The notes under the pieces are model-generated. The model made no database searches. It was not told the origin of the DNA and saw only the letters and a program-made list of their open reading frames with translations. A stretch of 42,640 nt of DNA. Source: Candidatus Binatia bacterium. GTDB lineage: Bacteria > Desulfobacterota > Binatia > UBA9968. The stretch lies in contig JBOHVJ010000474.1 of the NCBI GenBank assembly GCA_050735075.1, forward strand, positions 1-42,640, in the 5' to 3' direction. The translations under genes were made by a program, and so were the position numbers. Below, in pieces: positions 1 through 42,640 of the stretch (its first letter is position 1; every line of letters begins with the position of its first letter).

Positions 1-59
1 CACGGAAAACGCAATAGAGCGCGGCCACACAGTCGCTGCTAACCCTGAAAGGAAAAGAC

Positions 60-626
60 ATGACGTACTACAAGGCAACCCAACTGGACGGAACGGATTT
101 CCGTACCGGGACGGTCGATTATGCCGGAGCGATGCTCAGATCCGAGCTGGTGTCCCACCCGTCCAGTACACAAATGATCCTCAGCAAGGCTCGATCCTAT
201 CTGTCGGTGTCGACCGAGCCTGGGGAAGCCCTGGTCGGCGGGCGTTGGCCAGCCCGGCTGTTCCTGGTAGAGCCGATCGGTGACGTGTTGGACGGTCTGA
301 AGGCTAGCCAGCATAAGCGCGCATGCCTGCGTCTGCGGGTGGTAGAGGAACTACCTGGGTGGCAGGCGCTAGGCCCCAACGGGCGCGAGGTCGAGGTACT
401 GATCGAACAGGCGGGCAGGATCACGGTCGAGCAGGCTAGCGAATTGCGCGCCGCCACCTACGCCGCCACCTACGCCGCCACCTACGCCCCCGCCCACGTC
501 GCCGCTAACGCCGCGTGCGCCCTGGTTGTTCGCGATGTGTTCGACGCCGAGCATTTCCGTACTCTCACCGAACCCTGGTTCGCGGTGTTCGGCGATCCTC
601 GGGATATTCTCGCAGAGGAGAAATGA
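60..626 (+). CDS. hypothetical protein, GC-rich, with ATYA x3 repeat
   Basis: ORF-track 188 aa. AAAGGAA SD-like sequence lies just upstream of the ATG. The gene is visibly GC-richer than the rest of the window. Its stop overlaps the next start (ATGA at 623-626). No catalytic motif recognised. Confidence 0.7.
   Translation: MTYYKATQLDGTDFRTGTVDYAGAMLRSELVSHPSSTQMILSKARSYLSVSTEPGEALVGGRWPARLFLVEPIGDVLDGLKASQHKRACLRLRVVEELPGWQALGPNGREVEVLIEQAGRITVEQASELRAATYAATYAATYAPAHVAANAACALVVRDVFDAEHFRTLTEPWFAVFGDPRDILAEEK
450..485 (+). repeat. perfect 12-nt x3 tandem repeat gccgccacctac (in-frame ATYAATYAATYA)
   Basis: Read directly: three contiguous identical 12-mers at 450-461, 462-473 and 474-485, inside CDS 60-626. 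Confidence 0.9.
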
Positions 627-793
627 TCATGAGTGATCAGAACGCTGATCAGTCCACCGCTAGCAAAACTGTCGCCGAATATGCCGCTGCCGATGCCGAC
701 ATTGCTTATGCCGCTTATGTGACTGCTCAGGCTGCTGCTGTCGCTGTTCGGGAATTTGCCGCAGCTCATCCTCTAGGAAGGGGGACGAGGTGA
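623..793 (+). CDS. small Ala-rich protein (56 aa), resembles the C-terminal part of the upstream protein
   Basis: ATG at 623 overlaps the upstream stop (ATGA), with GAGGAG just upstream. Product MIMSDQNADQ...AEYAAADADIAYAAYVTAQAAAVAVREF resembles ...ATYAATYAPAHVAANAACALVVRDVF of ORF 60-626. Its stop overlaps the next start (GTGA at 790-793). Confidence 0.55.
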   Translation: MIMSDQNADQSTASKTVAEYAAADADIAYAAYVTAQAAAVAVREFAAAHPLGRGTR

Positions 794-1002
794 ATAGACG
801 GATAGGCCGTAAGATGTGGCAGGCTATGGAGTACGTAGCCGAACATCCGGGGTGCATGAAAATTGATGTCGCTCGGGCAGTGGGACCGTACGGTAGCAAA
901 TCATACGGCTATGCGATTGTAGACCGCACCATCCGAGCGGGACTTATCCGAGCGGAATTTCGGGTGAATCACTACGCACTGTATCCGTCGCACAAACCTT
1001 GA
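790..1002 (+). CDS. putative winged-helix DNA-binding protein (70 aa)
   Basis: ORF-track 70 aa with a GTG start coupled to the upstream stop. The segment WQAMEYVAEHPGCMKIDVARAVGP...GYAIVDRTIRAGLIRAE looks like a MarR/wHTH-type recognition unit. The fold call is an inference. Confidence 0.5.
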   Translation: MNRRIGRKMWQAMEYVAEHPGCMKIDVARAVGPYGSKSYGYAIVDRTIRAGLIRAEFRVNHYALYPSHKP

Positions 1003-1017
1003 AACGGAGGAATGACC

Positions 1018-1170
1018 ATGCGTATTAGCCAAGTGTGGGATCTGAATCGAGGTCTCGGGACTCTCGACACCGGCCCCAAGCAGGGCAAGAAAAACAAGGG
1101 CATTGCCCGAGAACACAAGGCAAACCAGAGGCATGAAGCGGAAGTGCGTAATGCCCAGACACCAGAATAA
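1018..1170 (+). CDS. small basic protein (50 aa)
   Basis: Below the ORF-track cutoff. GGAGGA SD lies 7 nt before the ATG at 1018 and the TAA stop is at 1168-1170. Product MRISQVWDLNRGLGTLDTGPKQGKKNKGIAREHKANQRHEAEVRNAQTPE. It is last in the plus-strand cassette, just before the terminator. Confidence 0.5.
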   Translation: MRISQVWDLNRGLGTLDTGPKQGKKNKGIAREHKANQRHEAEVRNAQTPE

Positions 1171-1210
1171 TCTCACCAAGAGATTCCGAGATTCATACTG
1201 AAAAATCAGT

Positions 1211-1236
1211 CCCCCCTCTCCGGAGGGGGGCTTTTT
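1211..1236. terminator. bidirectional rho-independent terminator
   Basis: An 8-bp G/C stem cccccctc / gagggggg (1211-1218 and 1223-1230) closes a tccg loop. It is followed by ctttttc on the plus strand and preceded by aaaaatcag, giving a U-run for the minus-sense transcript. It sits between convergent gene sets. Confidence 0.7.
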
Positions 1237-1357
1237 CAATACCCATGCTATCGAACATTTGTTCTAATTAAGTTAACCTACCAGTCAAGTAGGGAATGCC
1301 TTCCCGGCAATCCCTAGTGGTTTAGTGGGGAATCGCGATACCCTTATCTTCTCTGCT

Positions 1358-2479
1358 CTACGGGTCCATCAAGCACTTAGAAGCAGATTTCCAACCATCG
1401 TAGTAAGGAGCCACGCTCACGCTGCTCAGTAACTCAATGGTCTCCCACGGGTCGGTAGAAGCCATGGCGTGTAGGGCATCCTGCACTGTCAGCACATGGA
1501 CCTGAGTAAGAGCTACCGAGTCAGCCGAGTGACCCTGGGAGGCATCAGCCAGCACGAGATTAGAGCCCACATACTCGATATCCACGACATCGGAGGTGAG
1601 CCCTTGATCAGCACTGTTGATCACTAGCTCATGGACTTGAGTCAGCACTGCCTGATCGACGGAGTGTCCCTGAGAGGCGTTCTGCACCACCAAATCGGCG
1701 CTACCCATACTCAGCCCTACGTTGTCGGCTGTTTGGTCCTGAGCAATGCTCTGGACGGCCAGCACGTGGGTTTGCGTGAGCACGAGCCCGTCGACTGAGT
1801 GAGACTGCTGTGCTTCCGCCACAGTCAGAGCGTGAACCTGCGTGAGTGATGGTGCGTCTGCCGAGTGAGTTTGGGCTGCGTCACCGACTACAAGATTGGT
1901 GCCAGGCGACAGGTCCCCTACCTCGAACGAATCAATGACAACGCCTAGACCTTTGCCGGCAGCTTCGTGGCCATAGATCCCACCGCGTGTACCCGATGTA
2001 ATCGACGTGTCCGTGATTTCCTCGGTAAGTACACCATTCCAGTAGGCTCGAAGTGTGGAACCTTCTACTTCAATTCGTAACGTGTCTGGAAACGCCGCAA
2101 TTACCGTGATCTGGGAGCCGAGAGCTGTAAATGTGCCCGCCACGCGTTTCCAAATCTGAACCCAAGGAATCGCTGCGTTCCGAAACATCGCGAAGTAATA
2201 TGTGGTGGCTGAAGGATTAAACCGTACGCAAGGACCGCATTCACTGGCGGCGCCATCCATGGCCACAATACTAAATTGGGCGTAGTGATCGGCATTAGTG
2301 GTGTCATGCTCGGCTCGGGAGGAATTCGTAATACCCCGGCTTGTTCCCTGTGGGCTGGCTTCATTGGAAACAACAGCCCAACCGGTTCCACCACCAGTAA
2401 CCATAGCCCAAGTTAGGTCAGTGTCGGTTGATTGTAGTGCGCCGTTTACGGCGGTAAAAGACTCCGTGTACGTGACCAT
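1358..2479 (-). CDS. tail-fibre / receptor-binding-like protein (LamG-like N-domain plus ~22-aa tandem repeats)
   Basis: ORF-track 373 aa. The N-terminal ~190 aa resembles concanavalin/LamG-type lectin domains (..LRAYWNGVL..). The C-terminal ~150 aa is about 6.5 repeats of the form (D/N)A(S/A)Q(G/T/S)HS(A/V)D....LTQVH(V/A)L(T/A)V. Function is inferred. Confidence 0.75.
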   Translation of the reverse strand: MVTYTESFTAVNGALQSTDTDLTWAMVTGGGTGWAVVSNEASPQGTSRGITNSSRAEHDTTNADHYAQFSIVAMDGAASECGPCVRFNPSATTYYFAMFRNAAIPWVQIWKRVAGTFTALGSQITVIAAFPDTLRIEVEGSTLRAYWNGVLTEEITDTSITSGTRGGIYGHEAAGKGLGVVIDSFEVGDLSPGTNLVVGDAAQTHSADAPSLTQVHALTVAEAQQSHSVDGLVLTQTHVLAVQSIAQDQTADNVGLSMGSADLVVQNASQGHSVDQAVLTQVHELVINSADQGLTSDVVDIEYVGSNLVLADASQGHSADSVALTQVHVLTVQDALHAMASTDPWETIELLSSVSVAPYYDGWKSASKCLMDP

Positions 2480-2485
2480 GACACC

Positions 2486-2857
2486 CTACGTCGGGTCGGC
2501 AACCTCAATATCCCAGGCTGGGATGTTGACAGTATTTCCCGCCGTCAGCGCTTGCGATGTGCAAGTAGTAACGTATCGCAATGTGGAATCTACGGAGTTA
2601 GCCAGCACAACGTGTGTCGCGGTACCTGTAGTGCCTACAGTGACTCCACTTTTTGCTGCCACGGTTGCCTTTCGGCCAGACGTATCCCCGTTTGCTTTTG
2701 TGTAGTCAGTATTCACAGTCATAGCAACATCCGCCAGAGATACGGCTGCAATTCCTGCGTAATTAGCCGGTTCAGCGGAGCACACATGCTGAATATTTGA
2801 CTGATCAATGTAATCAAACATTGCGTCAATTGTGGCATCTGGTGCTGCTTTACCCAT
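2486..2857 (-). CDS. hypothetical protein (123 aa), possibly structural partner of the fibre-like gene
   Basis: ORF-track ORF. GAGGTG SD lies 5 nt before the ATG. It is separated by 6 nt from the downstream fibre-like gene. No motif recognised. Confidence 0.7.
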   Translation of the reverse strand: MGKAAPDATIDAMFDYIDQSNIQHVCSAEPANYAGIAAVSLADVAMTVNTDYTKANGDTSGRKATVAAKSGVTVGTTGTATHVVLANSVDSTLRYVTTCTSQALTAGNTVNIPAWDIEVADPT

Positions 2858-2900
2858 GATTCACCTCATTTGCTCTTTTATGACTATGCTTGTGCTTGCA

Positions 2901-3104
2901 CTATACGCTAGCAACACCTAGCTCTCCGTCGTACGCGATGCTTAGCGCGTACTTCCGCAGTCCAGGGCCCAATCTCAGCGAGAATGTATCCCGTCCGTTT
3001 GTGCGGGCTTCGGGGACACGCACAATGGGATACACGGTGACCGTTGCCGGCGCCCACAGTAGGAGCAACAGCGCCGTGCCAATGCCATACCTGCTCATGG
3101 GCAC
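2901..3104 (-). CDS. possible small membrane/secreted protein (67 aa)
   Basis: ORF-track ORF in the 306-nt gap after the primase gene. The N-terminus MSRYGIGTALLLLLWAPATVTVYPIV is hydrophobic. The SD is weak, so the call is tentative. Confidence 0.3.
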   Translation of the reverse strand: MPMSRYGIGTALLLLLWAPATVTVYPIVRVPEARTNGRDTFSLRLGPGLRKYALSIAYDGELGVASV

Positions 3105-3163
3105 ACCACATTACTAGCTGCATTTCATGGCGGTACGCCGGGAGGACAGTCGGCAGAACAGTT

Positions 3164-5368
3164 TCATCCATTTTTAGTTCCTTTCAATTTGATGCCACCA
3201 AACCCCCGTGTTCCTCGTATCTTCATTTTAGGAATAGTCGATTCTAACTTCTCATACAATCGGCCCGCCGATAGTCGACCATAGCCGTTGGTTTCCGCCC
3301 ACATTTTGTAGACCATATACAATTCTGTGCGTTTGGTAAACGCATTTTGTTCTCGTACTGTGCAATCCATTATAAAGCTGGACAGGGGGTCAGCAATCAT
3401 TTTGTAATGCCTGGTGGCTTTCTTTACACTCTGTGGGATCTCAAACTTTTGACGTTCCATGAGCCGGCGCAGTCCTCTAACCGCGTACCGCAATAGTCCC
3501 TCTAGCTCGGCTTGTGTTGTCAACTCGTTTATAACATCCTTCTTTCTATTGCCCTTTTCGTCTGAGAATTTCGCAGAGAAAGGCAGTACCAGCCACCGGC
3601 GGAAGAAACCCTCTGTTGTGTCCTCTGATTGTGGAAGTTTATTGAATGATGCAATCATTGTAGCGCGAACCCTGAAATTGTGTTGTCCCTGAACATATTT
3701 CCGTTCTGCTGTGAGTGTGTCCCCGCCCGTCATCTTCTTGAATTTCTCAGTGGACTTGAACATTTTTGGGTCAACATCTCCCGCCAGGTTAGCGAGCTTT
3801 CCATAGAGGGTTAATTCCTGAAACCTACCTTCCACCTTTTGGGGACTCACACTAACGTGATTGTCCTGTCCCACTAGGGCCTCTAGGATGGACAAGAATG
3901 TGCCCTTCCCGTTTCCTCCTTTTCCATGGAGCATAAAGGCTAGCTGGAACGGGTTACCGTAGAACAACGTATACCCGATGATTTCCATAGCGAATTTAAA
4001 TGAGTCCTCCGGAAAAACCTGACGCATCCATTTCTTGATGGCGGGACAATCTGCTTGTGGATTCCACTTCACTGGGATACGGATGACGGAGTTAATCTCC
4101 GGACTGTGAGGCTGGAGCTTTCCTATCCTCCAGTCCAATAGACCATTTGGCAGGTTAAGGTATTGCGTATCCACTGAGGAATCAGTAAACCGGGGGTCTT
4201 TCAGTCTCACCAAATCCTCTACAGTGGTCCGGTATTCCTTCCGGTACCTCTCCCCGAGTAGCTGCGCAGCTCGCCGGCCTATCTCTTTGTCCCCTTCAGG
4301 TCTCCACACCCCATTTTTGTAACACATGATGTCACCGACATGTGACATTTCCAGGCTTCCAAGAGACTCTACCGCCCTTTTCAGTTTCTGGATCTGGATA
4401 CCACCCTTACCGAAGAAGTCTTCAAGATCATCAGCCTCGGCACCCAGGCAGGGATCATCTTCAGCCACGGGTGTAGCGGCTGCTTTCTCGACTCCACCGA
4501 CGCACGCCCGGACCCACTCCCGGCGTGCCTCATCCTCTGTGCGTCGTCCGCTTGCCTCGGAGCAATTCTGCCAGGTTTTCCGTAGCTTTCGTAGGGCAGC
4601 CCTACCCCCAGTGTGTCCCGCGCCTGTCTCGCGAAGTAGAGCCCATGCCGCATCAGTCATCGCATCATGCATGCCCCCGGGGTCTACCGCTTTTTTGAGT
4701 AGCTGTTGGTGCCGTTTAAGAACCTTCGCCATCTCAAGGCAGACATCTCCCGCCCCATGCTTACGGAGCCATTTACGGGCGTCAACCGATGCGCGAGGAC
4801 GGACCTTATATCCATTAGGGTTAGCGAAAGACTCAATCCATTTCTTGGGTAGCTGAGCTAGTTCATTGAGAGATGGAAACTCGCCAAAATCGGCCGTTGT
4901 CCCGTCAGCATGTAGCCACTCGTATAAACCGCCTGAGGGGTGCACCGATGGAGGCAACACGACGTAACGATAATGCCGATAGATGACGTCGACACCATCA
5001 ATGAGCTTTCCGGGCCAGGCATAGCCCTTCGGAACTCGAAACCAGAGATGGAACCTCTTAGGATTACCGCGATGTACGCGCCACGTCCTAGGCAGCTTGC
5101 CGTACCGCTTCTGGAGTTGTTGGAAGTTACGCCAGGCTCCGGGCTTGTCTCCATCGACATCAATAACCACCATGCCTTCAGGAACCACTGTGCCCACATT
5201 GGAGGGTCCCTCCTCAGCCCATTCTTTTATCTTTCGTTTTGTGATTTGAATGCTATTAGGAGTGCCATCAGGCGGAGGGTGTTTTTCTACATACGGCAAT
5301 GGCACGGGCAGATACCCGTGCTCATAGTAACCTGGAGCCGCGTTCGCGAACGGGTCGAATCGGCCCAT
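3164..5368 (-). CDS. bifunctional primase-polymerase / SF3 (D5-P4 type) helicase
   Basis: 734 aa. N-terminal prim-pol signatures are VVIDVDGD and YVVLPPSVHPSGGLYEW. The C-terminal part has the P-loop HGKGGNGKGTF, typical of phage P4 alpha / D5-like primase-helicases. Confidence 0.88.
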   Translation of the reverse strand: MGRFDPFANAAPGYYEHGYLPVPLPYVEKHPPPDGTPNSIQITKRKIKEWAEEGPSNVGTVVPEGMVVIDVDGDKPGAWRNFQQLQKRYGKLPRTWRVHRGNPKRFHLWFRVPKGYAWPGKLIDGVDVIYRHYRYVVLPPSVHPSGGLYEWLHADGTTADFGEFPSLNELAQLPKKWIESFANPNGYKVRPRASVDARKWLRKHGAGDVCLEMAKVLKRHQQLLKKAVDPGGMHDAMTDAAWALLRETGAGHTGGRAALRKLRKTWQNCSEASGRRTEDEARREWVRACVGGVEKAAATPVAEDDPCLGAEADDLEDFFGKGGIQIQKLKRAVESLGSLEMSHVGDIMCYKNGVWRPEGDKEIGRRAAQLLGERYRKEYRTTVEDLVRLKDPRFTDSSVDTQYLNLPNGLLDWRIGKLQPHSPEINSVIRIPVKWNPQADCPAIKKWMRQVFPEDSFKFAMEIIGYTLFYGNPFQLAFMLHGKGGNGKGTFLSILEALVGQDNHVSVSPQKVEGRFQELTLYGKLANLAGDVDPKMFKSTEKFKKMTGGDTLTAERKYVQGQHNFRVRATMIASFNKLPQSEDTTEGFFRRWLVLPFSAKFSDEKGNRKKDVINELTTQAELEGLLRYAVRGLRRLMERQKFEIPQSVKKATRHYKMIADPLSSFIMDCTVREQNAFTKRTELYMVYKMWAETNGYGRLSAGRLYEKLESTIPKMKIRGTRGFGGIKLKGTKNG

Positions 5369-5429
5369 GCTATGCTCGTTGTGGAGTGCAGGACTCGGGC
5401 ACTTTGGCTTTCCTCTCTTCTTTGTTGCG

Positions 5430-5470
5430 GAAACCCCCTAGGAAGCTTGCTTTGTTCCCTAGGGGGTTTC
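5430..5470. promoter_or_regulatory. perfect 13-bp inverted repeat (hairpin or dimer-binding site)
   Basis: gaaaccccctagg (5430-5442) and cctagggggtttc (5458-5470) flank a 15-nt spacer. The element lies in the gap between gene 5475-5687 and the primase gene. No clean U-run follows on the minus strand. Confidence 0.6.
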
Positions 5471-5474
5471 TGTT

Positions 5475-5687
5475 TCAGTGAGTGCGGATGTTTGCCTTTA
5501 CAGGCTCCTCGATCCACTCCCATGTGTTACGGTGCCAAATGTACCGGCCTTGGTAATAGTGACGACTGTTGTTCCTTTGGTGCTTACGAAGAATAATACC
5601 TTCCCATTCAATTCCGGCAGTAAGCACAACCCCATGTCTGGGGCCGCCTACCGCCCTGCCCTTAAGCATTGTGCAATTCTCGTTCAT
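5475..5687 (-). CDS. hypothetical protein (70 aa)
   Basis: ORF-track ORF, co-oriented in the operon, overlapping the upstream gene end. No motif recognised. Confidence 0.55.
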   Translation of the reverse strand: MNENCTMLKGRAVGGPRHGVVLTAGIEWEGIILRKHQRNNSRHYYQGRYIWHRNTWEWIEEPVKANIRTH

Positions 5688-6003
5688 TTCGGTTAGCTAA
5701 TTCATCGATCGTAGCGGCGATTATCGTATAATCCCTGATTTGCGCAGCCCACACTCGTAACTGTTCGGCGTAGCACGCAGGTTGGCTGAGACTGCTGTCC
5801 TCATCAAAGCGATTGAGCGGCGACGTATGAAGGTCAATACTGAGTGCGGCAACCAAGTTGATCCACCGGTCATGTGTCTCGCCGTGCATCACGGTGTGCA
5901 GCGATTCCGCAAAGTCACGATACGGATGCAGTCGGATTTCATTGGCGAGTGCATGTAGAAGTTGCGATTCGGTGCGGCACTTTAGTGCATTCATGGTGGC
6001 CAT
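5662..6003 (-). CDS. hypothetical protein (113 aa)
   Basis: ORF-track ORF, co-oriented. No motif recognised. Confidence 0.6.
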   Translation of the reverse strand: MATMNALKCRTESQLLHALANEIRLHPYRDFAESLHTVMHGETHDRWINLVAALSIDLHTSPLNRFDEDSSLSQPACYAEQLRVWAAQIRDYTIIAATIDELANRNERELHNA

Positions 6004-6030
6004 TCCAGGGGATTGGAGTAGTAAGAGAAG

Positions 6031-6207
6031 CTACGACTTACGGCAGTAGCGGTTCATCTCTATGCCGGTGATTTCCTTGCCGCTAGGCAATTCGATCACA
6101 CAGTTAGGGTTGTATGAAGTACCTTTGCGAGAGAGAATGTACTCTGCGTCTTCTATAGCTAATTGGTTGTCGCGTGCTGTTTTGAATGGTTCTGGATTGA
6201 AGTTCAT
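6031..6207 (-). CDS. hypothetical protein (58 aa from MNFNPEPF)
   Basis: ORF-track 6031-6222 trimmed to the ATG at 6207, which has GGGAG upstream. That ATG overlaps the stop of the upstream micro-ORF (ATGA). Confidence 0.6.
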   Translation of the reverse strand: MNFNPEPFKTARDNQLAIEDAEYILSRKGTSYNPNCVIELPSGKEITGIEMNRYCRKS

Positions 6208-6290
6208 TTCGGTGGCTCCCAACTATTGATAACCCAAAGCAGTAACGCTATAAATAGTAACGCTACAGCGATTTTGCCTTCGGTGGGCAT
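6204..6290 (-). CDS. 28-aa single-pass membrane peptide
   Basis: Below the ORF-track cutoff. AAAGGAA SD lies 7 nt before the ATG at 6290. Product MPTEGKIAVALLFIALLLWVINSWEPPK. Its TGA overlaps the ATG of the next gene (ATGA). The 9-nt direct repeat agcgttact x2 is explained by the repeated A-L-L codons. Confidence 0.5.
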   Translation of the reverse strand: MPTEGKIAVALLFIALLLWVINSWEPPK

Positions 6291-6818
6291 TAGGAGATTC
6301 CTTTATTGGGGAGGGTTGGAGCCCCGGAGCCTTGCGGAGTTTGCCGAACGACCTACACGAACCAGCATTCGGATTGGAAAAATTCGGCTTGATCACTGCT
6401 AAGGCTCCGGGGTGGCTATTGAGTTATCTATGACTAGCCGGGGAGGGTCACTGGCTTCTATGCGAGCCACGGGGGCAACTCGCTCCACCTATCCTCCCCG
6501 GCCAACCAAGGCAGACAAATCATGCAGTCAGCGGGGCCTAGCCACTAGTCGCATTCACCGGGCGTGCACAGTCCCGGATTTTCTGAGACCCTCAGAGCCG
6601 TAGGACTCGCTCTTTATAGGTCTCATAGTGCGCTAGCCCGACTCGAACGGGCCGGAGTTCCTGGGTTGACAAAACACGTTGTCACTCCCGATCCCTCGCA
6701 GCGCATCACTCCCCCGGTGGGAGCTTTAGGTGACAACGGCTATATCTCTCGCTTACCGCTGTCTTATCGGGTGCTGGCTGGTGGCCCGACGACCAGAAGA
6801 GAAACCCGAATTTGCATG
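6291..6818 (-). ncRNA. candidate large structured RNA locus (family unknown)
   Basis: There is no minus-strand ORF >=60 aa in 528 nt of an otherwise tightly packed operon. Several GC-rich nested helices are present: 6431-6446/6493-6508, 6322-6331/6403-6412, 6585-6590/6619-6624 and 6678-6685/6730-6737. G-U wobbles work only in the minus sense. The locus lies downstream of a promoter-bearing 70-aa gene. Boundaries are unknown. Confidence 0.4.
6628..6705 (-). ncRNA. non-canonical tRNA-like element (acceptor stem plus consensus T-arm)
   Basis: Minus-strand 78 nt. A 7-bp acceptor stem TGCGCTG/TAGCGCA (one G-U) stacks on the T-arm GCCCG-TTCGAGT-CGGGC. Discriminator is C and no CCA is encoded. The D-arm is aberrant, the anticodon hairpin loop is 6 or 8 nt, and the variable region is 14 nt. 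It is not a standard cloverleaf. Confidence 0.4.
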
Positions 6819-7031
6819 TCATGCAGAAGCCAGGCTCACTACAATCTCGTCCTCTGCGCCCTTCCCCAGTGCCTTTACAGTGTTCTTGGGGAGGTAGAGA
6901 GTCTTGATCGCGGCATCCGGGTCTTCCGCCTTGTACTGGTAGGTGCCGGGGGTCTCCTTGGCGTACGCCAATCGGACCTTCACAACCTTGCGGGCCGGCT
7001 TCTTGACGGCGGGGGCTTCCTCGTCGGTCAC
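6819..7031 (-). CDS. hypothetical small protein (70 aa, GTG start)
   Basis: ORF-track 6819-7154 trimmed. AAAGGAGATAGGAAA precedes the GTG at 7031. Product VTDEEAPAVKKPARKVVKVRLAYAKETPGTYQYKAEDPDAAIKTLYLPKNTVKALGKGAEDEIVVSLASA. The longer version would cover its own promoter. Confidence 0.65.
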   Translation of the reverse strand: MTDEEAPAVKKPARKVVKVRLAYAKETPGTYQYKAEDPDAAIKTLYLPKNTVKALGKGAEDEIVVSLASA

Positions 7032-7070
7032 TTTCCTATCTCCTTTTGTCAGTGAAGCTCTGTGGGGACA

Positions 7071-7099
7071 ACGGTAGCGTACTCGTTGATTGCTGTCAA
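7071..7099 (-). promoter_or_regulatory. sigma70-like promoter TTGACA-N17-TACCGT
   Basis: Read on the minus strand: -35 TTGACA (7094-7099), a 17-nt spacer, and -10 TACCGT (7071-7076). The -10 lies about 40 nt upstream of the GTG at 7031. Confidence 0.45.
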
Positions 7100-7255
7100 C
7101 TGTTAGCCACAACACGGTTACTTTGTGTGTATAGTCGGAAATGTCCGATTCCATAGTGGACTTTGCGACACACTTTCACGATGCAATTTAGGGGTGTTCT
7201 AGTATTTTTCGGATTTTCCAGCAAAACGTTTCATTTTGTATATATATGAATTTTT

Positions 7256-7477
7256 CTAGCGCAAATACCCGTAATTGTCTGGGTTGGACAGCTCGTTGAT
7301 GGCACGAATTATCCAGATGAAGATCTCACGCAGCATTTCTAGCGGGTCTTGGTCGATGCCTAGAGCCTCGCGGATGAACCAAGATGCCGCTACGTAGAAA
7401 AGAAACAAGACCAGCAGGAACATAAACACTCGCTTAGCCACTGTGTTCTCCGCAGTACCGGCATTCATGATCAACAT
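7256..7477 (-). CDS. membrane protein (73 aa)
   Basis: ORF-track ORF with the hydrophobic segment RVFMFLLVLFLFYVAASWFI. Confidence 0.6.
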   Translation of the reverse strand: MLIMNAGTAENTVAKRVFMFLLVLFLFYVAASWFIREALGIDQDPLEMLREIFIWIIRAINELSNPDNYGYLR

Positions 7478-7594
7478 GATTACCTGTTCGGTTACACCTA
7501 TGCTGCCGGTAGGTTGAATCTGATTTGGTTTTTCGCTTACTAGGCCATACCCGATTACATGTTACAGCCCATCCACTGAGTGATTGTGTCATTA

Positions 7595-8110
7595 TTACAC
7601 ATCTCCTCTCTTCAGTCTTCGCATGAACACGACTGCATGTTGAACAGCAGCAAAGGCATCTTTTCCTTTTACTGGTCCGAGCTTCCAGCGAGTCAAACGA
7701 TCACGAGTTACCCCAATACGCAGTGATCGAGGCTGGTAGCTTAATGGAATGTTCATTCGCCATAGCGAGAAGTCCAATGCTGCGTTAATTCGCACTGGGC
7801 TGAGTACTTCATCCCCTCCAATCGTTCCGATATGATCGAATCTCTCCGTCACTACATGTATGTTGTGCTTTTCAGATGAAGGCCTCGGCTCCAAGAATAG
7901 CGGGAACTCTTTCTTGATCAGGTCTAGGGCGTCTCTGATTTGCTCGTTTTCTGGTCCTCCGAACTCTCCGTATTGATACGCTTGAATATTTCGGAGGATT
8001 CTCTCAGACTCGTCTGTAAACGCCCTTGGATGGACTTTGAAGAGTGCCCATCCAGTTCTCCCGCCGGGGTCAAAGCTGATGATGGTTGTGGCTCTATGGT
8101 TTGTTCCCAT
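7595..8110 (-). CDS. RuvC-like Holliday junction resolvase
   Basis: 171 aa. The N-terminal IISFDPGGRTGWALF matches the RuvC-fold first catalytic Asp motif. Later acidic residues are VVTERFD and KGKDAFAAVQHAV. Confidence 0.7.
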   Translation of the reverse strand: MGTNHRATTIISFDPGGRTGWALFKVHPRAFTDESERILRNIQAYQYGEFGGPENEQIRDALDLIKKEFPLFLEPRPSSEKHNIHVVTERFDHIGTIGGDEVLSPVRINAALDFSLWRMNIPLSYQPRSLRIGVTRDRLTRWKLGPVKGKDAFAAVQHAVVFMRRLKRGDV

Positions 8111-8206
8111 GCTTCCCGCATTCCTTTAGTATCTTCCATGGTCTGGTCATATAACTCCTGTGACATAACAATGGGTGGAGTCAAATTCCGTCACTATGAT
8201 CGTTGG

Positions 8207-8419
8207 CTACATCCATAGCTCCCAAATCCGAAAAAGATCGGGGTGTTCCCTGATGTATTTGATGCCGGCAGTAAACATGACATCCTGAAGCCCTTCAATC
8301 GCCCAGTCGTCATAGCTTCCGCCGACTCCCTCTTCGGCAGCTTGCTTATGCTCCTTGGTCCAACTATCTGAGTCGTTTACTACTACACTAAAGGTCAGTG
8401 TACGCCGTGTCGCGCTCAT
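8207..8419 (-). CDS. hypothetical protein (70 aa)
   Basis: ORF-track ORF whose start overlaps the upstream stop by 4 nt. No motif recognised. Confidence 0.55.
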   Translation of the reverse strand: MSATRRTLTFSVVVNDSDSWTKEHKQAAEEGVGGSYDDWAIEGLQDVMFTAGIKYIREHPDLFRIWELWM

Positions 8420-8643
8420 GTGGTTTCGGTCCTTTTCTTATTGATAGCTTCAAGAGCTTGGAACACCACTCGTTCGGCTGCAACTAGTATGGCGGATAAT
8501 TCGTCATCCTGACAGACTGCTCCGCACATTTGTGGCTGACCACAGCATCGCCACCATCGCAGCAACCGCGCTAAGCCGGCAATGTTCTCCGGCGAGCCCG
8601 GCACTTCCTCTATGCGTAGTTTCTCACTCATCCTTGTATCCAT
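8416..8643 (-). CDS. hypothetical Cys-containing protein (75 aa; alternative start at 8631)
   Basis: ORF-track ORF overlapping the end of the polymerase gene. Contains CCGQPQMCGAVC. Start is uncertain between the ATGs at 8643 and 8631. Confidence 0.5.
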   Translation of the reverse strand: MDTRMSEKLRIEEVPGSPENIAGLARLLRWWRCCGQPQMCGAVCQDDELSAILVAAERVVFQALEAINKKRTETT

Positions 8644-10651
8644 CTCCCCAGCTACGCCCGTACACCTTACCGGCGGCGGTAAACGGCACTCCCATGAACT
8701 TCGTCGACATTATTTCAGCGAAGGTGTCTGCAATCTTCTGGGCTTTTTGTTGCGGTCCCTGTCCCAAGATTTCATCGTGGATCACGAGTAGCGCGTGCTT
8801 TCCGTGCTCGCTTTCGGCAATCCGTACCAGACCTTCAGCCGTCATGTCGCGGCTAGCGCTCTGCACACGGTAATTCACTGCCCTGTACGCTTTGATAGCG
8901 TCCACAATTAGGCGACGGCCTATCGGGGTGACCACCACACCTGTTTTGTCCCGCAACAATTCGTTGATCTCGCTGCGTAGTGCTCGTTTCAGTGCCTTGC
9001 CCGCATTGCTGTTGTCACAGTCCCACGTCTGGCGCTGGAAATGCTTCAGCATTGCATAATCAGTATTAGATAAGGCGTCCCGTAGCACTCCTTCGGTAGT
9101 CTCCCGTTTCCATCGGGCCATTACAGGGTATGCCTTGTTGTATCGGCTCACGAGGGAGGCTGCCGTTTCGATATCAATACCCGTCTGTTCAGCGAGAGTC
9201 TTAGCACCCCCGCCGAACAGCCAACCAAAGTTCAGGTTCTTGGAGAATTTATACTCGCGGTCTGAGTAGTTTTTTCCGAAGACAGTTTCCGCAGTCAGTT
9301 TGTGAATAGAGAAGTTGTCGTGTGCCGCTTGAATAATTTTGGGCTCACCGGATAGCGCTCCCGCCATCCGCATTTCCTGCTGATCATAGTCCACCGAGAA
9401 GATGTGCCAATTATAGTCAGCAATGAAGCACTGCCGAATCCGTTTCTCATGAGAGGGAACATTGTGGAGTTGAATGTCTGACATCGACATGCGAGCGGTT
9501 CGGGCAGCAAGAGATTTGATTGTAGGGTGTGCTTTATCGTTGACATCCCGTTCCTCTAGCGCTGCGTCAAGCCACGCCGCTTTACGCTTACGTAGTTGTT
9601 TAGCGGCCAGGACATGTGAGACGAGGGCGCCAAGGTCTCCGTCTGCATACTTAAATTGATGAAGCACAGTGTTGTCAACTTTGAGCTTTCCCGTCTTTGT
9701 GCGTTCAACAAGATGAGCGCCATGAGATAACATAGCTGTTGACAGTTGGGCGGTGGAATTGATGTTCGGCACGCCATACCAATCAGCCCACATTTCATTT
9801 GACTCTGCATCGAACACCATTTCCTCAGCAAGTTTACGAGTATATTCAACATCTACCCGTATGCCTTGTCGCTGTAATACATCACATGCACGCTGTACTC
9901 TGTGCTCGAAATCAGCAAGCCGGCGCTGTCCTTTTCGTTGTCGCAATACGCTGACGAGGTGACGCCATACTCGGATCGTGTTCAGTGGATCGGACCCAGC
10001 GTACCGAAGGTAGGTTTCATTGTGGAGAGGAATAAGGGTCCAGCCCTCAGAGAGCTTAGCTTTACGATACTTCTGCGTACCCTTTCTCGGTCCAGACCGG
10101 TAGACCTCTCCCGGAATTTCTATCTGAATCTGCTTGAATTCAGCTTTCAGGTTCTTCTCGAATCGGAAGACACCACGGTCTACGTGCGCAATGGCGAGAT
10201 CTTCCAGTCGGTTGCCTGTTCCGCCCTCCTTCTTATTTCTTGAGTCAAGAAGATGGCCCAGGATAAACGTGTCTGTGCAGGAGGGGAGCAATCCTGTCTC
10301 ATAGTCAAGGTGTCTATCGATAGCCCGCACATCGTGAGGGGCGTTGTGGCAGACCCATTTACGCTCAACAGAAAGTACCTCTCGAATCAACCGGCGATAC
10401 CTGGCGGGAATAATGTACACGCAGTGGTCATCACCAAACTGGAACATACGAAGACGCCAATTCGGATGGTGCGAGTTGATACCCGTGGACTCCGTGTCAA
10501 AAGACATTCGCCTGGAGCTAGTAGCGAAGTCAAGTACTTCTGCAAAGTCTCTAGGAGTTTGGACAGCATTAATCGCACAAGTATCTCCCGCGATTTGTTC
10601 GTTAAGCCGGATCATACTGCCGCTTTTCGTGCTCGTATGATTCTCGTCCAC
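8624..10651 (-). CDS. family A DNA polymerase with 3'-5' exonuclease domain
   Basis: 675 aa. ExoI motif MSFDTESTG, pol motif A DYDQQEMRM, motif B KFSKNLNFGWLFGGGAKT, motif C LVIHDEIL. No 5'-3' exonuclease domain is present. Confidence 0.92.
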   Translation of the reverse strand: MDENHTSTKSGSMIRLNEQIAGDTCAINAVQTPRDFAEVLDFATSSRRMSFDTESTGINSHHPNWRLRMFQFGDDHCVYIIPARYRRLIREVLSVERKWVCHNAPHDVRAIDRHLDYETGLLPSCTDTFILGHLLDSRNKKEGGTGNRLEDLAIAHVDRGVFRFEKNLKAEFKQIQIEIPGEVYRSGPRKGTQKYRKAKLSEGWTLIPLHNETYLRYAGSDPLNTIRVWRHLVSVLRQRKGQRRLADFEHRVQRACDVLQRQGIRVDVEYTRKLAEEMVFDAESNEMWADWYGVPNINSTAQLSTAMLSHGAHLVERTKTGKLKVDNTVLHQFKYADGDLGALVSHVLAAKQLRKRKAAWLDAALEERDVNDKAHPTIKSLAARTARMSMSDIQLHNVPSHEKRIRQCFIADYNWHIFSVDYDQQEMRMAGALSGEPKIIQAAHDNFSIHKLTAETVFGKNYSDREYKFSKNLNFGWLFGGGAKTLAEQTGIDIETAASLVSRYNKAYPVMARWKRETTEGVLRDALSNTDYAMLKHFQRQTWDCDNSNAGKALKRALRSEINELLRDKTGVVVTPIGRRLIVDAIKAYRAVNYRVQSASRDMTAEGLVRIAESEHGKHALLVIHDEILGQGPQQKAQKIADTFAEIMSTKFMGVPFTAAGKVYGRSWGDGYKDE

Positions 10652-10660
10652 TGACGTATG

Positions 10661-11266
10661 TCACTTCTCTTGTGCATTACTAGTCACTCCCACTTCCCGC
10701 AGCCATTCTCCGAAGAACTCCCAGTGTTCCTCAATAGTGGGGATAGCACTTTCATTTCGCAGCCCATAGGCGGGGTGGATCATCGGCCAGATAAAAACGC
10801 TGCCGTTGTCGAACTGCCTACCCGCGTTCCTAAGGACGCCTCCTGTTATCTGCGGAGCCACAGCCCCCATAGCTGTCCCGCCCACGGGCACCAACACTCG
10901 CGGCTTTCCGATCAAACGCCACTCCCTCTTCAGGTAGTGGGTGGATCGGAGCACTTCACGAGCGGTGGGGCACCTATTCATAGGTGGACGGTATTTTACC
11001 ACATTGGTCAACCAGGCATTACCCCGGAACATTACGGAGAGTCCTGCCATATCCATCAACTCGCGGAGTACGCGGCCGGCCTTCCCTGCAAACGGTTGCC
11101 CTCGGGCATTCTCCGTCGCACCGGGAGCCTCACCAATCACCATGACGAGAGGATCATTAGCACCAACGCCAGGCACAAGACGCACACCGCTAGTGCGGAG
11201 ATGACTAAACGCCCGATCTTCATGAATCTCTTCCCATAGGTCTATGAGAGCAGAATGGTTGACCAC
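10661..11266 (-). CDS. uracil-DNA glycosylase, family 4 type
   Basis: 201 aa with GEAPGATENARGQPFAGKAGRVL (family-4 motif A) and HPAYGLR (motif B). GTG start. Confidence 0.85.
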   Translation of the reverse strand: MVNHSALIDLWEEIHEDRAFSHLRTSGVRLVPGVGANDPLVMVIGEAPGATENARGQPFAGKAGRVLRELMDMAGLSVMFRGNAWLTNVVKYRPPMNRCPTAREVLRSTHYLKREWRLIGKPRVLVPVGGTAMGAVAPQITGGVLRNAGRQFDNGSVFIWPMIHPAYGLRNESAIPTIEEHWEFFGEWLREVGVTSNAQEK

Positions 11267-11272
11267 AGCTAC

Positions 11273-11374
11273 CTAACCAAAAAATAGATAGAGAACAAAA
11301 CCAACAAAAACTAGTAGGCTTACAAAACCCAAGACATTTTGCCAGCCGTTATGAATGGCCCTATTATTTGTCAC
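11273..11374 (-). CDS. 33-aa hydrophobic membrane peptide
   Basis: Below the ORF-track cutoff. GGAGG lies 9 nt before the GTG at 11374. Product VTNNRAIHNGWQNVLGFVSLLVFVGFVLYLFFG. Confidence 0.35.
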   Translation of the reverse strand: MTNNRAIHNGWQNVLGFVSLLVFVGFVLYLFFG

Positions 11375-11380
11375 AACAGT

Positions 11381-11512
11381 TTACCTCCATGACGATGCTG
11401 GATGAGGATACGGCGATGGCCTTTGGTCCGGTGGCGGTTCGGGTTTGCAGCCGGCCATGAGACCTGTCAGCAGTATCGCCGCGAGGCAGACGAGCATGAG
11501 CTGGTTTCTCAC
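11381..11512 (-). CDS. 43-aa lipoprotein (lipobox LMAGC)
   Basis: Below the ORF-track cutoff. The GTG at 11512 overlaps the upstream stop (GTGA). Product VRNQLMLVCLAAILLTGLMAGCKPEPPPDQRPSPYPHPASSWR, i.e. a signal peptide plus a lipobox Cys. An internal ATG alternative gives MLVCLAA... Confidence 0.5.
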   Translation of the reverse strand: MRNQLMLVCLAAILLTGLMAGCKPEPPPDQRPSPYPHPASSWR

Positions 11513-11997
11513 TGATTTTCTCCGTTTTCAGGGGGTGTCCATCCCAGACTTTCCAACACCCGGATCATGTCGGGATTCAGCTTGTAAATAGGCTTCTCGT
11601 TGAGTACAGTCTCCACGGTTGGCGCCAGTAGAGAAATCTGCACCACAGGAAAATCTTTTGCCGAGAGAGTCATGTCAATTTTCGTGACTATATTTGAGAT
11701 TCTATGTCCATCTACTAGAACCTCATATTTGCCCTGACCTTCAGATCGTACTACAAAATCTCTCATTAGTTTTTCCACTCCGATAAGAGAGAGAGAAATG
11801 CCTTCCTGAGTGGCGCCGCTATCTTCAAGCTCAACGTAGCCGTCTCTGCTCTTGATAACCCCATTCGTTGCGATTGCCGCAAGCTTCCGGGCCGCTGGCG
11901 TCACAGCTTCGAACGATGGAGGGTGTCCTGGGCTGCCCCACAGGCGATCCGACTGGGCGAGCCAGGCGCGAATCGGCTTAAAAATCTTGTCACGCAC
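11509..11997 (-). CDS. hypothetical protein (162 aa)
   Basis: ORF-track ORF. AAAGGAGAAAA SD precedes the GTG start. No motif recognised. Confidence 0.65.
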   Translation of the reverse strand: MRDKIFKPIRAWLAQSDRLWGSPGHPPSFEAVTPAARKLAAIATNGVIKSRDGYVELEDSGATQEGISLSLIGVEKLMRDFVVRSEGQGKYEVLVDGHRISNIVTKIDMTLSAKDFPVVQISLLAPTVETVLNEKPIYKLNPDMIRVLESLGWTPPENGENQ

Positions 11998-12022
11998 TAG
12001 TTTTCTCCTTTGAAGAAAGGAA

Positions 12023-12065
12023 GAGAGACGTAGGCCAACCCCTCAGAAACACCTACGTCCCTCTC
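12023..12065 (-). terminator. terminator-like hairpin after the SSB-like gene
   Basis: GACGTAGG/CCTACGTC (8 bp) extends with GAGA/TCTC across a 2-nt bulge. On the minus strand it is followed by TTCCTTTCTTC. It is probably leaky, because the next SD follows at once. Confidence 0.4.
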
Positions 12066-12168
12066 CCGGTACAGGAAGGCGACCAACAACATGGCGCGGG
12101 AAGACATCCAACCAGCCCAATGTCCTATTGTTGGTTCTTACCCGGCTGCCCGACCTCCCGGCTCTTAT

Positions 12169-12849
12169 CTACCGACGACGGCTCTTTGAGGACTTCTTCT
12201 TTCGTGGAGGCTCAGGCTCCTCCTCCTCCTCCTCCTCCTCTTCATCAGATTCCTCATCGTCCCAGTCGTCCTCATCATCCGAAGTGGAATCCTCGTCAGA
12301 GTCTTCCTCGTCAGAGTCTTCCTCGTCATCCCAGTCGTCGGCTTCCTCGTCCTCATCATCCGAAGTGGAATCCTCTGTGAGAGGTGCATACCCGTTGATC
12401 TGCTTCGGGTACTTGTCCGCCTGTTCACCGTCGTTATCGGTGATGGAGAAAATGATGTCATCGGCGTTCTTCATTACCCACTTGCCGATCTTCAGAACAT
12501 TCCCATCCTCATCGATCTTGGTGTGCTTCAGGAAGTCGGTACCAGAAACTCCAATGGCGTCAAGAAAAGGAACATACCGGAACTCAGTACCCTTCTTGAT
12601 GGGAAGGAAATCCATCACAAAGTAACCCTTGTACCGCTTCTCGCTCTTGTCCCGAGGAACCAGCTCCAGGCCGGGACGCAGTGAGGGAAACTTCCCCTTT
12701 TCCTTGACCTGCCTCAGTGTCTTGATAGTGCCACGGTATGCACCATTCCTCGGGAGGGGACCCATGTACCGCTGACCACTACGGTCATAGCCGTCAATAT
12801 CCTTCTGAGATGGGGTGTCCTTACCGGAACCCCAGTTTCCCTTAGGCAT
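12169..12849 (-). CDS. SSB-like protein with hyper-acidic C-terminal tail capped by a basic patch
   Basis: 226 aa with a strong SD (AAAGGAGAAAGA then ATG). It sits in the position occupied by gp2.5/DUF2815-type SSBs, next to the Sak4-like ATPase and nuclease. The C-terminal ~75 aa is D/E/S-rich (..DDEDEEADDWDDEEDSDEEDSDED..EEEEEEEEE) and ends in PPRKKKSSKSRRR. ssDNA binding is inferred from context. Confidence 0.7.
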   Translation of the reverse strand: MPKGNWGSGKDTPSQKDIDGYDRSGQRYMGPLPRNGAYRGTIKTLRQVKEKGKFPSLRPGLELVPRDKSEKRYKGYFVMDFLPIKKGTEFRYVPFLDAIGVSGTDFLKHTKIDEDGNVLKIGKWVMKNADDIIFSITDNDGEQADKYPKQINGYAPLTEDSTSDDEDEEADDWDDEEDSDEEDSDEDSTSDDEDDWDDEESDEEEEEEEEEPEPPRKKKSSKSRRR

Positions 12850-12898
12850 TCTTTCTCCTTTGTGTTGTGTTACTTAGGGGGGTTGTTTTCTGGAACAA

Positions 12899-13120
12899 CT
12901 AGGGCTGCACGAACGAGAAACAGTCCTTTGCTTCCAGTAGCTTACGCAGACCTTCGGTAAGCTCTAGTGAGTCTGGCAGTGAGTCTGGCAGTGTCTCAGT
13001 CATTATGACAGCGAGGTCATAGCACTGATGTGACACCATTCGCAACGGAAGGGGCAGATGATCGCAGGCAAAGAATTGCATTACGTGCCGTATGCTGGCC
13101 TGCCTATCTTCGAGATTCAT
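12899..13120 (-). CDS. hypothetical protein (73 aa)
   Basis: ORF-track ORF whose start overlaps the upstream stop (4 nt). Contains a 12-nt x2 tandem repeat gagtctggcagt (12969-12992, giving DSLPDSLP). Confidence 0.55.
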   Translation of the reverse strand: MNLEDRQASIRHVMQFFACDHLPLPLRMVSHQCYDLAVIMTETLPDSLPDSLELTEGLRKLLEAKDCFSFVQP

Positions 13121-13959
13121 GTCTCCTCATTCTTTCCAATGTGTTTCATAATTTCCGGCATGCTGGTATCCGTCATGATTCGGGGCAGTACGTCAAACTG
13201 ATCCTTCGCAACATATCGGGTTCCGGAGTCAGGATCGATTCGTTCACTAAACAGGATACGGCGGGTCAGTCGCTTTTCCTTTTTGTTGCGTACCTTCTTC
13301 ATGTGCCCTACGACGTGCATCATGCCACACACAAAGTTGCTTAGTGCTCCGTCCGATTGCTGAAAGGATGGCATTACAATCCGATTTCCATCGTCATCAG
13401 TCAAGCGCATTGCGTGTGCTGTGACAATTGTGTTTACTGGCAAATCGACTAGTCGGGGGATGACTCCTCGGAGGTAGTTTTGAGTATTGAAGTAATCCGG
13501 CTTGTCCGGTAGGTTGCGGTGCACCCGCTTCGCTGGATTAGCATCAAATGCCTCAGCCGCATAACCAAGGCGAACTCTCGACTCCAGTGATGTAGCACCT
13601 TCAAGGATTACCCATTTGAATTTCTTCCATCCTCCGCCCTCAAGCCAGTCTAGTCCCGCCAACAGCATAGCGGAGTTGTTTACTATTCGTATCTTCCGGG
13701 GTCCCACGTCGATGCCTTGGCGTTGCCAGTACCTAGACGCTGAGATATACCCCGGTTCACAAGCTAGAATCAGCGAGCGCGCGGCAGAACCAATGAGCGT
13801 CGTCTTCCCCGAGTCAGGGTCACCGTAGAACAGGAAGTTAGCAGACTCCGAGTTACCATCCAACTCTCGGATTTCCGCAGCGAAGTCATCGGGAGTAATG
13901 ATCTCCCGTTCCGTCGTTGGAGACTTCCGCCTTGGAGACTTCCGCGTTGGTTTAGCCAC
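13117..13959 (-). CDS. Sak4-like / AAA_24-type RecA-fold ATPase (recombination)
   Basis: 280 aa. Walker A FYGDPDSGKTTL. The size and its position between the nuclease and the SSB-like gene are typical of phage Sak4-type single-strand annealing/recombinase ATPases. Confidence 0.75.
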   Translation of the reverse strand: MAKPTRKSPRRKSPTTEREIITPDDFAAEIRELDGNSESANFLFYGDPDSGKTTLIGSAARSLILACEPGYISASRYWQRQGIDVGPRKIRIVNNSAMLLAGLDWLEGGGWKKFKWVILEGATSLESRVRLGYAAEAFDANPAKRVHRNLPDKPDYFNTQNYLRGVIPRLVDLPVNTIVTAHAMRLTDDDGNRIVMPSFQQSDGALSNFVCGMMHVVGHMKKVRNKKEKRLTRRILFSERIDPDSGTRYVAKDQFDVLPRIMTDTSMPEIMKHIGKNEET

Positions 13960-13999
13960 TAGGGCGCCAATCTGTTCCAGATATTTCGGCAGGCATTAG

Positions 14000-14149
14000 T
14001 CACTCACTCTTCCTAGGGATTAATCCCCGTCGCCAGCCAGGTGGAAGGAAGTCACGACTGGTGTCATTGCTGGGCGTCAGCAACTTTGGAACGATCTTTG
14101 GTGGTGCCTGCTTGGGCTTACGTCGTTCCAGTGGGAGCTTCTTAGTCAT
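14000..14149 (-). CDS. small basic protein (49 aa)
   Basis: Below the ORF-track cutoff. A strong AGGAGGAAAGCC SD precedes the ATG at 14149. Product MTKKLPLERRKPKQAPPKIVPKLLTPSNDTSRDFLPPGWRRGLIPRKSE. Confidence 0.5.
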   Translation of the reverse strand: MTKKLPLERRKPKQAPPKIVPKLLTPSNDTSRDFLPPGWRRGLIPRKSE

Positions 14150-14182
14150 GGCTTTCCTCCTAGGTATTCTGGATTGCCTATG

Positions 14183-15262
14183 TCAACTGAACTCAAAACT
14201 ACTCACCTCATCCGAACTTTTACGGTGGTCAATAAACGGGTCTCGTTTGACGTACATGGCATCACGGTACGTCTGCCAGTTACCCCCGTTTTCCTCAAGT
14301 TCGCACATTCCGAAGAATTCGCAGAAACGGGTGCAACTCCAGTGCGGCGTCTTCATGATCACCGACTCTCCGTGCTCGGCTACCTCCGCACGCAGGTCCA
14401 GCATGCGCCGTGCATCCTGCTGAAGTCTATTCAGAAACCGCTTACGGGCCTTGGTGGTGCGGTGGATAGGGTGTCGGTGAAACAAAGGCTTAGGCTGGGT
14501 CTTTGAGCGGCTGCCGTTTTTGTTCAGCGCGTAGCCTTCGTCGTCAATGGGGCGGGTGTCCGGTAATCCTTTTCGAAGGAAGTTATACATGATGCCGTGA
14601 ATTCGTTCATCAGAGGCCAGCAGACCTTTCCGCCGCAGTGATCGTTCCGCCGTGCTGAGGTAGGTGGACGGTTGTTCATCCAGAGACAGATGTGATGTGC
14701 TGATGGTTTTAGCGGTTTTGTGTTCCAGCAACCAGGCATAACCTGTCATTCCGTCTCGGTAAACGCCGTCCACTGTGCCGACTTGCTGGACTCGTACTTT
14801 GCTTCCGGGAATGGGAATTCGGAAGCTGATGGTTTTCTCGGGCTTGAGAATCAGCATATTCTCGTCGCGACCATAGAAATTAACGTACTCTTCAAGTAGA
14901 GTGACACCCAGGTCCTGCATGGAATGATACTTATCTTCCTTCTCTTCGGACTCGATCTTCACACTACGAAGGTCACTGTCCGAGATCTGGGAGAAGATGT
15001 CAGCAGGGTGCGGTCCACGTTTTTTCCCTGGTCCGCAGTACCAGGCAGCCAGAGCCTCATGTACCCATGTCCCAAACACCAGTGGATCACTGGCCCGGCG
15101 TGGCGCAAGTCCATCTTCATAAGCCCACCAGTAGGCACGCGGGCAGCGCTTGAATTTGGTACGGCTAGAATTTCTAACGATGAGGGGTTTCAATTCAGGC
15201 TCCAAGGTGGGGTGGGGGTGGCGGATGCGTTCAGTTGCACTCGACCGTGTTCGGTTGCGCAT
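14183..15262 (-). CDS. PD-(D/E)XK Cas4/RecB-like exonuclease with Cys cluster
   Basis: 359 aa. Motif GTVDGVY...AWLLEHKTAK (D...ExK). There is one N-terminal Cys (FKRCPRAYWW) and a C-terminal SCTRFCEFFGMC, as in Fe-S Cas4/AddB-type nucleases. Confidence 0.82.
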   Translation of the reverse strand: MRNRTRSSATERIRHPHPTLEPELKPLIVRNSSRTKFKRCPRAYWWAYEDGLAPRRASDPLVFGTWVHEALAAWYCGPGKKRGPHPADIFSQISDSDLRSVKIESEEKEDKYHSMQDLGVTLLEEYVNFYGRDENMLILKPEKTISFRIPIPGSKVRVQQVGTVDGVYRDGMTGYAWLLEHKTAKTISTSHLSLDEQPSTYLSTAERSLRRKGLLASDERIHGIMYNFLRKGLPDTRPIDDEGYALNKNGSRSKTQPKPLFHRHPIHRTTKARKRFLNRLQQDARRMLDLRAEVAEHGESVIMKTPHWSCTRFCEFFGMCELEENGGNWQTYRDAMYVKRDPFIDHRKSSDEVSSFEFS

Positions 15263-15301
15263 CTCTTACCTAGTGCTAGACCACCGAGCTATCGAGCTAG
15301 C

Positions 15302-15868
15302 CTACCACGGCTCGTCATCATCTTCGGTGGAGGAACGACGCTTCTTCTTTACAGGACGCTTCTTAGGCTCTGGCTTCTCTTCCTCTTCCTCTTCCTCTTC
15401 CTCGAATTCGTCCTCATCGTCGTCGTCGTCTTCAGAATCGAACTCGTCGTCCTCATCATCCTCAGAATCGAATTCCTCTTCCTCTTCCTCTTCCGGCTCG
15501 GGCTCGGGACGACGCTTTGCAGCCTTCTTAGTGGGACGACGCTTCCGGGGGGCCGAGTCCTGTACCTCATCTTCGTCGTCATCGTCAGGCTCAACATCCC
15601 GAGACTTCTTACGGGGGTTTGCCTTCTTGGCAGCCTTGACAGCAGCCGTCTTGGCGGCAGCCTTGCGCTCCCGACGCTTCTCTTCAGCGAAATCCGAGTC
15701 CTGGAAGAGCAATCGTACAGCCACAGCCAGACGAACTCCCTCGCGAAATGCTTCCGCTTTGTTCTTCGCTCCGCCGGGTTCGTACCCGACTTCCTCCGTG
15801 ATGTATTCAGCGAGGGTGTTCTGGATTGGTGTGGCCTTCTTGGTGAGATAATCCGTTGGACTAGGCAA
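15302..15868 (-). CDS. hyper-charged protein (alternating K/R and D/E tracts) ending in SSB-tip-like DDDEPW
   Basis: 188 aa. TTG start with AGGAG 9 nt upstream, and its own promoter-like element upstream. The N-terminal ~70 aa is ordinary; the rest is AKKA/KRR patches plus long D/E runs. The C-terminus is ..RRSSTEDDDEPW. Confidence 0.72.
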   Translation of the reverse strand: MPSPTDYLTKKATPIQNTLAEYITEEVGYEPGGAKNKAEAFREGVRLAVAVRLLFQDSDFAEEKRRERKAAAKTAAVKAAKKANPRKKSRDVEPDDDDEDEVQDSAPRKRRPTKKAAKRRPEPEPEEEEEEEFDSEDDEDDEFDSEDDDDDEDEFEEEEEEEEEKPEPKKRPVKKKRRSSTEDDDEPW

Positions 15869-15919
15869 GACTAACTTCTCCTAACAAAAGAAAAGGGGCC
15901 GATTGGCTGATGTGAAAGA

Positions 15920-15949
15920 ACCTTACACAGGCCGAGTCACGAGTGTCAA
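15920..15949 (-). promoter_or_regulatory. sigma70-like promoter TTGACA-N18-TAAGGT
   Basis: Minus strand: -35 TTGACA (15944-15949), an 18-nt spacer, and -10 TAAGGT (15920-15925). The -10 lies about 50 nt upstream of the start at 15868. Confidence 0.45.
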
Positions 15950-15972
15950 GCCCGATCTTCAGCCGTTCAGGC

Positions 15973-17859
15973 TCAGGGCTTAGTACCTTTGGACAGGTCT
16001 AGGGCTGCTCTAGCGTACTCACCCATTCTTCTACCATCCAGTAACCGAGTGGTCTGCTTCGCCTGTTCTTGGTTCAAAAGCGACATCCCAACATCAATCG
16101 TGCCCTCTGAAACCAGATAGTGATAGAACACCTTTCGCGGATTGCTAACTCGGTGTGTTCGGTCTTCCGCCTGCTGTTCGCGGTAGGCCGGAGATCGGTC
16201 TAGGAAGACGGAATGGTCTGCTGAGTCGATTGTGATAGAGGAACCACCCGCCTTGATATTCAGCAGCATGACAGAAGGATTATCCGCCTCATTGAACCTA
16301 CGAATTCGGTCGCCCCGAAGATCAGTCCTAGTCTTACCCGTGATAGCAGTGGTGATCTTCCGTTTATAAACTTTCTGCAACTCACGAGAGACCATACCGA
16401 GCAACCGATTTTGTGCACTGAATACGAGCACCTTTGTCGTAGGGTTCTTCGGGAACCCAAGTTGCTCCAACAATTGTAGCAGATACTCAAACTTGTTGCT
16501 AGGCAACTCAGGACGAAGGTGCTTGTCAATCCATGAGCCATAGCTGGCAGCTAGCTGCCGTTTACGAATCATTTCTGCCAATGGAGTTAGTGCCTCTATC
16601 CTACCCTGGCGCAGTGTCGCCGCTGTGTCTAACTCCATCTGGCGATACGCCCTGGCCTGCTTTCCGTCCATAGGTAAAAATACAACGTTGGTCACTGCGT
16701 CCGGAGATATAGGCGTACCAACATACGTTTTCGGGGGCAGGTCCCGGGCAACTTCCGCTTTCGTGCGTCGCAGGACAATCGGCTTCAGGCTGTCCCATAG
16801 TATTGTCTCCCTCTCGGGCATCATCTCCCCGATTTCCCAACCGGAGTAACCACCGATGTTCCAGTATGACTTCACGAAGTTCCAGTAGGATGAGAATCTT
16901 TTCCGATCTGCCCAGTTGAGGGCTCCCCACAACTTCTCGGGGTGGTCCCGCATCGGCGTCCCCGATGCCGCGATCTTAATTCCATCTGCGCGCACATCAA
17001 GAAGCTCCAGCCCGTTCCGCCTCTGTGTCGGGTTGCCACTACGCCGTACGAGCGAATCGTGGCACTCATCGATAATTACAGCACCCCACTCAATCGCGAA
17101 AAGCTGCGGATGCTTTGGGTCGTCTACCTGTCTGCCATATTGTTTTCTGTCGTGACCACATTTCATTGTGATGAGGTTCCGCTTGTACGGTGTGGCAGTT
17201 TCACATTTCCTGCATGCCCAGAACTTCGGAGCCAGGCACACGTCCGGATTCACAATGAGCCAGTCACGTTCAGGAGACGGGGTGTGAGTGAACGCGTCTA
17301 GTTCAAAATTGCGTTTTGTGTTCCCATCAGGCACAGTGAAGACTCGGTGATTAGGCAGCCAACGTTCAATCTCGCGCCGCCACACGGCGTGCACAGCGGT
17401 TTTAGGGCACACGACCAGGTACGGACCCCAAACGCCGGCTTCTAGGACACCAGCAATTACCTCAAGGGTCTTCCCGAGGCCCTGTTCATCAGTTAGTACA
17501 ACCCGCTTGGCGTCCGCGATGAACTTCGCCCCCACAAGCTGGTAAGGGCGGGACGCCATCGCGTCAGCTAGTTCAGGCGCATGGGTCGGCACTCGGAGTA
17601 GCGGAGCATCCGATGAGCCGGCGAGTTTGTGCAGTGATGTACGGCGTTGCTTTTCACTGCGAATCCATTCCTTCAACACCGGGCCAGCTTGTAATTTGGA
17701 TCCTAGTTTCTGGCGCAGAATGCGGCATGTCTCTAGAGTCAGAGGAAAGGTCCAGCCGTTGACTCTCGTGCTCTCATAGCATCCAGGAATAGTCCGGACA
17801 CCAGAAACCGGACCGCCTGACAGCACGATCCGGTTGCCTCGCTTTTCAATATGGATCAC
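15973..17859 (-). CDS. SNF2-family (SF2) helicase/translocase
   Basis: 628 aa. Motif I LTDEQGLGKT, motif II VIIDECHD, motif VI-like QQAEDRTHRVSN. A Cys-containing insertion (ACRKCETATPYKRNLITMKCGH) lies between them. Confidence 0.9.
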   Translation of the reverse strand: MIHIEKRGNRIVLSGGPVSGVRTIPGCYESTRVNGWTFPLTLETCRILRQKLGSKLQAGPVLKEWIRSEKQRRTSLHKLAGSSDAPLLRVPTHAPELADAMASRPYQLVGAKFIADAKRVVLTDEQGLGKTLEVIAGVLEAGVWGPYLVVCPKTAVHAVWRREIERWLPNHRVFTVPDGNTKRNFELDAFTHTPSPERDWLIVNPDVCLAPKFWACRKCETATPYKRNLITMKCGHDRKQYGRQVDDPKHPQLFAIEWGAVIIDECHDSLVRRSGNPTQRRNGLELLDVRADGIKIAASGTPMRDHPEKLWGALNWADRKRFSSYWNFVKSYWNIGGYSGWEIGEMMPERETILWDSLKPIVLRRTKAEVARDLPPKTYVGTPISPDAVTNVVFLPMDGKQARAYRQMELDTAATLRQGRIEALTPLAEMIRKRQLAASYGSWIDKHLRPELPSNKFEYLLQLLEQLGFPKNPTTKVLVFSAQNRLLGMVSRELQKVYKRKITTAITGKTRTDLRGDRIRRFNEADNPSVMLLNIKAGGSSITIDSADHSVFLDRSPAYREQQAEDRTHRVSNPRKVFYHYLVSEGTIDVGMSLLNQEQAKQTTRLLDGRRMGEYARAALDLSKGTKP

Positions 17860-18089
17860 TACTCACCCACAATGCCTAGTTGCAGCTTGACTCGGCGATA
17901 TGACTCTTCAGTGAGCCACAAATCCATAAGCCCTAGTGATTTGCCCGGCATCACGGCAAATCCACTCGTCTTGTGGAAGTGATAGCGCAGCAGCAAATTG
18001 GCGATAAATCTGCCCCCCTCGTCGACCCGAATTCCACGGATGCAGTGGGTAAACACGATACCGAGATGCTGTTGTTCGTTGGAGGACAT
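17859..18089 (-). CDS. hypothetical protein (76 aa)
   Basis: ORF-track ORF with single-nucleotide overlaps (TGATG, sharing the A) at 18089 and 17859, between start and upstream stop and between stop and downstream start. Confidence 0.6.
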   Translation of the reverse strand: MSSNEQQHLGIVFTHCIRGIRVDEGGRFIANLLLRYHFHKTSGFAVMPGKSLGLMDLWLTEESYRRVKLQLGIVGE

Positions 18090-18367
18090 CAGTGGACCCT
18101 CCGGAGACTGCTAAGGCGGAAAGAACGGTACCCGTTTTGCCCTAGGAAACTGAAGACACGCTCTCCATCGGGCGCGATGTCTGTTCGGTATCGGAATCCA
18201 TTCTCTCTCACCACGTCGGTCTCAGCTTGTCCACTGATTGAGTTTTCCCACGTCACCTTCCGGTCCGATAGGGCCGTGAAGACTTCTTCATCGCTAGCCG
18301 AGCCCACGTCAAAAGGAATTCGGTATTGCTCAACTCCTCCTCGTCTTTTGGAGCCGCCCTTGTCCAC
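18089..18367 (-). CDS. hypothetical protein (92 aa)
   Basis: ORF-track ORF, coupled by 1-nt overlaps with neighbouring ORFs at both ends. Confidence 0.6.
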   Translation of the reverse strand: MDKGGSKRRGGVEQYRIPFDVGSASDEEVFTALSDRKVTWENSISGQAETDVVRENGFRYRTDIAPDGERVFSFLGQNGYRSFRLSSLRRVH

Positions 18368-18873
18368 TATGCTTTTGGGGTGACCTCACCTCCCAGATGC
18401 TGCGTGAGCTTGCCTCCCTTCCACACCATGGTCAGTACCTCGTTACCACGGGATGCTGTCAGGCTCAGTCGCAGCTCAGCGTCACTCTTCTTCAGTACGA
18501 CGTGCCACCCGAAGTTAGCTAGCGTCTGCTTCAGCGCACGTACTTCGTTCTTGGACTCCTCGTAGTTAACTCGCGCGTTGTCGCTGATCTCCTCGGAGAC
18601 GACAGTCGGCTTCAGGTCCCTGACCTTCTTCGGTGCAGCCCTCTTTGTGGCGATACGCTGTGTGGTGGTCTTCGCTGTGTCCTTCTCTGCCGTGAACCTC
18701 TCACGGCAGTCAGGGCAGCGCACCGGGGGACGCCCCCGGCGGTTCGGAAGCTCGAACATTTCGCCACAGCCCACACACTTCCGTAGCTTCGGAGTGCTCG
18801 CTGCTACCTCAGTGCTCTCGCTCTTCATGAGGGACTTCCTGGTGAAGGGCCGCTTACGGTAAGCTGTTGCCAT
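18367..18873 (-). CDS. hypothetical protein with N-terminal zinc-ribbon (168 aa)
   Basis: ORF-track ORF with CVGCGEMFELPNRRGRPPVRCPDCRE (CxxC...CxxC). AGAGGAA SD upstream. Confidence 0.65.
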   Translation of the reverse strand: MATAYRKRPFTRKSLMKSESTEVAASTPKLRKCVGCGEMFELPNRRGRPPVRCPDCRERFTAEKDTAKTTTQRIATKRAAPKKVRDLKPTVVSEEISDNARVNYEESKNEVRALKQTLANFGWHVVLKKSDAELRLSLTASRGNEVLTMVWKGGKLTQHLGGEVTPKA

Positions 18874-18993
18874 TGTTTGATTCCTCTTTCTTGTGAGGGG
18901 ATTTATTTACCTCCTCACACTCTCTCACACTGATTTGGTTTTTTCTAGGTAACACTCTGTGGCGTTCGTCACATTTACCTTGACATCAAAGTT

Positions 18994-19263
18994 TCAGTCT
19001 CTCGCCTCCCCTTCGAGAATGATCAAACCCAACGAGGTATCATACCGTTTGACACGGTCAGCCACCAGACCTATGCCCGTTTTGCGATTAATAATAGAAA
19101 AAATGACTTGTGTCTCGGGACCTAGGTGAGAGAGTTTCTCTCGTAGCTCGGCAACTGTCATATTCTTGTACCGCCTCATCGCTTCCATGCCACCATCACA
19201 AGTCCAATGCCTACCAGAAGAAAACCTAACCCAAAACCCGTAAGGGCGAAAGGGTGAAGCCAC
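18994..19263 (-). CDS. hypothetical protein (<=89 aa; start uncertain)
   Basis: ORF-track ORF with several internal Met candidates (MEAMRRY.., MTVAELREKL..). Confidence 0.5.
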   Translation of the reverse strand: MASPFRPYGFWVRFSSGRHWTCDGGMEAMRRYKNMTVAELREKLSHLGPETQVIFSIINRKTGIGLVADRVKRYDTSLGLIILEGEARD

Positions 19264-19295
19264 CAGGCATATTCCATAGTTTCAAGCATGACTGC

Positions 19296-19874
19296 TCACC
19301 ACGGGTATCTCTTTTCTACTTCGGACTTGTCGTACGCGGTGGGGTAGTTGTAATAATACCACCGATTTGTGTTCATCAGACTGGACCAGTATGTGGTGTG
19401 GTCAAGACCTAAGCAGTGCCCTATTTCATGCATAATTAATGAGCGCTTGTCATCCCAATTCCAATAGTAGTAGTTATTCATCCTAATCTTGCAGCTATAC
19501 ATTCGGTAGGCATCTCCCAGCCATTCCCACGTACCATCTGATGCGTAGAGATGGGCTTCCGCGCAGCCTCCCCATGCCACGTAGGTTCCAGCACAGTAGG
19601 ATGCTCTTCCGTAGTTACCCTCGTGCACGTAGATACGCTGATAGCCAGAAGGACAAGCAGATGCCCCGATCCGCCATACTAGCTGCAAATCAGGAACTGC
19701 GTCCCATCGGTATGTCGCCGAGTCCACAGGCCACGGTCCGGTATAGTCAGCCACACAAACCTTGTCGTACTTCCAACGATAATGCGCCTGCGTTGCTTCC
19801 GCTGGTTCAGCCCCGAGCAAAGACGTTCCAATGATAGCTGCCAGCGTGAGAACCCAAATGATAAGTCGTTTCAT
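19296..19874 (-). CDS. secreted zinc metalloprotease (metzincin; matrixin/snapalysin-like)
   Basis: ORF-track 19296-19904 trimmed to the ATG at 19874, which overlaps the upstream stop (ATGA). Signal peptide MKRLIIWVLTLAAIIGTSLLGAEPAEA. Zinc motif HEIGHCLGLDH (HExxHxxGxxH) is followed by a Met-turn candidate SSLM. Confidence 0.82.
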   Translation of the reverse strand: MKRLIIWVLTLAAIIGTSLLGAEPAEATQAHYRWKYDKVCVADYTGPWPVDSATYRWDAVPDLQLVWRIGASACPSGYQRIYVHEGNYGRASYCAGTYVAWGGCAEAHLYASDGTWEWLGDAYRMYSCKIRMNNYYYWNWDDKRSLIMHEIGHCLGLDHTTYWSSLMNTNRWYYYNYPTAYDKSEVEKRYPW

Positions 19875-20188
19875 TTTTGTTTCCCTTCTTGTTCCTTGTT
19901 CCATTCTGCACGATAACAGTCAGTAAGTACCATAAATGCTACTCGTGTGGTTTCTGCCTCACCTAAATTATGCATCATTTCAGGAGCAGTAAGAATACAA
20001 AAGTAGAATTTTTCTCCCAAGAGAACCCAGTGGTGCATGAGCGACTCAACATGTGCGCCTCGGTATAGTTTCCCTCCGTGATACTGGAAACCATGAACCT
20101 CAACCCAATTACAGGCACCCCTTGTCACATCGGATAGTCGGGCGGCCAATTTTTCATCAGTCACGAAGGAGAGTGTGACTGTTTTCAC
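19871..20188 (-). CDS. hypothetical protein (105 aa)
   Basis: ORF-track ORF with ATGA overlaps at both ends. Confidence 0.6.
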   Translation of the reverse strand: MKTVTLSFVTDEKLAARLSDVTRGACNWVEVHGFQYHGGKLYRGAHVESLMHHWVLLGEKFYFCILTAPEMMHNLGEAETTRVAFMVLTDCYRAEWNKEQEGKQK

Positions 20189-20373
20189 TCTACGCTCCTA
20201 TTGGGATTGTGGAGGCATCGTTCAGTTGAGCAGTCCACCCTTCCGGGAAGCCACTGATCATCATCGAAGAAATCACCTACCTGAATCCATTCCACTTCTC
20301 CGGCTGCACCGCATAGCGGGCATGTAGGCTTGTGCTCATGTTTTTCCGACTCACGATAAGGTCCGTTTTTCAT
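20185..20373 (-). CDS. hypothetical Cys-containing protein (62 aa)
   Basis: ORF-track ORF with CPLCGAAG...C..C, a possible zinc ribbon. Confidence 0.6.
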   Translation of the reverse strand: MKNGPYRESEKHEHKPTCPLCGAAGEVEWIQVGDFFDDDQWLPGRVDCSTERCLHNPNRSVE

Positions 20374-20375
20374 TG

Positions 20376-20702
20376 CTAATACCCCTTCGGGTTTCGGAAT
20401 AACTTAGGTGGGCTCTTTAGCAGGTTCCTACCCAGGTAATTGAACAATGAGCGCCCGAACCATTTCCGCCAGTGGGGATTCCGTCCTCCGCACTCGTGCA
20501 TAGTGTGTCCACGCTCGGGGTGACGGGTCCAGCCTCCCATAGACTTTCGTCCCTTGCAACTACCTAGACAGGTCTCGGGGTCAGAGTCAGTCCAGCGGTA
20601 AACACCCACCGTCGATACACGATCCATGTGTGATACTCGCGCAACAAATCGTTGAGCGTTTAACTTGTCTTCTGTGCGAATAATCAACAGGTATGCACTC
20701 AC
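20376..20702 (-). CDS. hypothetical Cys/His-rich protein (108 aa, GTG start)
   Basis: ORF-track 20376-20774 trimmed. TAGGAGG lies 9 nt before the GTG at 20702, immediately after the upstream stop. Contains CLGSCKGRK...HTMHECGG. Confidence 0.6.
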   Translation of the reverse strand: MSAYLLIIRTEDKLNAQRFVARVSHMDRVSTVGVYRWTDSDPETCLGSCKGRKSMGGWTRHPERGHTMHECGGRNPHWRKWFGRSLFNYLGRNLLKSPPKLFRNPKGY

Positions 20703-20716
20703 GAACGCCGCCCCTC

Positions 20717-20989
20717 CTAACTGAAGAGCCCCGCGATGGGGGCCAGACTGGCGCACAGAATTACTAGGATGCAAGGGGATAAGATAATTAATCCGATGAT
20801 CAGCCAGGTCATATGGCTGGCTCGCTGTACGCCGTTTTGTTCACGTACCGGCACGTACCTGTAGGGCTGACCAATAGCGGGACGATGCACACCTACCGGT
20901 GGCACTGCGCACTCCGGATTCGAGCACCACAGCCAGGTTTCTCCTGTCTGGTGAGTGTGCCAGGAATGAGGTATTTCGAGGGGTTGCAT
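20717..20989 (-). CDS. tail-anchored membrane protein (90 aa)
   Basis: ORF-track ORF with a C-terminal hydrophobic segment WLIIGLIILSPCILVILCASLAPIAGLF. An AGAAGG SD and a promoter-like element lie upstream. Confidence 0.6.
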   Translation of the reverse strand: MQPLEIPHSWHTHQTGETWLWCSNPECAVPPVGVHRPAIGQPYRYVPVREQNGVQRASHMTWLIIGLIILSPCILVILCASLAPIAGLFS

Positions 20990-21023
20990 ACGTTTGACCT
21001 TCTATAAGTGTTCAGGGGCTACC

Positions 21024-21052
21024 ACGGTAGCAGACAGTAATTCACAGTGCAA
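21024..21052 (-). promoter_or_regulatory. sigma70-like promoter TTGCAC-N17-TACCGT
   Basis: Minus strand: -35 TTGCAC (21047-21052), a 17-nt spacer, and -10 TACCGT (21024-21029). The -10 hexamer is the same as in the 7071-7099 promoter. It lies about 35 nt upstream of the ATG at 20989. Confidence 0.45.
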
Positions 21053-21120
21053 ACGGAACGTGGGCAGGGCAACGCTCAGCCAGGTCAACCGTACAGCCAC
21101 AACCGAATGACGAACTTGTA

Positions 21121-21366
21121 CTAGCGGTATTTTTTACTTCTACGAAGTATGGAACCGACGGCCGGATCTTCCATGTCACCACGCTTAATCCTCGCAGCAT
21201 CAATTTGGCCACGCTTACCAGCAAAGAGAAGAATATCAGGTTCCACATAAATATACACCAGTCCACGTATCGTGAATGACTTTTGTTGTTTTAGCTCCAC
21301 GACTGTTGATAGTGCTAATGCCCAACTTTGCCCGTGCAAAGGTCCATGCCGAAATCTGAACTTCAT
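21121..21366 (-). CDS. hypothetical protein (81 aa)
   Basis: ORF-track 21121-21720 trimmed to the ATG at 21366, which overlaps the stop of ORF 21363-21578 (ATGA). The long version would overlap two better-supported coupled genes. Confidence 0.55.
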   Translation of the reverse strand: MKFRFRHGPLHGQSWALALSTVVELKQQKSFTIRGLVYIYVEPDILLFAGKRGQIDAARIKRGDMEDPAVGSILRRSKKYR

Positions 21367-21578
21367 ACATTCCGCCTTGTGATCTCCCGCCTCCACATTT
21401 CGTACTCGCTGGTGTTCCAGCCTTTCAGTCGCTTGACCATACCACCGAACGCACGAGCAAGCTGTAAATTGTAAATTCGCTCTCGGTGCTCGTTCCGGTA
21501 TCCACTTCCTAACGCCACAATCACAACCGCAAAAACAAAGTTCAGCGACACTGACCAAAACAGAACCTGTACCATCAT
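21363..21578 (-). CDS. membrane protein (71 aa)
   Basis: ORF-track ORF with an N-terminal TM segment VLFWSVSLNFVFAVVIVALG. ATGA coupling at both ends. Confidence 0.6.
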   Translation of the reverse strand: MMVQVLFWSVSLNFVFAVVIVALGSGYRNEHRERIYNLQLARAFGGMVKRLKGWNTSEYEMWRREITRRNV

Positions 21579-21829
21579 GCCACCGCCTCCTGTCTTCCAT
21601 ACTTTCTGGCAGTATCAACGGAAACCAGATCCCAAACCGACATCCCCATGTCTGCCCAGGCTCGATGTGTCTGTACCGCTCCGTGCCAGTACCGCCTAAT
21701 GTAGACCGTCCATGATGCACGTACGTCGGAACGGTGTCTCGCTCTGGATGCCTGATTCTTCATCTTCCTCCGACAGATCATTGTGTGAAACCATGCCTCT
21801 GCTACAATCAGGATAAATCCGATAGCCAT
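21575..21829 (-). CDS. membrane protein (84 aa)
   Basis: ORF-track ORF with a hydrophobic N-terminus MAIGFILIVAEAWF. It is the first gene after the 226-nt gap downstream of the holin. Confidence 0.6.
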   Translation of the reverse strand: MAIGFILIVAEAWFHTMICRRKMKNQASRARHRSDVRASWTVYIRRYWHGAVQTHRAWADMGMSVWDLVSVDTARKYGRQEAVA

Positions 21830-21891
21830 CGAAATGCCCTTTCTGTTCGGTAGTCGGTGGGCGCGTGAACTGTCCCGTGTTTGATTCTACT

Positions 21892-21912
21892 TGTCAATGT
21901 GACATGTGTCAC
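21892..21912 (-). promoter_or_regulatory. TTGACA box abutting a perfect 14-bp palindrome GTGACATGTGTCAC (operator/activator site candidate)
   Basis: TTGACA (minus, 21892-21897) lies 17 nt from a poor -10 (GACAGT, 21869-21874). The palindrome at 21899-21912 lies just upstream of the -35. Confidence 0.35.
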
Positions 21913-22055
21913 AGTAAAGCCCCCAGCATCCATCACGGACACTAGGGGCTTCCTGTTATGTGGAAGCTGCCTTAGCTTTCGCTGTTTTTTGTGTCTGCTT
22001 TCTCATCTTACGTTTTTCAACAAACTCCCTCCAAAGTTGATTGAAGATCAATGGC

Positions 22056-22253
22056 TCAACTGTCTGCTCCGGTAGCATATGTTCCGTCATTGTCCTTATC
22101 CTTCACGTTCGGGACCAGATAAACCAGCCCAGCACCTACGGCTGCAACCACCGCGTTGACCCACATGGAATATTCAGGCGGAAGCATCCCGGAAGACGCC
22201 ATCACGCTAGCAGCCGTGAGCAGGGCCACGATAAACTTTGCGTACTTAGCCAT
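22056..22253 (-). CDS. holin-like two-TM protein (65 aa)
   Basis: Two hydrophobic segments (FIVALLTAASVMA and VNAVVAAVGAGLVYLV) and a charged C-terminus. It lies immediately downstream of the lysin gene. Confidence 0.6.
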   Translation of the reverse strand: MAKYAKFIVALLTAASVMASSGMLPPEYSMWVNAVVAAVGAGLVYLVPNVKDKDNDGTYATGADS

Positions 22254-22277
22254 TTCTACTCCTCTAAAACTTGAATG

Positions 22278-23060
22278 TCAAGCGGACAGCAATTCACCGA
22301 TCCGCCGTACCACTTCTTCAGCACTGAGAGTGCCGTCACTGTGTGCGGCAAGCAAGTTCTTCAGTTCTGTATCGCGTGCAGCTTCGGCCGTCTCGTGTTC
22401 CGCTAACTTATTTTCAATCTGGTTCAGCTCGGCTTGGACTTGCTTTACGCCGTACGCCACGCCGGCCATCGACCCGCCGCGGGTGTGGTCACCCTGGTTT
22501 TGCAGGTGATGCTGCTGCAACATTCTCCGCAGCTCGGCAACCTCACGCAGTACGTCCTCAATTCCGGCCATATCTTCCTCCTCAAAGTAGCGGCGGAATA
22601 CCGCAATTTTGTCCCGGTATTCGGAATCCCGAAACCAGCTAATGTGCGTGTGAGTCAGGTGCGAGTCGTCGCCGGACGTGCGGCGCCCGAGCCTGTCCCA
22701 GCGGCGTACGACCTGACCGTCCGGGGTGTAGATGATTTCCCGAATATCGCGAGTGTCTGTGGCGCCGGCCTTGCACTGCTCGACCAGCCACAGCGACAGA
22801 CTCCGCAGGGTGCGGCGCTGACCACTGGTAGTCCGATCAAACAGCCCAATGTCGATTGCGCTGGCGGCGTTCGTTAGACCGTCCCGGTCGCGGGCCGACT
22901 CGGTGACGGAGTAGTCGTTGGCGAAGCTGATTGAGTCTCGGCCCCGGTGATATCCGTGGCCGTACCCGTCGGAGGTGATGCCGAGCGCGTTGTCACTCAA
23001 CCAGGTTAGCGGCTTGAGATATCCGCGTAGTTCTAGCAACTTGCCTGGTGCGTACGTCAT
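22278..23060 (-). CDS. LAS/M15-type zinc peptidase cell-wall hydrolase with coiled-coil C-terminus (endolysin or tail lysin)
   Basis: 260 aa. H-x-x-x-D (GYHRGRD), AIDIG and H-x-H (HLTHTHISW) resemble the VanY/M15 zinc sites. The C-terminal ~90 aa is heptad-like (EVAELRRMLQQ..QAELNQIENKLAEHE..). It sits between tail genes and the holin. Confidence 0.65.
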   Translation of the reverse strand: MTYAPGKLLELRGYLKPLTWLSDNALGITSDGYGHGYHRGRDSISFANDYSVTESARDRDGLTNAASAIDIGLFDRTTSGQRRTLRSLSLWLVEQCKAGATDTRDIREIIYTPDGQVVRRWDRLGRRTSGDDSHLTHTHISWFRDSEYRDKIAVFRRYFEEEDMAGIEDVLREVAELRRMLQQHHLQNQGDHTRGGSMAGVAYGVKQVQAELNQIENKLAEHETAEAARDTELKNLLAAHSDGTLSAEEVVRRIGELLSA

Positions 23061-23061
23061 A

Positions 23062-23595
23062 TCAACTAATTCTTTCCGCCCTGATGAATGAGCCTGCGCG
23101 AATCTCGGTTGCGGTTGCGTTAGATGTGTTCTGTGCCCAGCGGAACTGAACTGCTCCTTCTGTCACAATGTCAATAATAAACTCCTCCTCTATGTTAATC
23201 CACAAATCGGCACTTACTTCTCCGCTACCGTAAGCTATGGCACTGGTGTGGCTGTAAACGCCCTGCCTGACGTTAGTATTATCCCGGCTTGTGCTACCGC
23301 TATCAGGTCCAAGTACCCACTTCAGCGAAACTAGTGTGGCATCGGCCGGAATGGTCCAATCAGTTTTAATGTCGGGGGTAGCACTGCCGTTAGTATCGAA
23401 CATTGCCCTCAGTCTGACATGCCAGCGACTGCTAGCAGGGAGAGTGACAAATAGTTCATCGTCATTCTGTAATGCAGTGCTGCTGGTTACCGATTCGCTG
23501 AGGCTCTTGACCACCCAAATCGGTCGCCTTTTATTCAGCTCATCTGCCGTTACTTCCTCAAACGCGGTCCAAGGCAGTGCTGGATCAGTAGCCAT
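23062..23595 (-). CDS. minor tail protein (177 aa)
   Basis: ORF-track ORF directly after the large tail protein gene. No motif recognised; the call is positional. Confidence 0.65.
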   Translation of the reverse strand: MATDPALPWTAFEEVTADELNKRRPIWVVKSLSESVTSSTALQNDDELFVTLPASSRWHVRLRAMFDTNGSATPDIKTDWTIPADATLVSLKWVLGPDSGSTSRDNTNVRQGVYSHTSAIAYGSGEVSADLWINIEEEFIIDIVTEGAVQFRWAQNTSNATATEIRAGSFIRAERIS

Positions 23596-23601
23596 AATTC
23601 C

Positions 23602-26600
23602 TCACAATCCCAAGTAATGGCGGTCCCATAGCCGGACGGGAGTTCCCGGCATCAAAGCCTTAGAGAAACCGTTCTGCCGGCGGGAGACGGTAAACGTTTG
23701 GGTACTCCCGACCCCGCTTACTGCTGTCAAGTTTATCTTCTCTCCCCCGATTTCAATGACCACGGCGGGAGAATAAGTTCCCGCCGCAGTCGAGGCAAGG
23801 GGGTAATCTCCACGAAACTCCAGGTCATCAATATAAACTGCATCTTCTCCAGCGGACACGGATGTATCTTTGATATATCGAAATGTGAGCACCTGCCCTG
23901 GAGTTACCGCGTATACCGCCGATTGGGTCCATGCGGTTTCACCGGAAGCTTGAAATTGTTGAACTCCATTTATCAAGAAACGGAAGAAGTCAAAAGTGGA
24001 TTCCGAACTTGTTCGATACCAAAACCGTACTTGCTGTATTTTTTTAGGAATTGTCACCTCAAAATCAGAGGTCTGACTGTGCGTGATAGCGCCAGACCGC
24101 AAACACCACACACCCGAATGAGGCGTGACAAGGGAGCGGCGCCATGGCAGATTGCCGGCTGCCTCTGTCTCAAAATCGTATGCTGCTTTCTCGAAGCCCT
24201 CGAAGATTCCCCGGATTACAGAAAGACTAGTCTCATCAGCCCGGAAGATTTTATCGCCAACTATTGTGGCACTGACCAGGGCGGGACTGAAGGTCAATGT
24301 GGTAGTTCCAGCCAGACTGCTCTTTGCTGTGATCTGAAACTCTGACACTGGGGCGAGTACATCGTCAGAGATCCTCAACAGGCCGTCATCATCTGATAAC
24401 TGAATTCGGTCGTTCACTGCAAAATTAATAGCTTCAGCATCTGGAATTTTAATTGTTGTCACAGTGCCGGTGGTGTTGGCGGTACCCATGAACGGCATTG
24501 CTGCAATCTGCATTCCATCAGATGCCACCCGATCACTGTTTGGCTCATCCAGTGTCAGGATGTGGTAGACATCGGGCAGTCCGTTAATGGTAACAGTCCA
24601 TGACTTCTGGTCGAACCGCTCATTGTAGCCAGCAAGCAACTGGTGTGCTGCATCAGAAGTAACGTCGGTAGGCAGGTTACTCAATATGATGTGATGCCCG
24701 GGATCACTGTCTAACATGAGTACAGCATCAGCGGTGTTGTTCTTCAGATCGACTTCCCTGGCAATATCATATGCGATTCTTGGGTAACGGATATCATCAA
24801 AGGTTCCTAAATGCAATCGATATCCTGTTTGGTCACGTAACTGGTCGTCTTGCTCCAAACTCAAATCTACTCGCTCATTATATGTTCCTCTACCGTTGGG
24901 CGGAGCCTGCACCGACAATGGGCCGCTTTCTTTGGCCAAACGGTATGACGATCCGTTCTTCCGGTTGACAGTAATATCGTTATGAACAAGTAAGTCGTCC
25001 GGATTAGGAACAAATTCATCCGCTACCTCCCCCAGAAAGTAGTCAATCGTTAGTGCACTTCCGGTGTTATACAGACTCTTTCGGTTTCGGTAGGTTATTC
25101 CACACTCGTATTTTGTGGAGTAGAGAAACCCACCGTCAGTTTCCATGGACTCCGAAAGAAGCGTAATCAGGGTATTAGCTCGCTGCTGCCCTATCAGTTC
25201 TGTATCAGCCATATCCCCGATGCCTACAAAGAGAATTCCTTCTTCCTCCAGTAGACGCTTGATACGTTCCCCTGACCTCTCCCCGGACCAGGCCTCAAGA
25301 GCTCTCTGCGTATTCGTATAAACGCTGATATCGTTGGCTACCGAGATATGCCCAAATGTTACAGCAGTGAGATCTCGATTATGGCCGACCCACAAAGTAC
25401 GAAAGATACCGATAGTTCTGCCAGCCAATGTTCCTGTGTCCTCGGCAGCAGTCGATGTGCCGTCATCATTCAGTTCCCGATGACCTATCTGCCAGTCAAT
25501 GTTCGCCCCGTTCTGCGTTAACTCAATCTTTAGTTCAAAGCTCTTTCCGACAAGATTAAGCACAGGAAATCCACTAGATAAAATATTAGTGTCGTCACTG
25601 TCTGCTGCGCGTAACTCTATTGATCCGGACGTATTCATTGCTACTGTCCACTTTGCCGCCGTACCAGTTGCTACAAGAAGACAGAGCGATCGTGTTGTAC
25701 TAAAAGCCTCCGGTACTCTCACCAGCATTCGTACAATAGTTTTGTTGTTAGTCGCGGGGGTATACGAAAGTACTGTCCCCCGGAACCCTGCACTATTCAT
25801 GACGGGTAATGAATCACTAGCGAAAATATTAGTATTAGATGCCAGGTCGGGAGTGCCACTGATGGTCATCGGTGGGTGTCCCGCCAAGGCCGAAGCAATT
25901 GTAGTGGACCCTTCATCATCCTCACAAGGCCAGTAAGCGAGCGGCAGGGGACGCTCAGAGGATGTGAGTTCACGGTAGTAAGCAGATTTCGATGGAAGAT
26001 TATTACTATTAATTCGACGGAATATAGAACCAGTTTCAATTACCGCATATCTGTCATTCCCTGACGTATCACGTTTTATCTGAAAACTGGCAATCTCATG
26101 ACAGAAACGATATCTACGTTTAGTAATTTTAGCACCAAACGTTGTGTCGATAGTCCATGGTTTGCCTGTGCCATCATTAAAACTGGTCGCACCAACTGCC
26201 TGATTGAAATCCGGATTGGCAACTACGGTTCCCGCGATCCCACTTCTTAGCTCAAAAGAATGCCAGTGTGCTTGGGCCGCATCATGCCCGGAAATATTGG
26301 CCCTTCCGCCCACCCACAATGGTGAACTAGATGAAAATATGGAGGTTGTACCTGCGGTGGTTATCGGTGTACCCAACTGATCCCAGGTCACGCCGTCCAT
26401 TGACGTATAGAAGGTGGCAACATGTTGTGACGCTCCATTGTCCACATCCAGAGTCACACGAGCCCACTTAGCAGACCACCATTTCCACGGGGAGGTAGAG
26501 ATTCGACTTCTGATACCCGCGAAAGTTCCATCTGTGGACCAGACGAAACCCAAACTTCCTGTTGATTCAACACGGAACTGCCATGATCTCTGATTAGATG

Positions 26601-27033
26601 CAGTTGCGTACTTATTAGCCAGAGTCACGCTATTCGAGGACCAGGCTAAGACATCTACCTCGCACCGGATGTCAATGTCCCCTGTGATGTCCAACGCAAC
26701 AGCATCAGGAGTTGTCGCTGAGCCATGTGCAACGGTGCTGCCCTCTGGGCGTCTCTCAGTCCACAAATAACTGTCGCCCAGCACTACACTCACTCTGGTA
26801 GGGCTATTCTCCGCCAGCTTTCTGTGCCAAATCCCGCGTGGATTCTGTGGGGTATATTTACCACTTCGGTTGTTTACAGTATACTGCGCCGTCTCTGTGG
26901 CAATATGGAAACGCTGAGACTCACTACTTACACCGCGAGAGGACAAAACAACTCCGTCCCGCCAATACACATCTGAAGTATTGTCTATCCATATGTCATC
27001 AATTAATACTTCACTAGTGATATCGAATGTCAC
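23602..27033 (-). CDS. large tail tip protein (Dit-like N-terminus, LamG-like insertion, Tal/fibre-like remainder)
   Basis: 1143 aa, immediately downstream of the tape measure gene. The N-terminus MTFDITSEVLIDDIWID...YTVNNRSGKYTP resembles siphovirus distal tail proteins. A LamG-like block follows (SWQFRVESTGSLGFVWSTDG...ATFYTSMDGVTW). Domain calls are inferred. Confidence 0.85.
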   Translation of the reverse strand: MTFDITSEVLIDDIWIDNTSDVYWRDGVVLSSRGVSSESQRFHIATETAQYTVNNRSGKYTPQNPRGIWHRKLAENSPTRVSVVLGDSYLWTERRPEGSTVAHGSATTPDAVALDITGDIDIRCEVDVLAWSSNSVTLANKYATASNQRSWQFRVESTGSLGFVWSTDGTFAGIRSRISTSPWKWWSAKWARVTLDVDNGASQHVATFYTSMDGVTWDQLGTPITTAGTTSIFSSSSPLWVGGRANISGHDAAQAHWHSFELRSGIAGTVVANPDFNQAVGATSFNDGTGKPWTIDTTFGAKITKRRYRFCHEIASFQIKRDTSGNDRYAVIETGSIFRRINSNNLPSKSAYYRELTSSERPLPLAYWPCEDDEGSTTIASALAGHPPMTISGTPDLASNTNIFASDSLPVMNSAGFRGTVLSYTPATNNKTIVRMLVRVPEAFSTTRSLCLLVATGTAAKWTVAMNTSGSIELRAADSDDTNILSSGFPVLNLVGKSFELKIELTQNGANIDWQIGHRELNDDGTSTAAEDTGTLAGRTIGIFRTLWVGHNRDLTAVTFGHISVANDISVYTNTQRALEAWSGERSGERIKRLLEEEGILFVGIGDMADTELIGQQRANTLITLLSESMETDGGFLYSTKYECGITYRNRKSLYNTGSALTIDYFLGEVADEFVPNPDDLLVHNDITVNRKNGSSYRLAKESGPLSVQAPPNGRGTYNERVDLSLEQDDQLRDQTGYRLHLGTFDDIRYPRIAYDIAREVDLKNNTADAVLMLDSDPGHHIILSNLPTDVTSDAAHQLLAGYNERFDQKSWTVTINGLPDVYHILTLDEPNSDRVASDGMQIAAMPFMGTANTTGTVTTIKIPDAEAINFAVNDRIQLSDDDGLLRISDDVLAPVSEFQITAKSSLAGTTTLTFSPALVSATIVGDKIFRADETSLSVIRGIFEGFEKAAYDFETEAAGNLPWRRSLVTPHSGVWCLRSGAITHSQTSDFEVTIPKKIQQVRFWYRTSSESTFDFFRFLINGVQQFQASGETAWTQSAVYAVTPGQVLTFRYIKDTSVSAGEDAVYIDDLEFRGDYPLASTAAGTYSPAVVIEIGGEKINLTAVSGVGSTQTFTVSRRQNGFSKALMPGTPVRLWDRHYLGL

Positions 27034-27072
27034 GACCCCAACCTCCTTTCTCGGTACCGCTAATCCGCACCA

Positions 27073-28860
27073 TTAGCTTCCTAGCGATACCTGAACATTT
27101 CCACCATCAATACGAATTTGATTTCTCAAGTAATCAAGCAACCAGGCCGGCAGCCCTCTGAAGTCCAACTGCACCTTGGCTACTCCACCTCCGGCACCGG
27201 TAGAGAGCATGTTTTTGGTGGTGCCGGCCGGAATCACCGTGGAACCAAACGGTAGCCTCACCAGTTCTGGTCCCCTCTCACCTACCAGACCAAAAGCACT
27301 ACCTGAGTTACCTCCATGTTGGAAAGCACCAATACCACCGATATTCCCGCCCTGGGCTGCGAAGAAACCGCCCCTACCCGTGATACCTGCAACCCGGATA
27401 CCCCGCTCTTCATAGAGGACTATAACTTTCGCTCTGTAAGTTCTGGCAGCAAGCAGCCTTAGTCTCACCCGGAGACGATCAGCCGCTGCTGCGGCCCGTG
27501 CAAGCTGCCGTTCCAAAGCCCTAATTTGACTTTCGGTCATGCCGGCAGCACGTAATGCGGCCCGCTGGGCGGAGGTCAGCTTGCCCGTACCCGTACCAGC
27601 CTTTAGTGAAGCGGCGTTAAGACCTAAGGTAGCCAAGGTAAGATCTTCCAAGGCTTCCTTAGCTTCTCGTGAATTTGCACCGTGCTTCTTGACAGCCTTG
27701 CTGTACGCCTTCTGCGCATCGGTGACTTCACGTTGTGCCTTAGCAAACGCAAATTGCGGATCAATTGCCGCCCTCATTGTGTCTATGAATGCCGTAACAC
27801 TTTGGGCTGCTTCCCTGGCAGCGTGGGCAGCCTCACCTAGTCCCTCCTTGAGATCTAAAAGGACCTTCCTTTGTCCCGTCTCCCCTAAACGTGATATTGC
27901 ATCGAAAAGAAATAGTACAGGGGCGAATCCGGCTGCCAAAGATATGAGGAGCACATTTATAGCAGCACCAAACCCCGGGATCTTCTCAAAAAATCCAGCA
28001 ATCTTGTTCAATCCAGCAGACAGATCAAGGGTGAATGTGATCATGTTCTTTACCCAACCGAGGACCATCACGAAAGTCTCAGGGTTGTCCTTAATACTGT
28101 TTGCAACTCCTGTGATGGAGTTAGCGAGGTCCTCCATCATTCCAGGAAACTGGTCTCCCAGAGAATCCACAATAGCCCTAAAAGCGTCCCCAAGCGGCTG
28201 AAGTGCTGGCGCGAATCGCTCAAGTGACTTACCTATGATGTCAAAAAACTTCGTCATGGTAGGGCCTAGATCTTTGAAAGTATCCTCAAGATCAGGCTTT
28301 AGTGCTCTGAAAGTGCGACGAATGAAACCAGTAGCCCGTTGTAACGTATCCTCGAAAGGCTCAGAGATGGTGCGCATCTCTTTGCCCAATTCTTTGAATA
28401 CTTTACCCCACTCTTTTTTAATCGCTTCACTCTTGGCGGCAAAAATTATGCCAATTGTGGCGAGACCAGCACCAAGTCCGAAGGCTACAGCTCCGGCAAT
28501 AGCCCCACCAATGACAGGCAGAATGGCTACTACGCCAGCTAGAACTGCGAGGCCCACAGCAGTGGCTACAGCAGGATTGCGCGCCAAACTACGCGCCATA
28601 GCGTTACCAAAGTCAGCAGCGACTCTTGCTGCCGACGCTACCATTCCCCCAAATCCCTCTACAAAACTGCGACCAAAGGATTTGCCTGACCCCCTGCCCC
28701 CGCCCCGAATTTTTCTACGCACATGCGTGGTAAATTCCTCACCGAAGTGCCTCCCCGCATCCTGGCCTAGGTGCGCGTAATCCCGCTTAATGTCCCTTGC
28801 TATATCATTCAGGTTTCCCCGCCTGTGGACTACAACATGGATCTCGACCTCATTCGCCAT
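27073..28860 (-). CDS. tape measure protein
   Basis: 595 aa, Ala/Gly-rich, with long hydrophobic stretches (AVATAVGLAVLAGVVAILPVIGGAIAGAVAFGLGAGLATIGIIFAA). It lies directly downstream of the G/GT chaperone pair. Confidence 0.85.
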   Translation of the reverse strand: MANEVEIHVVVHRRGNLNDIARDIKRDYAHLGQDAGRHFGEEFTTHVRRKIRGGGRGSGKSFGRSFVEGFGGMVASAARVAADFGNAMARSLARNPAVATAVGLAVLAGVVAILPVIGGAIAGAVAFGLGAGLATIGIIFAAKSEAIKKEWGKVFKELGKEMRTISEPFEDTLQRATGFIRRTFRALKPDLEDTFKDLGPTMTKFFDIIGKSLERFAPALQPLGDAFRAIVDSLGDQFPGMMEDLANSITGVANSIKDNPETFVMVLGWVKNMITFTLDLSAGLNKIAGFFEKIPGFGAAINVLLISLAAGFAPVLFLFDAISRLGETGQRKVLLDLKEGLGEAAHAAREAAQSVTAFIDTMRAAIDPQFAFAKAQREVTDAQKAYSKAVKKHGANSREAKEALEDLTLATLGLNAASLKAGTGTGKLTSAQRAALRAAGMTESQIRALERQLARAAAAADRLRVRLRLLAARTYRAKVIVLYEERGIRVAGITGRGGFFAAQGGNIGGIGAFQHGGNSGSAFGLVGERGPELVRLPFGSTVIPAGTTKNMLSTGAGGGVAKVQLDFRGLPAWLLDYLRNQIRIDGGNVQVSLGS

Positions 28861-29400
28861 CTAGGTTTTCCTCCTCTCTATACCCCAATGCGTGGATCTT
28901 CACCAGACGAATTAATGTTGCATCTTCATCCATGAGTTGACTTGGCAGACAGTGGAACCTTTCACATAATCCAAGAACCCACTCAACATGCTCTAACTCA
29001 CTAGGCTTTTCGACAACGTTTCCATCGGAATCAACTCCTCCTCCAACTGCCTTCCAGAGTCGGAGCTGCTCGGCAAAGGGGTATCAACTCCAAACAGCGA
29101 TACCCTGTACGCATCCAGAATGTCGCGAACAAACACCAAATCCTGTTCTAAAAGACCTTCAAACGTGGCGGGTATCGGGGTTTGGTCCTCCTGTACCAGA
29201 TTCCAACTAATCAGCTTGGAAGCCACTCGTTTGATCACGTTCTCAAACGCTTCTGAATTGTCGTCGCCGGTATCCCGGACCTGCGAATCTAAGTCCAGAA
29301 AGTCTCCCAGAGGCATTGATTTCATACGGATTTCCAGTCCCTCGTACTCCTCACCACTGAAAATCAATTTCACAACAGGAGCTTTACGAACGTAGCCCAT
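28850..29400 (-). CDS. tail assembly chaperone GT-like -1 frameshift product
   Basis: The -1 frame is open from just upstream of the heptamer C CCT TTG (minus strand, 29074-29080) to the TGA at 28850-28852, 8 nt inside the tape measure gene. The extension reads ..AEQLRLWKAVGGGVDSDGNVVEKPSELEHVEWVLGLCERFHCLPSQLMDEDATLIRLVKIHALGYREEENLDGE. The exact slip site is not proven. Confidence 0.55.
28993..29400 (-). CDS. tail assembly chaperone (G-like)
   Basis: 135 aa, acidic, located between the tube genes and the tape measure gene. The downstream -1 frame is open up to the tape measure start. Confidence 0.75.
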   Translation of the reverse strand: MGYVRKAPVVKLIFSGEEYEGLEIRMKSMPLGDFLDLDSQVRDTGDDNSEAFENVIKRVASKLISWNLVQEDQTPIPATFEGLLEQDLVFVRDILDAYRVSLFGVDTPLPSSSDSGRQLEEELIPMETLSKSLVS

Positions 29401-29426
29401 TTTTCCGTCTCTCCTTTGTTGTTAGC

Positions 29427-29834
29427 CTAACTCCACGTCGGCACAGTGCCGTCCGAAAGTACACCAGGGGCGGACCACGTAAGTGATCCATCCTGGTTTC
29501 GCGTCAGCGAATAGTCGGTGTAAAGCACTTCATTCGCCAGGGTCTGCCCAGACACAACAAGCGTTGTAGTGCGCGCTACAGATGTGCTCGGTACCGTCTT
29601 GAAAACCACGTGGCTAGCGCCCACAGCATCATTGAACACGCCGTTCAGTGTGATGCTGAAGTCCGCCAGAAGCAGCAGCCGCTCCATAGCTGACTTATCA
29701 ACGCCAGTCACATCCTGAACTCCACGCGGTGTAGCAAACTGAAAGTTAGTCACATCATTCTTGATAGCCTGAACAGCTCCGGCTGAATCATCAACCGAAA
29801 GCGTGGTCCACCCCATCCCAGTCTCTTTCGCCAT
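29427..29834 (-). CDS. tail-tube paralog (135 aa)
   Basis: It shares MAK(E/Q)TGMG, QDVTG(V/I)(D/N)K(S/E)A(M/I)ERL.LL.D and FNDA.G..H with the N-terminal half of the 247-aa tube protein. Confidence 0.7.
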   Translation of the reverse strand: MAKETGMGWTTLSVDDSAGAVQAIKNDVTNFQFATPRGVQDVTGVDKSAMERLLLLADFSITLNGVFNDAVGASHVVFKTVPSTSVARTTTLVVSGQTLANEVLYTDYSLTRNQDGSLTWSAPGVLSDGTVPTWS

Positions 29835-29840
29835 TTACGT

Positions 29841-30290
29841 TCATCCCCTCTCGTACTGAGTCTTTACTTGATCCTGATTATTCTTGAAGTCGTCAATCCA
29901 GTCTTCGGGGCTTTTATGTTGTCTGACGTTTCCTGTTGGATTGCCCCGCCAGTCTCCGTCTCTTACCACGTACAACTCCGGCCGATCCACCCTAACCCTG
30001 TGTTCTGTCCTCCTGAAGCAGTCTTGTCCCGGCTCAAATAGAAACTCCGTCATACTAGCATGACGGTGTTCCTTGTATTTTCTATCAGACTGGTTACGGA
30101 TGTAATATGCCTGCGCCTTACCTTGCTCCATAGACTCGTCCACTGTGGTCTTCCATCCATTCTGGTACGCAGGACATCCATATTCCCGACAATTGACCCG
30201 CCGCCAGTGTGTGCTCTTCGGGGCTGCCACGCTGTACGTCTTCATGTGGCGGATATCTAACTCTGGCTGAATTCTGTTTACTGGTCGCAT
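29841..30290 (-). CDS. hypothetical basic Cys/His-containing protein (149 aa)
   Basis: ORF-track ORF inserted between the two tube paralogs. Contains VNCREYGCPAY. No family recognised. Confidence 0.7.
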   Translation of the reverse strand: MRPVNRIQPELDIRHMKTYSVAAPKSTHWRRVNCREYGCPAYQNGWKTTVDESMEQGKAQAYYIRNQSDRKYKEHRHASMTEFLFEPGQDCFRRTEHRVRVDRPELYVVRDGDWRGNPTGNVRQHKSPEDWIDDFKNNQDQVKTQYERG

Positions 30291-31034
30291 CTAGAACACC
30301 ACCGAAGTCGTATTCTTAACCACCATTACAGCGAACACCAAGTTAGAGAAAGTTCCAGTTGTCACCACTCGGAGCCAACGTTCCACAGTCAAGGTTCTAG
30401 ACGTTTCAATCCTCTCCTTGGTGGATGCGGTCACAGTGGTGAAACCGCCGCCAGTTACATCGGCGTACGGGTCAACAGCCGCGTCGTCGCTGGACTCCTG
30501 CAATTTGATTGTGGCGGAAGTTCCAGTAAATGCGAACACATGCAGGTATGCCTGGAGACCGAACAGGCTGGAGGCACTAAAATCCACCCCTGTACCGTTT
30601 GTTGCCGCCGAATCAGTGCGCTTGCCGGCCGTGAGCTGTTCTCCCCACTCCAGCCCGAAGGTATTCGCCTGACCCTCCGAGTTGAACAGCAGCGACCCAT
30701 CGTTGTTCCGGTTACCGTCATAGTTCAACTGCTTGGCGTTCAGGCTCGCAGCAGGCTTCCCCAGCGTTGTACTCCGGCAGTAGGTCATGATTCGGTCGGT
30801 AGTTGGTAGCGTACGCAAGTTGAGGTGTGCCTGTCCTGTGGCGTCGTTGAAGTATGCAACAAACGCCATGCCACCGTCACGCAGAAGCCCTAGCCGTTCT
30901 ATAGCTTCTTTGTTGATTCCCGTGACATCCTGTGTATTGATTCCACCGCCGATCCGGCTAAAGCTGTTGATATCTCCTGACAGGTCAACTCCATCCACAT
31001 AGAAGTTGTCCCCCATCCCAGTCTGCTTAGCCAT
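30291..31034 (-). CDS. major tail (tube) protein
   Basis: 247 aa, in the position expected between connector genes and chaperones. Its N-terminal half is paralogous to 29427-29834. Confidence 0.78.
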   Translation of the reverse strand: MAKQTGMGDNFYVDGVDLSGDINSFSRIGGGINTQDVTGINKEAIERLGLLRDGGMAFVAYFNDATGQAHLNLRTLPTTDRIMTYCRSTTLGKPAASLNAKQLNYDGNRNNDGSLLFNSEGQANTFGLEWGEQLTAGKRTDSAATNGTGVDFSASSLFGLQAYLHVFAFTGTSATIKLQESSDDAAVDPYADVTGGGFTTVTASTKERIETSRTLTVERWLRVVTTGTFSNLVFAVMVVKNTTSVVF

Positions 31035-31318
31035 CAGGGATGCCTCCTGACATGTTCATCTCTCCACACCTTAAGGCCATCGGTCTTGAATTCCAGCACG
31101 CCAATTCTGGTAGTATTATCGTTAACTGTATCGGTAAGTGATGAATGAATCTCCTCCGTCATAGTCGCCATTGTCTTGCCGTTGGATGGCCTAACCTGTC
31201 TAGCCACCTCTACAACCCACTTTTTTACAGCCAAATACCCACCCACAGAAAATGCTATCAACATGAAAATGTTGACAACAATTCCCACAAATACTGCTGC
31301 TTGCTCTAGGCTATTCAT
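31034..31318 (-). CDS. membrane protein (94 aa) inside the tail module
   Basis: ORF-track 31034-31333 trimmed to the ATG at 31318, which overlaps the upstream stop (ATGA). TM segment AAVFVGIVVNIFMLIAFSVGGYLAV. Confidence 0.6.
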   Translation of the reverse strand: MNSLEQAAVFVGIVVNIFMLIAFSVGGYLAVKKWVVEVARQVRPSNGKTMATMTEEIHSSLTDTVNDNTTRIGVLEFKTDGLKVWRDEHVRRHP

Positions 31319-31773
31319 TCTGCCTGCACCCATGCGTCGTTAATGACAATTGGAATGTCGACGGTCATAACTCGGAAGATCAATTCCGATGAGTTCACAT
31401 ATCCAGACTCCGACTTTAAACCCTGACTGACATGTCCCAACAAATCCACATAGGCAACTGAACCGTCCAATGTGAAGTCACCAGTGAAAGCCCCCATCAC
31501 TGCGAATACAGCCTGGGCAACTTCAGGATCGATTTCATCCTTTGGTTCTGTCATTCCACTTTCGTAAAATCGTAAATTGAAAAGAAAGAGAGCGCTTGTG
31601 GCCGCCAGCCCTGAATGCGGTGGAACAGGACGGATGCTGTCAAGCCACAAAGCAGCGGAAATGCCATCTCCCGGTGCGTTGTCCGGCTCATGCATCCTGG
31701 CTTCCTCCACATAGCCCGAAGCCATGACATGGGACCTGACCGTCTCGAAGAGTTTAAGAACGTCAACGCTCAC
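31315..31773 (-). CDS. head-tail connector / tail terminator-like protein (152 aa)
   Basis: Positional call, between the gp10-like neck protein and the tube gene. Coupled starts and stops. Confidence 0.65.
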   Translation of the reverse strand: MSVDVLKLFETVRSHVMASGYVEEARMHEPDNAPGDGISAALWLDSIRPVPPHSGLAATSALFLFNLRFYESGMTEPKDEIDPEVAQAVFAVMGAFTGDFTLDGSVAYVDLLGHVSQGLKSESGYVNSSELIFRVMTVDIPIVINDAWVQAE

Positions 31774-32162
31774 TGCATCCTCCGAACGAACCTGATCGCG
31801 GTGCGGTTGGCAATGCCCTTAGACCGCAACTCAAGCTGAAACGTGGCTTTCTTGTAGGCGTGATATCCCTTGAAGCTACTCGTACGATTATTCTCGTTCA
31901 CACCTTCAAGCCAACGCCCATACAAGACCTTGCTATCATGAATCACGGTCTTTGTGACCACCCTGGTCTTCTGCTGGCGGGACATGTAATAGCCAGGATA
32001 GTAAAGATGTGGCCCGATACCACGAATATTGGCGCGGAGGATAGTTTTTACCAAACTCAAACCCTCATCCGAGACCTCATCTTCAATCGCTCGTTCCATT
32101 CTTTTTGCAGCGATTTCAGACCTACCGTCGAAGATAGGCCCCCTGAACGTCACCCTAGCCAT
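31770..32162 (-). CDS. HK97 gp10-like head-tail joining protein (130 aa)
   Basis: ORF-track 31770-32207 trimmed to the ATG at 32162 (a TGATG junction with the upstream stop). The ..KVLYGRWLEGV.. motif and its size resemble the HK97 gp10 family. Confidence 0.65.
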   Translation of the reverse strand: MARVTFRGPIFDGRSEIAAKRMERAIEDEVSDEGLSLVKTILRANIRGIGPHLYYPGYYMSRQQKTRVVTKTVIHDSKVLYGRWLEGVNENNRTSSFKGYHAYKKATFQLELRSKGIANRTAIRFVRRMQ

Positions 32163-33232
32163 CAGATAGCATCCTTCCGGGATTTGCGCCCGTGAGCGAC
32201 GTAACACTCCTCCATAATGTCCGCCACACCGCGCCCGATGGCATCTCTCTGAGACACGTTACGCAGGTTGTAATTTCTTAAACCCGAAATACGAGCGTAC
32301 CCGGACTGTCCCTGTAGTACGGTTGTGAGAGCCAAAGCAGTACAGTATTCGACAACCAGTGGCGGGAATAGAAACCGCTGTATCGGTGTTGCAGTAGTGT
32401 GCGTGGCAGCCGTACTACCCAGTACTTCGCGCTCAACCACCAGCCGGCGGGGAACATTAACAGCGGTTGACACTGTGTGCGACGCCAGCACTGTTCCATC
32501 CCATGCTCTTTTCACAATCAGACTGTTAGTTGATATCTCAACTATCTTCATTTTTTCGGCATCGATAAGGATTATTTCATCCACAAAGAAAGTAGAACCA
32601 TTAGTAACTTTTACCGTCGTATTGTCCGCTTTGGCGATTAATGCATCAGTCTGCACGGTGTCACCAGATGCAATATACGTTTTACCGATTACGTTCATTC
32701 TTTCACTGTCAACTTTGATAAGGCTGCCTACGCCAATCTCAGAGCTGTCGGTCACGTCGACTTCGGTTTCAACAGCGTCCAGCGCCTCATTGATGGTGCC
32801 TGCCGCTTCCTCATCGTTTTGATAACCGAATAGGCCGGTCATGGTGACATCCCGCTGGTGGGTAGATCCCTGACCGAAGCTGGAGGATTTGTCAGATCGG
32901 AGCCTGAGACGTGTGAAAGGCGGGCCATCCTCGTCCGGCTCCAAGTAGTAATCCGTTGACGGAATTACGGTCGTTCCCGACTTTAGAATGATAAGGCTAA
33001 TCAATTCACGGTTCTCTCCCAGATAGAGGACACCTGACGGAGCAAACTGATCATTAGGCCAGTCCATGAAACGCGTGTCGTCTTCTGGGTAAAAACGACG
33101 GTGCATCTGCCGCTCAAGAGACCGAGCGGCGGTCGAGATGGCGCGATCAATCCGGCGATTGTTACGCGCCGTCTCTTTGAAATCCAGCACCTCTTTCACG
33201 TCTTCCCTTGTGGCGTACCAGATTTGCGTCAT
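32162..33232 (-). CDS. head-tail adaptor with inserted repeat domains (356 aa)
   Basis: The N-terminus MTQIWYATREDVKEVLDFKET..RIDRAISTAARSLE resembles gp6-type head-tail connectors. The central region has an internal duplication (SLIKVDSERMNVIGKT / ILIDAEKMKIVEIST). Confidence 0.7.
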   Translation of the reverse strand: MTQIWYATREDVKEVLDFKETARNNRRIDRAISTAARSLERQMHRRFYPEDDTRFMDWPNDQFAPSGVLYLGENRELISLIILKSGTTVIPSTDYYLEPDEDGPPFTRLRLRSDKSSSFGQGSTHQRDVTMTGLFGYQNDEEAAGTINEALDAVETEVDVTDSSEIGVGSLIKVDSERMNVIGKTYIASGDTVQTDALIAKADNTTVKVTNGSTFFVDEIILIDAEKMKIVEISTNSLIVKRAWDGTVLASHTVSTAVNVPRRLVVEREVLGSTAATHTTATPIQRFLFPPLVVEYCTALALTTVLQGQSGYARISGLRNYNLRNVSQRDAIGRGVADIMEECYVAHGRKSRKDAI

Positions 33233-33276
33233 CGTTTCCTGCCATCTCTCTATTTACGGCTTCGAACTAGCCAGGA

Positions 33277-33426
33277 CTAAGCCTTCCTATTATCTTTCTT
33301 GCCACCAGACTCCGGCTTAGCCGTTCCCTCATTACTGTAATTCGTAGAACTGCATTGAGGGCATCGAGGAGCGTCCACTGAATAAGCCGCAGTGCAGTCG
33401 TTACAGATCCAATTCAGCTTCATCAT
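33277..33426 (-). CDS. 49-aa zinc-ribbon protein
   Basis: Below the ORF-track cutoff. Product MMKLNWICNDCTAAYSVDAPRCPQCSSTNYSNEGTAKPESGGKKDNRKA (CxxC...CxxC). Its ATG overlaps the stop of ORF 33423-33689 (ATGA). Confidence 0.5.
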   Translation of the reverse strand: MMKLNWICNDCTAAYSVDAPRCPQCSSTNYSNEGTAKPESGGKKDNRKA

Positions 33427-33689
33427 AGCTGCTTCCGCTTCTTGCTACCGAATCGCGGTGATTCCGTCTCGCGGGTACTGCCACCCGTCGAACGAGCAAT
33501 AGAGGACGCCTCCTGGTCCTTTTCGGAGGGGCTCTCCGTCGTTCGGGCAGGCGACGGGAGGTTTACTGAGGGCATCTCTGCGGTTTCTTGCGGCTTCTCC
33601 GAGGATGCTGAGGAGGTCTCCGTAGGCCATGTCTTCTGCTCCTGTTCGTGACGATTGCTAGCGCCGCCGTGCTTTGTGATTTTTGCCAT
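33423..33689 (-). CDS. alternative-frame low-complexity ORF (88 aa) overlapping 33445-33630
   Basis: ORF-track ORF. A strong GAGGGAG SD precedes the ATG at 33689, and its stop is ATGA-coupled to the zinc-ribbon ORF. The product is S/T/E/P-rich low complexity. It is unclear whether it is translated. Confidence 0.3.
   Translation of the reverse strand: MAKITKHGGASNRHEQEQKTWPTETSSASSEKPQETAEMPSVNLPSPARTTESPSEKDQEASSIARSTGGSTRETESPRFGSKKRKQL
33445..33630 (-). CDS. hypothetical 61-aa protein
   Basis: ORF-track ORF with AGGAG 9 nt upstream of the ATG. The globular-looking sequence ..VACPNDGEPLRKGPGGVLYCSFDGWQYP.. fits non-overlapping tiling between 33658-33840 and 33277-33426. Confidence 0.55.
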   Translation of the reverse strand: MAYGDLLSILGEAARNRRDALSKPPVACPNDGEPLRKGPGGVLYCSFDGWQYPRDGITAIR

Positions 33690-33840
33690 TATTACGTCGC
33701 TCCCTCTTATTATCTACTTCCATCTTCTGCTGTGTCGCCGGTATCGGCTCTGTGATCCGGAGTTTGCCCGTGTGCCTGCATTCCTGCTTGGACATTTGCA
33801 AACACACACCAGAACCGCAATGGTCACAAACCGCACTCAT
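33658..33840 (-). CDS. 60-aa Cys-rich basic protein
   Basis: ORF-track ORF with TAGGAG 6 nt upstream of the ATG. Product MSAVCDHCGSGVC...C.H.. followed by a basic tail. Confidence 0.5.
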   Translation of the reverse strand: MSAVCDHCGSGVCLQMSKQECRHTGKLRITEPIPATQQKMEVDNKRERRNNGKNHKARRR

Positions 33841-33905
33841 GCTTACTCCTATGAAGAATGCCGGAAACTAGTTATTAGTAGCCCCCGGCACCCCTTCTCT
33901 TTAAA

Positions 33906-34175
33906 TTACGGAATCATCTTTGCGTTGCGGAGAACAGTCTGAATGTTATTGATCTTCGCAGCGAGACTGGCAAGTTGGTTCGCTAGAGTCGCCTCCGTGT
34001 ATGCAGCAGGAACATCAGCAAGAGTGTCACTGGCGGTACCTCCCGTATTGTCTGTGAGGTTAGCGCTGGTAGCCCCCTGCGTTGTCTGAATCTTAAGGAC
34101 GGATGTTCCTGAGTTATTCATAAACTCAAGCGAACCGTCCCCATTAGTCTTTCCCTTAAGTTTCCCGGTAGCCAT
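33906..34175 (-). CDS. hypothetical head-module protein (89 aa)
   Basis: ORF-track ORF. Positional call only. Confidence 0.6.
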   Translation of the reverse strand: MATGKLKGKTNGDGSLEFMNNSGTSVLKIQTTQGATSANLTDNTGGTASDTLADVPAAYTEATLANQLASLAAKINNIQTVLRNAKMIP

Positions 34176-34186
34176 GTCAATCCTCC

Positions 34187-34690
34187 CTATGCCCTCAGCG
34201 GAGCAGCCATGTTTTCGGGAGCGCGCTGCACAGTCAAATCATGCAGAATGTAAACCACAACGCCCAACTGTCCCGCTGTGGTCGTGGCCGCCACATCCAG
34301 AGAAACATACGCAAACCCATCACTGAGCTGATCAGCGCCAACGTAGACCGCGTAAATCCCTTCTTCCTCAGCGGAAGTAGCATTGAGGGTCAGAGTGGCA
34401 GCCTTAGTCTGCGTGACCTTAGACCACTTCTCATCCCCATCCAGCGTAGCTTCCTGCTTCTGGTAGTGCTTGGCGATCACAGCGAGGTTCTGCGAGGTAC
34501 CACCGGTGTCAGCGTTATGCTCCTTCAGCGTGAGCACAGGGTCTTCACCCGCAGTGCCCGCGTCCTTCACGAACAGGATTGTCACACCAGTAGCACCCTG
34601 GAGCTTGACCCGCTTCCCCGTTGTTGCAGCGTTCAAATCCTTAGGGGCTGCTCCGATTGAAACATCCAAAAGTCGCCCAAGGGCTTCCAT
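34187..34690 (-). CDS. hypothetical head-module protein (167 aa; decoration/cement candidate)
   Basis: ORF-track ORF with a GGAGAGG SD, located downstream of the capsid gene. Function is a positional guess. Confidence 0.65.
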   Translation of the reverse strand: MEALGRLLDVSIGAAPKDLNAATTGKRVKLQGATGVTILFVKDAGTAGEDPVLTLKEHNADTGGTSQNLAVIAKHYQKQEATLDGDEKWSKVTQTKAATLTLNATSAEEEGIYAVYVGADQLSDGFAYVSLDVAATTTAGQLGVVVYILHDLTVQRAPENMAAPLRA

Positions 34691-34794
34691 TTTCTTTACC
34701 TCTCCGATCGGGGTTTTAATGCCGATCTGGTTGAGCTTACCGGGGGAGATTTCACAGCCTTTTGCTGATCCTTCCTCCCCCTCAGCCTAGAGCG

Positions 34795-35055
34795 TTATGT
34801 TCTAACTAACAGCTTTACCGGAGTGCTCTTATCAGCAATAGCATTGATATTTGCTCCGGTGCTCAGGTCAGAACTAGTGTTCATCTTAACCTGTCCCCGA
34901 ATAGGGGTTCCCGCTGCCACAGTTACGCCCGAACCTCCGACGTACACCACCTGATTATGGGGAACGGTAATCCACACTTCCTTATCCCCCGTTGTGAAGG
35001 TGTAGACGGATGTGTCAGTGGTCCCCACAGTAACGGTAGAACTTGTGTACGCCAT
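34795..35055 (-). CDS. hypothetical small beta-rich protein (86 aa)
   Basis: ORF-track ORF immediately after the major capsid gene. T/V/G-rich. Confidence 0.6.
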   Translation of the reverse strand: MAYTSSTVTVGTTDTSVYTFTTGDKEVWITVPHNQVVYVGGSGVTVAAGTPIRGQVKMNTSSDLSTGANINAIADKSTPVKLLVRT

Positions 35056-35061
35056 CGTTCA

Positions 35062-36441
35062 TCACGCCCTAGCGGCAATCTTCACGAACGGGCTGAGCGT
35101 GTCACCGTTGTTCTTGGGGGTGATAGCGCTCTGAAGCCACGGGAGACCGTCCACCCGCTCGATGATCCTGAAAGCCGTCTCGTCAGTGTCGAACTTGAAA
35201 TGTTCGCTCGAACGAGCGCTCATCACCTGGCGGTCGCCGATCAGGTAGTACGACAGGTCGACAAAGTTGATGTCACCCGCGTCGCCTACCTTCGGGGCCT
35301 TCTCAGTGAAAATCACAGGACGTCCGAGAATGGTGACCGGAGGTCCTTCAACACCGTTGTTCAACCACACAGCGGAGCCACCGGTACCCACACTAAGCGC
35401 CATGGTCGCAAGCTGCGGGAAGGTGTCAACACTCGCGACCCACACAGCCCGGTTAAGGCTCTGAGGAAGCATCCGAGCGAACATCTTGACAATGTTCTCC
35501 CACAGAATTGTGTCGGCCGCCTGGCTGGTCTCCTTCGCCACCTCGATCGCGGCACCAGCCTTGAGGAAGCCGCTCGGCTCCCCAACTCCCGAGCCGTTGA
35601 AGAAAGCATCATCCTCGTAGAATGCGAGAGCCTGAGGAAATACATCGTTGATAAATGCGGTAAAGCTGAGCAGCGAATCGGCCAGAAGCTCGTTTGGGGC
35701 CACCGTGTACGCTGTTAGCTTCTTTGCCTCAAGCACGACGCGCTTGAACCTTGCCTGCGTCGCTGTGAGCGCCGCTGCTTCCTCCGTCCAGTAGGCAGTG
35801 ATGCCACCGAACACGGAAGAAACATTGCTGGTGGAGTCGATGGCAGGGAACGGAACTCGCAGCGTCTCCATTGGGATGACCCGAGCACGGGACCGAACAA
35901 TGGAGTTCTCGATAGCGACCCGAAGCAGTTCCGCACGAAGTCGCTCGGGAATGAGGAACCCACCCTCGCTGGGCACGGTGCTGGAGAACGCGTTCCGAAC
36001 CCGGCTGAGTTTGGCTCGCGTTGGCGCATCCTGGTCTGCCTGGTGCCAGATAGTTTGAAAAAACTCGCCGGCATTGGTGAATTCGTTATCCAGTTTGGCG
36101 CCCATCGCCTGCGGGTTGTAAACGTCGTTCGGGTCGGTCTGCTTGATGAGCGGACTGCTGTGGCTGAGGTTCAGCTTGCGCAGGTTGTCAGCCTCGTTCT
36201 CCTTCAGCCAACTAGCCAGCACCTTCTGCGTCTCATCCCGCACCTGCGTCGCGATCTCCATGTCCTTGTCCAGGACGTTCCTGGCATAGTTGGAGATGAA
36301 CTGAGAGAGCGCGTTCTTGTCCGCGAAGACAGCCTTCATCTTCTTCTGATCGGTGAGCATTTCTTCCAGGGAAGCTCCGTCGGTCGGAACGGTAATCCGA
36401 TCGACGTCATCCGCATTGGCGGTCTTGTCCTTAGTTGTCAC
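35062..36441 (-). CDS. major capsid protein, HK97 fold
   Basis: 459 aa, directly after the protease gene with a 4-nt overlap. An N-terminal ~100-aa coiled-coil delta-like region is followed by a sequence typical of HK97-family capsid proteins. Recognised by eye and by position. Confidence 0.88.
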   Translation of the reverse strand: MTTKDKTANADDVDRITVPTDGASLEEMLTDQKKMKAVFADKNALSQFISNYARNVLDKDMEIATQVRDETQKVLASWLKENEADNLRKLNLSHSSPLIKQTDPNDVYNPQAMGAKLDNEFTNAGEFFQTIWHQADQDAPTRAKLSRVRNAFSSTVPSEGGFLIPERLRAELLRVAIENSIVRSRARVIPMETLRVPFPAIDSTSNVSSVFGGITAYWTEEAAALTATQARFKRVVLEAKKLTAYTVAPNELLADSLLSFTAFINDVFPQALAFYEDDAFFNGSGVGEPSGFLKAGAAIEVAKETSQAADTILWENIVKMFARMLPQSLNRAVWVASVDTFPQLATMALSVGTGGSAVWLNNGVEGPPVTILGRPVIFTEKAPKVGDAGDINFVDLSYYLIGDRQVMSARSSEHFKFDTDETAFRIIERVDGLPWLQSAITPKNNGDTLSPFVKIAARA

Positions 36442-37790
36442 TTCTTTGCCACCTTCCTGATGATGTTTTTGAGCCCGGTGAGATCAATGTCCATGTCCTC
36501 GTCGTCTTTTTCCTTTGTCTCAGTTTTTGGCTGCGGTGGAGCGGGAGCGTCGTTAGCCACATCTTTCATAACGGCATGAAACGTTTCCGCGTCCATTTCA
36601 AACGTAGTCTTTTCTGCCGCGACTATAGCATCCCGCATTGCGGTGGCATCCAGCGAGAAATCGTTATCGTCTTCATCCCCCTCAGTATTGTTGCTGGCAT
36701 TGCCGGCTGGATCGATCTTATTCACGTAACCGAACTCGGCAAGCAGCGCGTCTTCTGTCTCAGAGTGATCTGAGTCCGGCACATGCCCTCTGAGATGATG
36801 CAACACGGCCGCTTTCTCAGACTCTCCTCCCTTCACCTGATTGGCTCTGGCCTTCGCAGCCACAACCCCCGCACGAATAGCAGCCCCCGGATTCCCATCA
36901 GAACTGACCTGATGGTGAGGAAGATGTCCGGCTGACTTCGGGATAGCGCCGTCCGCCACCGACTCCTCATCCCAGGACGTGTAAAACCGCTTCGCCTTGG
37001 CGAGCGGCACCGGAGTCGGCAACTTGCCCTCTTGAGCCGAGCGCGACCACGCGCCCTCCACAACACTGGTCGAGTGCGGACCAGCGACCGCGTTTTCAAT
37101 GCCCTCAGCCGAATTCTTAATTAGCTGTACCGCCGGAGGTGGGGCGTGCTCACGGCCCGCGTAGTTAAACGCCGACAAATCCCACTGAGCCGCTGAAAGC
37201 TTGTCTTCCGGCGCGTCTCCGTCGTGAACGCTGTCGGCCAACCCGGCATCAACTGCTTCGTCAGCAGTAAACCAGGTTTCTGCCTTCATCAGGTCCCGCC
37301 AGGATGCTGCGGTACCACCCCTCTGTGAAGCATAGAGAGATGCGATGTTCTGGCTCTGCTTGTCCATAAGTTCAGCGGCTTCCCGCATTAGGGCGGCATC
37401 GCCCCGGGCAAACCCGTGCGCCTCGTGGATCATCATCTGAGAGCCGGGCATCATGACAATCTCGTCACCAGCCATCGCGATCACTGAGGCAATACTGGCA
37501 GCGAGAGCATCCACGTAGGTAGTGACATGAGCACTGTGGAACCGCAACGCGTTCATGATTGCAATTCCGTCGTACACACTGCCACCGGGGGAATTAATGT
37601 GCAGGTCAATCTGCGTTGCCGTCAGGTCCTTAATTTGATCAATGAACCTCTGCGCAGAAGTCCCGAACCAGGAAATCTCATCGTAGATATAAACTTCAGC
37701 GGCCGTTTCCCCCTGATTTTTGATGGAATACCAATCCCGCTTCGCGTGCTGAAGATTGGAAAGTGTCTTCCTCATCTCGTCCAAATCCAT
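36438..37790 (-). CDS. ClpP-type (S14) prohead protease fused to a C-terminal scaffold-like region
   Basis: ORF-track 36438-37805 with the start placed at the ATG at 37790 (GGGAG upstream). Contains YIYDEISWFG, INSPGGSVYDGIAIMNAL, the Ser in ALAASIAS and the His in MMIHEAHG. The C-terminal ~230 aa is acidic and Ala-rich. Confidence 0.86.
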   Translation of the reverse strand: MDLDEMRKTLSNLQHAKRDWYSIKNQGETAAEVYIYDEISWFGTSAQRFIDQIKDLTATQIDLHINSPGGSVYDGIAIMNALRFHSAHVTTYVDALAASIASVIAMAGDEIVMMPGSQMMIHEAHGFARGDAALMREAAELMDKQSQNIASLYASQRGGTAASWRDLMKAETWFTADEAVDAGLADSVHDGDAPEDKLSAAQWDLSAFNYAGREHAPPPAVQLIKNSAEGIENAVAGPHSTSVVEGAWSRSAQEGKLPTPVPLAKAKRFYTSWDEESVADGAIPKSAGHLPHHQVSSDGNPGAAIRAGVVAAKARANQVKGGESEKAAVLHHLRGHVPDSDHSETEDALLAEFGYVNKIDPAGNASNNTEGDEDDNDFSLDATAMRDAIVAAEKTTFEMDAETFHAVMKDVANDAPAPPQPKTETKEKDDEDMDIDLTGLKNIIRKVAKK

Positions 37791-39024
37791 CTTGACTCCC
37801 ATCAAACTGTGCTGCGAAAACTTTACCTGTGTGTTTCATAGCTGGAAGGTCCAGCACCGCTACAACGTCATCAGGTTCATAGCCTGCTGTCACCAACGCC
37901 AACGCAGCTTTACTCTTTGAGTCGCGTTCCCGGTCGTTAGCCTCACGGCTTTCCGGCACCGGATCATCGAAATCCATCTCCCGTAGCTTGGTCGTCTCAC
38001 TGAACATCGGAAGAAGTTTGTTATTGACAGCGTTCTTCAGGCGACGGAGACGAGGCGTAAGCAGCCAACGACCGTACATCTCCTCGCCTACCTCGGCGTT
38101 GGCCCTGTTCACGTCATCGACGGTACCAAGCATGATCTTCGGGTACCCGAACGCTTCTCTGATTACCTCCCTGGAGACGTCCCGCAACTCCGCGAATTGC
38201 ATGTCCCGCATCGTGTATTTAGTTTCGATCCACTTCCCTTGCTCAATAACCGCCACACGGTGTGCGTTTCCAACGCCCTGATGCTGATCCCGCCACCGGC
38301 CTGTCATCTCTTTCCACTCAGCATCAGAGAGACGTTTGTCAACCTGAACAATTCCACCTGGGCGGGCTCCGTTGATGAAGAAATTACGGTTCCACTCAGC
38401 GGAGAATCGAGCGCTGTCGATATCCGTCAGCAACGACTGCACAGGTCCCAACCCGCGATGCCCGGGGTTCATCGGATCGGTCCAGTAAATAGGAATAACT
38501 TCCTCAACTTCAAGAGGAATCTGCTCCCCGTTGGGGCCGTTATACACCCACCCTAAAAGGAAGTTCCGCTCATGGGAGATTGGCTCCATACGGTCGGGGC
38601 GGATCGGCCACAGCTCCAAGGGAAGCCCCGAAGCCATCTGACTCCGCACGACCAGCATGTACGCTTCACCAGTCAGGTCTATGTGCTGAAACAATGTTTC
38701 ACGAAACTCAAAACCATCAAAGAAGGGATTGGGTTTCTCCCACAGGTCCAGCAGCGCGTGCGAAGAAATCTCCGTACGCTCCTCCTTTTTACGCGTTTTG
38801 GACTTCTTGAAGAGCCCCCACTCAACTCCCGCGCAGCTCTCCGCATTTCGGCTGACGATCGCGAACAACGTACTGACAGCACCGTAGGAAGAAAGCTCAG
38901 CCCGCCTGCCGGTGTTACCCATGATCGCGCCAAACCATGATTTCTCATGGATAGGATGTCTGTTCCTGACCTGCTCAGGCGCACCCTGTCTTAGATTTGA
39001 TATCTGATCCAGAAAACTCTTCAT
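37696..39024 (-). CDS. portal protein (HK97-family type)
   Basis: 442 aa, located between terL and the protease gene. The sequence character is typical of HK97-type portals. Its 3' end overlaps the protease gene by about 95 nt. Confidence 0.85.
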   Translation of the reverse strand: MKSFLDQISNLRQGAPEQVRNRHPIHEKSWFGAIMGNTGRRAELSSYGAVSTLFAIVSRNAESCAGVEWGLFKKSKTRKKEERTEISSHALLDLWEKPNPFFDGFEFRETLFQHIDLTGEAYMLVVRSQMASGLPLELWPIRPDRMEPISHERNFLLGWVYNGPNGEQIPLEVEEVIPIYWTDPMNPGHRGLGPVQSLLTDIDSARFSAEWNRNFFINGARPGGIVQVDKRLSDAEWKEMTGRWRDQHQGVGNAHRVAVIEQGKWIETKYTMRDMQFAELRDVSREVIREAFGYPKIMLGTVDDVNRANAEVGEEMYGRWLLTPRLRRLKNAVNNKLLPMFSETTKLREMDFDDPVPESREANDRERDSKSKAALALVTAGYEPDDVVAVLDLPAMKHTGKVFAAQFDGSQDGFGRDEEDTFQSSAREAGLVFHQKSGGNGR

Positions 39025-39028
39025 ATAC

Positions 39029-39238
39029 TCACACCATTCGGCTCAGCACAAAACAGGAAATTCCACCTGCTGCTATTCCCAGCGGCAAGGTTACCATTCC
39101 GGCTGCCAGACTCAGGGCGGTAAGACCCGCAACCTCGAAAAAGACGCGCTTCCAGTTGTTCTCCGACTTCTCACGATTCACCATGTACTCGACTCCGGCA
39201 CGCGCCAAAGTCCCAAAAAACGTCTGCCTTCTATGCAT
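39029..39238 (-). CDS. membrane protein (69 aa) between terL and portal
   Basis: ORF-track ORF with hydrophobic segments VAGLTALSLAAGMVTLPLGIAAGGISCFVL. Confidence 0.55.
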   Translation of the reverse strand: MHRRQTFFGTLARAGVEYMVNREKSENNWKRVFFEVAGLTALSLAAGMVTLPLGIAAGGISCFVLSRMV

Positions 39239-39268
39239 CTGGTCCTGTCTCCTTTGTTGAGAGCGGGG

Positions 39269-40672
39269 CTAGTAGTCCAGCATCCTCACTCGTGGCCTAG
39301 CCCCTAGGTCTTTCTCCGCAACAACATATCTCATGGCGTCCATCGCGTGGTCATCTTCCTTCAGTGGTTCCTCTTTGGCGTCGCCGTCTTTGGTCTGCGC
39401 CCACACGTACCCAATTATCTCTTCTAGAAGAGACTGCGGCTTATGGTTCCGATCCAGTTCGGGATCACGTTCCACCAGCGAATCTTCCATAAAGTAGATC
39501 CTGGCGTAACCATCCTTTTGCACTTTCAATCGCTCTTGAACGCATTGAATTCCGTTCGAGACCTCTTTGATGGCTGCTACCGTGCTCAGTCCCAGATATT
39601 TCTCTAACTGTGCACGACCTTCCGCGTCATGGTCACAAATAATCGACTGAGGCTGCGGCTCTGTCCACTTCGTCACGCACTCAAAGCAGGTGTGGCAGAT
39701 ATGGTCGTCATGCCGGTTACCGCAACAGGTAACGCACTCAACCACCTGATCCAGCATTGCCTTAGCATGGTCCCGTACCAGCGTCTGAGATTTATACATC
39801 TCTCGGTACATGATCAGTGCGCCGTCAGGATCTTCCGCCCACCACTGACATACAAAGGCGTTTGTGAAGCCGAAGTCCACAGACCAGTAACGAGTCCAGT
39901 CTTCCGGGATATCCGCCTTCTCGATGACATGCAGGGCCGGATCGAACTCTTCATAGATCATGCCTTCAGCCGCGACCCACAGTCCTTTACGAAGTCGCAG
40001 GTAACGAACTCCGGTGAGTTTGTCGAGCTTTTCCAGGTATTCCTTTCCATACTGCGTCACATCCCCGTTCTCATCGAACAAACGAGGATTGTCCTCGTGG
40101 CGGGTCTCCAGTAACACCGTATCGCCTTTGTCTGCCCGTTTCTTCAACCAGTGGGTGGGTGCACCAGGGTTACAGTCCCCTATCAGTTGCTGGAAGCTCA
40201 CAACCCCGTTTCTGAGCCTGGTGGTGACCAACTCCCAGTCATTTTTACGGAGTTCCGTAGCTTCTTGAATGTAAATCATGTCGTACTCGGAGGACATGAT
40301 CTTGATTGGTTTGTCCAGTCCACCGATCAAAATCTCGGAACCGTTCTTGTACCGGTAGTGTGGAGGATACTGCGCTGATCCACCGTAGTACTCCACATCC
40401 CCGTTAGCCATGGCTTCCTTCACTACGAACTTCCGCCATGTGTCAAGAGCCGTGCTCGCAAGGGAGGACTGAGTTTTACGTGTGATAAGCCCCCGCATGC
40501 CCGGATTCAACACGGCCACCACATGTAGCTTCTCCAGGCAAGCCCGGCTCTTGCCCGTCCCGGCGGGACCGGACAACAAAACCTCGTCATCCCTGCGCTT
40601 GAACAGTTGAGCGCATCCACCGCGTGGCCTGAAATGATGACGGAGTTTTAGCCGCTCCCTAGTCCTCGCCAT
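39269..40672 (-). CDS. terL: terminase large subunit
   Basis: 467 aa. Walker A LSGPAGTGKS, Walker B-like MIYIQEATE, and nuclease-domain Asp motifs YWSVDFGFT and IICDHDAEG. An unusual Cys/His cluster lies at aa 313-332. Confidence 0.92.
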   Translation of the reverse strand: MARTRERLKLRHHFRPRGGCAQLFKRRDDEVLLSGPAGTGKSRACLEKLHVVAVLNPGMRGLITRKTQSSLASTALDTWRKFVVKEAMANGDVEYYGGSAQYPPHYRYKNGSEILIGGLDKPIKIMSSEYDMIYIQEATELRKNDWELVTTRLRNGVVSFQQLIGDCNPGAPTHWLKKRADKGDTVLLETRHEDNPRLFDENGDVTQYGKEYLEKLDKLTGVRYLRLRKGLWVAAEGMIYEEFDPALHVIEKADIPEDWTRYWSVDFGFTNAFVCQWWAEDPDGALIMYREMYKSQTLVRDHAKAMLDQVVECVTCCGNRHDDHICHTCFECVTKWTEPQPQSIICDHDAEGRAQLEKYLGLSTVAAIKEVSNGIQCVQERLKVQKDGYARIYFMEDSLVERDPELDRNHKPQSLLEEIIGYVWAQTKDGDAKEEPLKEDDHAMDAMRYVVAEKDLGARPRVRMLDY

Positions 40673-41108
40673 CAGTGTTCTCCGGAGTCTTCATCGGATG
40701 TTCGGCAAGATACTCTTCCTTCCTTGCTTCTGGGGGAATCACGATAATTCTGTATCCCGGGGGAATCGCCCTCTTATTCCATTGTTTAGTCAACCTTTCA
40801 CGTTCCTTCTCTTGCTTCTTCTTGGCTCGGTAGAAATGAATTGGAAGCCACAGCACCAGCGCGCCTAGTCCTGCGCCAGTCAGCGCCAGAATGACTTCCA
40901 GACTTAGATTGGAAACAATAAGCTCTGTCCAGGTCACTGTACCTGGGTCGTCGTCTGTAGCAGCCGTAATCTCCATACCAATCGGGATTAGCGTAAATAA
41001 CAAAAAGATAATCGTCCATGCAAACCTTTTGTTCATGCTGGCGCTCCTCTCTAGCCGATACCCGGTACCCCTAGGGGGTATAGAAAAAATATCGTTGTAG
41101 TTTTTCAT
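40659..41108 (-). CDS. two-TM membrane protein between terS and terL (alternative start 41036)
   Basis: ORF-track 149 aa. The ATG at 41108 overlaps the terS stop (ATGA). An internal ATG at 41036 has a GAGAGGAG SD. TM segments are FAWTIIFLLFTLIPIG and VILALTGAGLGALVLWLPI. Confidence 0.6.
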   Translation of the reverse strand: MKNYNDIFSIPPRGTGYRLERSASMNKRFAWTIIFLLFTLIPIGMEITAATDDDPGTVTWTELIVSNLSLEVILALTGAGLGALVLWLPIHFYRAKKKQEKERERLTKQWNKRAIPPGYRIIVIPPEARKEEYLAEHPMKTPENTDGED

Positions 41109-41521
41109 GTAAGGTCTCCTAGATCTACATCCTCAAACGAGTAGTTGAGTGTCGAGCCTTCCTGCTTGTTTCCACTGGCCCGAGTAGGGAGGTGGCCTTG
41201 CTCATCCGCCACGAACCGCATTAGTTTACCTTTCTCTGCTTGCAGACCGCGATCCCATCCCTGATACTGCATCAACTCCTCCATACGGTTGATGTCTTTC
41301 TGATACTCCTCCATCCGGTGATCCTTATCAGTAACCCACAACTCCAGTGGTCGCTTCCACCTTTCTATATCCGCACGAAACTCGTCAATGACCTCCTTAT
41401 TGTCCTCAGAAAACTTAAGGACCTTGTTGACAGAGACTTCGTACTCCTCGGCTATGTCACTCACAGCACGGTCATCGGCCAGGTCACGGAGCACACGATA
41501 CCGATTCAATTCCTTACTCAT
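41105..41521 (-). CDS. terS: terminase small subunit candidate (HTH N-terminus)
   Basis: ORF-track 41105-41566 (TTG start) trimmed to the ATG at 41521. MSKELNRYRVLRDLADDRAVSDIAEEYEVSVNKVLKF looks like an HTH. It is the first gene of the packaging operon. The call is mainly positional. Confidence 0.6.
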   Translation of the reverse strand: MSKELNRYRVLRDLADDRAVSDIAEEYEVSVNKVLKFSEDNKEVIDEFRADIERWKRPLELWVTDKDHRMEEYQKDINRMEELMQYQGWDRGLQAEKGKLMRFVADEQGHLPTRASGNKQEGSTLNYSFEDVDLGDLT

Positions 41522-41590
41522 TGTGCCAGGATAACAGATGGTCAGTAATGCCCCTGTTTGGGGCAATTGCGTCCCATCACATTCTCTATC

Positions 41591-41633
41591 CCACTATCCA
41601 CATTAGACACTGCCACTATCCACATTAGACACT
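41591..41633. repeat. 21-bp perfect direct repeat x2 (22-bp period), each containing CTATCCACA
   Basis: ccactatccacattagacact occurs at 41591-41611 and again at 41613-41633. The pair lies about 70-110 nt upstream of the terS ATG. Confidence 0.85.
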
Positions 41634-41840
41634 CCACAATTTCAAATCTTCAACAAAACCTTTTCACTGCCGCCGCGGGCCTCCCCAGACCCGAGCAATT
41701 AAAAACATCCGTGAAACTACATTCACGATCACGGACAGTAGTGAGCCGTCAATGCAATAACAAAGGTAAAATGGTGCTCGTGAAAGTGTATTTCTTAAGA
41801 AATCAACAGTGAATGTCCGAAATGCGAAACCTACGGTACC

Positions 41841-42042
41841 GTAGGGGGCAGCTAGGGGGCAGGATCTGTGCCCCCCGTTTCCGCAGGTCAGCGATTTGTT
41901 TGGTGATCAAGGGGGCACCCTAATGCCCCCCAAAATCAATAATACTTCGCATAAAAATCTAGGACAAAACTGGACATAATTCCAGGGCAAAGTATTTAAA
42001 ACGGGCATATCGGGCAATGTTACTAGTCAGTAGGGGGCAGCT
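41841..42042. repeat. cluster of GGGGGCA / TGCCCCC heptamers (two palindromic units plus direct copies)
   Basis: GGGGGCA at 41844, 41855, 41911 and 42033; TGCCCCC at 41869 and 41924. Palindromes are GGGGGCA-N7-TGCCCCC (41855-41875) and GGGGGCA-N6-TGCCCCC (41911-41930). The 13-mer GTAGGGGGCAGCT is repeated at 41841 and 42030. Confidence 0.75.
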
Positions 42043-42049
42043 TCGTTTC

Positions 42050-42640
42050 AACCTCCCTCAGTAACGTAGAGCGCACTGTGCACGATACTACAATACACTA
42101 TTGCATTCCCTATGATTGTCACTCTATGTCATTGTTTCTATTCGCTAGTTTATACATCAACTACCATTATGAATGTTGTATTGTAATCCCAATGTACCAT
42201 TCACCTTTCCCAATTGATAGTTGACGCTTAAACCATCCTAGGAAGGTGATTCGGACACAATAGGACATAATACCCCAATATTATAACGATTGGGTAACTA
42301 TGTGTCCGTTTTATGGTGATTTGGCTTGGTGATGTTGCCGCCGGTGCCTCGCTGTGGTACGCTGATTCACGCCACAGCAATGCCGCACAATTGATTTAGC
42401 GCTTCCGCCATAGGCTCCGTCTTATTGCACATGCCGCGAGCCTTTTTAAAACTCAATAGCAATAGTCGGCTAAGCGCTTAAATAGCAATACGCAATAACG
42501 CCGAATGGCGTGAATGTATTACGCAGGAAACAAAAGAATGTGAATGTTATATTGTAATCTCCTTTGCGTACACGGGTGGGAATTAAACTAATTATTAAAA
42601 TAATATTAAATCAAAGATTTATATATATATTTTATATAAT
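42050..42640. other. ORF-free, AT-richer terminal region ending in a near-pure A/T tract
   Basis: No ORF >=60 aa in any frame from 41813 to the end of the window. Short hairpins at 42351-42378 and 42498-42511. A 20-mer is repeated with 2 mismatches (42171-42190 and 42542-42561). The last ~60 nt are almost entirely A/T. Confidence 0.5.

Follow-up and report, generated by a model that had tools for sequence, protein, structure and literature searches.

The interval 6291-6818 of the DNA analysed here, a 42,640-nt window that looks like the complete genome of a tailed phage of about 42.6 kb, is a non-coding and highly structured spacer. Our tentative explanation is that it represents a lineage-specific, transcribed non-coding spacer, in which independent local RNA elements are arranged around a tRNA-derived module. 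The locus belongs to no known RNA family, yet it is composed of familiar kinds of parts. It is a real feature and unusual for this genome, and because it is an orphan without homologues it is a candidate rather than a demonstrated new RNA class.

6291-6818, minus strand: non-coding, highly structured spacer (from ORF, coding-potential, folding and entropy analyses)

Every phage gene in the window is encoded on the minus strand. The locus sits inside the replication module, between the polymerase and primase genes, and the members of this module include an SNF2 helicase, a PD-(D/E)XK nuclease, an AAA_24 protein and a UDG-like protein. No integrase domain was found among the phage proteins scanned. 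The genes and the promoter-like site that frame the locus are the following.

8624-10651, minus strand: family A DNA polymerase, replication module
7071-7099, minus strand: promoter-like TTGACA-N17-TACCGT, upstream of the 70-aa gene
6819-7031, minus strand: 70-aa gene with a GTG start and the Shine-Dalgarno sequence AAGGAG 8 nt upstream
3164-5368, minus strand: Prim-Pol/D5 primase-helicase, replication module

The GC content is 0.59 over 6400-7000, compared with 0.44-0.50 in the adjoining windows 5800-6399 and 7000-7999, and the locus and the 70-aa gene share one GC-rich island. An AT-rich stretch lies just upstream of this island, at 7100-7260. The GC skew gives no origin-of-replication signal and does not switch at the locus, where we also found no iterons or repeated binding sites.

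The initial annotation had placed the locus directly downstream of a 70-aa gene with a promoter of its own, and both parts of this description are supported. The gene is genuine, with its GTG start, its AAGGAG and a positive coding potential, and its product belongs to a small conserved phage family with the motif KETPGTY..DPDAAI.TLY. In the model of the protein (pLDDT 78.5) the fold is small and beta-rich, and it is matched best by uncharacterised phage proteins. The putative promoter at 7099-7071 is plausible: the pattern TTGACA-N16-18-TANNNT has two matches in the genome, both intergenic and on the gene strand, where 0.73 would be expected. Its -10 element fits only TANNNT, and a stricter sigma-70 scan missed the site. 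The idea that the spacer is a partner of the 70-aa protein family was rejected, since ORFs come immediately after the homologous gene in the other phage contigs examined.

That the locus itself is non-coding, as had been proposed, is borne out by several observations. A 3-periodic Markov model, for which the genes of the phage itself served as the training set, gives negative scores in all six frames over 6240-6780, whereas it scores the flanking 70-aa and 73-aa genes as positive in their correct frames. The longest minus-strand ORF that touches the locus is a 57-aa GTG ORF (6223-6396), which overlaps a 28-aa micro-ORF and is implausible as a gene. The interval 6397-6818 is the largest internal one in the genome to lack minus-strand ORFs of 50 aa or more, and only the genome end is larger. 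An independent gene call on an identical Logan contig likewise left the interval empty. Neither the small ORFs nor the two plus-strand ORFs of the locus match Pfam or PHROGs, and a pseudogene test, in which six-frame ORFs were compared with Pfam and PHROGs and tblastx was run against relatives, found nothing. Three small ORFs lie in the locus or at its edges.

6706-6822, minus strand: 38-aa ORF, in ATGA overlap with the stop of the 70-aa gene
6399-6488, minus strand: 29-aa GTG ORF, its GGAGG Shine-Dalgarno sequence buried in hairpin D2
6204-6290, minus strand: 28-aa hydrophobic micro-ORF that marks the downstream edge of the spacer

ATGA overlaps are found at both edges of the locus. The product of the 28-aa micro-ORF is a single hydrophobic helix, and the ORF is positioned after the hairpins described below. 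Its stop overlaps (ATGA) the start of a 58-aa gene (6031-6207), to which it is translationally coupled, as genes within an operon ordinarily are. Promoter prediction gives no antisense promoter at the locus.

The unusual self-complementarity reported for the locus is reproduced by folding. Its minus-sense RNA has a predicted energy of -213.9 kcal/mol (z = -3.25) and none of 100 shuffled sequences is as stable; the plus-sense RNA reaches z = -2.35. Among 42 non-overlapping 528-nt windows of the genome the locus has the lowest z, the others having a mean of -0.54 and a standard deviation of 1.07, and its positional entropy is the second lowest among 161 windows. This excess stability is mainly local, and is concentrated in two long hairpins, D3 and D2, and in a 44-nt hairpin. 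The predicted elements of the minus-sense RNA are listed here from its 5' to its 3' end.

6768-6818, minus strand: predicted long-range closing helix, 5' strand, pairing with 6521-6576
6732-6763, minus strand: 9-bp hairpin GACAGCGGU/GCCGUUGUC, pair probability 0.99
6708-6724, minus strand: 6-bp hairpin GCUCCC/GGGAGU, pair probability 0.97
6628-6705, minus strand: tRNA-like element of 78 nt, with an acceptor stem and T arm pattern, detected by ARAGORN at 95% of its threshold
6583-6626, minus strand: 44-nt hairpin of 8 + 5 bp, z = -3.6, pair probability 0.97-0.99
6521-6576, minus strand: predicted long-range closing helix, 3' strand, pairing with 6768-6818
6424-6518, minus strand: hairpin D2, core 6431-6508, with a 16-bp base and a 9-bp apical stem
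6322-6412, minus strand: hairpin D3, whose base is a perfect 12-bp helix that encloses stems of 7 bp and 5 bp

The sequences and coordinates quoted in the initial annotation are all present in the window, and so are the helices that it described. In D2, the helix between 6431-6446 and 6493-6508 has 16 bp, including a perfect 10-bp pair (6437-6446/6493-6502) and three G-U pairs that exist in the minus sense only, and the hairpin extends 7 bp beyond the core (6512-6518/6424-6430). An SD-like GGAGG pairs with an anti-SD-like CCUCC within it. The helix of D3, described for 6322-6331/6403-6412, is in fact perfect over 12 bp (6322-6333/6401-6412), and those at 6585-6590/6619-6624 and 6678-6685/6730-6737 are found as described. 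Both long hairpins are nearly as stable on the plus strand as on the minus strand, with z = -5.85 (minus) and -5.63 (plus) for D3 (segment 6320-6414), and z = -4.07 (minus) and -3.81 (plus) for D2 (segment 6429-6510). On inspection neither has a T loop or a cloverleaf, and we therefore rejected them as degenerate tRNAs. The genome has two perfect inverted repeats of 12 bp or more, where 0.11 would be expected: D3, and a GC-rich hairpin without a U tail in another intergenic gap (5430-5470), which resembles the hairpins of the locus; U-less GC-rich hairpins therefore recur intergenically in this phage.

The proposal of one large structured RNA fares less well, because the stability excess traces to the three local hairpins and the remaining parts are non-significant. 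This applies, on the minus strand, to the segment 6511-6627, which holds the 44-nt hairpin and the stretch up to D2 (z = -1.05), to the 5' part of the locus at 6706-6818 (z = -1.7) and to the tRNA-like element (z = -1.5), so that about half of the locus is without significant structure. The predicted long-range helix is long and irregular, with 36 bp in total and pair probabilities of 0.66-0.88 in the whole-locus fold, and the tRNA-like element would lie in a multi-branch domain closed by it. Its duplex energy of -44.2 kcal/mol compares with -31.0 +/- 5.2 for GC-matched genome windows, of which it beats 99%, and 1.4% of shuffles match it. The segments were picked post hoc from the fold itself, so the p of about 0.01 supports the helix weakly as a real contact. 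Domain I (6521-6818), the part that this helix would enclose, has z = -2.1 when folded alone.

Some smaller motifs proved uninformative. The initial annotation had linked a GGGGGCA heptamer in the locus to copies at the genome end, but five more copies are scattered outside the genome-end cluster and its frequency is not above chance. A third CCTCCCC copy, proposed as an alternative pairing arm, is complementary at 10 of 12 positions, which is not beyond chance. The same holds for a TGACAA-N6-TTGTCA operator and for the CCGTTGTC motif, whose frequencies are no higher than chance.

The tRNA-like element bears out the earlier mention of a tRNA-like minihelix, here a T arm plus acceptor stem; it lies on the presumably transcribed minus strand and is the one strand-specific feature of the locus. 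Its acceptor stem, UGCGCUG/UAGCGCA, is a perfect 7-bp helix of six Watson-Crick pairs and one G-U pair, followed by a discriminator C, and the CCA is not encoded. The T arm, GCCCG-UUCGAGU-CGGGC, has a 5-bp stem and a 7-nt UUCRANN loop and is contiguous with the 3' acceptor strand; a T arm of this kind occurs at one site only in the genome, on either strand. When we scanned for the combined acceptor and T-arm pattern we found this one site in the genome, against a mean of 0.0025 per dinucleotide-shuffled genome. A GG is present in the D-loop region. ARAGORN, run at 95% of its default threshold, reads the element as tRNA-Thr(UGU) and lists no other candidate in the genome. The 6-bp hairpin 6708-6724 stands immediately 5' of the element and the hairpin 6583-6626, which has no U tract, directly 3' of it.

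The element is nevertheless not a canonical tRNA. It has the minihelix, but not the D and anticodon body, and it stays below the detection thresholds: ARAGORN at default settings for tRNA and tmRNA reports nothing in the window, and the Rfam tRNA model leaves the element unreported up to E = 10, also when only 116 nt are searched. Two of four pairs in the D stem and three of five in the anticodon stem are standard; U33 is present, position 37 is C, and the variable region has 9-10 nt. The body can be read either as a degenerate D and anticodon region (UGU) or as a single long arm, UGACAA/UUGUCA, and the minimum-energy fold favours the one long arm over the cloverleaf. In the whole-locus fold the pair probabilities are 0.81 for the acceptor stem and 0.90 for the T arm, against about 0.42 for the body pairs. 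All 12 acceptor and T-arm pairs are intact, whereas in the D and anticodon stems 4 of 9 pairs are broken. This difference suggests either selection on the minihelix or recent capture, and the perfect acceptor stem and T arm could be those of a recently captured, functionless tRNA pseudogene. A 24-mer that spans the T arm and the acceptor strand is absent from 185,579 GTDB species genomes, so the element was not copied from a known host tRNA. For an attP that overlaps a tRNA gene, the absence of this 24-mer from the species genomes and of an integrase domain from the scanned proteins led us to discard the possibility.

The initial annotation could not match the locus to tmRNA, RNase P, 6S or group I/II intron cores, and the Rfam scan that we ran agrees with it. 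At gathering score no family, GOLLD and ROOL included, matches anywhere in the window, and three permissive scans of the locus at E up to 10 returned only chance-level hits to a miRNA, RAGATH-32 and a CRISPR repeat. A tmRNA was rejected, as ARAGORN at default and Rfam find none and the acceptor strands are only 64 nt apart; lowering ARAGORN to 60-80% gave only junk permuted tmRNA calls. An intrinsic terminator was rejected as well, there being no terminator-like site in 5500-7800 and no U run after any hairpin.

Several known systems share features with the locus. Phage tRNA genes and pseudogenes are the closest in form, with a length of 78 nt, a 7-bp acceptor stem, a 5-bp T stem, a UUCGAGU loop and a GG in the D-loop region, and like phage tRNA genes the element occupies an interval free of genes, on the strand that is presumably transcribed. 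It differs from them in falling below the ARAGORN default, in its D stem (2/4) and anticodon stem (3/5) and in C37. RNase P, RNase Z and the CCA-adding enzyme recognise the acceptor and T-arm part of a tRNA. A minihelix of this composition, placed inside a polycistronic unit between coding regions, resembles the tRNA punctuation signals as a candidate cleavage site; a difference is that the relatives of the phage are without the element. To our knowledge, no tRNA-like processing element has been described from this phage group. The other hairpins, long, imperfect, GC-rich and on the presumably transcribed strand, bear a general resemblance to intergenic stem-loops with roles in mRNA processing, stability or termination, for example the RNase III sites of T7-like phages and U-less hairpin terminators, and unlike canonical intrinsic terminators they have no U tract. 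GOLLD and ROOL are phage RNAs that are often found near tRNA islands, and tRNAs are sometimes found inside GOLLD (PMC12286853). The locus is like them in being a large, non-coding, structured and tRNA-associated phage locus, but it is an orphan without a covariance-model match, it has no demonstrable pseudoknots or conserved core, and its structure consists mostly of plain hairpins.

The search for homologues shows how isolated this phage is. The only other copy is a near-identical Logan contig with a single 3-nt difference, far from the locus. For the primase, the best matches among GenBank phages have 25-28% identity, and IMG/VR holds no close relative of the phage. The genes that flank the locus are singletons in a clustering of about 15 billion proteins; exact look-ups with their products return the same phage only, and the concatenated flanking proteins gave no match as a query. 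At the DNA level, the BLASTN comparison of the segment with GenBank phages that the initial annotation had suggested revealed no homologue; the tRNA-like element alone has one chance 24-nt match to a GenBank phage (E = 3). A blastn search of plasmids likewise found no DNA similar to the locus. In IMG/VR an exact 25-mer was not found and two gapped stem patterns gave unrelated chance matches only, and in GTDB genomes the D3 stem pattern retrieved only unrelated palindromes. A 23-mer is absent from the JGI metagenomes. The 18-mer T arm has at least 120 matches there, mostly in GC-rich coding DNA and including five ordinary tRNAs, and none of these matches extends past 29 nt.

Relatives were collected through homologues of the polymerase and primase (L002-L008) and of the 171-aa protein (L159-L168), with identities of 42-81% for the polymerase and 45-54% for the primase. 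In both sets we found no similar DNA, no comparable gap and no tRNA in the slot, and the intervals are compact. The locus is therefore not a conserved part of the phage group. The closest relative, L002, a contig from run SRR26290691, has a polymerase that is 81% identical as protein and about 76% as DNA, and its sequence stops about 0.4 kb short of the locus. What lies between the 171-aa gene and the primase is different in every relative, which makes the slot a hypervariable accessory region. A normal tRNA gene is present in at least one distant relative, so that a tRNA origin of the element is plausible.

Taken together, these observations lead us to the modular spacer as our best, still tentative, explanation. 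Composition and synteny point to an acquisition together with or beside the 70-aa gene, in which a GC-rich, promoter-equipped unit would have been inserted in the hypervariable slot between the polymerase and primase genes. We infer transcription and processing of the spacer from its sequence. The promoter at 7099-7071 would drive a transcript across the 70-aa gene and the spacer, and tRNA-processing enzymes (RNase P, RNase Z) might cut at the tRNA-like element. Such a cut would separate the upstream mRNA from the downstream RNA and free a tRNA-like RNA of about 78 nt. The U-less hairpins (6583-6626, D2 and D3) may act as stability, processing or attenuation elements before the 28-aa and 58-aa genes. 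Because the hairpins are nearly as stable on the plus strand, there is also room for a DNA-level or plus-strand role.

The rival that we take most seriously, although we consider it rather unlikely, is that the locus is a neutral remnant, namely a decayed tRNA gene with leftover DNA of an acquired cassette, whose hairpins are incidental palindromes in GC-rich foreign DNA. The orphan status of the locus and its absence from the relatives and databases searched would be expected of such a remnant, as would its place in a hypervariable slot, the broken D and anticodon stems with an Rfam tRNA model silent at E up to 10, and the lack of significant structure over about half of its length. However, phage genomes this compact seldom retain 0.5 kb of junk. 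Uniform decay would not yield 12 of 12 intact minihelix pairs beside 4 of 9 broken body pairs, and perfect stems of 12 bp and 10 bp within 200 nt are hard to see as incidental when stems of at least 12 bp are expected 0.11 times per genome. It is improbable, in our judgement, that the locus is instead one new large RNA of about 500 nt with three domains, I (6521-6818) with the tRNA-like module, II corresponding to D2 and III to D3. The lowest z among the 528-nt windows of the genome and the low ensemble entropy speak for it, together with the predicted 36-bp long-range helix (duplex p about 0.01) and the precedent of GOLLD and ROOL as tRNA-associated phage RNAs (PMC12286853); if real, the closing helix (0.66-0.88) and the low entropy would be easier to reconcile with a single integrated RNA than with loose modules. 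But Rfam finds no match, GOLLD and ROOL included, and no homologue exists in the collections searched, hence no covariation support. Domain I alone reaches only z = -2.1, and the stability comes mostly from plain, strand-symmetric hairpins. Such an RNA would be similar in concept to GOLLD and ROOL and unrelated to them in sequence, a relationship that we hold to be equally improbable.

We give slightly less credence still to a long structured leader that would control translation of the 28-aa hydrophobic ORF, which resembles a type I toxin, or to a micro-protein locus built on the 38-aa and 29-aa ORFs. A 28-aa ORF for a single hydrophobic helix follows a structured upstream region with hairpins, which might be read as a type I toxin-antitoxin arrangement, and the ATGA overlaps at both edges and the GGAGG/CCUCC pairing in D2 would also agree with these readings. 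Against this, the coding potential is negative in all frames, the small ORFs match no protein family, the ATGA coupling ties the 28-aa ORF to the next gene like an operon member, and no antisense promoter is predicted. Least probable of all, and by our estimate very unlikely, is a function exerted by the DNA itself, whether as an origin of replication, as a site of single-strand initiation or as a site of recombination. This would agree with the position within the replication module, with hairpins that are equally stable on both strands and with the AT-rich stretch and promoter just upstream (7100-7260), but the locus is GC-rich rather than AT-rich, has no iterons or repeated binding sites and shows no GC-skew switch. 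No integrase was found among the proteins scanned, and relatives with the same polymerase and primase do without the locus.

At present, the value of the modular spacer lies in being a well-documented candidate and a target for transcript mapping in a phage lineage without sequenced close relatives. If the whole 0.5 kb were one RNA, the few large structured RNAs of phages would gain a new class, so far with a single member, and this RNA might engage tRNA-binding host factors or tRNA-targeting defence nucleases as a decoy or scaffold. Should the tRNA-like module be bound and not cut, it may be a decoy for tRNA-targeting host factors. If it is cut by tRNA-processing enzymes, it would be a clear phage case of tRNA-shaped punctuation in an mRNA operon.

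A comparison of window 5688-7594 with the contigs of seven relatives (L002-L008), which were found through their polymerase and primase homologues, shows that the contents between the 171-aa gene (phrog_1981) and the small pre-primase gene differ in every relative. The 171-aa gene itself is conserved. The interval is a hypervariable accessory slot.

The 70-aa protein (window 6819-7031) encoded upstream of the non-coding structured spacer belongs to a small conserved phage protein family with the motif KETPGTY..DPDAAI.TLY, for which we found no match in Pfam or PDB. Its model shows a small beta-rich fold (pLDDT 78.5), and the top fold matches of this predicted structure are Pas48 of Actinoplanes phage phiAsp2 and gp43 of PhiJL001. 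Similarity to domains of the EF-P or S1 type is weak and not significant.

The following smaller features were observed at the edges of the spacer and elsewhere in the genome:

6204-6290, putative 28-aa hydrophobic micro-ORF forming a single helix, in ATGA overlap with the start of the 58-aa gene
6241-6265, direct repeat AGTAACGCTA in two copies 15 nt apart, within the 28-aa micro-ORF
6706-6822, putative 38-aa ORF, in ATGA overlap with the stop of the 70-aa gene
15920-15949, minus strand, second match to the promoter pattern TTGACA-N16-18-TANNNT, in the gap that follows the SNF2 helicase gene
5430-5470, GC-rich hairpin of 13 perfect base pairs (arms GAAACCCCCTAGG and CCTAGGGGGTTTC, loop of 15 nt), flanked by ORF 5475-5687 and the start of the primase
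1211-1230, terminator-like hairpin CCCCCCTC-TCCG-GAGGGGGG, canonical and bidirectional, with T runs on both strands

Among the perfect short-range inverted repeats of the genome, the hairpin at 5430-5470 is the longest; it has no U tail. Together with the two long hairpins of the spacer (D2 and D3), it may represent one kind of processing or termination element. The hairpin at 1211-1230 is among the few intrinsic terminators of this genome that we judge convincing.

Window 41567-42640, roughly 1 kb at the genome end, contains no ORF of at least 90 aa and probably represents a region for packaging or a terminal region. Six copies of TGCCCCC/GGGGGCA fall within 41844-42039, several local folds of very high stability lie at 42051-42201, and the last 60 nt are extremely AT-rich.

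Two relatives of about 41 kb from JGI metagenomes, L006 and L007, have a family A DNA polymerase divided into two genes of 397 aa and 279 aa (positions 2339-5361 in each). In L006 the two genes flank four small ORFs, of which one has a YAcAr domain. Many split polymerases of this type were found in the protein search. A normal tRNA-Leu(TAG) gene is present in a distant relative, L005 (positions 403-476), whose polymerase is 42% identical, and therefore tRNA genes do occur in the wider phage group.

Follow-up and report, generated by a model that had tools for sequence, protein, structure and literature searches.

The window analyzed here is the whole of a 42,640-bp contig (C474) from a metagenome bin of 601 contigs, and this contig is a phage genome. 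Nearly all genes of the phage lie on the minus strand and are tightly packed, in an order that leads from terminase, portal, protease, major capsid protein, and tail genes to a helicase and an exonuclease and then on to Sak4, UDG, DNA polymerase A, and a 734-aa Prim-Pol/D5 primase-helicase. The phage is siphovirus-like, and no integrase, RNA polymerase, or tRNA-related enzyme was found among the 40 larger ORFs that were scanned. By synteny, related phages retain a 171-aa RuvC-like gene (7595-8110) and a 70-aa gene (5475-5687) immediately preceding the primase, while the approximately 1.9 kb between them is specific to this phage. This fast-changing, lineage-specific accessory insert, made up of ORFans and placed within the replication module between the conserved RuvC-like gene and the primase gene, includes the locus described here. 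The insert's 70-aa protein (6819..7031) and its 113-aa protein are orphans by word search. An exhaustive search recovered 14 weak relatives of the former, and the one that was looked up (P0093) is immediately followed by an RNase T gene, with no RNA gap. The model of the same 70-aa protein is a small beta-barrel (pLDDT of 76), whose best PDB matches are OB-type domains, all of them insignificant.

The locus itself forms the one large noncoding gap of the phage genome (Table 1). No sense-strand ORF of at least 40 aa is present in 6291-6818, and a hidden gene was rejected, because reassigning any one stop codon leaves every frame closed and the ORFs have no Pfam or PHROG match. At 57.4% GC, against 52.3% for the contig, the locus has the lowest minimum free energy of 79 equal windows and the third-lowest z score among them (z = -3.27, or -4.95 with flanks; genome mean, -0.72; standard deviation, 1.26). 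An Rfam search of the locus gave no family and two chance-level matches on the opposite strand. None of the known large phage RNAs in Rfam 15, GOLLD and ROOL among them, has a covariance-model match across it, and group I and group II introns, riboswitches, and ribozymes were likewise set aside for want of an Rfam match; an iteron-type replication origin was rejected because the locus has no direct repeats. The gene at 6819..7031 and the locus are probably cotranscribed. The tRNA look-alike that concerns us begins 113 nt past the stop codon of this gene, and no intrinsic terminator was found in 5400-7700.

Table 1. Features of the noncoding locus and its immediate neighborhood
Feature	Position	Strand	Remarks
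Candidate promoter TTGACA-N17-TACCGT	7071..7099	minus	Upstream of the 6819..7031 gene; below the threshold of the consensus scanner and uncalled
70-aa gene, small KETPGTY...LY.KK family	6819..7031	minus	Upstream of the locus
ORF-free, GC-richer structured locus	6291..6818	minus	528 nt; holds the look-alike
CGTTGTCAC	6730..6738	minus	Perfect 9-nt complement of look-alike positions 21-29 (GTGACAACG; 6685-6677)
37-aa ORF	6623-6736	minus	Spans the look-alike; internal ATG at 6706
Leader hairpin GCUCCC-ACCGG-GGGAGU	6708..6724	minus	6 bp; -9.3 kcal/mol; ends 2 nt before the look-alike
tRNA look-alike	6628..6705	minus	78 nt; acceptor stem, remodelled middle, T arm, discriminator C; relaxed ARAGORN gives exactly these ends
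Acceptor 5' strand TGCGCTG	6699..6705	minus	Pairs with TAGCGCA, 6629-6635
Central hairpin TGACAA-CGTGTT-TTGTCA	6667..6684	minus	Replaces the anticodon arm; -4.8 kcal/mol, not unusual
T arm GCCCG-TTCGAGT-CGGGC	6636..6652	minus	5-bp stem; directly abuts the acceptor 3' strand
Trailer hairpin, two-tier	6584..6625	minus	-19.2 kcal/mol, z = -3.46; begins 3 nt past the discriminator
28-aa hydrophobic micro-ORF (predicted)	6204..6290	minus	Directly after the locus; AAGGA motif 9 nt before the ATG

The look-alike has a GC content of 62.8%. Its acceptor stem of 7 bp consists of six Watson-Crick pairs, U1-A72 among them, and G7-U66. The T loop is fully canonical (T54 T55 C56 G57 A58, with the closing pair G53-C61), and the T arm alone folds at -8.0 kcal/mol (z = -2.5). 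The discriminator, C6628, is followed by TAT, so that CCA is not encoded. All of the acceptor, T-stem, T-loop, and discriminator details described in an earlier, sequence-only reading of this DNA are present exactly where that reading had placed them, and the breaks in the cloverleaf that it had listed were found again without exception. Position 8 is C instead of U, the place of the D arm holds only a CGA-GGGA-TCG mini-hairpin, the central hairpin is symmetric and therefore has a loop of 6 or 8 nt, without U33 and R37, and the variable stretch measures 14 nt. A GGG run occupies positions 17 to 19, where the G18-G19 of a D loop would lie. Taken together, the look-alike appears to derive from a tRNA or to mimic one, of which only the top half, a 12-bp stack with its T loop, has been retained.

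We evaluated the departure from chance with a minihelix motif consisting of a 7-bp acceptor stem (at most one G-U pair), a 5-bp T stem, and a TTCRANY loop, with 35 to 65 nt between. This motif, which (as a caveat) was defined after the look-alike had been seen, occurs once in the real window (both strands), in 4 of 400 dinucleotide-shuffled windows, and, on the sense strand, in none of 40,000 shuffled versions of the 528-nt locus without ORFs. The T arm alone arose in 54 of the same 40,000 locus shuffles; in the 42.6 kb of the contig there is one T arm of this kind, compared with 0.35 expected per shuffled window. Relaxed ARAGORN produced a match in 1 of 6,000 shuffled 528-nt loci and, with the -ps option, 0.05 calls per shuffled whole window. 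Since the locus was delimited from its lack of ORFs and without reference to the look-alike, these shuffle counts lead us to take the look-alike as tRNA related and not accidental; a chance origin of the minihelix is unlikely.

The minimum-energy fold of the look-alike is a three-way junction formed by the acceptor stem, one long irregular arm, and the T arm. On its own, the look-alike does not fold unusually well (z = -1.28), and the formation of the acceptor stem depends on the surrounding sequence. Its predicted pair probability is 0.62 to 0.78 (0.38 for the G-U pair) in the context of 6830-6280 and merely 0.01 to 0.03 in two other sequence contexts. The 9-nt complement upstream of the look-alike gives a competing fold, and the energy penalty for forcing the minihelix varies with the context from 0 to 4.5 kcal/mol. 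According to these folding models, the competing pairing could be a switch, or it could simply be noise. The trailer hairpin folds better than its shuffled versions, with 0 of 200 shuffles folding equally well.

This dependence on context, together with the blank score against the Rfam tRNA model described below, speaks for an explanation unrelated to tRNA. In this scenario, the look-alike is a product of chance or forms, with its T-loop-type hairpin, a three-way junction within a larger RNA, which measures about 530 nt and might, for instance, serve the downstream 28-aa membrane peptide gene as a long, structured leader. The structured character of the whole locus is consistent with such a larger RNA, as is an 11-nt long-range complement between 6813-6803 and 6390-6380, and the relaxed ARAGORN calls made in 5% of shuffled windows are consistent with chance. 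We nevertheless regard this explanation as unlikely, given the complete absence of the minihelix from the locus shuffles and the agreement of the 7/5 stacking, the G53-C61 pair, T54 to A58, and the GGG at the D-loop position with tRNA numbering. The larger-RNA version is further weakened by the lack of a match between the locus and any known family of large RNAs.

The look-alike is not a working tRNA. A canonical tRNA would combine a 7-bp acceptor on a 5-bp T stem and a consensus T loop, all of which are present here, with a D stem of three to four pairs and U8 and with a 5-bp anticodon stem whose 7-nt loop carries U33 and a purine at position 37. What the best ARAGORN drawing shows in the D region are two of four pairs after a 3-nt spacer together with C8, and the anticodon arm does not have the canonical stem or loop. 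With a single long, irregular arm standing in for both the D arm and the anticodon arm, the look-alike cannot decode. The sequence-only reading had proposed tRNA finders as a check. With default settings, ARAGORN finds no tRNA or tmRNA in the whole window, which also bears out the statement that no canonical tRNA gene lies elsewhere in it, while the relaxed settings (95% thresholds) call the look-alike as tRNA-Thr(tgt) at 6628-6705, drawn with two of four D-stem pairs, three of five anticodon-stem pairs, and C37. The Rfam tRNA model RF00005 gave nothing at E <= 10 on stretches of 1301, 551, and 116 nt; the 116-nt Rfam search listed a single match (10.4 bits, E = 4.4), and the whole window at gathering thresholds returned zero Rfam matches.

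It is therefore very improbable that the look-alike functions as a tRNA-Thr(UGU) or, by way of an 8-nt loop, as a +1 frameshift suppressor, even though the relaxed call exists and ACA makes up 24% of the threonine codons of the phage compared with 16% in the bin. The bin already has its own tRNA-Thr(UGU). A +1 frameshift-suppressor tRNA needs an otherwise canonical cloverleaf, and the 8-nt loop of the look-alike (ACGUGUUU) is without U33 and R37 and is accompanied by C in place of U8 and by no D stem; this part of the sequence-only reading is thus not supported, and neither is its proposal of a decoy for anticodon nucleases, as the look-alike lacks a 7-nt loop bearing U33 and R37.

Several described RNA classes were also considered and rejected. 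A YrlA or Y RNA has no TROVE match to accompany it in the whole bin, window included, and no Rfam match, and the acceptor of the look-alike is open and its D arm absent. No tmRNA was found by the tmRNA mode of ARAGORN, default or relaxed, or by Rfam. For an RNA anti-CRISPR, there was merely a 10-bit chance match to a CRISPR repeat model, and the bin is without a CRISPR array. In regard to t-elements, their GTTCRANYC motif reads GTTCGAGTC here (6648-6640) and lies on the sense strand of the noncoding gap, a transcript of which we presume. We conclude that the look-alike belongs to no described RNA family and would be a new, isolated example of a kind of element that is already known.

With respect to conservation, the closest primase among 5.8 billion protein clusters is 54% identical to that of the phage, and the next group is 44 to 47% identical. 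Eleven loci of related phages (primase 44 to 54% identical) contain no tRNA, no similar DNA, no comparable gap, and nothing matched by a covariance model built on the look-alike. The look-alike is missing from these relatives because it lies in the phage-specific stretch of about 1.9 kb between conserved genes. A search for copies extended well beyond these relatives. Comparison by blastn with 50,697 phage records, using queries of 901 nt and 93 nt, was empty or at chance level, and neither blastn nor tblastx found a copy of the look-alike or the locus in the bin itself. A DNA search of 400 genomes of the phylum revealed no copy, nor do these genomes contain the 24-nt 3' half when as many as 3 mismatches are allowed; a 20-mer of the 3' half is absent from 241 million metagenome records, and pattern scans of viral and metagenome contigs gave no copy. 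A single-sequence covariance model run against 300 genomes of the class returned four matches of 26 to 27 bits, all without the T loop. In 185,579 species representatives, the pattern TGCGCTG...GTTCRANTC....TAGCGCA identified no real tRNA; its 19 matches lack a T stem and all fall in conserved coding sequence of Acidobacteriaceae and Rhodocyclaceae. Across the collections searched, the look-alike is a single-copy orphan.

A looser scan of viral sequences recovered one true phage tRNA-Asn(GTT) with the acceptor TGCGCTA/TAGCGCA and a T loop identical to that of the look-alike, a match forced by the pattern, as the remainder of its sequence is not alike. Nevertheless, this tRNA indicates that U1-A72 acceptors of this kind occur in Asn tRNAs, and it lends some substance to the idea that the look-alike is a dead phage tRNA gene, possibly of the U1-A72 type (Asn, Gln), whose middle was replaced or scrambled by recent damage and which is now functionless. 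A dead gene would also suit an element that only relaxed ARAGORN calls, and then with poor D and anticodon stems, that does not encode CCA, that is not conserved, and that sits in a fast-changing insert of ORFans. The degenerate tRNA named in the sequence-only reading is, however, conceivable in this rearranged form alone. Not one of the 12 stem pairs is broken and the 7-nt T loop is intact, yet the 46-nt middle is unrecognizable and scores nothing against the tRNA model. This striking contrast argues against a slow, uniform pseudogene drift and does not argue against a recent rearrangement. Moreover, a parent tRNA was not found in the searches of the bin, the phage records, the phylum, the species representatives, and the metagenomes, and the hairpins on either side, like the structured, GC-rich surroundings, look organized. 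On balance, we consider a dead tRNA gene unlikely, yet the strongest of the rival readings.

An origin from a host tRNA at an attachment site is far less probable. Although the 3' halves of tRNAs are common in integrative elements (PMC9897764), the look-alike, 3' half included, is unlike any of the 38 tRNAs of the bin, and the comparisons with the genomes of the phylum and with metagenomes, described above, were all negative, which removes the attP-remnant origin suggested earlier. We reject an attP-type fragment because no host tRNA matches, because no integrase was seen among the larger ORFs, and because the 5' acceptor strand, for which an attP has no need, is present as well. We assign the same very low likelihood to the possibility that an ORF of 27 or 37 aa spanning the look-alike is the real product. 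The ATG at 6706 does exist, but the ORF has no protein-family match, the spacing between its Shine-Dalgarno motif and ATG is 2 nt in place of the 8 to 9 nt at neighboring genes, and the GGGGGAG motif in question is buried in the leader hairpin.

Processing of the look-alike would depend on enzymes of the host. The contig is possibly mis-binned, and these host enzymes are for that reason assumed. The acceptor/T minihelix is the part recognized by RNase P, RNase Z, and the CCA-adding enzyme. The bin contains a type-A RNase P RNA (292 bits) and a protein of the CCA-adding/poly(A)-polymerase family; its RNase Z-like proteins all score below the family cutoff. In the bin, CCA is encoded in 32 of 38 tRNAs, unlike in the look-alike. 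A 7-bp acceptor stem is a major determinant for RNase P, and a tRNA mimic of M. smegmatis with such an acceptor-like stem, YrlA, is cut by RNase P and receives CCA (PMC4201824). Noncanonical tRNA-like t-elements of plant mitochondria guide both RNase P and RNase Z to their cleavage sites in mRNAs (PMC1920247).

Considering these data, we tentatively favor, with less than even confidence, a model in which the look-alike acts as a tRNA-derived processing and handling signal, similar to a t-element, for RNase P and 3' end enzymes. The tRNA-like handle was already among the options of the sequence-only reading, and it provides the best fit to the intact acceptor/T minihelix, the position on the sense strand of a noncoding leader, and the hairpins that stand 2 to 3 nt off each end. 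Against it count the lack of conservation, the context-dependent fold and the unremarkable z score of the look-alike alone, the unencoded CCA, the U1-A72 pair with a C discriminator, and the below-cutoff RNase Z scores in the bin. In this model, a long transcript would fold and form the minihelix. Host RNase P would then cut between A6706 and U6705, while cutting or trimming behind C6628 would fall to host 3' end enzymes, possibly with addition of CCA by the CCA-adding enzyme. The upstream mRNA would then end in the 6724-6708 hairpin, the downstream RNA would start with the 6625-6584 hairpin, and a small tRNA-shaped RNA would be released.

This opens the way for another hypothesis, in which the released and CCA-tailed minihelix is a decoy or sponge that soaks up defense or toxin enzymes recognizing the acceptor end or the elbow of tRNAs. 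Enzymes of this type are known: Cas12a3 (PMC12851939) and the MenT toxins (PMC7450476) are reported to attack tRNA acceptor ends. An accessory insert with its own candidate promoter would also be the usual place for a counterdefense gene. Nonetheless, we hold a decoy to be improbable. The bin, with no CRISPR array, gives no evidence of a defense system that attacks tRNA acceptors, the look-alike offers no anticodon loop for mimicry, it is an unconserved single copy, and the reading is one that we infer throughout. No more probable is a wider proposal that would make the locus a unique phage RNA, whose RNase P-excised, CCA-tailed module might act in trans as a sponge for host enzymes or defense nucleases or might switch on the structured leader of the 28-aa gene, the 9-nt pairing deciding whether the minihelix forms.

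If the look-alike is processed as the handle model predicts, it would be an example of tRNA punctuation from a bacterial virus, in which a phage without tRNA genes borrows the tRNA-end machinery of its host to cut and stabilize its messages or to make a small tRNA-shaped RNA. It would also add to the growing signs that reduced tRNA mimics are kept by phages for roles outside decoding. At present, it stands as a well-characterized candidate known from one unconserved copy.

Among known systems, species 1 and 2 of phage T4 are stable non-tRNA RNAs that are encoded in phage tRNA clusters and matured by the tRNA-processing machinery. Like the look-alike, for which processing is proposed only, they are small structured RNAs encoded by a phage; unlike it, they lie within real tRNA gene clusters, whereas the phage described here is without any tRNA gene. 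The tRNA fragments at integration sites (PMC9897764) are similar in being partial tRNA-like sequences that relaxed tRNA finders call, but they match half of a host tRNA and adjoin a recombinase, neither of which applies to the look-alike. The YrlA-type Y RNAs of bacteria and phages (Chen et al. 2014, PMC4201824) share with it a noncoding nature, a canonical T arm, and a tRNA-like geometry. They differ in their location beside a Ro60/TROVE gene, in their Ro-binding helix, and in having a closed acceptor stem-loop and a D arm that is kept, where the look-alike has an open acceptor and no D arm.

The mascRNA at the 3' end of MALAT1 (PMC8457004) is likewise a tRNA-like module inside a long noncoding transcript. 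RNase P and RNase Z cut this module from the transcript, CCA is added to it, and the upstream RNA keeps a protective 3' structure (PMC8457004). In contrast to the look-alike, mascRNA is eukaryotic, forms a full cloverleaf, is conserved, and has been proven experimentally. The t-elements (Forner et al. 2007, PMC1920247) are organellar, exist as dispersed copies of real tRNAs, and have mapped transcript ends, whereas we describe a single phage orphan known from its sequence. These elements, which were proposed and in part shown to direct the RNase P and RNase Z cuts that make mRNA ends (PMC1920247), constitute a functional class and not a homologous family, and what the look-alike has in common with them is a noncanonical tRNA-like fold in a longer transcript (presumed for the look-alike), with the GTTCRANYC motif and an acceptor-like stem.

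About 1.9 kb of the window (5690-7592) is specific to this phage, and this insert, bounded by two conserved genes, one RuvC-like and the other a 70-aa gene that precedes the primase gene, consists of ORFans and the RNA locus. At the tRNA look-alike (minus strand, 6705-6628), the pairing of 6730-6738 with 6677-6685 produces an alternative fold in which the central hairpin (6684-6667) cannot form; depending on context, the acceptor stem is excluded as well. This 9-nt pairing could act as a switch.

Features in the window and in loci of related phages reached via primase similarity (L004, L006, L041, L044)
Feature	Location	Strand	Description
9-nt complement CGTTGTCAC / GTGACAACG	6730-6738 and 6677-6685	minus	perfect pairing
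Similar stretches TAGCCGTTGTCACCTAAAGC / TACCGTTGTCCCCACAGAGC	6727-6746 and 7058-7077	minus	17/20 positions match, with one indel, by the author's count
70-aa protein gene	6819-7031	minus	small unannotated family, motif KETPGTY.YK...LY.KK
28-aa hydrophobic micro-ORF MPTEGKIAVALLFIALLLWVINSWEPPK	6204-6290	minus	directly 3' of the structured locus
Split DNA polymerase A	L004 1339-4361; L006 834-3317; L041 101-2308; L044 1-2569		

The upstream member of the pair of similar stretches, TACCGTTGTCCCCACAGAGC, belongs to a candidate promoter at 7071-7099, of which it forms the -10 box and the start region. No good -35 box was found upstream of the second copy, TAGCCGTTGTCACCTAAAGC, and further copies of the motif elsewhere were not above chance.

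The bacterial-genome matches to the acceptor/T-arm pattern TGCGCTG...GTTCRANTC....TAGCGCA (L012-L030), from a scan for the source tRNA, fall in conserved coding sequence of bins assigned to Acidobacteriaceae and Rhodocyclaceae. They group as two families whose stretches are near-identical within each family, and such patterns thus gather high-GC coding look-alikes. A 'tRNA-Ser(gga)' called by ARAGORN at 1182-1257 (minus strand) with 90% thresholds was rejected as noise, because shuffled windows yield 0.63 matches each at the same setting.

DNA polymerase A is encoded by a single 675-aa ORF in the window. In the relatives its gene is split into two ORFs, of about 395-409 aa and about 279-282 aa, which are separated by one to four small ORFs; a YAcAr-type ORF is among these. 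The related-phage contig L041 terminates in a perfect fold-back palindrome of roughly 1.6 kb (6790-8420, centre near 7610), which is probably an artefact of how the end of the genome was assembled.

For the 70-aa protein encoded upstream of the structured locus, a search of 1.8 billion representatives gave 14 weak relatives, and AlphaFold models it as a small beta-barrel (pLDDT 76). The closest PDB look-alikes of this model are OB-type domains of EF-P and eIF5A, none of them a significant match (E about 0.2, TM 0.5). Within the structured locus (6291-6818), an 11-nt long-range complement links 6803-6813 with 6380-6390. Together with the small membrane peptide that the micro-ORF would encode and its long structured leader, this complement recalls type I toxin mRNAs.
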